Below are positions 1-64,000 of a DNA stretch of 64,000 nucleotides, one piece after another; positions within the stretch are counted from its first letter, which is position 1; each line of letters begins with the position of its first letter. Below the pieces are notes generated by a model. The model was not told the DNA's origin, did no database searches, and saw only the letters and a list, made by a program, of their open reading frames with translations. This DNA comes from Laetmonice hystrix (lineage: Eukaryota), in contig OZ249445.1 in assembly GCA_965235115.1 (NCBI GenBank), positions 11,036,001-11,100,000 on the forward strand, given 5' to 3'. Made by a program: the position numbers and the translations under genes.

Positions 1-81
1 CCTGGACCAGTGTCAGGGTTGTGTGGGCCTGGACCAGCGTCAGGGTTGTGTGGGCCTGGACCAGCGTCAGGGTTGTGTGGG
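1..81. repeat. 27-bp tandem repeat, 3 copies (may continue upstream of the window)
   Basis: CCTGGACCAG(C/T)GTCAGGGTTGTGTGGG at 1-27, 28-54 and 55-81. It explains the SGLCGPGPA repeat in ORF 10..264. Confidence 0.95.
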
Positions 82-3000
82 CGTCGCCCTGCGGGGTTGG
101 GCTGCCGTTTAACTGATCACCATCTGATTCTGACTGACGATTGGCGCCAGGGACGCTCGAGGATACCATCTATTGAATCCTCCTTCAATGCAGGGTATAT
201 AGATTCCATGGAAACAGACCACAAGCAAGAGAATATATCTCAACTGCATGTCGGCCAGAGATAAATTTTGGATGTTGCAAGTGGATCTGAATCAACTTTT
301 AGTTAGAGGGTTTCGTGTTGATATCCCTGGGGTAGGATGACATTGGTATAGGTCGTCAACGAACCCTTTGTTCCCGATGACGTGGAGAGGAACAACTCGG
401 GAGAAAGAAAAGGATACATCTATCAATGGCGCATGTCAGGGCGTGGACTGGAGGACAGCCCGCGCCAGGCCCAACCCACTACCCTACCATCCTATCTGCA
501 ATATCTTTCAATCATCAGTCACATGAACAGTGGGCCGTTATTTCCAGTCGTCAGTACCGGGCCGATAGACGTGATACAGAGAAGGGGTAATTTCCAACAC
601 AAAACAAAATCAGTTAAACGTGTTGACATACATGACAACGTGGATGGGTGAACACCGAGACGACAGTCAGCGCGGTGTATAAAGGCATACGAACACCCAG
701 GCCCTTGGCTTCGTATATTTGAATGAAATATCCTAATTATACACAGGTAATATATTATGTATGGATCGGAAGTAAATTTACATCAAAAGTACAATTGTAA
801 ATATATCATCATGATATCCAGCAAATGGGTGATATAAAACTGACATCTCTTAAAGTCGCATACTTTTTGCGAATTCCTCTCAAGTGACGAAGGATCACTT
901 CTTCATTTTACAAGTGATATATTGTAAGAAGAGACTTTTCACAATATAGGCGTTAGCTGAGCAAGGGGTCCTTCTTTTGCAACCACTTCGAGTTTATATT
1001 TTTCACATAAAGAATTACTTGCTACCATGCATGGAAAGCCAACATTTTTTTCTAAACCGTTATATCATTGTCAATGAAACTACGTCCCTGACAGCAAAGC
1101 CTTGTATTAGCCTTTCAAAACAAACGAACCCGGGACGTTTGCCAAAGATTGTACCATTAGAAAGTAAGAACACTCATGTCGTGCCATATTAGTCAAATAT
1201 AATGATAAACTGCCCTCCCTATTTGAACTACGTTGAGATATACTGCTGCTCAAATAACGAAAGCCTGCGGAGTTTATACAACCATATACTTTTACCGTAA
1301 CTCAAACATACAAAGTTTAGATGGCAAATAACGGTAGTTTGTTTAAAAGCGAAGTGCCCTCGCTGGTCCTACGTGTGCCGTTTCACCAGAAGATTGGCCT
1401 ACATGTAATGATCAGGTACATAAGGTGATGGATGTATAGACGTAATCCTCTCACCCACTCACACTTGACGGATCCTGGTGGGTCTGCCGTGACGGTATGG
1501 AGTGTCACGGTGATGGATAGGTCGGTACGTCACACTCTCATTGACCGTCATTGATACGGTACTGCAGGTGGTGACGAACTGTCACAGAAGTACCGCCCGT
1601 GGTCACACTGTCACCGACCCGACCCGCCACTCTTCGTTCTCATTGTATTTTTTCAGTGAACCTCAAAGGATCGAATATAGTCGGTTTTAACGGTGCTGTC
1701 TGTGGAAGGAGCCATACAGACGTTTACAATGGTCGATGTCTTCCTCCTATCACAGCCCAATCTATGTTTGTAACGGGTCGAAGGGCAGCTGTTAGCAAGT
1801 GAAGTCATATAATGTTACATAATTACGATATCTTTGCTTCTGACTCAAAGAAACAGATACTTACAGGATAAAGTGTGAAACGGTATATACTAACTTCCTT
1901 GAAAGGGTCTGGTGCATAAATCTGACGATAAACTAGATCAGAATCCACATGATTCCTTCCTGCTATCTGATTCCGTCCTCTGATTAAGCTAGCTCAAAGC
2001 GACCAAGCTCTATAGCGATCCTCTGCACATATTAGGTCAATGTCATTGGATTTATCACCGACAAGTCACTACTTGTGACCTCAGTGGATGCTAACCTGAT
2101 TACTAAATCACAGCACAGAGTTGGCAGGTTCCCCAAGTGTTAATTGAGTTAACTCATCACACATACCTAAATGACGGTATCGGAGGTCATGATCAGATGT
2201 ATCCGAACGCACCTCTAACGTTTTAAAACGGAGGTAAAATACGTAACAACAATAATGCCCCTACCTAAGATCCTATGTTTATAGGATTAAACTCGTAGTA
2301 TTCGCGAACGTGTAGGCCTACACGAAAGTCAGATCGACATCAGAGTAAGCTAGTGTTGTTTCTCGTGCTCCGATCATCTTCCCAGTGCGAACACGTCAAC
2401 ATTCGGGGGAAAGACGATCGTCAGTTGTAGGAGGTGATTTTGTCTGCAGTTTTCAGTATGAAATCGAGACAAAATGAGTTAACTAGTGGTGTCATGGACT
2501 AGATATGGACTCTAAGTATCACATATAGGTATATTTTTAGAATGTCTCTTTTGGAACCTGTTCCATTTTTACCTCCGCTTTAAGCATTGAAACACCAACA
2601 TCACGTGACATATTACACGGTACATGACCGAGGGTACGTTTTTAACTTGCTTGATCCTACAAGATACGTATTATGTCGTCCCATTTTAAACATAAATGAT
2701 ATATTACCAGATATCCCAACAATGACGTAAACCATTCGGTAATTTGACTAAATCCACGCTCCCGATATAATTGTACGTTGTAAATTGGCACCAGTAGACG
2801 TAGCCCGAGGCGATCCGACGTATGTTAATTAACGAGGATCTAGACACTGTATAACTGATGAGAGATGCATAGACCCAAGTCTGTCATCGCGCCACCGTCC
2901 CCACAATAAGTCGGACCATATATGGAGACGGAAAGAGGCGGGAAAACAGGGTTAGGATGGCCGCCTATACACACAGGGCTGTGGATCTCTCTGACTAATC

Positions 3001-3539
3001 GACTCTGGCACGCAGGATCCATAAGTTTAGCCGTAATTAACCTCGAAGGATGCAAAAGGAGAGCTCAGATTGGCGCGCCATCTCGCTGGCTGGGGTGTAG
3101 ACCCCTGACAGTCCGACACAAATATAGCATGGGTCACCAAGAAAGGTCATACTGTCAGGGTTAGTCTTCTAGCACTCGGCACTCTAGGGGCTAACCATGA
3201 TCGTACAAGAGATAGTGATTCAATTTTAATAGTTTAATAGCCCCCCCTCATTTTGTATACTGTAGGCTCCAGTATACAACACGTACATCCACACTCGTCG
3301 GTTCCTTACTCCGCACCATTGCTGGTGTCAAGCAGACCGTGCGGCAAACCGCTCAGTGATTCATGTTGATGGACTGAGGTACAAGGACGTGACCCTTGGT
3401 GAATTTATCCGTTACAGTAAATTGAGTTCGGCTTTAGTGAAGGATCAATTATGTACCATCCTGCGCCATGTAAGTGCAAACTTCTGCCATCATTCTCAAA
3501 CAACCCATTCAAGACGGTCTATAGAGCCCCAGCCCTCTG

Positions 3540-3715
3540 GGCCCGGTTTTTAGTTCGTCATTTTACCAATCTTAAGACTGGACTTTTAAGACCGACTTGT
3601 GTTATGGTGTCTCATTGGCTGACTTCATTTGAAGGACCAATCAGAAGCTCTGAAACAGGAGTTCAGTCTTAAGATTTTAATCTTAAGACTCGGTTTCCAA
3701 ACTAAAAACCAGGGC
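3540..3715. mobile_element. MITE-like element, possibly PIF/Harbinger-type
   Basis: 16-bp imperfect terminal inverted repeats GGCCCGGTTTTTAGTT (3540) and AACTAAAAACCAGGGC (3700-3715). Internal perfect inverted pair AATCTTAAGACTG/CAGTCTTAAGATT. Flanks are CTG and CAG, so there is no exact TSD. The superfamily is an inference. Confidence 0.6.
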
Positions 3716-4839
3716 CAGGTAACTGTAAAGGTCGAACCAGGAACGAACCATGCCCAAATTTGAGCCATGTCTCCGGTCTGTAAAGACGACCTGTTCTTCC
3801 ACTCCATTCCTTCATGCAATGATATATTCCTATCCTTTTCTAAATGTGAAATCGACATGCTTGGTTGCTTGTTAAAGATGATGCTCTTTATGCGATGCCG
3901 TCCTGTTTGAAAGTCGGATGCAGTAATCAAGGTAGTTGCAGCTACTTCTATTGTGTAAAACACACATGGTAGACATGGAAATGGGCATGGATGACTGGTA
4001 GTTAAATGGTTGCTACCGCGTGCCTCGCAGGAAATCTTTTAAAGGACACCACACTACTACCAAAAACTTCTCTGTAAATGCGATGGCAAAAAGGTAACTA
4101 GCTAATAGACCACTTATGTCATTACGGGGAAACAGATGCACAAGGAAAATGCGTCTTCTCTCGAGTGCCTGCACGTTGTCAGAAAGACGAGGGTGTACCG
4201 TTATGAGGACCTCCCTCTTGACGAGGACTTTACATATACGACGTCCTGGTTTGAAACATTGCATCCTGTATCGGTCATATTGAACAGTCCATGTTTTACT
4301 GAGCAAAGATGGTGTGTCCTCAAGCGGTACACACCGAGTTAAACTCTGACACCACGGGTGGTATAATCGCCGACAGCTTCGTCCGTTACGGTATATAGTT
4401 TGGGACTCGCTCGTGTATCTCGGCATGAAAAGGTATACAATATTTCTCACAAAGGATCATAGCCAAATCCCTTTTTACGAGAAAAAAATACCGTTAGGAA
4501 TGTTGGTAGGGTGAGATAGGCAATTGCTTGATGCAAACTAGGATCGTTTCCGATCTGTGGCGACTTCTTGAAATCAGTCGTGAGTCATTCACAGGACACG
4601 ACTAGTATTTGCCCGTTCATCCTGCAAAGTTCCCGATCGGGGGTGGGGTGGGGGTGGGGGGGGGGGGGCACTGGCCACAGTGGTGGCACGAAAGGCCTTT
4701 CATCAATTATCAGTATTTGGTTAACTGCAATGAGACGGTTAGACGGTGTAATGGCGTATATCTGACCTACCCGTAAAATCATAACAGAATTACTTTCCTC
4801 CCTTTCCGATCACAGTCCTACAATCAAGGCACCATGATG

Positions 4840-5048
4840 TCGGGTACATCCCCCATGGTAACTTAAAACCCACGAAATTTGGTCGAAAGTAAAGATCCAT
4901 AGCCCCGACCTTATCCCTAACCACTTACCCCAGTCCCTACACCCCCCAAAAACATATCCCTATCCTATCCCTATCCCTATCCCTGACCTTAACCCGAACC
5001 CCTATACCCACAATTTTGTATGGAAGTTACCATGGGGGAATAACCTGA
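4840..5048. mobile_element. MITE-like element with a degenerate telomere-like (CCCTAA/CCCTAT) core
   Basis: Perfect 16-bp inverted repeat TCCCCCATGGTAACTT (4849-4864) / AAGTTACCATGGGGGA (5024-5039), imperfectly extendable to about 25 bp. The interior contains CCCTAA/CCCTAT-like units at about 4910-5005. Confidence 0.65.
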
Positions 5049-8000
5049 TGTGGACTGTGTAGCCCGAACACAGTCATCTTGATATTTTTATCTTCTACGT
5101 ATAACACCGACGGTGAATACCACACGTTCTTCCTGCATAAATTATTGCAATAATGTTACTGCCCTGGGGTGAAATATAAGAAAGAGACGACGTGCGTCCA
5201 TGAGCCCATATATCATGTAACCTGACAAGTAGGTTAGTTTGTTAGTATTTTTTACAATCAAGGGTAATAGAATGCCCTATGGCGACCAGATACAGTCATA
5301 TATTAGGTACCTGTGATAGCTTTTTGTTGCCACCTCCGTTTTACAGATAACCTTTACTATCAAAACACCACAGTACCAAGAGGCAGTTGACGCCCACTAT
5401 AATTGACGTATAGTCTGGCTGTGGTCAGTGATGTGTTCCTATAACCAGTCCATCTCCTACACTTATTGCATTCCCGTCTCGGACACAATGGTCTATTTGT
5501 ACCTAATCAAGGTCGTTGAGATCAATGCGACGAGTTGAATCGACACTATCCTGTCGTTCTCAGCACTCACCCTCAGATCGCACCTGTTCCACACAATAAC
5601 ACAAAGCGACCAGTTTACACTAACCCACTTCAGAATTCTTCGCATAGTTTGAATTTTATTCACCTTACCTTAATCACATGGCCTTTCAAGAAGGATTGAA
5701 TGGCTACATGGGGGTGGAAGGGAACCTGTAAGTGTCCCCGGCAATGTAGGGTTATAAAGAAAATTATCTTCCCTTCATTGTGCCATTAATCTTTGCTCCT
5801 AAAGAAAAACTTAGGATGTTGCTGTGAGGTCATATACATAACCCTTAATATATACTCATCAATATCGGTACATAGTCTTGATGACTAAACCTGGACGATA
5901 TTGTTTCAAAATACATGCATATTGTATATATACAACTATTTATCAACCAAATGTGTCACACGTTACACATGCACGTTTTTCAATGGGTGCATATGTATTT
6001 TCTTAGTTACATTAAAGGATATGGTACTTCATCACATGATGAAAAAGAAGAAAGACAATGTAATGATTGTGTTTGCTGGAATCCACATGTCCACATTGTA
6101 TTGTGGCTGGTATAGTGGTGTCACACTGAGCATCCAGGGCCCTCACTGTCCGAAGGTCACCGTCAGGTCTTCCACCTCACGGAACACGTCAGTTAAATCA
6201 CATCACGAGATCGCTGTTAAAACAAGGACAGGGTTAGATCCTCCTCATTAGGAATAGATTTCTCTATAATAACAAACAGTTAACAGCGAGTATTTGGGAT
6301 TATCCATGTTCCGGTGGCTCATCTTGTATCTCTAACTCTGAGTACATCTCATGTGTTGGTGTCGGCGTCGGACACGCACGGCTGGTGCAATATTGTATCG
6401 TAATGCACGACCAATGACGGGGTCAGTCAACCTTACCCAACAGGTCATTGGAGGCAAAACGGAGCGGCAGAGAAAGATTAAACTCTTCAGGCCCGATTAG
6501 AATCCATGTAACTAAAGCATTCCACTGGAACTTTCTTTCTGAACCTGTCCTGACTGCTAACACATGGCATCACGCATGGGCAATTATTTCATGCCGCATA
6601 CTTTCCACAACGTTGCTGCGCAATTCCGTGAGGTCGATGCGTTATCCGTCTGGTATTTCAAAATGACTTGGACACTACCATATATGCGTTCGTTGATCCT
6701 TAAAAGGCAACGAATACATAACTAACTCTCTCTCTATGGCTCGATATAATTCTCTCTCTCGGAGGAGCAGACAGGACCTTCTCTGTGAAAGCCTCGGCCC
6801 ACATACCGCAAGTATAGCTCTCTTTCATCTCTGTTCGCTTAAACTTTAGATACTGGATCCCTCAAAGTTGGTGTATGCTAGAGTTTAGTGGTAGAAAACA
6901 CTGACCTAAAGTTAACCTGTCAACCATCTGTCGAATGTCAGGTCGGAGGTACGGTTGTAACTCGCCACACAACATGAGAACGAGATGACCGGCCGGAGAC
7001 CACAAAGGACCTCGGTATCAAGCCACCACGAACGGTCTCAGTGTTAGGGGTCGGATGATACATGACTGACTGCCAGGACGATCACACATTGCCTCCTCTT
7101 AAAACTGGTCAATACGGCATTGCGCGCTATCTGACATAAATCACGACCTCTTCAGTTCTTCCGTTTATCACTTTCTCAAAATAAAAGGCGTACCTCGTTT
7201 ACTTAGGGACTTAGAAATCCACGCACTGTGCATGTGTGATCCTGACGTTAACGCTGCCAGTGACCATCCATGATTGAATGCCACCAAGACGTCTTCATGT
7301 TTAAATACCAACGTCCGAGGCATGCTTTATCGGAGAAGACCTCATAATAAGTCCTAAAGTAAATATGTTTTCCTTCAACACTATCGACTAATACTGAGAT
7401 CATTGCAAGCCGCCAGTCTGGGATGTGTTTCCACCATGCAGCCAATCGCAACCAGTTTTAGGTTCGGGGTGTTGGTTGTTTGGTTGGGTCGAGGGACGCA
7501 TGAACACTAACGCAGACAGGTACGCGCGGCCAATTATCTCTGGCCAGTGTAATGAAGCGTTCCGATTGTGACTGTACAACATCGAATGTCCTCAGGGCCG
7601 GCAATACTTGCTAACTGCAAACACATAACTTTTTTAAAGGTGAGTTTCAATCTTTACAATGTGCTTCATCTTTAACGGAAATATATACCTCTCGCCAACA
7701 GAGGGAAGAAGCATTTCTCTGCACACCCTCCAACCACCAGCCAGAGGGGTACTACATCTATTATTACTGTAATGGTGCGGACAGGCTCTTAGTATTTTTT
7801 TTCAATTCAAAGCAGACGTTTTAAAAGTATTCCTTTGGAAAACTATAGTCTGGTGCACATACGACTCAAGTCCAAAGTGACATGCGGCGCCATGTACTTT
7901 AAACTTAATGAACCCTTACAAAAAAGGAAGAGAGAGAGAGAAAAAAAACGGAAAAGAAAATAGAAACAGAAAAAAATGAAGGAAAGGACTGAAGCACAGA

Positions 8001-10950
8001 GGACCCCAGGGGGAAAGTCCTCGCCAACCGAGTGTCAAAAACACGTAAAACATATACTTTAGAAGCGACGAACTTTTCCGGTGAAGTGAGCTTTTGGTGA
8101 CGTTTTCAACGACTCAGCCTCGAAGGAACCTTTACGAGCCAGCCGTACGCGGAGAGAAAGCCGGATCTTTATACTGTAAACCTGAATATACCACCCGCAG
8201 GGTCTCTGTCATCACTAACGCCTGCTTAAAAAAGGACACTTTTCTCCGTTTGACCGTCAGCTGTATAGTAAAGTGTGAGCCCCAGTAAGGCGCTGAGAGA
8301 CCGAAAGCCATGGGCCAGCTTATTTCTTCATGTTGGGGACAGATGGAGCGAGGATTAGAACACAGAGCCTGGTCTATACTCGTGTTTAAGGAGACACAAC
8401 TATGATTACTTCAGGAATGAGTGCACAGACCGCGTAGAGTGTGTCAGGTGTACGAGTTTGGGCACCAGGTGGCCATATCGAGTAGACACAGAGTGAACAG
8501 AGGTACTACTATATTTTGTTGACACCATGTGGGTTGAGCTCAGCGCGCCACCTATACATCATCATAACGCACCCATACCGCCCGCCACCCAGGCACCAAC
8601 TGCTGTGTCCCTTGGGAATCAGTTTATAACCCGGTCTGAAACACAACAAATTCAGGACAATAACCATTCTGCTCCGTAATACGTAAAAAATATGGACCCT
8701 CATGATTCTCTATTGGATAGGTGGAGCATCAGTTATATAGGAGGTAACCTGCAGCTGTAGCTTGCTGTTAGAAATTCCGGGGTTTGGGAGAGTGAGGCTG
8801 ATCACAGAGTACGATATTGCCTCAAGTTGATAGATGTGCCAAGGTGCCGTGACCTTTTAACCAAGGGATAGGTAAAAACTATGTCCACGGGACTCCTGGC
8901 TGTATATCCACTGTGTTGTTTATCCTTTCAACATTCAGGGGAAGGGCAACATAGCCGTGGGACATCCTACACAACGTGATCTTATCCTCATTCATCATTC
9001 TAAAGACGAACGTATTCAAAGCCAGATCAGTTCTCAGAAGAAATACTGGCGCCGTAATAGGTCTACCTTTGAATTGCCGCTTTAAGGGCGGTTTGAAGCC
9101 GCAAGTCTCGAAACTTCGCCTGTCGCTGACAGAATTCTGTGGAACGCCCACACTCGTCCTATACAAAAATGTGTCATTCCTGTGGGTGACACACACATGT
9201 TCGGCGGTCGGCCACTACGTATAGCATTTGTATATGTATATAGGGTCATCCGACTTGCTTCCGAACTCGGTATATGACATAAACAATAATCCACACATCA
9301 GGCCTACAAACGGACGCATGTGTCCGGCATAATGTAACTTGAAATCAAACAACTCAACGTATTGATATAGCTCTTACATCTGTAGAAACTCCAGGGGTCG
9401 ATGGAAACGACCTTGTATAATGTATGTACTGACCACTTGAGAAGATCATAGTAAGCACAATTTGTCTGCTGGCTAGGTTGAATTTGTTTTAAAACGTCAT
9501 AGGCCTAGGATCTGACATTAAGGTGAGGGTACATTCTTGTTTCTTAATCAGTTGACCTATACGTCATAATATTGATCACAGGCTGAACTATATGCCCATA
9601 GCCGATTCATTGTTTACTCCGCCTTGCAAATTACAGATGTGGTCAAACTGAACTATTATTAAGGTCCTACTTGTTATAACGTCCACAATAGACTCTGTTG
9701 ATGGCTACAACCAATTAGCCACCACTTTCTCTCATTGGCCTGCGGCTATTACGTGACGACATTTTGCCGGCAGTGGGCGCTCATGTCGCCTGTCACTGGC
9801 GTGAAAGCGAACGTCCAAGATCTTGTGTTTGGGCTTTCGCGCCATTTTCACCATCATAGTTTGTAGTGAAGCGTCAATGTGGTTTCTTCCGGCAAAAGAT
9901 GTCACCTGACGTGTTAACATGACGAGGCTCAGACTGAAACCGTTCAACACGCTGCGACGCGCCAGTCGTCTGCTTTGATGGGACGAGAATGAGGCCAGGT
10001 CGCAGACAGTGCGTTCTGATGTATGCCAATATAAATGTGTTGACTTCAAACAAATGACGTTTTGTCATGGACTAGGGGAGTAGGAATGTTGACCAAGGGC
10101 GGTAACATCCCGACAACGGCAGCGTCACGCCAAAGTTATGTGAGAGAAGTATAAAGCTGCAGGGATGAGTATGTAACCTCCACAGTCGCTGCAGGAGGAG
10201 TACTACTCTCTATGGAGCACCCCGAACGCTATTGATAGGGGCCTGTCATATGGAATATCAAGGCTTACCCTATCTCAGCTCAGTTGGAGAAACTGCTGCA
10301 TCTGTGCAGCATCTATAAACGGGCTATCAGAAAGGGCAATTCTCCAACTCATCGGAACATACTGTATTACTATATATAGGTCTACTTCTACACATTCAAC
10401 ATGAATCGGTAGGTACAGCTCAGCAAATATAAGTAACTCCAGCTGTGCTTTTCGTGCATGTGAACTTTGTGTTAAAGCGTCAATGGGATCGTGTCGCAAG
10501 GTCAGATGTGCATCACAGTTGGTTCAGTTGCCTAGGTGAATATTGTCGCGCACCTAAGTCAAAAGATCCCATTCCTCGCCATCGGGGGCCTGTATGGCGT
10601 ACATATTTTTGTCAACCGCGTGAAAAATAGCATTTACTAATACATAACGTGAAGTTCGGCTCGGCCATTTCGTCCTCTTTTCACATTCAATCTACTTTGT
10701 ATACTGATTAAACCTATACGGGAGGCCAAGGTATTATTGAGGCATTGTTTATAATGACTGAACTTTGAATTATTGTTTGTTGACCATTGCTTGTTGTTGT
10801 TAGCCTACATCGTAAGCTTGGAATATGTGAATTCAATCTTTGGGCGTCTGTTGATGAAAACACCCGTCCTTTGCCGATGATTTTATAGTAAACAACTGGC
10901 TTTTTGTTTCAGACTGATCCCCACTGTGCTCCGCCAATCGATATCAGAGA

Positions 10951-11994
10951 ATGTCACGGCAGACCATCCCAATCTCGCGTGGAAATAATGAAAACGTCAT
11001 AACAGTCCGTCCAGAAACAGCGACCTCCTTCAACACTATGCAACGCGACATGGAGGACGAACTAGAGCGCAGGCGCAAGGATTGGGAGCGGGAGGTGGAA
11101 CGCATGCAGCAGGACTTCTTCCATTTAAAATCTGACGACGACAGTGAAAACCGTAATCTGTCAATCAAACTGGGCACGTCTCCTGGACGTGGCGTCGGAA
11201 CCAGCGTCATCGATATCAACAACGCCAAGACGTTGTACCAGGAGAAACCGGACGGTTCAAGGACGTACCGTCTGCGCTTTGACCTCACCGGCTTTGAGGC
11301 TCACGAGGTTCGGGTGAAGGCCGAGGGATTGAAGCTCCACGTGAACGCCTGGAAAGAGGTCGACCATGGCAGCGGGCACAAAAGTACCAAACAGTTCAGT
11401 AGGCAAATTGATATTCCGGACAACGTCAACCCAGACAAGCTGATGGCCGTCATCAACTCAGATGGCTTCCTGACCATTGAAGCCCCGGTATGTGAGCCGA
11501 CAATACCCATACAGACCACCACGACCGAGACCCCTCTTCTGTCCCCGCCACAGTATTTTTCCGTGGTACGTTCCCGGAAATCTCCGCCAACCAGTCCCCG
11601 TGTGAGTACCGTCACCAGCAGCCTGGGTCGGTACGGTACGGGTGGGCCCATGGTGGTGAGCGTCAATGACACGCGCAAGTTGGCCATGGCAGTGGACATC
11701 GGGCCCGAGTTCAACCCACAGGATGTGACGGTCAAACTGATCGGCAACAAACTCCAGGTCCAAGCCAAACACGAGGAGACAATTGGAGGGCGCACCTCCA
11801 AACGGGAGTTCTCCAGGGAGTTTGATCTCCCCGAGAGAGTGGAGGAGAACACGCTGCGAGCCATGCTTAGTCTCGATGGTCGCTTAGCAATTGGCGGCAG
11901 TATCCATGCCAACAAACTGCACTCTGACGCCATCGATTCAGTGATGCGGGACATGCCAATAGATGGCAGGCCATGCAGAATCGTGATAATCTAA
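10951..11994 (+). CDS. Small heat-shock protein with two alpha-crystallin domains (p40/major egg antigen-like), 347 aa
   Basis: Uninterrupted ORF. ACD1 is LRFDLTGFEAHEVRVKAEG...FSRQIDIPDNVNPDKLMAVINSDGFLTIEAP. ACD2 is MAVDIGPEFNPQDVTVKLIGNKLQVQAKHEE...FSREFDLPERVEENTLRAMLSLDGRL. The N-terminal RRRKDWEREVERMQQDFF motif is shared with the paralog at 21156-22076. A splice acceptor TTTTTGTTTCAG ends at 10912, so the CDS lies in one exon after a 5'UTR intron. Confidence 0.95.
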   Translation: MSRQTIPISRGNNENVITVRPETATSFNTMQRDMEDELERRRKDWEREVERMQQDFFHLKSDDDSENRNLSIKLGTSPGRGVGTSVIDINNAKTLYQEKPDGSRTYRLRFDLTGFEAHEVRVKAEGLKLHVNAWKEVDHGSGHKSTKQFSRQIDIPDNVNPDKLMAVINSDGFLTIEAPVCEPTIPIQTTTTETPLLSPPQYFSVVRSRKSPPTSPRVSTVTSSLGRYGTGGPMVVSVNDTRKLAMAVDIGPEFNPQDVTVKLIGNKLQVQAKHEETIGGRTSKREFSREFDLPERVEENTLRAMLSLDGRLAIGGSIHANKLHSDAIDSVMRDMPIDGRPCRIVII

Positions 11995-14900
11995 GAAAGT
12001 TCAATCATGACTTCGCCTTTGCATTCCCTTTGAACTTGCCCCCCGCGTTTCCGCGGCTCCTTGCTGATCACTGTTTTGTCCACGGACTAGAGGCATTCAC
12101 ATACATGCTGCGTTGGAATTTCGTAGTTATCAAGCAAGCAGGCCATGTAGAACGTGCCTTAACACCCAGTTTGGCTAGCAACTGTTGGTGAAAAAACCAA
12201 TTCACGGATCAAGGGTACCGATTGGATGTTGTCTAGGCTACGGGTTAAAACTCGCCTATTTATGAACTTTGTATTTCCACGAAATCTGGAAAACTGTTCC
12301 ATTGAAAGCAAATATTCCGGTTCTGGAAGATACGTATATTGATAATATATCGTGTAACACTTGAACTGAGCCGCACCTTGTAAATACAATCATTTACCCA
12401 AGCTCTAAACTTGGTTCCGGTTCTACAACCATTATAAGCTTGTTGGGTTCATTGTGTAATGTTTATTGATGTATATCACAAATTTAAGAGAACGGTCAAT
12501 TGCAGACATCAAGTGTACATTGGACGTATGATTTGGCTACGCCTGCCTGCCTGCTCGCCACGGAAGTTTTGAATCTTTTATATATTTCCTATATTCTTGT
12601 AAGAAACGTATAAGTACACACCATCAAGTGTGTGTAATAGGGGGCTGAAATGTTTACTGCAAAATTCTTTGGGCGTGGAATTATTTTGTGTATCCTCAAT
12701 ATTTACTCTTCATTTGTAAGTCATCTTGAATATCGTTTTCAGCAGCTGTAACCTTCATCTTCGACATTGTCAGTACATGTATAATTGTAAATAGGTATGT
12801 TCTCATTCGCCATTAATTCAAACAGTACTTGGAATCAACATTTCGTCCTTGGAGCGGCGTCCAAATACTGTCAATCAGATGTATTTTTATTTTATGGCCA
12901 TCATGTAATCACTTAGTATGTAGTAGCCCCTTTCCTGAGACACTGATTTTGGTGGTGCTGGTTTAGGACGTAGTCACGTAGGATATATATTTAAATTATA
13001 TACACTAACGTACGTATTAGAACATTATGACGTTTGGGAGTATTAAAGTTACTTCATTTCTAGTAAATCGGAAGTGTTGTAACAAGTTGAGTTTGATTAA
13101 GCGGATCCAGAAATCAAAGGACTAGGTCTATATATACGACAGGAAAGTTCCAGGTCTCAAACATAACGCTGCACGGCTGTGAGCCTCGCCTGATCGACAG
13201 CGGCACACTGCTGGCGCCCTCTGTAGGAGCGCTTTCTACACGTCTTGCAATATTGAGCTTGCAGCTCGCCAATGCTCCAGCTCCAGCTCCGAGGGCGTGT
13301 TTCCTTTATGTATGCCGGGCCTGGCGGCCCATAGGGGGCGCTAGCACTATATACGTGCGATCAAGATATTTCTTTCAGATATCTGCCGGTATAGAGGCAA
13401 CCTTCCAAACCCAGTTTTTAAGATGGAACTCTCACATGCAAAATGACTATTACCTCCATTCAGGTTATATACGAATGGCTGCAGAATGTTAGCTCAAATT
13501 AGACCGATTTGAAAGGCACTGTAGCCGATTATTAAATTCCCTCAAACTGTCCAACACCTTAAACTATGCATGAACGGTGTTCATGTTATTTCACAAAGTA
13601 ATAGTATTTAGCGTTCTTAATAAAAGCCTTTCTTGCTGACATTGCATTATGTACCGGTGCATAGTGCATGAGAGACAGAGTAGGCCCTGTGTTGGTTGCG
13701 ATTCTCACGGACACCTTTCTATTGTTACTATTGTTACAGACTATGTACGCTACATTTCTGTAGATGGAGATTAAAGTGCAAAGCTATAGGCAAACCCTGT
13801 TTTTCCTTGTACGTAGTCATTCGGTAAATGTATAGGTAACTTGGATAACTGGTATTAGTCTGACCACATAGATACCCGTTTACAATAAGCATGTTTGGCG
13901 TAGATTAATGAATCTTAGAAATTACTTACAATAGAAACCAGTTTATAATTTCATAGACAAACAGAGACAAGATAATAATTATAGGGAGTTGTTTCAGTGA
14001 AACAGGAGGCCATGCTTCCAAACCATAAAACAAACGCAGAGTCTTCAACTTATTGTCCAATACCTATCGTCTTTGTTACCAGTCAACAACGCCACAGGAG
14101 TACGGCCACGCCACCATGCACAGCAACCACCTCAGTGCATTCCTTGGTGTGAAATTACTAAAGCGTATGTCACTGTATATTTTCTACTTTAAATATCCCC
14201 ATCGCCCCCTACTGCCTAATGTAAATGAAATAAAGCCAATGCCATACCGAAATCCCTATGTCGGTTTTCTTAATTTATGGGATTACGATGAAACCCTCGG
14301 CACTCTCCGGGACCAAAGAATGTAAGAAGATGATCATCAGGGGCATAAACTATACGTCAATATATGAGTTCACTTCCCAAACAAATCAATATAAAACACT
14401 GACTATCAGTTATACAAATTTAAATGTTCTGAGAACAAGGTCTGTTCCTTACTATAGGGTTACACATGTGTGCCATCCCGTTATAGTACAAGGGGCCTGT
14501 ATGATTTTTGTACATTATATTGTATGTCCAGGTCCTCCCGCCAAACTACGGAGGTGAAGTACCACAGATATTTGATCTAATTCCACTTTACTCTCTGGAG
14601 TAGGGAGTCGATGTACACGAGAAGGTTCAGGTTCAGTCGATGGCCACCAGCAGCAGCACCGTCAAGTGTTGCCCAGCGCCAAGACCGCTTCATGAGCTGG
14701 TCGACCAGCACTGCCCTCTATGAACGACATTGGGAATGAGAATCGGGCGGGCTTGTGCTTTGTTTTCAAATGTACTCAGAGTGCAAGTTAAGTTTCAGTC
14801 AGAAGCCAGCAGGTGGCAGCACTAGATCGTATTGCTCGGCGTGATCATCCCTTCAGGTACAAATTACTCAACATTGTACGTATCTTCCGTCTCCTGTAAA

Positions 14901-16328
14901 AGAGTCATCAAATTATAATTCTTTGTGGAAATGGGTCTGCATTAATATACAATATCACTGAGTGGATCCCAGCATAGGCCTACACAGAATATTGCTATCA
15001 ACTTAACTAGCATCTTCTGTTCTGTTCTTACATGTATGGCTATTTCTCAAGATTGTACAGAAATACTTTCTGTTAGCTTCCTACCATAATATTGTGAGAT
15101 AGCATGCCTGGTCGTGGGTGCCATATGATAACAGGGGCCCGTTCAAACCAACCTTCCAGAGCCGAACTGTATAATTGTGATGCAGGCGTGTGTGAGTCAT
15201 TCCTGGGTTCAACTGTCGGGTCGGTCAATGATAACGACCCACACCAGCCCTCCCCGTGTGGCCGACCCAATGCGTGCTGAGACGGACGAAACCCAATTCC
15301 CAACTATGAAAACACTGACCCATGCCCTGCTTCAATTTCAACTGGTGCCGGACCAGTTAAATCAATACGTGTCCGTCTAATGGGCTCTGATAGATGGCAG
15401 GCCCTCCCTGAGCCCGGACTATACGAATTCTTCCTAAAGGTCACCGGGTGGGGAGGCAAATATATCTATTAAAGGTATATGGTTGCTGGGATGGCATCTG
15501 TGGAGATAACAATTACATTCTACACTCACACTCCAATGTTCGATGCTCTGCAATTTACAGCAATACTCTCTCGCTATAGACTTCAGTCACGCTGGATAAA
15601 TATGTTGAGGACCGTGCCGCCTTTCCTCCTTTATTTGTTTTTATTATCCCATTCACCCTCTAGTTGTCCTTTGTGTCAGAACGGCTGTGTCTATCGAAGA
15701 TTCATATGCTGTCCATTTGCATACATACACGTGTGTGTACAACAGATGCTGAATAGCAGACTGCGGCGGCCGCTAAGCATGCAAGACTAGCCGGATAGCG
15801 TGAACAAAAATACAGAATGGTTTCAAAGAAGTATCCTCTTCCCCGTTCCTCCACTATCTCAAAAGATTCATCCAGTCAAGAGACATTCTGTTGATACCGA
15901 ATTAACCAAAGGTAATAGATAATCAGATTGTTACAACTGTGTTAATTCCAGTAATATTTAGTCACAATCTGCCCAACAAATATACGTATTATAATATATT
16001 CAAGAAAAGTGCTGTCATTCCCAGTATTTTTCGGAAATATCGGAGAAAAGAGAGAGAGGGGCTTTTTGAGAAGACCCTGTAGACGGCAGGCGTCCGATAT
16101 CTGTCGTTACATGGAGACACGATTCCATAGAGGATACAAGCACACGGATATTAACCCAGACGGTGTTCGTGTAGGGATTAAAATAGATATCGATCTAGAT
16201 ATATAAGAATGTACAATCGATTCCAGCTGGCGTTGTTCGTCTTTTCCCTGTTCTAACCCAACACAATATGACTCTCATCACTTGATGAATATCAACCATA
16301 TTCTCCTTCATGTTTATCTTGTACTATA

Positions 16329-16487
16329 CAGTGTTTTGGGGGGTTAACCCCCCCCCCCAGGCAACCGAATTTTCTTTCCCCCCACAGAACTTTCTGAATT
16401 GATCAATGCTAAATCCCCTACTTCAAATAAATTCTTCCCCTAAAAGCCCCCTACACCTCCCCCTTACCAAACTCCTGGATCCGCCCT
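16329..16487. mobile_element. Internally deleted copy of the GGCGGATCCAGG-terminus MITE family
   Basis: The right end CCTGGATCCGCCC (about 16474-16486) matches the element at 50861-51123. The left end keeps only CAGTG, followed by G7-TTAA-C10. Confidence 0.5.
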
Positions 16488-19400
16488 ACACAATCTTTAT
16501 TCTGATTCACTAATGTTGTCTTTCTTCCTTCCGAAACGTTTGCATACTTGATCCCCTTGCGCCCGTCTTTATTGATAAGGAATGCCCATCCTCCGCTCAG
16601 GTACGACATCTACTGATAGAAGGCGACGTTAAGTCAGAACAAGTTTTTATTTAGAACGCCCAGCCCCACCATCCAATACATGACTCCAATACAGCCGCAC
16701 TACAAAACTTCTGCAAAACCTGAGACTTTAAAAAAAAATTTCTTAATGACTATAAACAGTCGACTGCCTTGTTTTCCTGTCAGTTAGCAAACTCTCACCC
16801 GCAGTTACATGGGTCTAGGACGGAGAATATCAAAAACCACACATGATCCCGAGGCTGTTCCGTTTCCAGTGCATTGCTCTCCGATTGCGCTGCACTGTCT
16901 GAAGGAAGTCCCCCTGTAAGTCCTTTCAATATCCTCCCGCTCTCTGTACCGTTACTTGCTATGATAACAAGTGTTTGCTTTATTCGCCGTGCCCTGCTTA
17001 CCTTACCCTCGGCAGTACATGTATCCTTGGTGTGACCTTTGACCCTAGGGATCCGCCGGTTGTACCGGAGCGGCGCTAACAGAACCAATGTTGTCATGTC
17101 GATCGCCTTTCTATCATACCACAGTCTGAGTTACCCAACCCGCAATCGTAATCACACGTTGAGAGCTGGTAGAGACGGCAGGCTTGTATCAATACATATT
17201 GCACAGTAAATATTTACTGATTGTAACGTTGTGAGAGAATATCGTTGTATCGGACCTCTGCCTTCTCCTTGGAGTGATCCCTTCTGTATACAAGGCCGTG
17301 TGATTCCTACTGTTGGGACCATTTTATTATTAGCGTCAATAAGGGGGATAGGGGCAGACAGTCCCCCCTCCCAACATTTCCTCCCTCATGCAACCTGTAC
17401 GGCAATGTCAGCATGAACAGGCATCAGAGTGTTTACCCCTGCAAAAATTAAAATGCTGTCGCCAATAAGAAGTTTATGAAAAGTGGCGTTCAGTGTGAGC
17501 TAGCGAACGACAGGTCACAATGTACTCCTCATATACATGTACCGGCACATGGTCACACTAGGCCTAGCCTTTTCTTCTCATAGTTTCACGACGAGAGACG
17601 AGAGACAGTCCGCGAGGACGGCTGGCCTTTTCACTGAACGAACCACGTCACATTTTGATTGATATATTTATATTTATAGTCATTTCTAGCAGGCTCCATC
17701 CTGGATTATCAGTCTCGTTAGGTGACAGGCAAGGTTGTCACACGGTGCCGAGGGTCGCACCCGTGTCTGAGACTGGTTTTGTTCCGTAATAAAACTGACT
17801 GGAGCCTGCAGAATTACAGCCTCCATCCACAGCAAACAGGTGGCCCTAATCAATTCTCATCCACCCATGCTGCCGAGTTACCGTCTTTTTAACACTTTCT
17901 ACTCAGATCTCCACGAAATCCGCATGCCCCCTTATAATAAATACAATTTATAATATGCATCTGGGCCATAGCTACCGGAAAAGGTTTGATAAACAGGATC
18001 GTGTCTATTCTGAGGAATAAACGACGTCTTTGTTATATAAATATAATATATTATGATATATCTGCGTGGAGATGGCGATCACCTGGGGTGAAAGCAAATA
18101 GCGGCAGTTTCCTCAGTACTTGTTGTCAGTACAGTGATCATGTGTGCCGACTGGCCGAGCCGACCAACCGCTGCGAGCAGTGGGTAGAAACAGGTTCACG
18201 AGATGACAACCCTAGCAGGCGAGGGTAGGTATGGAATGGGTAACATGCCGGTTAAGTTAACCCATCTGTCGCCTATATTCAACCCCTTAGCAATACGTAC
18301 ACAGGTAGTTGTGGCCCAAGGCAGTTTGACTACACCAGACGTGGAAAACTTTGGGTTCAAGAGGTGGCTCTTCAAGAGGTCATGGATAGCAATTACTGAG
18401 GATCTAGTAGTATGCGTATACTAATTATCTCAATGCATCATAAAATCTTATTACACTTTAAATAACCCGCGTGAGATTTCCTGCATGTACGCGGGTTGAG
18501 TTAGTGGTTTTCAGCATTCCACCCTGGCCCTGACTTTTATTGAGTAGGTTAGCCTGACAAATGACCTCTGAGACTTCTGGGTCTGTTCCCCTACCACCCC
18601 AGGGCCCCCAGACACCTACTGACGCCACCCGCGTCCCGTTAACACTGGGACCACCCCAAGGCATCACCACCCTCCTCCTACCGGCTGCTGATTGGTTACC
18701 CGCTCTGCTGGACTCATGCAAACCCTCACTCGTAAATACATTGTATATCACAGACTAGCTCCCATACACCTTCCATTGTAAGGTATATCTTCTATTGTAA
18801 AGTATCCGTACATCTGATATCAGAAAATATCTATAACAACGGCTCCGATAGCGCGGGGTCTCAGCCTAGCATCTTGCCATTTGGAGATAAATTTAACCCG
18901 ACAAGGATAACATTCACTTGTCTGAATGTACCAATTTACTATTGCACGGCCGCCACCATCTCGGCGGTCCGACCTGGGTGGGTGTTTACGTCATCAAGGG
19001 TGTGGAGCCTATAAGGTGACCTGACTACAGTCCCGGGGGTAAAACAACCTACCCTATCCCAGGCACACGAGGGGGTCGAGCCAGGGGCCACGCCGCAGTG
19101 CGATAACCCGGCCCATCTCCATCATAATGGATCCCTCGACAGTATCTACTTTAATCGTCCCTCGGGAAAACCTTAGAATTACCAGAAACTCTACCAACTT
19201 TTACCTCTCCTTCCTTATCGCCTCTTCTTGTTAAAACCTCGTCTTTTTTTAACGAATTATCTCCTGACATAGGTCACAGCAAGACATGAAAATTGTATCT
19301 CTAGATTTTATTGAACATATTTTGCTGTACGATTCCATAAATATAACTCTGCGCCGTTGTTGCATATATACACAGCAGTTTAGTTAGGGCACGATGCAGC

Positions 19401-21155
19401 GCAAACAAGGAAGACCAAAGTACTCGTTGACTACACCATCTATCTATGTCGTAGTATTTCTGGTTTTCTAAATCCACCATGTGCGACTTGAGACGAATGT
19501 CAGACACTATAGGACAGATACAACATGGACTGCTGTACGACACCAACCACAATCCCGTGCCACAATGACTGTAGGCTACGTCCAGATGTTCTAGTGGCGC
19601 TCCTCTCACTGTCTACGTCCTGTTCAAGTCTTGATTCCACCGGTCTCCTGTATGTATGTATGTAAAATGTCCGAAGGTTATCGTCTACACTATTGGATGG
19701 GCTACACGTGATGTTACTGCGCGCACACTGACTGATGGGTGTCGGTGATTAACGACGTGAGAAGACGGGAGGGTTGGGTGGCGCTGGGATGGTAAAGGGC
19801 CTGTCGGATCCCTGCTAGGATCATCCAGTATAATCTACCGGAGCAAACACAAACACACGGGCGAGTAGTGCTCAAAATAGTAACGCGTCCACGGCAGCCC
19901 CCGCTGCTCAGATACTGGCGCAAAAAGCACATTGCAACGGCAATTTCGAGCACATCTGTTAGTTTATAGAAGACTCCTTAACATCAGTCCAAGACTTCAC
20001 CAAGGCACGAGTGACTACGGACACGACAATTAATACAACATTTTGGCAAATCGACGACAAAGATAAAGATGTTAAAAACACTGCCTTTGCGCCTAAACAT
20101 CATTTTGATCATTCTGATATAAAACCGGTAGTAAGCACATGGTCACCTTGGCGTGCGGTTGTGGTGCATGGAAATAGAAGAATTCCAATCACGACTGGTA
20201 TGGTCAGGAAAGATCCTTTTAAGCGCTCACCCACGCCTTCTAGACGAGTTCCTACAGCATAGGGTTTGGGCGCAGTCTGCTGACAGTTCGCCCCACACGT
20301 CACAGACACCCCACCTGAGTGCAAGGTAAATACCTTCCACGTGTCCAAGATTCGCCGACTAAGGCGGAACTCGAGGTGATGAACGTGCAACTCGATGTAT
20401 CTGGAGAGGGAAAGCCTCAGTTGAAATATTGGGATTTACACGAAAACCCTCGCTGGAGTATGTATTCCATCCTTACGCCGACTCAGGGCGAGCAGTGAAA
20501 ATCGTATGGAACCATCTATATAGCACAATGGAAGCGGTTGATCCTTGTCTAACAAGGTTTCCATTGTCCTGCCTAACTCGGCGAGTCTGTGTGAAAAGTT
20601 GGATGGTTATTCTTAGGTTTATACAGGCATGACATGAGGCGGGAGAAAAACACCCTTGGCGGCTGCGAAGATTTCAACTAGAGCCGTTTTTCTCTCTAAA
20701 CACACATTCCGCCTATCTGAGAGGCCCACATGTTAGTAATTCGCAAGACAGGAACCTCGATCTATCTCACATATTGGGGATCAGCATCTACAGCTGGGAG
20801 AATACTGCACTTGATTCGTCAATTCTAGTACGACCATTTCCAGTTATCGCAAAAAATGAAGGTAGATCTTGCAAATGAGTTGATTCGTCGTCAGGCTCAG
20901 GTCTGTAAGTAAAAGTAGCCACTTCACTCGACAGTAATTGATTGGCACGTCGATTTATTATGCAGGTCTTTTGGTGTTGAAGAAGAGCCTTTTTATTTCC
21001 CAATTCGTAATGTCCTATAGAAAAACCATGAATACAGAAAGGTTCCATCCTGCTTACTCGACTCACTCACTATCTTGTACTCATCCTCGGCGACGCCAAA
21101 TACTCTCTCTGTCACATACTTGTCGATTCAAAATATTTCCTTTCTGTCTCAAAGC

Positions 21156-22076
21156 TTAGCGAAGAGAAATTGTGATTTGCGGCTTTTTTGTCGAGCCCGG
21201 GCGTCCAACATATGAGCCCTGTTGGTAGCCTGGGATTGGAGCCTCCAGAATCAGTTTACCGTCATCTGTCATCGACGCCACCACTGTATTCGGATCGACG
21301 TCTTCCGGAAGTTCGAACTCTTTGCTGAATTCACGCATGCTCGTCCGGCCTTGCGACTTTTCTTCGTGTCGTGCCGTTACTTGCAACTTCCGGTCGATGG
21401 TTTTGACGGAAATGTCGTCTGGGTTGAATTCGGGGCCGATGTCGACGACAAACTTCATCATACGTGATGCCTCCTGTTCTGTGAGCATGGCGCCGCCGCT
21501 GTACTCACGGGGTAGGGGCGCGGCGTGCAGGGCCGGCGTCTCGGCCTGAGTGGCGTTGTCTACTATACGGTCGTAATGGGGGGCGTCTACTTTAGCCTCA
21601 ATTGTCAGGATTCCGTCTTTGCTAAGTGTACAGTTTAATGCCTCTGGATCAACGTGTTTGGGTATGTCGACTGTTCGGCTGAATTCACGGCTCACGTTCT
21701 TTCCTTCACCTTTTTCCTCGTGTTTTGCGTGTACAATTAACTTATTCTCTTCAGTGCGGACTCCGATTTCCTCGGCACTGAATTGGCTGACATCAAAACT
21801 AACTTGGAACCTTTTATTACCTTTAACGTCATCGTGAAATATATGGTCCAGATCCATAGTTTCCAGAAGATTTTCACTGCTTCCCCGGCGGGTTTCGGTC
21901 GGTTTTAACCGGAAAAAGTCTTTGCGCATGCGTTCTACTTCACCCTCCCATTCCCGGCGTCTGCGCTCCATCCGGGCATGGACGTCATCCCAGATGCCTT
22001 TTTGCCGTTCTTCAAATAAATGGCTGTCCTTTTTTATAGGGACAAATACTTCAGACTTGAAAGTTGGGTAAGCCAT
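21156..22076 (-). CDS. Small heat-shock protein with two alpha-crystallin domains (p40/major egg antigen-like), 306 aa
   Basis: ATG at 22076 in CACCATGG context (MAYPTFKSEV). The ORF track's start at 22097 is a non-ATG codon. ACD1 is FQVSFDVSQFSAEEIGVRTEENKLIVHAKHEE...FSRTVDIPKHVDPEALNCTLSKDGILTIEA. ACD2 is FVVDIGPEFNPDDISVKTIDRKLQVTARHEE...FSKEFELPEDVDPNTVVASMTDDGKLILEAP. The C-terminus has an I-T-I motif. A splice acceptor TTTTCTTTGCTTACTTGCAG ends at 22118. Confidence 0.95.
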   Translation of the reverse strand: MAYPTFKSEVFVPIKKDSHLFEERQKGIWDDVHARMERRRREWEGEVERMRKDFFRLKPTETRRGSSENLLETMDLDHIFHDDVKGNKRFQVSFDVSQFSAEEIGVRTEENKLIVHAKHEEKGEGKNVSREFSRTVDIPKHVDPEALNCTLSKDGILTIEAKVDAPHYDRIVDNATQAETPALHAAPLPREYSGGAMLTEQEASRMMKFVVDIGPEFNPDDISVKTIDRKLQVTARHEEKSQGRTSMREFSKEFELPEDVDPNTVVASMTDDGKLILEAPIPGYQQGSYVGRPGSTKKPQITISLR

Positions 22077-24058
22077 GGTGTAAATGGAAAGAAGCACTTG
22101 GTCTTCCGGCGCTAGATCTGCAAGTAAGCAAAGAAAACGAGAATTAGAAATTGCTTGCGAGTCCGTTTTATCGTTGAAACTTTCAGTTCATTGACTTATA
22201 AATCAAGTTAGAAAGTACCTGCACTCTATAAAAGATATAAAACTTTAATTCAATAATTTAATATGATATAATGTATTTCATATTGATCTTAATTGAAGGT
22301 CAATACTCTATATTCAAGGACTTTTATAAAACATTTCAGAATACTTCCGCCATTCTACCGTTGAACGTCTCATGAAATGATATTGTGTGGAAGCAGATCT
22401 ATGTGACTCACGTACCCCGGACCCCGCCATAAATATGTAAAATACTTCATCTCCAATCGGGGAAAAGAAACTTTATATTCATGGCATAGCTTTAAAAGCT
22501 TTTGATGTTGTCTGAGCTGGCACTTTGCCATCTTTTTTGAGTGTTGATGAATTCTCATGTCATTATCCATACTATTTACACAGTGAATACATACACGGCA
22601 CAATCCTGAATCACTGTCCATGATCCCTTAGTTCGTTGATACCTCTTAAAATCTTAAATCACAGTCTGTATTTTAAGGAAAACAGGACAAATCCTTTGGG
22701 GGGGGGGGATTGTAAGGACCCTTGTGACTCTCTAAATACACAACTACCTTGTCAATATTATGTGGAAAGAAATCTTATAATGGAAAGTCGCGCAGCGTTT
22801 CATATTTATGCTTATATTTATGGCGAGACGCATGTTGGGGCCGCCATTTTAGCGATTTATGTTGGTATTAAAGGTCACGTGTTACCGTGGTATGGCAACC
22901 CGAATTGACCCATTCTCCATAAAAGGTAATCCAGGAAGGCCAGGAAACACGTTTGATGACGTGACCTATAATTGCTGTTGGCCACATGTGATGAAGTAAT
23001 ATTTTAGAGTGATGCTTCATAAAATCCTACAACTATAACTTGGGCCTGCGAACCATCAATACCAGCTCCATCAACAAGACCATCAAGAGAGAGAGAGACG
23101 TATTGCCTGGCACCACGGACGTCCACCCCTTCATTTATATATCAAACAATACGCCGTCATTTCACCACATAGAGTAGGTTACAACACTGCTCCCAGGCTC
23201 ATATCTTAATAGGGAAGGCAACAGAACCTGATGTGGCTTCGCCGTTATTGCACCCTTGATGGGAGCAGGTCATGGGCCACTGACACAGAGAGCATCTGGT
23301 GCAAATCATTGATCATTATCTATTGATTTCTGGTGTACGTGTGTGGGGTGTCATCAACCACATCACATACCATGACCGTGGAGCAATGCCTAACCAACAC
23401 CAACTCCCACAATGTGCGCCCTGGCCGTTACCAATGAGGTTTCACAGACGTCATTAACCAGTGTTTACCAAACGGCGGCAAAACGGAGAGGAGAAACTAG
23501 TTTCAACAAAGTGTGATCCTTAGCAACGGGGCGATTGATGGACAGAACGGTCTGGCAAGTTTCTCTGGCAATTGCAGTCTTCATTATGGTGGCTGTAGCT
23601 GTCCGTGATCCTCGATAAGATCACTTGCCGGGCGCCCTGCCCGGTGTTTCCCACCCTTCTACCGTCAGATCGTGTTGACCCACATGTCAGCCAGATGGCC
23701 ATGTCCATCGACGTGCATCTGTCGTCGGGCCAACGTTACGCAATAACTTTTTTTCTCTGACACAAGTAAACTCGGGCCGTCCGGCTGTGTATACAATATG
23801 AATGGGCCCTCCAGAATGGCCACGGCGACATGTAAAAGCGCTTAGATGTGTCAATTATGACATTACAAACTTGACAAATCGGGTGGACAGGGTTACCGTG
23901 TTCGTTTACACCTTTTACATAATATATACAGACATCAAATTAATAGCGAAAATGACAATGGCAATAACCTATCCAGTTAGTATATTCAGTCTCTAATCCC
24001 TTCCCTGCTACTACCTTGGTGTGGAACTGGTGCCATCAGGGGTACAAAAAGCCTACCT

Positions 24059-24203
24059 NNNNNNNNNNNNNNNNNNNNNNNNNNNNNNNNNNNNNNNNNN
24101 NNNNNNNNNNNNNNNNNNNNNNNNNNNNNNNNNNNNNNNNNNNNNNNNNNNNNNNNNNNNNNNNNNNNNNNNNNNNNNNNNNNNNNNNNNNNNNNNNNNN
24201 NNN
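24059..24203. other. Assembly gap (145 N)
   Basis: Run of N. Confidence 1.
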
Positions 24204-27200
24204 TACAGTCTACAGTCATATCTCTGTTGTCAGAATGACTTTGAAATAGGATTCATGGCGCCAGGAGCGTGGCCCTCAGCTGTGTACTGATAAAAGGCCT
24301 CCCCGACTCGGAGCGTATCTTCCCCGAGGCTGCTACTCCTCCAGGTTCCACATGGAAGGCTAATAATCAGACAACAGCAAAAAGGGAGGAGATGGCGCGA
24401 CTCACCGCCAGAGCTCGTGAGTGGCGACTGAGAGAACTCCTTTCTGTTTGCCTGTATGACAAGGTTAATCATCGTATATTAACGACTAGGTCTGGCTGTA
24501 CACGAGGTAGGACGACTCCGGAATGTACAGGGTTATCATGTTTACTGTCTACTTTCCCTATACTCAGGAACACAACCTTTCCTTGCAGAGATTTCACCAG
24601 AAACATACGCTGCGTACGCTTCATGTACAGACACGGCTTACCTACATACAATTGATGTTTTTATTCTCCGCTCTCTCCCAACCGTACCGTCTGTGGTGAC
24701 TCAGGGTTCCATCAGTGTCTCTCCATCACCATTACTCATTCTCCTCGACACATAGCGAGGGTAGAGTCCAGTTCCGGCAGTATAGGCTAATCCCAGTCCA
24801 GATTAACTGGTCTCTAATTTATATGTATCAGAGGATAGCAGTCTGACAAGCAAGGCTTACTGAGATCAAGTCTCCAAGTCATACCAGGGTTTCTAAGTAC
24901 TTTGGGTCAGCCTGCAGCTGATCCACAGATAGGCCTGGCCGACCGACATGGATGATGAGATACTCTTCATCCACCGTCCTGCAGTCGGGTCACAACATGT
25001 CGCTCTAACTATCATGTAGTTTCTAGGACTTTCATCCAGCATCAGCCCTCATACGAGTTGAATATACATTAGCAGAGTGTATGATACATGTGTAGTGTGA
25101 ATACCATGCTCTGAACCACGTCGGGTGGCAGTTTGTCCTCCTGACACGTCGAATGCCAATAGATCCTAATCACGCTGGTTCCGATTGTCGCCTGGCAAAT
25201 AACCATGGCGATTTTTCTCCGTATGATATATAACAGGCAACGCCAACAGCTTTTTGTGTCAGAGTTAGCACAGATTATCTACCATACAGGCTGGATAAAA
25301 ACTTGGGAAGTATGGTTGAACTGCGCCGACTGATTTCGTTTCTTACAAGTAACCTCAAATTATGATTCGGACTCAGCCTCAGAACACCGGCCAGATTGTA
25401 TGAAGTTAAGGATGGATGGTCCGGGGACAAAATTACGTGAGAAATCCGATTGTATGATGTTATGGCTCGATAGTCTGGCGACAGAATTATGTGAGCAATC
25501 AGAAGGGCGAGCAACCGGAGAGACCTTCGTTTTAATAACAGCAATACGGCAGCAATTCATATTACCTACCTGAACCTATAGCTATCTACAGTTTTACCCA
25601 CGTAACGACTTTGATTCAGTATTTGAAATAATAGTACACATATGTACGTGAAATGAAAACATTGGGATATGACATTATGAATGTCGCTAAGCCATCACAC
25701 CCAGCACTGAAATACCCGGTAGTCCAAATCTACCAGATCTACAAGTTTCCAAACGTATAATGACAGAAACGGTAACATGACCCTCGTGTTATAGACAATG
25801 ATGTATAAATATCAAACTTTGCTCATTCAATGTATGCCGAGGGGCCTACCTGAAGGCAGATACCTGGCAAAGAGAGTCCCCAGGCCAATTACATAACGTT
25901 GGCGGTTCTTAGCTTTTAATCCACCTGGCAGAATTAATTAGACAATGTCCTAACTCTCTATTTGCTCTATATACGTGTAGCTCTGTATATTTTTATCTTT
26001 TCAACAGGTAATGAAAGCATGCCTCACCCCTTCCTCCCGTAGGGAGCAGATAGTAATGGACAAAACTTGACGTCAGAAACCTCAAACTGTTTATCGGACT
26101 CCGCTAGAAAATCTCTAGGCGTTGTAATCAAAATTGACATGACCTCCTTACCCACCCAGCCATACTTCCAGACACGTCCACCATATTTTGTTTTACAGGC
26201 TTGCCTTATTTCATCAATTTGGGTACCCCAAAGTTTTATGTAGCTTGAAATTACAATGACAAAGGGCCAATCATGTAACACAAAAAGCACCTGGCTTGTC
26301 ATAATAACACTGGCCGTAGAGTAGGTATACGGTTTCATGGCGGGCAGAGTGACATGTTTGCAGACGTAGAACATGTTGTATGTGTAACATGTCAAACATG
26401 TCGCCTGGATGTAAGGTGGCAGTCCGAGTAGTTAGCGACAGTTCTGACGGGTTACCACATCCGGCACACGCCGCCACTCTACTTCACATACACACACGTA
26501 CATGTACTACACACTTTCTCTGGGTTGACATCAAATGGCAACTCAGGCTTTTCTCTTTTTCTGTTCCAGGGTGCATGGCAGTGACTGAATCATTCTCTTA
26601 ACAAAAGACATAATGACAATAGGAATCATGGATGTGACACTACAGATTTATGAGGGAACGACAAAGAAGGAAAAAAGAAGCGGCAGAAAAACATCGGATT
26701 TCACACCAGTCCTCAAGTAATGGAACTGACAGGACCAAGTTACAGGGCAACACTTGCCACCTAACGTCGGCCAGAATGGGCCCGTGTCATACATCACTTA
26801 TTGCCCTTTCGTTGGTCCCTTGAGAATAGTTGGTAATACATCAAGCATGCCACGATAGAGGGCTCCTGTTGATATAATATGATTAGTCTCTCTAGAATGT
26901 TACGTCCAGTCACGTAATGCAGTTTTATAAAGTGAGGCCATATTAATGCTGACCTCAACATTCGTTAACAAAAAACGAACGATGGTGGGGCATACGTATG
27001 GTACGGTACGTTCTTCTGTGGATAGCCAGACAGACTACCACCTTCCTCTTATTGTACAAGATTCGGAATAATGTCTGAAAAGATAGCGTGCTGAATACTC
27101 ACAGCTAAACAATGTATTAGGGGTAGGGGGGTAATTTTCCATAATAGATGTAGATTAAATGGGTTAACGGGTGCATGGGCAGAGTAGCAATGATTAACAA

Positions 27201-29383
27201 TGTTGTGGTAGGAAAGTGTGGGAATTATGCAGGGACAAGGATGTGGGTTGGTAGATGTCGGATACTGATGGTTTATAGGCCCACATACACAGTGATTCTG
27301 GCTACGAAAGGTCCTTGTGACAGGCTCCCATCAGCACAGAAATGGTGTATTGCAACGTTTTACATGACACCAATTGCATTCCCGCCTGATCCATGCTCAT
27401 GGGGCTCATATGCTTTTTACGTGCCAATGTAGTTACACTTAGAGTATATATATTTCTTATTCATGGGTCACATATAAATATTTCATATACATATGCCAGC
27501 GTTCACTTCTAGCTGCCCTTGTAGCTGCATGCAGAATGTAGAACGCGGCCACTGGGGGAAGGCCATCCATCATGTTTCCATAATGGACCAATACAAGTAA
27601 CTGTTCGGATAACAAATACGATTATACCAAGTCCCCGAGATGTAATTGTATTAAATCCTCGTTATTTACACCTACTGACGGATCTCTCTTATATTTAATA
27701 TATAGATTATCTATTAGGTACGTTAAATGGACTATGAGATAGTTGATTATTGTATTGCCTATTGGTGTTTAAATACAACCTTGTAGCCGACCACTATAAT
27801 CCAATCTAAGCGCGGAGTGGGTTGGTTTGTTTAGTTTATCTCCCACGCACGGTGCCCCCTGACCACAAGTAAATATACTATTGTGTGTTGTGAACAGATG
27901 GAACATGTATTCCTTTACGACCGCCATGTGATGTGGCTGTAGGCCGTGTACGTGTCCCGGGAACACTGGAGGCTGGCAGCTAACTTCTCGTTGACCCCGA
28001 CCCCACCCCTCCCACCCCCTTCCACCCGTCACTGGGGTCGCCAGAAACCCTGTCACCACGCCTCAAACGTCGGACTGATCTAATCTCATGTCTGGCCCAC
28101 ATGTGTGTAACCAAGTCCAAGTGAATCCCCCCACCCCAAATCTTTCAGGAATTTTATCATTGTGCCATTGTTTATACCTTGGGCCTATCTGTTGCACACT
28201 GTTGCCCACATGAAATATTTACTTTCATAATAGGTACTAATGTTACACTGTAGTGTGATAAGACTAGACCTACATATGGGCAAACTTGTAAGAATAAATT
28301 CTCTCACGCCGGGAAATCACCTTGTCAGTGATTTTCAACTTCAAATTTCAATTTCCAACTTTGGCACCATCAAACTAACTACCGCCCCCAGTCTGTGGGT
28401 GTTGCTGTTATATATATGTGTAACAGAGTCATGCTGTGGTAATCTGAGACGGCCTTGATTATTTTCATAACTAATTCAAACAACACGTTCACCACTTGTA
28501 TATGAACACTGCCGAGCGTAAAATTAACCGCAGCATGAAATGAAGCGAAGTGAAATCCACATCGAGTACACTTGAACTGACGTCGCCTCGTCAAGTATGT
28601 CAGCCGTGAAATCCACTGACCGAAGATTGCCAGGCGATATTCGTTAATTGTTTTACGTTAATGGCAATATTAATTACTATATAGTGGATTAAAATTACGC
28701 AGCATGTGATTGGGTGCGGGGTTGAAGTGAGATGAGTCATCGATTAGTGACGAGTCGGCCGACGCCAGGGCCGACCCGGTCTCCAATGACACATCTCAAC
28801 CCAACATGCCCAGTGAATTCAAGTGCCACCATTTTATCTCCATACGAATTTCACGGATGACGAGACGTTTAATACGTCAATATGCTATCTCTAGATATGT
28901 GCCTATACTAAATAACCTTCCTTTTTTACATTTTCGCCCCGACACAAATTCGCTCATGTTTATAAAATTGGCCTCTCGATGTGCCTTTGTTATGTATGAG
29001 TCATCCACGCTAACATGTGCTTTATCAAAGATTTAGTTGGAAATGTGTGTAGTCAACTATACCAACGTGGTGACATATGCTTTAGGGCTCCCAACTTGAC
29101 CTCTTTAAAAGACCTACATATACAGGGTCGATACCGTCACAATGCCTCTATCGTTGGTGGATATTATATAAGCCTACACACATTCCAGAGGGCTGACCAT
29201 GCAACATCATCCACTTCCTCATAATAACTTGGAGACTGACGATGACAGCACCACAGAAATGGGGGTGGCGGGAGGGGAGGTCAGCTGTTTGAGATCAAGA
29301 AAAATATGGCGGATATCCACAGGCCTTACAGCCATTATACAATAAAAAGGAGGTCTTTGTCGGAAATCTGTCAAAGGAAGAGA

Positions 29384-29526
29384 NNNNNNNNNNNNNNNNN
29401 NNNNNNNNNNNNNNNNNNNNNNNNNNNNNNNNNNNNNNNNNNNNNNNNNNNNNNNNNNNNNNNNNNNNNNNNNNNNNNNNNNNNNNNNNNNNNNNNNNNN
29501 NNNNNNNNNNNNNNNNNNNNNNNNNN
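29384..29526. other. Assembly gap (143 N)
   Basis: Run of N. Confidence 1.
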
Positions 29527-30906
29527 AGACATAGGACCCATTAACTAGCCTTAATTTAGTCACAAGCACAGCCACATTTTCAATACCATTATCTATACCT
29601 CCCACTACATCTCGGTATAGGAAAGTGTCGACGCAACGCCACATGGGCGACCTTCCAATCGCTCGGGGCCCATTTGCAAAGACCTGATCGCAACCAATCG
29701 TAATTAGGTAGCCGTGGGGTGTGAAAGGTCGTCCCACTCCAGCCTGTGATGTGCGTCCCCTGGGTTCATACCCTCGTCCTATCAGGGTGTACATGAACCC
29801 TGAGGATATAGTGCTGATAGGTCTCGCACTGTGACACCCCATGCAACTGTTCCTAGTAGGTTTAGATATGTTTATAGGTGGATATAACTGTGGTTTCCAC
29901 GACCCATATTTCTGCATCCAGCACACGGCCATCTGATTGTGTCGAACATCAAGGACATAGAACGGAGACGCTGCCCGGAGTGACCGCTCCCTCTCACCCA
30001 CCCATCTACCCGGTCTCCAGGAATGTCCCGAATGTTATGCATGTCCTCTCACCGTCCCGTGCACGTGGTGCTGAATGCTGGCCAAATAACTGATCAACCT
30101 CTATGGTAGGCCAATCTACTCTTTGTCCAATAACTCCAATTGCAGTTCCAAGTATACAAGAAATAATGATCTTATTTCTAGGAAGAATGTAACATTCCGG
30201 CTATCAGGGTCAAAAATCTTAGTTCAAGACACCAACCCAGTCTCAGTTAGTTTCATTAGACAAGGATACACATACAAGTAAGGGGTGCATCATGTATGGC
30301 TCCAGAATCTTGGCAATTATTCACCGGCGCGGTATGAGTCCAGTTAAGATCACAGATCAGGGATTGCCCAATAAGAGCCCTATATCTAACTGACCTTGGA
30401 TGTCCTAGTTCTATGTTACCCTTGCACCGGGGCTCTGATAGATAGGGGTGTGAGAACCATATGAAGGAATTCCACCAATGTTGGAGGGATACACTGTTTT
30501 GCTGGGTGAGTCCCGAGGGTCAAGATAACGTTTGCCTCAGCAGGAAACTCCACAACAAACCAAAATCAACTAAGTAACTGGATCAATCGGGGTATATCTG
30601 ATGGCAAACTCGGGAGCTGCACTATTTCAATTTGACGCACACTTATAAAGATTATAGTACATTTGTAACTTCCAAATTTGCATTAATGCTTGACCACAAA
30701 GGGCTACAGCTTGCTGGTCATCTGTCTTGTTTATGCAGCCTATATTCGACACACTGAATTCTCTACTGGTTATCAAGAAAATGCCGAAGGTATAATGCCG
30801 CAATGAGTAAAGTTGTTTAATCGCTGTTCATTTACCCCCAAGCTTGCACCCAGTGGTAAACTAGACCTGCTTACATTATAGTCTGGATGATAGAGCGTTC
30901 ACCTAC

Positions 30907-31226
30907 CTCTGTGTTCGACTAGCGCTCTGGGCCGCCGCTGTTCGTACTCCGGACTTGGCTGACTGAGTGACCAGCTTCAGAGGCTGGGAGAACGGCTCAC
31001 GGCGAAGTGATGGTTTGGCTCGGCTCCCGGGGTAGAGTACGTAAGTTATCGGCTGGGAGAACCGGTTGAGATCAGTGTAGCTGTTGCCGGGATACGGAAG
31101 GCGTACCGGCTTCGGTAGAGTTGGGAGGGACTCTGGAGGGTATATAGCTGGGGCTTGGCTGGTTTGGCGGTTGATGGTGGGATGCACACCCGGTCAGTGA
31201 AAGCGCGTGGTCTTCCAGACGTTTCC
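30907..31226 (-). promoter_or_regulatory. Candidate heat-shock promoter and non-coding first exon (possibly of the sHSP at 21156-22076)
   Basis: Three-pentamer HSE with one mismatch, cTTCc-aGACg-tTTCc, at 31212-31226. CTATATA at about 31141-31147 (minus). An ATG-free stretch of about 210 nt ends in a strong donor AG|GTAGGT at 30907/30906. Assignment to the sHSP is inference. Confidence 0.4.
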
Positions 31227-34200
31227 AGGTCGGCGGCCGTCTAAGGTTTCACTAGTCAGGGCGGAGTGGCGCACAGACCCTATTCCTGTAAGCTGGCCCC
31301 GTGATGCCCACACAGTTTATACACACACGCTCTGGGCCGACCGGCCTGCCCTACGGATGCGATTGGTTTCTAGGCAGAGCCGGTTTCTATGGTGGACCTC
31401 GTGTTCTCAGTGAGCAGCCTCCGCCTGGGGTCGTGCCCACGTGACCGGCGGGCAGTGTTCACTCCAGTCTCGGTGTGGATGATCGAGACTGTTCACTCCG
31501 GATCGAGCTAGATCCGTGTATATATCTATACTTAACAGTTAGGCTTATATATTAGCCTTACCTGGATTATGTATTTTCCACAGTGTCAAATATCAATGCG
31601 TCACGTTTTTTCCCTCAAATAGTTCGATTTTTCGACACAACCAGGGAGGATGACAGCTCTTCTTCAACTTGTAAATCAGGTAATATGGAAGAACCTGAAA
31701 CAACAAAAAGGCCCGTTTTACTGCAATGGCAGCAAGTTGTGGTCAGAATATCGTCTTTGTTCACCTATGTCAATCCTGAGACTACAGGCAGTGCATTAAG
31801 TACAACCGGCGTCTGATCTCACTCAACAGTCGCGTGCATTTGATGTCGACAACGTGGACGCGAGCCGGTTCGGCTAGACTATATAACCACTCCCAATGAC
31901 GCCATGGAATCTCCGAGAAACTTCTATTAATAGACTCTTGCCATGCCCGGAATTCCTCAATGAGGAGTTTTGCCGTAACAGTGGACACCAGAAGGACGGT
32001 ATGCGGTGGGTGTGTGTTGACGTTGAGGGGAGTTGAGTAGCGGGTATCTACCCCCACGTGGTGGCTGCTGCTGACTGGCACGCTCTGCTTCACATGAATC
32101 TTCAGACAGCAGCGAGCCGCAGCCAACAGCCAGGATAATTACTACATTATGTTGATGAGCCGCGCGGCTGAGGTCACCGTCTAAAAAAGAGACACGCGTG
32201 AGAAAAAACGAATGGCTCTCTCAGCATGTGGTCGAACGCCAGTCTTGTTTATGTCGCAGCGAAGACGGACGTCTTCACATGACCTCAACTTGTATTTTCT
32301 TATTCTAACAGAGACGATTATATAAAAACATTTAAACAAAACAATATCAAACTTTAAATACTTCGCTCGGGAGCATGAATGTCTTTGCTGACCCCCTTTC
32401 CTTTCTTCTGCATTTCTGTCAATATGTATGCTATACATGCATAATACCTGTATCCACATGATATATCCCTATACATATATAAATATATAGCCAGGTGAGT
32501 GACGGGGTATGCATGATTCTGCATGCATGTTACCGGTTTCCATGTAGACTGGTAGAGCAAAGACAGTTGGAAAGATATAGTTATCACAATCAATAAAGCA
32601 TGAGGTTCCTCATGAAAGACTACCTGAATTTATTTCTTCGAATGTACAATTCATAGACTCCACATTGCAGCATAGATTTTAAATCCTCCCTCTCCACTTA
32701 TTTCACCATAGCCAGATATAAATTGGACAAAGGAGATCTGATCCTAGCATTCGTCCAAGGTTTAAGAACATAATATGTACATACGGATGGACATTTGGCA
32801 CAGGGCAGGATTAAGGCCACGTCCCGGATGCTATGACATAAACAGACATTGGTGTCACAGGTGGAGATAGCAAAGTTCTGATGACACCTGTGACAATACG
32901 GTCACTGTGGGTCCCTGACTGGATGCGTCACCGTGTGCACTCTATGTCAGTATAGGTGTATTACTTGAGGCGTGTGACGTTCAATAACGCTAGCCGCTAT
33001 AGGCCGTGCCAGCCCCGCAGGTGATGCACTCGCATATCAATGGAAATCATAGACATCCAGGATATAACATATATAATGTATGTACAATTATTGGTCTGTA
33101 TATTCATACATGTACACATAATGATATACACAGAAGGATGCCTATTGTTGGGATGTGGGGAATTGGAAACGAGGTCCCAGACCTGGATGAAGATTTCAAA
33201 CAGAGGGGGTGGTTCTATACGTAGGGGGCGTTCGCACAAAGATCGTTCCATAACGACCTCATAAGCACGCGAGGTGGCAGCACTAGTGTACTACTATTTA
33301 ACTAGGGAAACGCCCCCTATATTTATCACACCATATCGTGCTGAGGTTGATAGATAGACCTAATCAGCATTTGTGGGCATGATATCCTCTGATGTAGCCA
33401 TGGTCAGGGCACTTCATCATTCTTTATACAATATCTCAAAGAAGAAGACTCTAGAAATGTGATGTCTGTCGGACGTCTAAAAGTATGACATCCTTGCCGA
33501 CAACATCCGGTATCTTGAGTCATAGAGAAAGCCTCAACCATTCGACATGGCATCACTCAATCGATACGTCACCTCGCTGGCGTCAGGCCCCACCGTCCGC
33601 CTCGCCCATTGACACGCCCTCGTGTGGTCGAGGCTGGTCACCACCACAAACCGGGGCCGAGTCCATTCGAGTTTTTTGGTTTCCGCCTAATATTGCTGGT
33701 GATATAATTCACACACCACCGGGAAAACGTCATTACAAAGGCGTGCATGGATCACATGATTTAAAATGAAGGTCAACACGTAAAGGTTCGGTATATATCG
33801 CACGCCAAAGCAGAATTCCTGGTAAACTGGATATACTAGAATGTACCAAACATATAGCGGCGCCGAGATTAAATCTGAGAGAAAAGCACAGCTAGGGAAT
33901 CCATGAAAAAAAATCAAGAGGATCGTTTGACATATTCCACTCGGGTCTTCAAACGACCTAATCATGACCTTATGTACCTCTCCTACCGAGCCAGCCGCCC
34001 TCGCAAACACTAGTCATTACAGAATGTCTGTGTATCTTCACATGGATATATCATTCCCATGTGAGGATAGCCGGTTTCTTCCAAGTGAGCGCCCAGTGCA
34101 AATAGGTCATCGAGTGTATAACAGTTTCTTGTACGTCTTACTTCAATAAAGATATCACGGGGACCGGTTCCTGTTACAGAAGGATTTGAAAGTTTGAACG

Positions 34201-37159
34201 CTTACAGTATGTATCAAAATCCTTATAGCGAGCCGCTCACTCGGACAGGAGGACATCAATCTACTGCCCCCCTATCACTCACTTCATCTAGGTGTGTCAC
34301 TATAGAAGTCCTACCACATGAGGTACACACAACATATCCTCATACCCCCTTCCATGCCCTGCCCCGAACCCCCTCACCTTAATACAGAGATGATCGATAC
34401 GACACACGCAAGTCACATGACAATTCTTTTGTCTGCAGAGACTACCTCCTTACTTTTTGCTTTCTTGACGTGAGTGTAACAAAATGTTTAACCCATTTTT
34501 TTCAGCCAGAGGTCCCTTGCCAATGAGTCTGTGACCTTCGAGGACGTTTATTTTATACCTGCTTAAACCAGCCAACTTGACTGCCCACGGGCGGCAGTTT
34601 GGTGTGGTACGCCAGCAGAAAATTTAATTATATGTAGCTGCTATGTATTCTTTTCTTTAAAAAACTTTTCCTATCTTGGTGAAAGTGTTTTTGTTAAAGC
34701 AGGACGATGTCGGTCCTGATTTAGTCTTGCTGTGTGTTCGGTACCACGGCCCAACTGCTGTCGGACGGTCGACTATTAGATCAACACGTTTGAACTTCTC
34801 AGCTGGCTGGACCGAAATGAATTACAGCAAAAGAAGAAAACAAAGGTCACCGCTTGTAAATGTAGAAGGCAATTTACGTTCAGGAGTGTAATCAGGTTAG
34901 CTCGTGAGGCTTTGTTACGTGTGAGCTGAGATGGAGTCAAGCGTGAAATGAACCAGGTCGATGAATTGGTTGAACTAGATTATAAATTGACACAAATCAT
35001 TATGAAGTCTCCAACACTGTACTAGGAAATGCCAACATATGCGCGTGCCATTTCGTGCTGTGTTAAATCGACGAACGCTTGGAGGTCATTACAAGGAGGA
35101 ACCGGCGAGCACGCATGCGCGGATTATAGTGAATCCGACTGACGTATATCAGTGATAGACCTATACTTATTTACGTATAGACTTTTTTTTATATCATAAT
35201 ATATGACTGACAGAGCGTCTGGGTGTGTGTATTCTATGGCAGTGATCGCTGAACATGTGACCTGAATAGCACCTCAACCAGATGTGGTAGAGGTTGTTGC
35301 CACTTGTTTTAATCTTCAATCTCATGAGACGTTGTATCACTAGATTTATACGTGAGCTATGATTCCATGGAAAACTACACTTGTTCATTTCTATATAACT
35401 TCACATCCCTTGATTCTGAACTTTCGGAGATTCCCCGGAAATCAGCAAACTGAAACCTCGCTGGGGATAAATCAGTATAAACTTAGATATCCACATCCTA
35501 CATGACCTAGACCTCCTGCTTCATTTGTGGCACTGGGGGCTGCAGTGGGGTCTGATTGAACTCCGGGTCCCTGTAGGACCATCAATAATCTAATTTCATT
35601 TGACAAAATACGATAATATATTACCCAGGGACGTGATTTGTAGGGATACGCCCATTACCCTAAGCAAGGCGAACCCATAAACACCCATTGCTATGGCCGT
35701 GATGGGTATAGGCATAGATCACTCGATTACTATAAGAGCATATTCCTTTAACTGCCCGAGGTGAGGCCAAGTTGGGGTGGGATACATGGGCACTGTTGTC
35801 GCCATGACCCCAGAGTGGCACTAGCCAGGAAACCATGCACCACTCTTTTAGTTCAGACGGCAGCGATACTTTCGTTCTCAGTGTACCGTCCGCAGTTCTC
35901 GTATAGACACCAGTATTTTATATCTAACACCCTCTACATCCCACTTCAGTATCTCCATCACCTACAGGCATGTGTAATTAAGGAAGTTAATTACTCATGA
36001 GAGGGAAAGTTTTTTTGTTTTTGAAAATAAAAGCAGGACATTCAAGATGCTGAAGTTTCTCACACCTTATAATAGCTGGGATATCTCTGTAAATATTTCG
36101 TGTCTTCAAAATCGAATTTATCATTGTATGAGTTACTTGATTTAATACAATCCGTTATCGCAACAAAAAACGTAATAAAATTATTCGGATTAGTAGAAAA
36201 TATTAAATGGGACTGTACTACACTCAACGGTAATTAAAACTCTGCGAGGACAGAAATAGAACATGTGGCTTTGATTTCAGCCTTGTCCGGATCAGTGACT
36301 TCTGATTGGCAATTTTGTAATCTCTATGGCTGGTCGAACCTCAAGGATTTCGAGTTTATTTATATCACAGAGATCACATCTCCTCGGCCGTGACACAGAA
36401 TGTGGCCAGCCTGTACTGAGGCAAATAACCTGTAATACAGGCGCAGACAAGGAAAGGAGAACTTTTTCTCCTTCAAAATAAACATAGAAAATATATCAAT
36501 GATTAGCATTAAATTGAATACATTTGTACTTACAAGTGCTGTGAAGATATGGTAAAATTGTCAGGAGAGGGAAACCTGGCCATGACACTACATCCATAAT
36601 CCCCAAATTCCAGTTATCTCGATTGACCTTTTTAGTGTTATAATCCTCTGTGTAACATTAGACCATTGCACCTTCCCCTGTTCATGCACCTTTCCTGTAC
36701 AGACAATTATGAGAAACTATCGTTTGGTAACCAATCCTTTCACAACCCCGAACGACGTTCTAAAACTTGCATTTAATCCATTTAAATCATAAATCAAAGA
36801 CCTAGATATTTTACAAACTTTAATCATCTTTCTAAAATACTGTTGATATATAATTCGATTTTAAAAAATCGATATAATACAAACGTTTAAAAAGGTGTAC
36901 ATAAATAAAAATGGAAATAAAACCCACACATATATATATATTCACATGTATAAAATGGAATTTTTGAAGGAACCCCCATAGTTCTGTTGTTTCAAACCAT
37001 TCGTTCAGCCTGAGCCGTAGAACACAGCCAGTACATGGAGACCTATTCTATATCAGGTCCCACATGACTTGTGCATGTGTATGATATTTCAGTTATCGAT
37101 ATTCTCAGGATTTGAAGCATTGTTTACCATATAGAAATTGTTCGTGAACGCTGCCGAGG

Positions 37160-37432
37160 TCAACACATCATTGCTGCCTCTACACTGAGAACACCGTCGT
37201 TTAGTTCGGCCTCCACCGTGTAGGGGTCGACACTCTCCGGCATCTCGATGGTCTTCAGGACGGCGTCCGACCGACTCAGTACGAGTAGACGTTTGTCGTC
37301 TGGTCGAACTGTGACGTCACTGCTCTCATACCCGGACAGCGCGATGTCAACATGTACGATCTTGGTGCCGTCTTTCTCAAGGATGACGGGGGTTGAGTCG
37401 ACCGTCTCGACGTTTGTAGTCTGTGGCGCCAT
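37160..37432 (-). CDS. Minimal 90-aa single alpha-crystallin-domain (sHSP-like) protein
   Basis: VHVDIALSGYESSDVTVRPDDKRLLVLSR-SDAVLKTIEMPESVDPYTVEAELNDGVLSVEA aligns by eye to ACD2 of the neighbouring sHSPs, with a deletion of about 10 aa. ATG is in GACATGG context, preceded by acceptor TTTTCGTAATTTTCGCAG ending at 37449. Confidence 0.85.
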   Translation of the reverse strand: MAPQTTNVETVDSTPVILEKDGTKIVHVDIALSGYESSDVTVRPDDKRLLVLSRSDAVLKTIEMPESVDPYTVEAELNDGVLSVEAAMMC

Positions 37433-37798
37433 GTCGCACGGTAAATTACTGCGAAAATTACGAAAACACTTGAAACATGATTGTGAACGTGGTTTTTCTG
37501 TGTATTTCCGATCATGTAACAGCTAAAGGTCCACTGGCAAGGGGGCAGAGACGACAAAACCTTAATTGAGAATAGGATTTAGCTATTACAGGTAGGCCTA
37601 TACAGACTCAGGTTGTCGGGAGACCTAAGCATGTACATTCAATTGTAAAACACTACGAGAACGAATTTAAGTTTGGCGGGTAGATGTACACGGGGGGGGG
37701 GGGGGGGGCACTCTCTTCTCATTAAGAGGTTCAATGATCTCAGGCGACATAAATAATATATTCAGCAAATGCCAGGTCAAATTCAAATAAACCTTACC

Positions 37799-38085
37799 TT
37801 CTTGTGATCGGTCCCTCTAGTGTTGTGAATGGCTGAAATAGTCGGAGTCACTCTCTTCCTTGTGTACAGATCCTTCTCTCGTGAGTCCACCTCAAACTTA
37901 GTCTATCCCAGCCCCTTTCTGCCCCTTTTATACGATTCCCTCGCAGGTAAACGGGGTAAAGTGATGTCAGTATATATTCTGGATGAGGATTAGTTGGATG
38001 TTGAGTGGTATCTGGGAACCAGCTTCCTGATTCACCCGGTTTGTCAGCCACCCCCTCCCCAGACTGGTATCTTCTGGAATACCTG
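37799..38085 (-). promoter_or_regulatory. TATA promoter, HSE-like element and non-coding exon 1 of the 90-aa sHSP
   Basis: TATAAAAG at 37932-37925 (minus). An ATG-free exon of about 100 nt ends at donor AAG|GTAAGG (37799/37798), giving a 350-nt intron to 37449. cTTCt-gGAAt-aCCTg at 38071-38085 has two perfect HSE pentamers plus one degenerate. Confidence 0.6.
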
Positions 38086-38211
38086 CAGACGGGGAACTCC
38101 CGGAGGTGTATATTTGTTTTCCTCCCGTACGTACGTTCACGGGATGAGTCAGCGGGCAGGTATTCCGACCTGGAGGACGCGTGTCTGACTGGTCGGCATC
38201 ATTCATCCCCA

Positions 38212-38270
38212 CTCCTCCTCCTCCTCTTCCTCCTCCTCCTCCTCCTCCTCCTCCCCCTCCTCCTCCACCT
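38212..38270. repeat. (CCT)n microsatellite / polypyrimidine tract
   Basis: About 19 imperfect CCT units. It explains the poly-Pro and poly-Leu ORFs at 38181 and 38005. Confidence 0.9.
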
Positions 38271-40663
38271 CCGACTCAACTTGAGATACGCCCGCCCACT
38301 TCTCTCCCCCATATACACAAGTCACGATATCGTCTGCCATTGGAAGCTGACCGAGAGATGCTTCATCATGTCATATCATGATTCAGGGAAGGTTTTTGTC
38401 AAAGTGTTTGGCTGAATGGCCAACCAACGCCGAAAAATCGTCAATTCTAAGTACATTAAAAAGGGACTTTATTTTATATGCTTGACTAGGACCAGTGGAC
38501 CACTTGGAGTCCTAGGCAAAGGACGTTAAGTGGAAGGTCATTGGGAACGTTACTCCATGTCAGGTATAGAATTGTTCAAAGAGGCGAGCCTAGAATCTCC
38601 TATAGCATGCGTCACACGTACATCATGATACATTTCTCTGAAACCACATCACCAGCGTCTACAGCAGAATCTCAGACATGTTTATTAGAGACAGATTTAT
38701 GGCTATGCCCTGCTCTCCTCTGGCGTATGGGCACTGCACCACATTCTACTGGGGATGATGACAACAGATCAAATCATCTTCTTCTACGAACACTGCTCCC
38801 TTCCTGATTTTCTAAATATAGGCCTGCCTCCCCGCCCTTCATGATCTTTTTAAATATACGACGTCTGCTCATTGACACACACTAACCTCTAACAGTGCTC
38901 GGTGTACATATCACACCGTCCACCAATTTCCCAGCTGACGATGTAAACACTATTAGTTGTGCGGACTCTCTTCAAACTTCCGTGACTTCAGAGTAAAGCC
39001 TGATTACCCCACTGAAGGCCCAAGATACCGTACCCGACATGTGGAAGTCATGTTAAAATGGTCGTTACACTTCAGGCAAAGACTGTGGAAAATCGCCTTT
39101 AACATTTCCTCATAAATACATCTATTTTTGCATCTCCAATTTTAACGGTGTTTAACATTCAGAAACAAATAGAAACGATTTTATGTGAAGTACTCCAGAT
39201 GAATGTTCTATTGCAATGTATGAAACGTGGGGAACGTGCCTCCACCAAGGCCCCTAAAACAGGCCTCATACAGTTCAGAAATGACTGTGCCTCTAATCCT
39301 TTAGCGCTGTATAGGACCTGTTTAACACCTGTGTGCCTCCCCCTGGCCTACCGTTCTGGATCTGGTTCTCGAGTGGAGACCGTGAAAAGAACACCTCCAT
39401 AGAGCATCAGGTATATCACGGTCTGGTGACCGGACCATGAGATACGGGCCCTTGAACTACTCGACACTAACACCTAAAACTCCTTGATCCGATACACGCC
39501 CGCCCAGGGTGTGCCTGGATCTACCTGCTCTGGCCGGGTATAGTCTCAGTCAGGACGTGTCAGGTGGCCAACACACAGGTACGTGATTTATACCATCGCA
39601 CTAAACCTACACCCCCGAGAAGTCTACAGAAAAGATCGACGAAACACAGCAAAACGACCTAGAAATGTTATAGACATTGGAAAGGTAGGTTTATCTAAAC
39701 GGAAACTGCCTATACTTCAATCTTGTCACCACGTTATCCCAAATTCTGCACATCAGAGCCCTTTCTAAGCCTAACAGTTGTACAATCATGTATAGGTATA
39801 CGTATTATATGAGAATAGATAAGACAAAAATTGTAGCTCTAGAGTCAAATCTGATGATACGTTTGGGCTAGTCTATTAAGTAGACCTATACGTTAAAAGA
39901 TAAAACCACTTTTTTCACCAATACTTCAATTGAAATATTTTCCATTTAAAGTATCTTCAATATTCTGCGGGGTGTTGAGAATATTAGCCAAAACTTTATT
40001 GACGCAATCTGTATTGCACATAATAGTTCATCATCTTGCGAAATAAGAAGTTTGTTATGAATTCACCTACATAAATTTACGAATAGTATCATGAATACTA
40101 AAATCTAACAACTTAAAGCGCCATGAAAAGTAAACCTCCATCAGCACCAGCCGACCCAGATATTACGGTACCGAGTGACGCCTGGCCTAGAACCACTCTG
40201 CCGTAGCCATAGAAACCAAACAAAGCAAATTCCTTTGCATGCGAACACCATTACCAGGCCGATCCAGCACATGGCGGACCAAGCTCTTCGTTCCATGCCC
40301 CTGTGTATTGCATGTCTCTTTCAACAAGCTGCAGTCAAAAGAAACGTTCACGGAACAAGCTATATTTTCCGGGCTATATGTCCTACATCTGTCCGTTTAG
40401 AAAGGTTGGGTTAAAATAAGCTCTCTTATTAAATCGTTCTTCTTATATGATCATATCCATAAATAAAAACAAATAATCAGTAACCTTGTCGAGTTACGAG
40501 TACATTTCACAACTTGATATCTTAGACATGCTCTATTCTGGTATGTGAACTGCGGTAAATAATAATGAAAATGGAAAAGTCATAATGTTTGAAATGTTTG
40601 TATACTATATAACTATAAGCACCTTTGTTTCTCTATCTTCCTATCACAGATAAAGGTACGACC

Positions 40664-40765
40664 ATGCATCTTAACGCCAACGACACCAATCAGCGCGCCA
40701 CATGGTTACGTCCTTTAATTCAAAATGACGTCATCGGCTTGCAGACGACAGGCCTACTCCTCTGA
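40664..40765 (+). other. 33-codon uORF in frame with the downstream glycosyltransferase
   Basis: ACCATGC at 40664, TGA at 40763-40765, then 21 nt to the main ATG at 40787 (offset 123 nt = 41 codons). It lies just downstream of acceptor TTCCTATCACAG ending at 40649. Confidence 0.55.
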
Positions 40766-40786
40766 ACCAGTCATTTTGTCGAGCGA

Positions 40787-41929
40787 ATGACATCGATTAT
40801 GAATACCCGACGAAGAATCCTAGTATTCTTTTTTGCCATAGCATTTGGACTGACCATACTGGTCACTCGTTTGAACAATTCCTTTCAGGCGGGTAAAACA
40901 TCCTCTGACGGTATTTCTGGGCCACAGGTCGAAAGCGATTTGGACCAATTATTACAAACCACCTTGTCAGAAACGTATGATGGTACGCCTCTAGAACCGA
41001 CAGAAGATATGGTCAGCGATAACGAGTTCAAGACGCTTATTGAACGTTCATTTAAAGGACCTGTGTGGTCAGGAATTCTTGGAAGAAACAATACTGTGTT
41101 CTATGAGGGGAACACAACGAATCAAACGAACGCCATCATAATGAAGCCAACTGTCAGTGCCAGACGGTACGACAGGCAAGTGGTACCTAATATAGTACAT
41201 TATATCTGGTTCGGCACGCGGCGTCGGTTTGAATTCCTCTACTACCTGAGTATATTAAGCGTCTACATGATTCAGCGTCCTGAGGCCATCATGTTCCACC
41301 ACAACGCCATGCCGAACGGATGGTGGTGGGACAGTCTCCGTAAACGAGTACCACTCACTCTGGTCTACCGCAGTCCCCCGCCTACCGTGTTCAACCAGAA
41401 CCTGAACACCTCCGATCCCTACACTCCATACCACCAAGGGGACCTCGCCAAGCTCGAGGTGCTCATGGAACATGGTGGCATCTATATTGATCTGGACGTC
41501 CTCGTCCTCAAAAACTTCCAACCCCTCTTTCACTACGACATGACCTTGGGCAAGGAACATCTGCCCAAGTTTATAGCAGGCATAATAATTGCAAGAAAAA
41601 ACGCGCATTTTCTGCATCTATGGTATGAATCCTACAAGGACAACTATATGAACGACTTGTGGGATTACAATTGTGGGAATGTACCGTATTTCCTGTACTG
41701 TGTACACCCTTCCCTCCTACACGTGGAGCCGCGCCGTCTGACCACGCCAGACTGGTTGGATCGCCACCTACTGGTGGAGGAGGTCATTGACTGGCGAGAA
41801 CAGGGGCTCTACGTCCTGCACGCCATGAGCCACGCCTGGTCGGACAGGTTAACTCCTCAAAACATTCAACCCCAAAACTCAACCCTCACTCAGGCAGCAT
41901 GGTTTATATACTCAATGTCAGAATCATAG
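40787..41929 (+). CDS. GT32-family (DXD sugar-binding motif) glycosyltransferase, alpha-1,4-GlcNAc/Gal transferase-like, 380 aa, type II membrane protein
   Basis: Basic N-tail plus TM helix (RRRILVFFFAIAFGLTILVTRL), then a stem region. Family motifs VPNIVHYIWFG and DLAKLEVLMEHGGIYIDLDV (DXD = DLD). The CDS is in a single exon. Confidence 0.9.
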   Translation: MTSIMNTRRRILVFFFAIAFGLTILVTRLNNSFQAGKTSSDGISGPQVESDLDQLLQTTLSETYDGTPLEPTEDMVSDNEFKTLIERSFKGPVWSGILGRNNTVFYEGNTTNQTNAIIMKPTVSARRYDRQVVPNIVHYIWFGTRRRFEFLYYLSILSVYMIQRPEAIMFHHNAMPNGWWWDSLRKRVPLTLVYRSPPPTVFNQNLNTSDPYTPYHQGDLAKLEVLMEHGGIYIDLDVLVLKNFQPLFHYDMTLGKEHLPKFIAGIIIARKNAHFLHLWYESYKDNYMNDLWDYNCGNVPYFLYCVHPSLLHVEPRRLTTPDWLDRHLLVEEVIDWREQGLYVLHAMSHAWSDRLTPQNIQPQNSTLTQAAWFIYSMSES

Positions 41930-42568
41930 ACATCACCACCTTCAGATTTATCAGCATTTATATCTCAGTATGTTATATATAATAGAAAGGTCAACCGAGG
42001 TCACACCACGGAGACATGGACGCGCACATTTGTACACATGTATAACATAACTATGTGCATTACATATATGATAATATAGCAGTAGTGTGACGTACATAAC
42101 CTACTTACCTAATTCATCATTAATTATAAAACATCAAAATATTATACCAATATGATCCTGTTGATCAATGAAAACATATCTTCCCCTTCATTGTCTGTTA
42201 CATAATAATGCTTTAATACAGGTACATGTACCTATTACTTAGGTATATCCTATTACTGCAAAACTCAAGGAAATACTGGGGACGAGATAAAGTTAAGTAT
42301 GAGATAACTTAGGCTAGTATGGATATAATATATTATAATATACTGACAGGTGAAGCCAGAAGGTCCACTCCACAGTTATAGTAAGGTACAAGTCTGTGAC
42401 ATCATCGACGAAAGGTGATCCACGAATCCTGAAACATACCGAATTAATCCTTTTGCACTTTCCGCAAATAAGTATGAAAGAAATCATGTACATTGTATTC
42501 TAAATGATCAGACAACTGGAATAAATACACCTGTTTACAAGTCATCCATCTGCAGGCTGTCTTCATGG

Positions 42569-45500
42569 TTACCGATCTACAGGTAAGAAATCCCCTCTCC
42601 TATTATCTTCAATAATTCCGTCTATAACCAGATGTCCATAGAGTGGCAATATTTACCTGCCGGCCCGGAGCGGTATACCAGTTTTAGCGTACTCGGTTGG
42701 ACCCCCTGGCCCGCCCTACCAGTGACCACCACCCACACAGTCGGGGGCAGATTGACGAACGCCATGCCCAGATCATCCGTGTCACCAGAGGGCGACACTG
42801 CAGCAAAACCCACCGAGCAGTTCCCGGTCGGCGAGAAAACTACCGTCATCCTTAAATGGGACAACGTGCGAAGGTCATCGCCTTCAAACAGAACCGTCAT
42901 CAATAATCATTTTTATGTGGTGAAAAAAAAATACCGAAAAATCAACTGGCATATATTTGGTAGAAATATTCCCCCCCAAAAAGTAGCATAAACCAACGAG
43001 TATAGAAACAGAGTAAACAAATCTCATCGTTATACACAAACACATAGCTCTCGTTACGAAATCCTAAAACACGAAGTCTGGTCGTTTTCCAATATAAATA
43101 CGGGTTTCGAAGCTTACCTGTGTGGGAGAAGGTGAACGGATACCTGCCGAGACATGTATGTGCATGTATACGTGTACCTTCGTCCACTCTCCACGCCCAC
43201 GAATGGCAATCACTTCCAACCTCCGACGGTGACGAGATGAGATCGTTATGGGATCCGGCTGCTACTGTTGAATACAAACATACAGAAAGGATTATCAGCC
43301 GCTCTCTCATTGTACATTCTCACTGTCTATTCTTTCATTCTCCTCCTTCTACTCCTCATATCATCTCTCCAGCTGTCCCACTTTATCTTTCTATGCAATT
43401 TTCTCTCCTCATTCTCTCATTTATCTTTTTACGTGTCTCTCCATCCTTGTATACCTCCCACTTTCTACTGATTTCCCATTAATTCTTGGCCGGGCTTGAC
43501 TTACCAAATCCTACCGTCAGATGTTGGACGTTTTCAATGAAAACATCAATGCTGTGTTTGGATAAAGAGAGTGGCAACGCGCTGATAACGGCTTGGAGGT
43601 CCGTACTTGTCAAAGTAACTTCATTCTCAGCGCCCTGCACAAAACGTAGACCATAACATCAATATACCATGTGGCAGTCTATGATCCTCATACAATTATT
43701 GTATCAGGGGTATTATGGAAACTGTCACTTTACGAAGGTATCGGGTTAACATGCCTCACACTCTATATCATACCGGAGACAGCCGAACGCCCGACGACAT
43801 CAACCCCCAGCTAAAGTTTGCCACGTGTTTTTCATCCAGTGCCCGGACCCCTGACGTTGTCGTTAGCCGACTGTTTATACTCAGGAAGTTCACGAAGTCT
43901 TCAATGTCGAAATTTCGTAGCTTTCTGACCGCCGCTAGTGTCTCTTCCACGTAAGCTTCAACAACACATGGAATAAATAACTGTCAGTAATTGGTGCAGC
44001 ACGCAGAGAAATGGCGACTTTTCTAAACTAAAGGGGGCTTTAAATAAAGTGTAGCTGGATCATAAAATCTCAAGGGCATGCTGTCCCTCAGCTGTGGACA
44101 CTGTTAGTAAAACTGACAGAAACCTACCTCTGGGTCCGCTGATATAGTCAATAGTAACGGGAAACACGCCTCGACCATTGAAGAGAACAAAAGGGTAGAA
44201 GTCACGGCCAAACATCGGCACCGCTACGTCTACATCGTACAGGGTCCCTTTGTGTTCAAACGACAACCTCCGAGTCTGAGTATGGAAAATTAGGTCAAGG
44301 CCTTCACGGAAGTCAATGTCCACGCCCGCTGGTTCTGTCGGGTCTCTCCACTCTTAATACCTGATGATGTAACAGAGGATTGGTGACAAGCGGATTGAGG
44401 AGACAGAGTTCATACTCGGGGAAAACTTTCACTTTACGAACGCGTAAACACCCGCCGCAGGTAATGAGTTGTAAAGTTGTAATGACTGCTAAAGGAACTG
44501 AGTAATACACTATCCAAAGTGTGTATATAAGTACTTCAAGACCGTTTGCCAGACTTTACATTGGTACTAAGAATACGTTCATTATAGTTCTCACACCTAC
44601 TCTACAATCTCAAACAGACACACCTACATGCACACACCCACAGAAATCAAACCGTTGAATTTACCGGCTGATGGGAAGGGGTGTTTGGAGTCACCAGTCC
44701 AGAGCAGTGCCCTCGCAGGCTCCCATCCCCAGGCGTGGCGTCCTAGCTGGGTCAGCGAGAAACCGTAATTAAATGTCCTGTGCTCCCCGTTCACTGGTAG
44801 AAAACATAATACAAATTAGAGTAACTCGAGTCCTAGTAACATCATCTGGACAATGACAGTTAAGGAAATTACACTGCGTTCTGTTTATTTTTTTCTTTTC
44901 ATACCCTCATGATCATCTAAATACAGGCGTTTTGGGGCTTTTACGGCGACCATATTTGGGCGTTTGGACGTACCCATGCCAACAACCAAGTTGTTCCTCC
45001 CCTCGCCGTCCAGCTGGTCGTCACCACCCGCTGTAGTGGTACTAGTAGTAGTATGCCATACTAGCTCGCGCAGCCGCCATCGGTGTTTGCCATACGTGAC
45101 ACCCTTTCGACTTCTCACGGCCTGTTTGATGTCGGAGTGAATTGATTCAGTCCAATAATGGTGTTTAATATCTCTGTAATCGAATCTGGGGGTAATCATG
45201 GCGGGCACAATCATGTGTAGTGAACGCCCTGTTATATGTTGAGAGGGGGCAGTTTTAATTGTACGAAAGGCGATGACTCGGGCCTCTTAAATCACCTGGC
45301 TGTGTCCAATCTGCAAATGATCTAAATTTCTCTTGAAATCTAATAATTAATCTATCTGAATAAATCACATCTCTCATATAACTATTCTCGTTAAATGACC
45401 CTGTATAGATCGACAAGGAACCCGCTCACCCGCCAGGCCAGGGGCTGGTTATTAACGATATCGATAAATTACATAGGAGCCAATGAGAGCCCAACTGGTC

Positions 45501-48500
45501 ATTAACTAGTGGCCTCCCATTCACTTCTATAATAACTTAACGATATCGTTAATAACCAGACCTTAGTAAGACAGGCCCCTGGAAGGGTATATACCTGAAA
45601 CCCGCCAGCCCAGGACGAGTATGTACCTGAAACCCGCCAGCCCAGGACGAGTATGTACCTGAAACCCGCCAGCCCAGGACGAGTATGTACCTGAAACCCG
45701 CCAGCCCAGGACGAGTATGTACCTGAAACCCGCCAGCCCGGGAAGGGTATGTACCTGGAACTTTGGTACCTGGAGATTGGAGCGGAAGTCGGGGATAGCG
45801 ATGTACGGTGTGCCAGGGTGGAGGAGGACCCGAGAGGCCTTCATGATCCGATCCCAGCCGTGACACAACCTCAGTAAATACTGCTCTTCCTCTGACAGCA
45901 TGCTCACATCCACTGTATCCTCCTCCTCCTCTTCATCCTCCTTCATGTCGCCATCCACGTTTCCATGTAGTGCCGCGTGTTTGGAGCTCACGTTTCCATG
46001 TAGTGCCGCGTGTTTGGAGCTCACGTCATCTTTAACAAGTGGACCATCGTTTACGATTTCAGGACCAGTCTCAAGTTCTTGGTCCAACCCTTGCGGGTTC
46101 TCCACCAAACTTGCCTCATCCACCTCCTTCGAAATCGGTGTGAAAGGATGAGTACTGTCTCTGATGACAACCTCATGGTCTTTGATACGTGACTCGTCGT
46201 CTGTCAGGAGTTGTTCCGTGACTTCCTGAGTGTGGGAGTTAAAGACGGGGGACGTTGATGGTCCACCGTGGGTCCCTCCTCAACGGCCCGATTGGTCGGA
46301 ACCAGGACTGTAGACGTCTGTTGGTGGTCACCGGTATGGGCAACTTTCCGAATGACCACCTCCGTGTGTGGGTACACCAACCCAACGGCTGGGTACAACG
46401 GACCGCAATCAACCAGACCTACAATCAATGGGACAGTTGCCTTCATTTTATAACATGATATAGAATAACATATTTTGTTTCTTTTGTTCCAAACTGATGT
46501 TACTCTAGTCCCAGGCTTAGGCCTAATAATCATTTGCCAATAACTGCTTAAAGTTAACTCGGAAATAAGACTCCAACATTACAGGAGAGTTACCGGTAAA
46601 TGCTGTTTTCGGAGCCGACCCATCGCCGAAGTCGAAGGCTAAGGTTCCATCATCCAGGTCGAGAATGAGACAAATAGTGTTGGGGATGTCGGCCATATCC
46701 CATCCCAACCGGCCGAGCTCGTCACCGCCATACAGGAGTGTCCGTGAGGGGATGTCCCAACACCAGCTGTTCGAGTCCTGGCCCAGGAGGTCCATGTACC
46801 CTGTAACAATCCACACTCAGGTTCACTCTCAGTCACACACCGCAACCTTAATCTCCTCAAACTTCTGTTATCTTTATTAGATGGGTTACGGCAGGACACT
46901 AAACAAATAATAAGGCACAAATGGATACATCCTCATATAAGGGTATAGCAATACAGACAGCTAGTCTGTCTGATTTGTGGTTAGATAAAGACGTGGATAG
47001 TGAACCAAGGACGGGCCGACTCACCATTTCTTTGCATGGCGGTCTGACGTGTACACACTCCTACACTACAATGGCTGCCCCATGAGTTTGCTGTGAACGT
47101 TAATTCAAATATATGTTTTCCTTGTGTGAAGCCAACGCTGCCTCGTGCACCGTCAGAGGATTTCTTAGCATGAGATCTCACAATCGTGTCGGGCATGTTG
47201 TTGAGCACGATGATGTTGGAACTGTGCTCTTCTAGGTCCCAAGTATACAATCCTTCATCGGAGGAAGAGCCTGTCCGTGAACAACCAACATGAATTCATC
47301 GTAAGCTCACCGTAATGAGTTTTTGACATAATCATATCGTTTTATCCTCAATACTTTTAGGCTTATGAATATTCTTTTCAATTCACATAATACAGTATAT
47401 ATAACTTAGGACCTCACTCACCACTTCCTGTCCCACTGAGGTCATTCTGCGACTCTCCATTTCCACCCATTGCAGGACAAGAATATGATGGGGGACGTTC
47501 GCTGACCGGAGAACTGCTGGTATCTCCAGGAGGGTGGGATGATGAACGTCTTGGTGGTCCAAGACCTGCATCAGTCAAACTATCAGGACTACTGCCCACT
47601 GTAGGTCCCGTCATATTGGTGTCTGTGGCGTGTTTGCCGACTGACAGAGGCCTCTCGTTGTTTTGTAGTGGAGCAGTCTCCCCAGCAGACTCCACTGAAA
47701 GGTGCTGTAAGCATGCACTCCTGGATACCTGTTGTTGGTCGGCTGTCCTTCTCTCATCATCTCCTTCAATCGTCTTTCCCACTCCATCCTCTTGGATTCC
47801 CTTGGTATTCAGGGCAAACAGTTCAAGTGTGTCACTCGCCCATCCCTCCCTACCGTCTCCATCACCAACAGGAGTAGATTCTGACTCGGACACTTCACTA
47901 ACGTTACAATCTAATTAAAATGACATCTTGGTATTCCCCGTCTCTCTCGGCTGTGCCAGTGCTGCCAGCAGTTCTAGTATGGAGCGCATGTGAAATAACT
48001 GAGATCTAATTTGAATGAGATTGCTAACGTTAAAGCTGACCTGATCAGGAATGTGAGTATCCACTCACCCGGTGTAACGGTTTCAAATTCCCTCCCAGGA
48101 ATTTGAAATCGTTTTCAAATTCCCGGGGAGGAATTTGAAAATCGTTTTCAGATTCATCCCTCCATTTTCAAATTCCCCCCTAGGATTCTGAAAATGTTTG
48201 CAATTTTCCCCACGAGATTGTGAAAAACGTTAATACGTTAATTGGGAAAGGGTTAGGGCTAGGGTTAGGTTAGGGTGAAAATGAACGGTCAGTAAAATGA
48301 ATGGAGAGAAACAAGCTGGCAAAAGATATCTAGGCCCAGGACCTACCCCCCTACATGTGGTGAAGTAAGAAGGACAAAAAGGATCGACATTTAAAATTAG
48401 TCATAAAATAATAATGTAGGCCTATATTTTATTTATAAACGTAAAACGTTTTCAAGTTCCTTAAGGGGGAGGGGAGTTAAATCGCGGGAGGGAATTTGAA

Positions 48501-49812
48501 AACGTTTTCAAGTTCCCGGGGGGGGACTTGAATTGAACTTGAAATCGTTACACCGGCACACGAGCCCTGCACACAACCCGCGGACCCCCGGCTCCGCTCC
48601 AGGGCCTCCGACTAATAGAGTCAGCTTATGCGTGTTCTTGTTGTGACTTGTTGATCATTAAACACTCTATATTACTAAAATCGGTGTTCCCTCTACTGTC
48701 TTGAGGCCTATATAACTGTATAAGTTAACTCTCCGCCCGCCTGATTGCATGCCTGCCATAACACTGACATTGACAAGTAAATCCTTGTTTTATAGGCCCA
48801 TAGAACTGTATACAGGATAACTGCTAACTTACTATCTCCACTTAACCACAAGTTACTACAACCATTTCCCCTCTACTAATAGTAGAGTCTATCAGTCTAG
48901 AAAAGTCCGTTCGAATGTATGGGCTACAGTCGCCCCCCCCCCCCCTCACACACACACACCGCCTCGCTCGAAGCGCACTATGCTCGCGCTCGATTTGCTC
49001 AATTTGCGGAGAAATTAGGTCCACTTTTAATTCTTATATTTATAATTATATACTTAGCTACATTCTCTGCAATTCTGGGAATCCTGTAATGGATTTTTGT
49101 TAGTGGTATGCATATTCAAAGAAATTCGAAATTATATAAGGAAAATTCAACTATTTTTGTGTTTTCTTAACTTTGTATTGTACGTTTTAACTAAGAAATA
49201 TGTAATAGTAATAACTGATAATAATATAGATTGATGTTTAATATCTTTGTTAGACACAGCTGAATTTTCAAAACCAAATTGCTAAATCTTCATTAGATAA
49301 AAATTACAAAAGTAAAAAAGTAATTATCAAAATAAATATTTCAACTGACACATTACTTTATGTCCTCTAACTCAAAATTAAGTATGGTCCCGTTTTTTTA
49401 AACTTACTTTCAAATTTTACAGTAGTTGAGGAATATTATGTAAAAATTTCACGATGATGTAATGGATTTCAAATTTTGAGGAGATACTTACATTCTTAAT
49501 GTTCTCGTCTGTCTGACTACTCCTGTCCTGGTGAGCGTCCAGTGCAGTGACCTCACTATCCTGGCGTTTTGTGAGACGTTTCCTCCTCCTTTTTGACCTC
49601 TTTGTCCGTCCAATCCTCTCCTCCCCATCGGTATGACGTAACTCTTTGCTCAAGGCTGCACTCCCAGGCCGGATCTGTTCGTCAAATTCAGATTTCTGTC
49701 TGACTTGTGTCCGTTGGTGTCCAGAGTTTGTTCGCCCGCTTGTTGTTGAGGCCGTAGAGGCAGAGTCCACGTCGGATAGTATTTTCTCTGACACGTCCAC
49801 GTCCATGACCAT
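42569..49812 (-). CDS. Multi-exon gene with a disordered N-terminus and three SPSB/gustavus-like SPRY (B30.2) domains, about 1035 aa; possibly a disrupted allele or pseudogene
   Basis: Exons (minus): 49812-49492, 48611-48560, 47910-47422, 47270-47025, 46800-46594, 46418-45770, 45121-44905, 44360-44128, 43955-43774, 43634-43505, 43264-43118, 42881-42657, 42576-42569. All introns are GT-AG with matching phases once two 1-nt frame breaks (about 46250 and about 44355) are allowed. SPRY1: YTWDLEEHSSNIIV...SSDGARGSVGFTQGKHIFEL...SVGV...GQDSNSWCWDI...ICLILDLDDGTLAF...LYPAVG. SPRY2: HGWD...QAVRSRKGVTYGKHRW...LDLIFHTQTRRLSF...FYPFV. SPRY3 is more divergent: FSWG...KHSIDV...LTVGFG...HSWAW. Confidence 0.72.
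45580..45760. repeat. 32-bp minisatellite, about 5.5 copies, intronic
   Basis: Unit AGGACGAGTATGTACCTGAAACCCGCCAGCCC, four perfect copies plus variant flanking copies. It starts about 10 nt inside the intron after the 45770 donor. Confidence 0.95.
45957..46026. repeat. 33-bp in-frame exonic tandem duplication (SSKHAALHGNV x2)
   Basis: CACGTTTCCATGTAGTGCCGCGTGTTTGGAGCT repeated twice within the SPRY1-SPRY2 linker. Confidence 0.9.
48069..48556. mobile_element. 488-bp non-autonomous DNA transposon (MITE) with 3-bp TSD
   Basis: TIRs CCGGTGTAACGGTTTCAA / TTGAAATCGTTACACCGG. TSD CAC at 48066-48068 and 48557-48559. Subterminal GGAATTTGAAA/TTTCAAATTCC repeats and a central GGGTTAGGGCTAGGGTTAGGTTAGGG at about 48250-48276. 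Confidence 0.9.
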
Positions 49813-50860
49813 GTGCACTGGGAACTGGTCTTTCGGACGTACCCCCGTATACTGGCTCTATCATCAGAGAGGTACGCACAGGTCTACTGCTCAGATGCAT
49901 TAATCTTGAATTGAAAACATATGTACTTTGTAATTAGTGAAATGTAGCATACTAATTTTGCCTTATTGAAAGCCACCTATACTCGATATTCAGCTTACAT
50001 GTATAAGTTTAGTTGTAATGATTCGAATCAAACGCCCGGCTCCAGGATAAGACGACGATAAAATATCTTACCTGTAATAAATTTTCTCGACTTCCAGGTT
50101 GAGATAAGAATAGCTTGACGACACACCTCGGCCTACACATAATAGTTGACACTGTTGTATACCACATACATGCACGCTAACAATTGTAAGTAGGCAAGTT
50201 GTATGGCTTTGCATGCACAATAATTTCTGTCGGTCTCCGTGTAAATCCGACTATGTAAATTAACACTGACTGTGTCCTCGCTTCAGTATACGCCAATGTG
50301 GTTGACAGGTTCCACCTTCAAAATCTGTGTGCCAAATAGTGATTTGCCTATACTTTAGGCCACCCAGGTAATGTGTAAGGTGTGACAAATATCCCAGGTT
50401 CAGCACTATTATTCTCGCCGACTGTGTGAGGTGATCTTTAAATTAACGCTAATGGTTTGAAAAGGGTTTCAATCAGCAAGGTCACAGACGTAAGGTCACA
50501 GACAATGACAGAAGAGTACCGCGATTGCCGCACTCGTCGCGAGACCGGTCTCTACTTGTAAACCTGGAGTTGGTCAATATTTACATGTCACCAAGCACGG
50601 CGCCTATATCCCATTACCGCACTTAGAGTGATCTTTGATCAAAGCTCTATATATGGCCTCGTGGCAGCCACCTATGTATAACTGTGATACGAGATTACAT
50701 GGCGGGGACATTGGGTTAGGGCCAACTTTCTGGGATTTTCGGGTCGTGTGAAATTGACACAATCTTACTGCGGCAGCCTTTCAAGTATTTTACTTACCGG
50801 ACGCACACGTGAGGAATAGGCATCGAGATCGACGCCCGGAACAACATGACACGTATACAT

Positions 50861-51123
50861 CAGTGGCGGATCCAAGGGGGGGGGGGGGGGCAAAAGGGCC
50901 ATGCCCCCCCCTAAAATTTTTCTAATGTACCAAATTGCACCATTTTTTTCAAAATTTTCTAAGGGAGGCCCCAGACCCCGCCGATGGGAGGGAATATCCC
51001 TCACACCGGTGGCGTCCCCCACCGGCTAGCGCCCGCCATATAGACTACAACACCAAATTTCAGCTGGATGAAATCAACTTTGCCCCCCCCCCCCCCCAAA
51101 CGAAAATCCTGGATCCGCCCCCG
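50861..51123. mobile_element. MITE with CAGTGGCGGATCCA / TGGATCCGCCCCCG termini (hAT-like by recalled resemblance)
   Basis: Imperfect TIRs, poly-G/poly-C subterminal tracts, and TACAT directly flanking both ends (50856-50860 and 51124-51128). Confidence 0.75.
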
Positions 51124-54062
51124 TACATGTTATCCATGTTGAGGGCCAGGTTCTAAATTTAAGCTAATTACTTTGTGTGTATGGAGGGGAGATATCCTGA
51201 CTAAAGCCTAATTAAAGGTTTGCAGTCGAATAAACGCCCATTTCTTTTTGAGAAAGTGACTGGTCCAATGTACTGATATACGCGTAAGTCATGCCTACTG
51301 TTTCTCACAATTTCTTACCGACTGTTACTGCTGATTGCTATGCTGAATGAAAGAAGATACCGAGATAAATTTCAACATGTTTTTATTTCTTCATAAACAG
51401 AGCAATCAGGAATTAATCTATCAAACGGCCCCCTCGGTCTGTTCCTCCTGCACGAAGATTACGGTAGAGAACAAGTTACCCGTAGGCCTACAACAAACGG
51501 ATGCAGTCTCTGAATGTCTACCACATCCAGGTGAACCAAACCAGGACAGCTTCGAGAACACCAGCTTACAGGGCCGCGAGATCTACTACAAATACCTCAT
51601 TCCAGGTTCTGGTGGGAAGGGAGACAGTACACATACAGCCAACATAGTATGTGGTTTCATATCCAAAAAGAAGATATTCGCGGCATGTAGTTGATATTGA
51701 GCAAACCATGAAATAAAACGGACTATGAAATTATGCACTTTTGTCTCTGCTCTACGGACATTTGGTGATTGAGAGGATGTCTTAGTGTAAGATCGTTTAC
51801 TTGATGGAGTTCAAGTCCAAATGAACCATAATGAACCACATAAGGAAGTGAAGTCCGTCCTACTTAATTATTGGGTAGGCCTATATCGGAAAACCTCATA
51901 ATCTACTCAGACAGAAACAAAGAAAATCAGCAACAAACAAAAAAGTGTTTCAATATCGTTACATAAATATTAACTGATTTGCCGCCCTCAAATCTGTATC
52001 AACATACTGAACTGGTAAAAGCAAGCGAGATGAACCTTTGTAACATCAGCACTAATACTGGCACGTTTCCTTTTGTGGAACTATGTGCCCCCTGGACAAA
52101 GAAAAGAACCCGGAAAACAATGCAGACATCTATTCCTAAACAATTAAGATTTGAATAAAAACGGCCTAATATAACAATCTGCAATGATAAATCATGATCA
52201 CCAGTATCATTATATCAGTTAACTAAGTTCAAAACAGGATAGTCATCCCATAACAACACATCACAGAACTTTGGTACGAACAAGTGGGGTCAATCAAATT
52301 GTACATCAACGATTATAGCTTCAGTAACATGTACATCAAAGGCAATGTTTGCAGCCAGAACTCCCATGTATCCTTGCTCTGTGTTTGCAGACTGGTGGAA
52401 TACATGTTATCCCAGACGTCATGTTGTAGGACACAACAGAACATCACTGTGTATCAAAAGGACATGGGCTCCCCGCTATCTTCTGAAATATGCATTAACT
52501 AGTAACCAACCCACAGCTGTTAATCAAAAACACAAATATACGATATCAACTTCCATTGGCGTAACTTGCTCATGTAATTAACCATACTGACGGTAAGATA
52601 TTTCGTTAATAGTACATGTAATTGCCTTTGATGTAGAGCACAGGTGCCTAGGTTAGAAACCGTATCGGTGTGAAGAGATTACAGTAGCTACAATCCAGGT
52701 AACTAGAAATGGGGAATATAAGTGAGGAGTGGATCATACATAATTAATACCCTAAATATATGATTCGATGAGAGAACCCTGAAAAGTGATTCTTTACATA
52801 TCCTCTACAACCTGGCACAGATGTATCTGTGGCTCAATACTGTACCACATCATTTGTTTGCTTGATGCGTTTGATGCAGGATACTAACCTAGGCAACACT
52901 CAGTAATAACATGTTGAGAAATGTGAAGGAAGTGCATCCAATCGAACGGCTCGTCCATCTCCAGCCTTTAGTACCGGTATCACCAGACCAGTGATTATTT
53001 AATGGGAAGACATGTTAAACCAGACCGACACACGTTCCTACATTGTGTCCTGTCACACCATACTGGCATGGTGACATTGTCTTAATCACTAAGTGCCTTA
53101 ACTTTCACATTTAAACTGCCATAGCAACATCAATACTTCCTTTTTGCATATAATAGGGAATGGAGATTGATTAGACCCGGGTTGTCATGGCTGGCTTGAC
53201 CGTACACTCCTTGTCCCTGTGTATGATTTAAAAACACAATTAAAGGCAGCAGTCTCTGTGACGAGAAAGTGTGACAGACGTGTTAATAAGCCATTATATG
53301 GATCCAAGAGATTCCAGGAAAACGGAATTCTTGGACCAACCCGACCGAGTCCCCTTACCTTACCCAAGAGCTCTGCACATTTTTTAAATATTTTTCCAAA
53401 CCGATCCACCGACCGATTGTACAACAACCTTTGATAACTATAGGAATTTACTTTACAAGTATTAATATATTTACATTATAAAAAGTATCTTACAAAACAT
53501 CCATTCCAGAGAGTCAACATTCCATTACTAAGGTAAAATGCAAACAAGAAACGCTCGAATATGAAGTTTATCATCAATTGTGAAATAACCATGAATTTCT
53601 CTGTAAATGAGCATTTTTCTCAAATAGGAAGGCCGTTGGGGGGGGGGGGGGAGATCTCTTATTGAAGTTGGCACTGTGTAAAATCACCGAGTAAAACATA
53701 TTGAAGGGAAAGGAACTTTACTCATTTTGTCACCGTTTGTACAGTTTTTTCTTAATGTTGCTTATTTTTGGTTATCGATATACACTTAGGCACTTCTCTT
53801 GGTTTAGCATGCGAATATGAAACACTTAATGACCTATGGACAAAAATTCAGGAAACTGTAAACCTTACCACACACATTAAAATCTTTTGTGGCCGGCATT
53901 ATCAAATACCTGCATAGGTACTCCCATGCTGTATTCCTGGTTTTATGAGGAAAAGAAAGCGTCCCATTCGATCCGCCCTGCCAGGAATTTGCATATTAAG
54001 TTAGATGAGAGACCCGATGGGTTGAGGTTGCCGGGAAGACGTCCTAGTGAGAGTGGTGGACC

Positions 54063-57000
54063 TCAGGAGTAGATGGTTACGACCTCACGCCCACTGCCGC
54101 GTACCATGAGAACCCTATCAATGCTCTCGGTCAGCGCCTCCAGGTACTCCATATCTGGGTCCTAGTCAAGGACATATTATCGTAACTTTAAAAATTCACT
54201 AACGCAGTGTCTCTTACTTTCTAACTGCCTGTAGATCTAGAACCCTTATAATAAACTCAGGATGTGAACAACTGTATAACACATTATTTAGGACGTCTCG
54301 TCTACGGACAAAGACATAGCCTAGTTTCTAAACCTACTCTGGTCCATACGCTGCAGCACAAGAAGAGGCCGAAGTAGATTGCAGTTATAGAAATGCGATT
54401 ATAAAGCCGGGGAGAAATGTCCCTCGTAACTTGATATCGTGACGGGACTGACCAAGTTGTGCAGATACAGATAGCCTAATGAATAGCGTGGTGTCACAGA
54501 GTTGGTTAGAGCCACCACTAGAGAGGATAGATTGTTGTAATAAAGGATACAGTTTTCCTCTGCATGGAGACGAGCTGGCGGGGCCGGGAAGTTGAGAATG
54601 ACCAGCTCAGCGTCCTGGGACTCACTACGGATGGCCTCATTCAACTTAACGGCCGTGTGCATCCGCATCAAGCGACCTTCAGCCCTACAAAACAATGGCC
54701 AGTGGTCTATGACGACTAATGAGAAAATAAACAAAGGACCTTAAAACAGTCTGCTCTCTATTGAAAAGATAATTGCTAGGTGAAGAGGGGAAGTTGGAAT
54801 AACAAAAGACACTTGCGTTCTCATAAAAACAAAGTGGATTCTCTTGGCGAAGAACTGAATCCGTTACGTATTCACTGAGGGGTATGTGACATTTTTACGG
54901 TGTCTGAAACATTTGACTAGAATAAGAAATGATCCATACAGATGGGCTGCCTCGGCCTTCAGTGTCGACTGATTCTTGTAGGTGACGGGTTTAGTAGAGT
55001 CTAGCATGGCCTGGCCGTCCACTGGACTGAACGTGAAATGCACCATCTTCTCGCCTTCCTCCTTGCTGCCGTCCTCCTTGCCGCCATCCTTGGTGCCGTC
55101 AGCGGTGGCGTTATGGTTGGTGATCTCATACTTGTTGCTGTCCTCGTGTATGGAGATGGTGACTTTGGGTAGTTCCACGGGTCCGTCGGAGGGGGTGGCC
55201 CCAGCCGTACTTGTACCCGAGGACGTCCGTGAGAGATGACTTGCGTCCATGATATCTTGTATCTGAATATAACACTCCAGCATCACTCTATGCCACACCC
55301 GGCGACTGCTATCTTTGACTGTCTTCTTTTCATAGAAATGCTTAGATAATTTTAACCTTTTTCAAGGTACTCATGCAATTGTTCAAAGACTGCCAAGATT
55401 AGGTGATAAAGCGAGATATCTATATATTGTTGATTTAATTTACACTCGACGCCATTTTAACTGGATTTTCGGCCCTACTTCAAGACAGGGCTAAAACCAG
55501 TTTAGATTTCTGACATGCTCGTTTAAAATGATGCCAAAAGAACTTCAATATATACAGGACATGTATGAACGCAACAAAACTCAGATTGTAGGCAAGGAAA
55601 AACACCGGGGACATTAATGGTTCAGATGGAATTCATCACACACAATAAATCATGAGGTACAAAGGCATACCGGTAATAACACAGTCTGTTTTATCATGGG
55701 GTATTTTAGTGGAATTTACAGACGGCGTATTCTTTGGAATGAATACAAAGAATTACAGAATCAAATCCGTTAGTGTTAGGAGAAAAACAAGAATGTTATT
55801 TCTGATTGAAAACATAAGTATCTGTCTTTGCTCTTGCTATTTATCCAGTTCATGTTTTCTGATATCAGATCTCTTATGTAAAATGGGAACCACAAGCATC
55901 ATTTGCAAACACTCTTTGGTTAAAATCGCAGAGGGGGAGGTGTCGTAGTGAACTTAGGTGTCTTAAAACTGGGATCGCACACGATAAACGTTATTACCGT
56001 CGCGGGATCCTGAAAGAAACCAATAATTTAAAAAGTCTAGGATTAAAGCGGACCGACTTATTCAGTTATGACAATGACCAATGGGTCAGACTAATATAAT
56101 ACCCTATAACATTCCCCTATATCATTCCATTTTCTACTACATTATTACAAACAGTAAATGTTAGCCTAACTACTAATGTATCAACTTTTGAGCAGCCCGG
56201 TATCACAGTCGAGGACAGTAGATCATTTTCTTACAGCAAACAGGCCACATTGTGATAAACACACCGACTACATTTCCAAACATTAAACGTGTATAAAAAA
56301 AACACCTAACACATAAAACTCCGCCACTAGAGAAATTAAATAAAAAGAAAGGAAATCTTCATAAAAGAACAGCAGCAAAACAAATCTATCATACTAAATT
56401 TACTAAGAATACAAATTATGGAATGAGATTAGAAAAGACTCATTACGGTTGGACGTCGTTTGGAACCTCTAAGCTGCCGAATCATGTTTGCCCGTTTCTC
56501 CATGTCAAGTGTGCGTTCAACCGTGTAGGCCGAGATATCACTGTCGTACTGGAAAATAATAATAGGCCAATCCACTCTCACCAATACAAAGGATGATACC
56601 ACTCCACCACTGTCCCTTAATGACAGTGTCAAATCTTATTATCTAGGACATGGGTAGTTTTTGTTCTCTCCTTTTAGTAGGAAATAATACAGTGATCATA
56701 TATATTCATTAGAAAATGTCCGATTTGCGCGGCACGTTTAACGACTCAACCCACCATTTCCTGGACGTGCACCTCTGCAGTAATACGCAGCTGGTATAGG
56801 AACTGTTCCAAGTCTTTTTTCATCTGGATGCTGTTATCATGCAACTCTTTGCATGTTAAGGAGTAGTCATTAAATACATAATACATAACTCTAGGCCTAT
56901 TGTACAATGAAACTGGAGATACCGTCCCATGGAACATGGTTACCCGTGTTTCCTCTTCCAATAACACCCCCCTCCCCCTAAAAAAAAAATCTTAAGGGCT

Positions 57001-60000
57001 TTTATGGTTAGTTATTTTTTCAATGTCCTTATGAATCTACTGTGAAATCACAAATAAAATATCACGTAATCTTGTCACCAATTATCGAACTCAATGATAC
57101 ACTGATAGGGAAATTCTAAAGGATACGTGCGACGGTAAATATCCTGAGTTTACAATTCTTCCAGACTTTGTGCTGCTTCAGCAAGAAAGACAACAAGATC
57201 AGCATTCCTCCGTCATCTGTAGGCTCACGTCAAGGTCATACTTATATCTACACGTCAAATAATCACACCTCTCTTGTTACACACAAACTAAAAATATCCT
57301 ACAGGATTGTGTAATTAGTAATATATTCATGTCTTAGTCTATACTTAGTCATCTTGACTTACATACAGATCTAATACTGGCAATAGGCAGTAACTGATCA
57401 ACTTTCATAGTATGGTAGTTTCTTTGGTGCTAGTTGTATCATTTTGTTGATCACCGGATATCGCTAACCATTACTTATAGAAACCGAAGCGATACTGTTT
57501 GATTGACTCTGATGTTGGAGAACGCCATAATAGCGCTATTATTGGAGTCAGTAATTGGGTAGATTATTATTAATTAATAAATCTCATGATTTTCAAAGGA
57601 TACGGACTATCCACCACACATCTATAGTGTTGGTAAGGCGTTCCTTGCGGTGAGGGAAGTTGTTGATGTTGCGGGGCACCAACAAAGCCAGTTCCTTGGC
57701 TGTCACAGCACGAACCGTGTCTGGTAAGAAACAATTGTTTTCACATTAATACAACTACAGGGTATCGCCATAAAATCATCTGATTCAAAGGTGAAACCAC
57801 TTAAACCTTGAAACATAACTAAATATCAACAAAACTCGGTTATATCATGCACTGTCATGTCATACCTAAATTCAATTATTGGGACAACATCCGGCCATGA
57901 ATAATTCACACGTTTTCCGACCTGCCAACATTAACAAGTTTTTTTGCCTAGCAACATTCAGCCCCATGCCCCAAAGTGGCACAGCCGTGCTGCGTGCCAG
58001 GACGCAGGGATAGGTAGGATATAGGAATATCCCCCTTCTGCTGGGGGATATGGGGAGCCACGCCCCCAAAAACTGAAATTAAGGGTTGTTTCAGATGCAT
58101 TCTGAGCACATTTTGAGCAGAGAGTGATGCCTAACATAGGCCCTTCTTTTTCAATCGGCGGTGAAAAGGCGATTTTTATGGTACTGTTTTTGAGGTTTTT
58201 TAGAGGTTTTTGCGTAGGATATAAAGGACTGAGCGTAGCAGCGTAGTTGGAGTGTCAAATGCCTACCAAATACGCCAAATACGTTGCAGTTGGCAGGTCT
58301 GCGTTTTCCAGTAACTATAGCTTGGTGAAGGATAAGAAAAAACTAATGAAATGAAGATGTCAAGGACGACTTGAATACCTCCTAGGTGCACACGCCCTCT
58401 AGTGAATGATTTCACAATAAGCATGCAATCCAAGGTGAAATACTTGAGGTGGTTAGTGATTGGTTAAAGTCGGGAAACAGCAATCATAACAACACACAGA
58501 TTGGAAGGTCATTACTAGTATTACCTTCTATATATTACTGTAGGAATGACAGTCAAGAGACCTACAATGGACTCACACAGTAAGTTGATTCTAACACCCT
58601 CTCTACTGTTGTCATTTTATCTAGGCATGTTTTCATGTGCCTTTCAACTTTCCTCCAGAAAACATTTCTATGAGCCATTCCTCCTAAAGGTTTGAGATAT
58701 ATTGTGTAAATATACTTTTATTGGAAGTGCTATGAACATATAACATGCAGTTACAGCCACTGACACAGATGAAGGTACAGGTGAAAATTACCGAGGAAGA
58801 TTTTCCACGAGCGTTCCTCGTGGGACTCTCTCCAGCCATACGGCCAGCCAACCAGCACAGCGTTGTGTCTAAGGCCGCCAAGACCGACAGTTTGAACACT
58901 ACAAAAACCAAACTAACATGAACGCAACCCTGCAACGTCAATTTAATTGCAACAAAAGATGGCATTATCTGTGACCGTTTTCAGCCTGTTACTGCTTATT
59001 AGTAACGAAATCAAACTCAACCCAAAGGTTGGCTTTCAAAGGTTTACGTAATTTCCGGCAAGTATTGGTTGAGCTCTTGGGATAAACGACAAAGAAATAA
59101 AGGAGGAGTATAAACGGCAACGGCCCTCAAATCGAGTTTACTATGCTTTATTATTTCTGGATTATGCATGGCGTTATTATTTCTGAATTATAAAGGTTCA
59201 CCTAACTTCATTATTGGAGTATCAGTGTCATGTCATGTTATAGCACACTTACGAGGAGCGGATGAAGGATACAGTACATTCTCATCCTGACAGAATCTCA
59301 GTATGTTAATATGTGTCATCAGTTTATTCGACACACAGTCAGGGATGTGTACCATCTTCGTAGTAGTCATTGGGGTTTAGTGCAATCATCAAAAAAGGTT
59401 GAACAAGCACACAGTAAGAATGTATTGCCATGGCAACAACATCCAACTGAACAATAAACAAAGCCAGGAAGCGGCCGCCCCGTCTGAGCGGACCTACCTA
59501 TGAAGATTTTCCAGTGGTGGTCTAGGCCATCATCATGATGTTGGTGCCAGTGGTCCGGCCAGCCAACAACTACACAGTTGGGTTGCAGGCCACCTAGGCC
59601 TTCCATCTGAACACTGCAACAACCCGGCCATGCAACAACTGACAACAACTATACCGAAACAAAACACATGTTTGCGGCACCAAATAAACTACCATTGGCC
59701 AGAAAGTGGTAATTCAAAATCAAGGAAATAACATGCACCAGCGTATGACTTGTTGATTTCAGGTACCGGAGGTATGCGCTTATTATTGAAACCCAATGAG
59801 TTTCAATGACTAGGCCTAAACAGGAACAATTTGTACCAGCACATTTACCATCATAACGTTCACGATTGTCAAGATTGAAAGCAACAATAAATTAAGACCC
59901 TGAACCAATTCATGCAAGTGGACAATCAGGAACATCAGACAAGTCACACCCATCCGTGTATTGCTGGGGAAACTACTCAGTAAGTATTTTCTAATCTATC

Positions 60001-63000
60001 CAAATATTACCGGTGAATACTCAAAACGAGATTGCTCTAAGACACTCACTGTACGCTACATGAAATGACAAATGAACATTCTAGTGCAAAACTACGGTAA
60101 AGATTTATACAAGAGACTTACAATATATTAAGTCCCTCTGTCGTGTCTTTGGTTACCATGACCTTGGCAAAGCCCTTCACCTTCTCTTGCTCCATTATAT
60201 CTTTTATATTCTAAATATAGAGGTCACAATGTTAAAGAATAAAATATATATTCAAATCAAATAAAAATCCTAGCCATCATAAAACTTTGATATCCATTAT
60301 ATTGGGGAGGCAAAAGAATGCCTGAAGTTGGTATCAAAAATCTAGGCTTAGTATTTATCTATCTATAATGGGGAGGCAAAAGAATGCCTGAAGTTGGTAT
60401 CAAATATCTAGGCTTACTATTTATCTATCTATAATAGGTCTACTCTGATACAGAGATCACACAATCTTTTATCTAGATTCGGAGCCCATCAACAACCTGC
60501 TTTGCCTCTGCAGCTTCTTGAGTTCTTTCTGCATATGCCCCCTCCAAAACTGCTGCCACCACGGTCAAACCCTTTCCTGTAACAAAGTTGTCAGTGAATG
60601 CATGAGAAAATGCTAATCTGCACTAAGATCTACAACAGATCTTGAAATGTCCCTTACTTGCACATTTTCCTGTCTATAGCTTATTATATAATGAAAGGAT
60701 TGACTGTCTACAAGTGGGAGTACAGCTTCACTTACCCGCCTTGAGTTGACTCGCTAGGCTGATCAGTCTGGTATACTTGGGCTGCAGCTCCTTTGTCATC
60801 TTGGATAGTACCAGAAGTTGTGGCCTGGCGGGCATTAACACACAAAGCTCATCTTCCATTCAATTCGACATAGTTAATGGGGTTCTACTATTTTAATCCA
60901 TTAATCCGTTTCTACTATTCAATATTGAAAGAGCTGCTATCTCTTGAAAAGTGATGCAGTGACTATCGAAGCCAAGCTGCCTTTAGATACTCTTTCCAGC
61001 ACACAAGGCTGAAACCACTTTGCTAATTTTATACCTCCAATTTTTGGTGTGCGGGTCGCCTTCCTCCAGCTTGAGGAGCGCCTGTTGGGCGGCAGACATG
61101 GACAGGCCCTGAATGCCATCTCCCCACTCCTTCTCACCACTGAAACATAACGCAGAATACAAATTAAATGGTTGATGATGTAATCATTTATCTGTTCATA
61201 TCAGACTGACCAGTTACTGGTCTCACGCCCGTACAGTATAGGGACACCTGTTACGAGTGACTGAAAGTGCATTTTAACCTTTCCATTCACCTTCAGGCTC
61301 TATCTTTTTGATCCTTTGAAACCGCGCACTACGACTGTAATACTTCATAGCATTCTCCCTGCCTACTCTATAGCTGCTATTGTAAAATTGAAGGGGGTAC
61401 ACATGATATGAGATGATTTGATGATTAAATTATTTATCTATTTCTCTGTTCGTATCCCGCCCGCACAGCAGTGACACCTGTTGTGAGCGAGTGAAAGTAA
61501 CATTTTATTCTTGCCATTCACCGTACGCATCGTTGAGCCTTTGGACTGCACGTACTACGACTGCAATTCTCCATAAAATGCTGCCTGGACTTAACTGTTT
61601 TTTTGGGGGTAAAGGTGTGGGGGTACTAATGATGTGGGCATACCAGATTGTTTTCTTAGTTTATCTAGGTACTCATATATTGTTTTATTTATTTCTGTGT
61701 GTGTTGACTTCCCAAGTATCAGCCTGGCTAGTTCACGGCCTCACACCTGCTCAGTACATGTACTGACACCTGGTGCTAGTTCGAAGAAGTAACATCCTAA
61801 CCCCTTCCCTACCATCTGCTTCTGTCTTGTTATGCCTTTGCAAGTACAACTGCAAATCTTCATGACATCCTACTCTATAACTATTTTATTGAACATTATG
61901 TAGATCTTTGACTCAAGTAGTAAAGTTTACTAACCCTTTGTATTCGACATATTTGTATATGAAAGCAGCGATGGCGAAGGCTGCGAGAGCATAGTACCAG
62001 CCTGCCATGATGGAGAGTGTGAGGTTGAGTATAACCCCGAGTAGTGACAACGACCAGTGGTAGTACTTGTAGCGGGGCCGCCAGTGGGGCGACTTCAATA
62101 CCGTCTGCAGCACGCACGTCAGGTTCACAAACATGTAGCACATGAGGAAACATCTGCAACACACGCACCGTGGGTCAGAGTACCTTCCTTGTAAGGGGCG
62201 GAACATCGGATATATACAGGGTGTCCCAAAAGTTACTGTGCACTGGAATATTTGATATACCTATTGATAATTATAACTATCCTGCACAGTAACTTTTGGG
62301 ACATCCATTACAGCATTGGGGGGGGGGGGGGGGGCGCTATGGAAATTAATTGTCCTTGCTGAAATCAAACATGATTATTTTTGTATATTTTTGTGAAATC
62401 TCCATTCTGTCCATTCAAAAGAAAAAAAAACGCCGGAAACTATGGATGCTCACACGTCAATGACAGGCGCGACATAATCCAGACTGGCTATGAGGATGCC
62501 GATCTCTGCGATGATAGTGGTCACTATGAGAGCCCGGATGGGTTCTCCACGACTCGTCGTCACTTGGAAGACATCCAGAAACGGAATGATCCCATCGCGT
62601 GAGATAGCTTGTAATAACCGTGGAGCGCCTGTGACGGTACAAGTACAACGGTTAGCTATCGACGGGTATCCCTACATGACGACAAGTCTGCAATCTGGAC
62701 ACTCCTGCAAAAAATCTTCTAGTCTACCGCCAATCAACTGTAAAAAAAAATAATAAAATGTGCAGGAAGGACTGCAAGCCTGGCTTACCATTTTGATCGA
62801 TGCTGGGCACTTACCCCATTATTCAATAGACACTGCAGTGTGCCTGGTAAGAGCCTCTATAGATTATTCATCCCACTTACTTGTCAGGCACTGTAGCGCT
62901 GCTCCTATTGTTGAACAGAAGGCACCTATAAGGAGCACCCATTCATGTGGCCAGCACAATATGGCCACTAACAAAGAGCCCCCTAAACTTTCACCAAACC

Positions 63001-63547
63001 TGCAATGTATACCCGACATTTCAAATATAACACTGGCATGAATTAACCGACACCTGTTAATTACTAGGTAAAAAAAGTAACATTGCCAATTAAACGCTGC
63101 ACTTTGCTTCATCGAAATGCGTGAGTTACACAGTTGATCCATGTGCTATCGAGGTTTCGTTCAATAAGACTCTGTATACACAGGTAAAGAGCACTAGACT
63201 TACTTGTCTCTTAGCAATGCTCCGTCTGTTGTCATACCAAAAAATATAACAAAAAAGAGATCTGAATAAAGATGTCAAGGAAATCATCAATGATATCGAT
63301 ACAAAGGTTCAGTTCATAAAGCTGAAAGGTACCGTCAGGCATTAAGCATTCATGTTAAAACCCTATGACTATAAGCGTATTATCACGACAGAAGACGCGA
63401 AAGCAGCGGTCAGCTGATAAACAGGACATGGTCCATTTTGTAGGATACAGACAAATGAACACGTAAGTTGTGCAGCGATGGTGCCAACAGGAATAGATTG
63501 CTGAGGGTCTCGCAGGTCTCCTGACATGTTCGATCCTGTCATTATAC
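54063..63547 (-). CDS. KCC: Potassium-chloride cotransporter (SLC12A4-7/KCC family), 3' 17 exons; 5' part lies beyond the window
   Basis: Exons (minus): 63547-63449, 63261-63204, 62999-62881, 62628-62454, 62153-61935, 61139-61035, 60824-60736, 60576-60497, 60210-60122, 59613-59498, 57720-57604, 57216-57127, 56846-56755, 56548-56447, 55262-54940, 54684-54551, 54154-54063. All phases join with no stop. Hallmarks: [77 protein letters not shown] and C-terminal [13 protein letters not shown]. The WNK-SPAK site contexts VERTL and VHFT are retained. Confidence 0.97.
54155..54550 (-). other. U12-type (minor) GT-AG intron in KCC
   Basis: 5'ss GTATCCTTT; branch site GTCCTTGAC at 54173-54165, branch A about 11 nt before the end of the intron. 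Confidence 0.9.
56847..57126 (-). other. U12-type (minor) GT-AG intron in KCC
   Basis: 5'ss GTATCCTTT; branch site CTCCTTAAC at 56863-56855; AAAG acceptor with no polypyrimidine tract. Confidence 0.92.
57217..57603 (-). other. U12-type (minor) GT-AG intron in KCC
   Basis: 5'ss GTATCCTTT; branch site GACCTTGAC at 57237-57229. Confidence 0.9.
60304..60435. repeat. 66-bp tandem duplication (2 copies), intronic
   Basis: GGGGAGGCAAAAGAATGCCTGAAGTTGG... starts at 60304 and at 60370; the copies differ at 2 positions. Confidence 0.9.
62217..62308. mobile_element. 92-bp Tc1/mariner-type MITE
   Basis: 26-bp TIRs CAGGGTGTCCCAAAAGTTACTGTGCA / TGCACAGTAACTTTTGGGACATCCAT, with TA on both flanks (62215-62216, 62309-62310). 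Confidence 0.85.
63262..63448 (-). other. U12-type (minor) GT-AG intron in KCC
   Basis: 5'ss GTATCCTAC, slightly degenerate after +7; branch site TTTCCTTGAC at 63283-63274. Confidence 0.8.
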
Positions 63548-64000
63548 CTAAAAAATACAAATGTACACAAAAAATGAAATCAAAATTTTATGGGTTGCCG
63601 TGGCACTTGATTTGATAACGAATTCACTTCTTGGGAAATCATTGTATGAAAATGTTTCGATGATAGTGAAGGGATGAGGGAAATCCTGGACGCCATTGGA
63701 GACGGTGATCATGTTCTAACAGCAAATTTGATTTTAGTTAGCATATCCAGTTACACTGTAAAAGGCGCACTTTTTTCTTAAAACATTTACACATTATGGA
63801 CTGGTCAGAATTTATCGCTTATCATGATAGGCAGGATTTGTGCCATGAAAAGATTGCTTGGGAAAGAACGCTTATTAACACTGAAGCCTCGTTAAAGAAG
63901 GAAATACACGTCACTAAGCAAAAAGAAAATTTAAAAAATAAATCTCAATTAAATTCACAAAATAAAATTCTGTATTGTTCTGACGCGATTTACCATTTTG

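Follow-up and report, generated by a model that had tools for sequence, protein, structure and literature searches.

The window, i.e. the whole 64,000-nucleotide stretch of Laetmonice hystrix DNA that was analysed, carries on its minus strand the complete coding sequence of a mini-ACD protein (37160..37432). It runs from ATG to TGA over 90 codons and encodes 90 aa with a computed mass of 9.75 kDa and a computed pI of 4.20. The gene consists of two exons that are separated by an intron in the 5'UTR, such that the coding sequence lies wholly within exon 2. All parts are located on the minus strand: exon 1 (37798..38003) provides at least 206 nt of 5'UTR, the intron (37449..37797) measures 349 nt and has GT..AG borders, and exon 2, as found in the RNA contig (36995..37448), comprises 16 nt of 5'UTR, the coding sequence and at least 165 nt of 3'UTR. 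This structure was obtained from a 680-nt contig (record 25) of run X4 (58 Mb of contigs), which covers positions 36995-37448 and 37798-38003, joins 37448 to 37798 (CT..AC on the plus strand) and has zero coverage of the intron. Four public runs of one sample contain the locus, three of which resemble genomic DNA. None of the runs is recorded as RNA; X4 was taken as RNA because its contig shows the GT..AG joint and no intron coverage. X4 is the only run behind the RNA support and stems from the same sample and study; its contigs give no transcript ends, strand, expression level or response to heat.

Within the spliced leader of at least 222 nt an upstream ATG is absent and an in-frame stop is located 24 codons ahead of the start codon, so that the 90-aa ORF constitutes the entire coding sequence. 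The start codon is flanked by a G at -3 and a G at +4, and the coding sequence is identical between the RNA contig and the assembly. A preliminary description of the locus had proposed an open, intact and expressed reading frame in a good Kozak context, preceded by a 350-nt 5'UTR intron. This gene model holds: the spliced X4 contig bears out the intron, and the reading frame is under purifying selection (see below).

Beyond the 3' edge of the RNA contig, which need not be the true 3' end, the closest poly(A) signals obtained in a scan are ATTAAA motifs at 36824 and 36777. The 3'UTR of the RNA contig differs from the assembly by insertions of 16 nt and 3 nt (37084, 37125) and by four SNPs, and it probably represents the other allele. 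Two variants within the coding sequence occur in the DNA runs X2 and X3, one being synonymous (37238 C>G) and the other exchanging serine 38 for glycine (37321 T>C, Ser38Gly); these are probably allelic. The 5'UTR intron contains a poly-G/C run of ~20 nt (37693-37712) at which the read contigs end, and a GGA/GAG-type microsatellite is found upstream of the gene (38205-38290).

Promoter-like elements, namely a canonical TATA-type box and an HSE-like site, had also been proposed for the mini gene. The TATA-type TATAAAAG is indeed present on the minus strand (37925..37932), yet it is situated inside the transcribed contig. Since the X4 RNA contig reaches up to 38003, i.e. 71 nt upstream of TATAAAAG, the element is not established as the core promoter. 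Upstream of the RNA contig, at 64-76 nt from its 5' end, lies the HSE-like TTCCAGAAGATAC (38067..38079, minus strand), which has one mismatch to TTCnnGAAnnTTC. Matches of this quality do not exceed chance frequency in the window (14 found versus 16.1 expected by chance), such that the site does not stand out from the background. An HSE signature shared with the two-ACD genes of the window was not found; the other one-mismatch sites near these genes are located within a coding sequence or downstream of the gene.

These two-ACD genes are the relatives of the mini gene within the window. The mini gene is followed on its own strand, 15 kb downstream, by a two-ACD sHSP ORF of the p40/Tsp36 type encoding 313 aa (21156..22097, minus strand; first ATG probably at 22076), and a second two-ACD sHSP ORF encoding 347 aa is found on the plus strand (10951..11994). 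Both match Pfam HSP20 twice (E=8e-32 and E=7e-25, respectively), both are intronless, and both have an I-x-I-type C-terminus, with ITI in the 313-aa ORF (...ITISLR) and IVI in the 347-aa ORF (...RIVII). These neighbours of the mini gene correspond to two-ACD sHSPs of the annelid type. Double-ACD sHSPs of annelids were reported in silico in 2022 (PMC9075518), and a 2026 earthworm study (PMC13226371), which styled itself the first annelid report, added expression data for the stress response. On its other side the mini gene is accompanied by a divergently oriented single-exon ORF for a glycosyltransferase of 380 aa (40787..41929, plus strand; PF04488 with the DXD sugar-binding region), which has a hydrophobic N-terminal segment. 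A further ORF at 29219-30001 includes a run of N, i.e. an assembly gap or a masked stretch, which gives X in its translation.

The 90-aa protein belongs to the HSP20 family (PF00011), for which it scores 26.8 bits against a gathering score of 20.8 (E=5.5e-6) and hence passes the Pfam cut-off. AlphaFold2 predicts a seven-strand ACD sandwich with a mean pLDDT of 79, and alignments of 5 and of 22 sequences resulted in the same model. The predicted strands at residues 16-20, 23-31, 40-45, 48-53, 58-63, 74-78 and 81-88 were assigned to beta2-beta5, a short beta7, beta8 and beta9. The ACD fold that had been expected for this protein is thus predicted for the monomer. In agreement with this, the best PDB matches of the model in Foldseek were the HSPB7 ACD, Tsp36 and the alphaB-crystallin core, with a probability of 1.00 to ACDs. 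At the sequence level, the family profile matched Tsp36 in the PDB with E=4.9e-15 and HSPB2/6/7/8/1/5 with E values of 1e-6 to 1e-4.

The comparison of structures with VIA-align gave Z scores of ~10 against many ACDs, and scores of 9.0-9.6 against the CS domains of PIH1D1 and Sgt1 and of 8.6 against Shq1 were nearly level with these. Taken by themselves, such values would fit a functional convergence on a CS/p23-type domain, in which the seven-strand sandwich, compact and equal in size to a CS domain once the loop is gone, would act as an Hsp90-type co-chaperone module. ACD and CS domains share one fold, however, so that the Z scores carry no functional information, and the sequence ancestry of the protein is clearly that of an ACD. 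A CS-type Pfam family was not found up to E=10; the search returned only HSP20 and a sub-threshold match to KH_SLS1. We therefore consider such a convergence very improbable.

The protein deviates from a canonical ACD mainly behind beta5. In metazoan ACDs the beta6+7 strand provides the dimer interface. According to the preliminary description 15 residues of this region are replaced by 5, which would remove most of the strand. The count was right, as SDAVL is aligned opposite HEEKSQGRTSMREFS by MAFFT. When the protein was aligned by BLASTP with either ACD of the 313-aa ORF or with ACD1 of the 347-aa ORF, a gap of 10-11 residues appeared right behind '...LSR', and alignments of the family profile to Tsp36 and HSPB2 contain a gap of 10-14 residues at the same site. 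The gap precedes a kept segment, '...EF.r.y.LP', which is aligned with the second half of beta6+7. From HMMER and AlphaFold2 it follows that ~10 residues are gone, but that the loss is smaller than had been described and comprises the L5/7 loop together with the strand's first half. About half of the strand is kept, and appears in the model as a six-residue beta7 (58-63) that is linked to beta5 by a four-residue turn (54-57). A canonical extended beta6+7 strand with its conserved Arg is missing, and the column aligned to this Arg is variable. A homodimer prediction, carried out with two copies, without an alignment and without controls, gave a score of 0.03 compared to a mark of 0.32, a value that counts neither for nor against a dimer.

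Both termini are short, as had been described. At the N-terminus 15 residues precede beta2 and 22 precede beta3, in line with the earlier count of about 20. The first ~15 residues are disordered and of lower confidence in the model, with pLDDT values below 50 at residues 5-11 and block means of 45-47 for residues 1-10 and of 74-77 for residues 11-20. A substantial N-terminal region is lacking, and only 'MAP' is conserved there within the family. At the C-terminus the protein ends with ...EAAMMC, i.e. 2 residues past the modelled beta9 and 4 residues past the conserved E-A, where most family members stop; the preliminary description had put the end 4 residues after beta9. An I/V-x-I/V motif is absent from the C-terminus of the 90-aa protein, in accordance with the preliminary description.

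Textbook values for the size of sHSPs range from 12 to 43 kDa. With 9.75 kDa the protein falls below this range and is devoid of known oligomer-building elements, yet it is conserved and expressed, and it can be considered as a natural experiment on the bare ACD.

Proteins of this kind have been described before. In a survey of 23 annelids de la Fuente & Novo 2022 (Front Physiol 13:817272; PMC9075518) defined purely in silico a 'Cluster A1' of sHSPs, which was found in annelids only. Its nine complete proteins have 89-91 aa, masses of 9.7-10.1 kDa and pI values of 4.1-4.3 (PMC9075518, Table 1), and are characterised by a very short L57 loop, a V-(R/K)-P motif in beta4/L45, the absence of the conserved beta7 Arg and very small domains at both the N- and the C-terminus. 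The window protein agrees with this class in length, molecular weight, acidic pI, short L57 loop, V-R/K-P motif, tiny termini and the missing beta7 Arg. Its VRP is located at residues 42-44, and the spacing from VRP to LPESVD amounts to 19 residues versus 29 in a canonical ACD2. In a tree of 104 columns with a midpoint root only, it is placed on one side of a branch with 100/99 support together with P0003 (E. torquata ID13), P0006 (A. marina ID7) and P0007 (Polygordius ID7), all three of which are listed as A1 in the supplement of PMC9075518. The identity to the Cluster A1 member of E. torquata is 53%. We found nothing essential in which the window protein differs from Cluster A1, of which it appears as the orthologue of another species.

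The mini gene occurs in a single copy in the 627-Mb assembly, and it is very probably the single-copy orthologue of the Cluster A1 sHSPs in this annelid genome. The reading given in the preliminary description was thereby largely overtaken, since Cluster A1 is a short sHSP family already described in silico. As the class had been published from sequence, the value of the present work is confirmatory and contextual. Beyond PMC9075518 it provides a verified gene model and locus, the conserved 5'UTR intron, RNA support, evidence of purifying selection, the linkage to two-ACD genes, a long-loop relative (P0039, see below) and a 3D model. In the literature we did not find biochemical or expression studies of Cluster A1, but only the 2022 in silico paper and the 2026 Eisenia paper on double-ACD sHSPs (PMC13226371), the latter without mention of Cluster A1.

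Database searches returned relatives of 89-91 aa at 76%, 58% and 53% identity. The family comprises ~28 short proteins, and all named members are from annelids (Eunice torquata, Arenicola marina, Polygordius, Protodriloides, Flabelliderma and Lamellibrachia). The positions of the start (MAPQ) and of the stop are conserved among the family proteins in the MAFFT alignment. A comparison with the 58%-identical orthologue (L004) gave dN=0.33 and dS=1.17, i.e. a dN/dS of ~0.29, which is approximate due to the saturation of dS in this pair but is not near 1; third codon positions account for 45 of the 94 differences. The mini gene is under purifying selection, judged from this comparison of coding sequences. 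One protein model departs from the family length: P0153 (Lamellibrachia satsuma KAI0222182.1) has 218 aa, falls into one 90%-identity cluster with P0018, a family member of 90 aa, and is probably a mini sHSP fused with adjoining sequence.

These data bear on the trivial explanation that the ORF is what remains of a duplicated two-ACD gene in decay, or that it arose by chance. Its shortness and its linkage to two-ACD genes would fit such an origin. A pseudogene or chance ORF is, however, ruled out by the spliced transcript, the length of 89-91 aa in distant annelids, the dN/dS of ~0.29 and the conserved start and stop, which leaves this explanation a negligible probability.

Conservation extends to parts of the gene structure and of the locus. 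A splice acceptor is found 0-9 nt ahead of the ATG in L004/L005 and in L006, which indicates that the 5'UTR intron is conserved. Outside the coding sequence nothing was alignable at the DNA level between the window and the orthologous locus L004/L005, where neither a glycosyltransferase nor a two-ACD gene was found within ±10 kb of the orthologue. Next to P0001, the orthologue with 76% identity, the relative position and orientation of the glycosyltransferase ORF of the window are taken by a gene for 372 aa that matches PF04488 weakly.

Outside the family the closest sequence relatives are two-ACD sHSPs (Tsp36 with E=4.9e-15 and the Clonorchis protein P0010), and the profile matches in two-ACD proteins are mostly on the C-terminal ACD. 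As a class, these proteins (Taenia saginata Tsp36, PDB 2BOL; the p40 'major egg antigen' of Schistosoma and Clonorchis; the annelid forms of PMC13226371) measure 300-430 aa and combine two ACDs of full length with a helical N-terminal region, a canonical beta5/7 loop and a C-terminal I-x-I. The mini protein in contrast has one trimmed ACD and none of these features.

The long-loop relative P0039 (L006:10001-10357, L007:10001-10357) helps to order the steps of the shrinkage. It is a short single-ACD gene of ~100 aa counted from its MAP start and carries A1 hallmarks: besides the MAP start, these are V-R-P, LPESVDPFTVEA and an end at ...APLTC. At the same time it keeps the canonical 29-residue spacing from V-R-P to LPESVD, including '...GFREFNKEYRLP'. 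Its splice acceptor lies 9 nt ahead of the ATG. In L006 a two-ACD gene with 57% identity to the 313-aa ORF of the window is found at a distance of 8.4 kb, and in the midpoint-rooted tree of 104 columns P0039 branches basally, on the two-ACD side. From its sequence P0039 is a possible intermediate in the shrinkage of the family.

The data show in part that the A1 family and the ACDs of two-ACD sHSPs are sister lineages, and that the family is still genomically linked to these sHSPs. Its origin may have started with a local duplication of a two-ACD gene, the copy of which would then have been cut down to a tail-less single ACD. Subsequently the loop would have been deleted once, in the A1 stem, and a few members (P0023, P0046) would have re-expanded it with unrelated sequence. 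This order of steps is likely, as far as can be judged from a midpoint-rooted tree of 104 columns.

Canonical sHSPs assemble by means of three elements, namely an N-terminal region, an I-x-I tail and a long dimer strand. As the 90-aa protein has none of them, large assemblies are most likely not formed. We propose that the mini protein is a small, non-oligomerising 'specialist' ACD, which binds a short hydrophobic motif of a partner on its beta4/beta8 face. From the combined analysis we assign this reading a probability of roughly one in three. The working face would be formed by V-R-P at the end of beta4 together with the L7/8 loop and beta8 (LPESVDPFTVEA), which belong to the best conserved parts of the family. 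The highest frequency of the top residue (0.90) is found in the L7/8 loop and at the start of beta8, and V-R-P and beta9 are also among the best, while the frequency is lowest in the beta5/7 turn and in beta7 (0.32-0.42). Part of this signal is generic, since the L7/8 motif 'LP..VD' is, to our knowledge, conserved in all ACDs.

By alignment to alphaB-crystallin, we take V40, V42 and P44 together with V73, A75 and L77 to be the residues lining the beta4/beta8 groove; this mapping is based on the sequence alignment and on the general structure of alphaB-crystallin rather than on measured coordinates. The proposed working face would line this groove, which accepts hydrophobic motifs of the I/V-x-I/V type in other sHSPs. 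The partner could be the tail of a two-ACD sHSP or a specific client, comparable to filamin C for HSPB7.

Two features of the protein could allow for some self-association. An edge-to-edge pairing could still take place via beta7, which in the model is an edge strand of six residues. In addition, the terminal Cys, which is present in 16 of the 22 members of the family alignment, could give disulfide dimers. The Cys was also considered as an invariant residue, which was rejected as 4 of 13 proteins (P0007, P0014, P0019, P0024) end in G, F or S.

A narrower version of the partner idea had been put forward in the preliminary description: an obligate monomer, the groove of which would bind the linked two-ACD sHSPs at their C-terminal I-x-I tails, such that it caps or terminates their oligomers. 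Both two-ACD neighbours end in motifs of this type, as does the homologue in L006 (ITV), and the mini protein itself is tail-less. In another genome (L006) a short single-ACD gene is likewise linked to a two-ACD gene, and the groove-side residues are conserved. On the other hand, the genes are 15 kb apart here, the L004/L005 orthologue has no two-ACD gene within 10 kb, and the linkage may merely reflect the origin by tandem duplication. Moreover, any ACD groove is expected to accept I-x-I peptides, so that a specificity for the linked partners is not implied. We consider capping of the linked sHSPs decidedly unlikely.

Extended to the whole of Cluster A1, the proposal would be that its members are obligate non-oligomerising trans-regulators, which dock via the beta4/beta8 groove either onto linked I-x-I tails or onto the dimer interface of a client. 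This we regard as unlikely, though somewhat less so than capping alone. If true, it would amount to assembly capping and to an invertebrate, deletion-based parallel to HSPB7 and filamin C, and Cluster A1 would provide a natural 'ACD-only' modulator of sHSP oligomer size.

For a specialist ACD that does not oligomerise the best comparison is human HSPB7 (cvHsp), the ACD of which (PDB 8RHA/8PA0) was the top Foldseek match to the mini protein and for which a mechanism of the proposed kind has been described. HSPB7 is monomeric and a weak general chaperone, and it uses its beta4/beta8 groove to cap FLNC d24 at the dimerisation interface (Nat Commun 2025; PMC12046049). In contrast to the mini protein, it keeps a full-length beta6+7, having lost dimerisation via two substitutions instead of a deletion (PMC12046049), and it has N- and C-terminal regions. 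HSPB7 was traced within chordates (PMC12046049). With an identity of only 21% it is an analogue of the annelid protein and not a member of its family.

Alternatively, the mini protein could be a self-sufficient minimal chaperone or a small homo-oligomer, comparable to the ACD cores of vertebrate sHSPs or to Hsp12. The Hsp12 proteins of C. elegans are nematode sHSPs of ~110 aa with a complete ACD; the annelid protein is ~20 residues shorter because of the deletion of loop and strand. As far as relayed by PMC13628057 (Leroux 1997, Kokke 1998), Hsp12.1/12.2/12.3/12.6 are minimal sHSPs that have very short N-termini, lack a C-terminal extension, form monomers or tetramers and show little or no general chaperone activity. 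The mini protein, which we liken to them by description only, shares the very short N-terminus and the lack of a C-terminal extension. That such minimal sHSPs exist, and that HSP-12.6 has a specialised muscle client (PMC13628057), speaks for a minimal chaperone, as do the intact (predicted) ACD fold, the frequent terminal Cys and the description of the A1 family as the most hydrophobic among the annelid sHsps (PMC9075518). The N-terminal region, which is the carrier of most client binding in sHSPs, is however absent, and among the strands conservation is lowest in beta7, on which canonical dimers rely. A chaperone of this kind appears rather unlikely, ranking behind the specialist ACD and ahead of a tail-binding cap; it could have a narrow activity, show none in vitro, or serve a specific client independently of other sHSPs.
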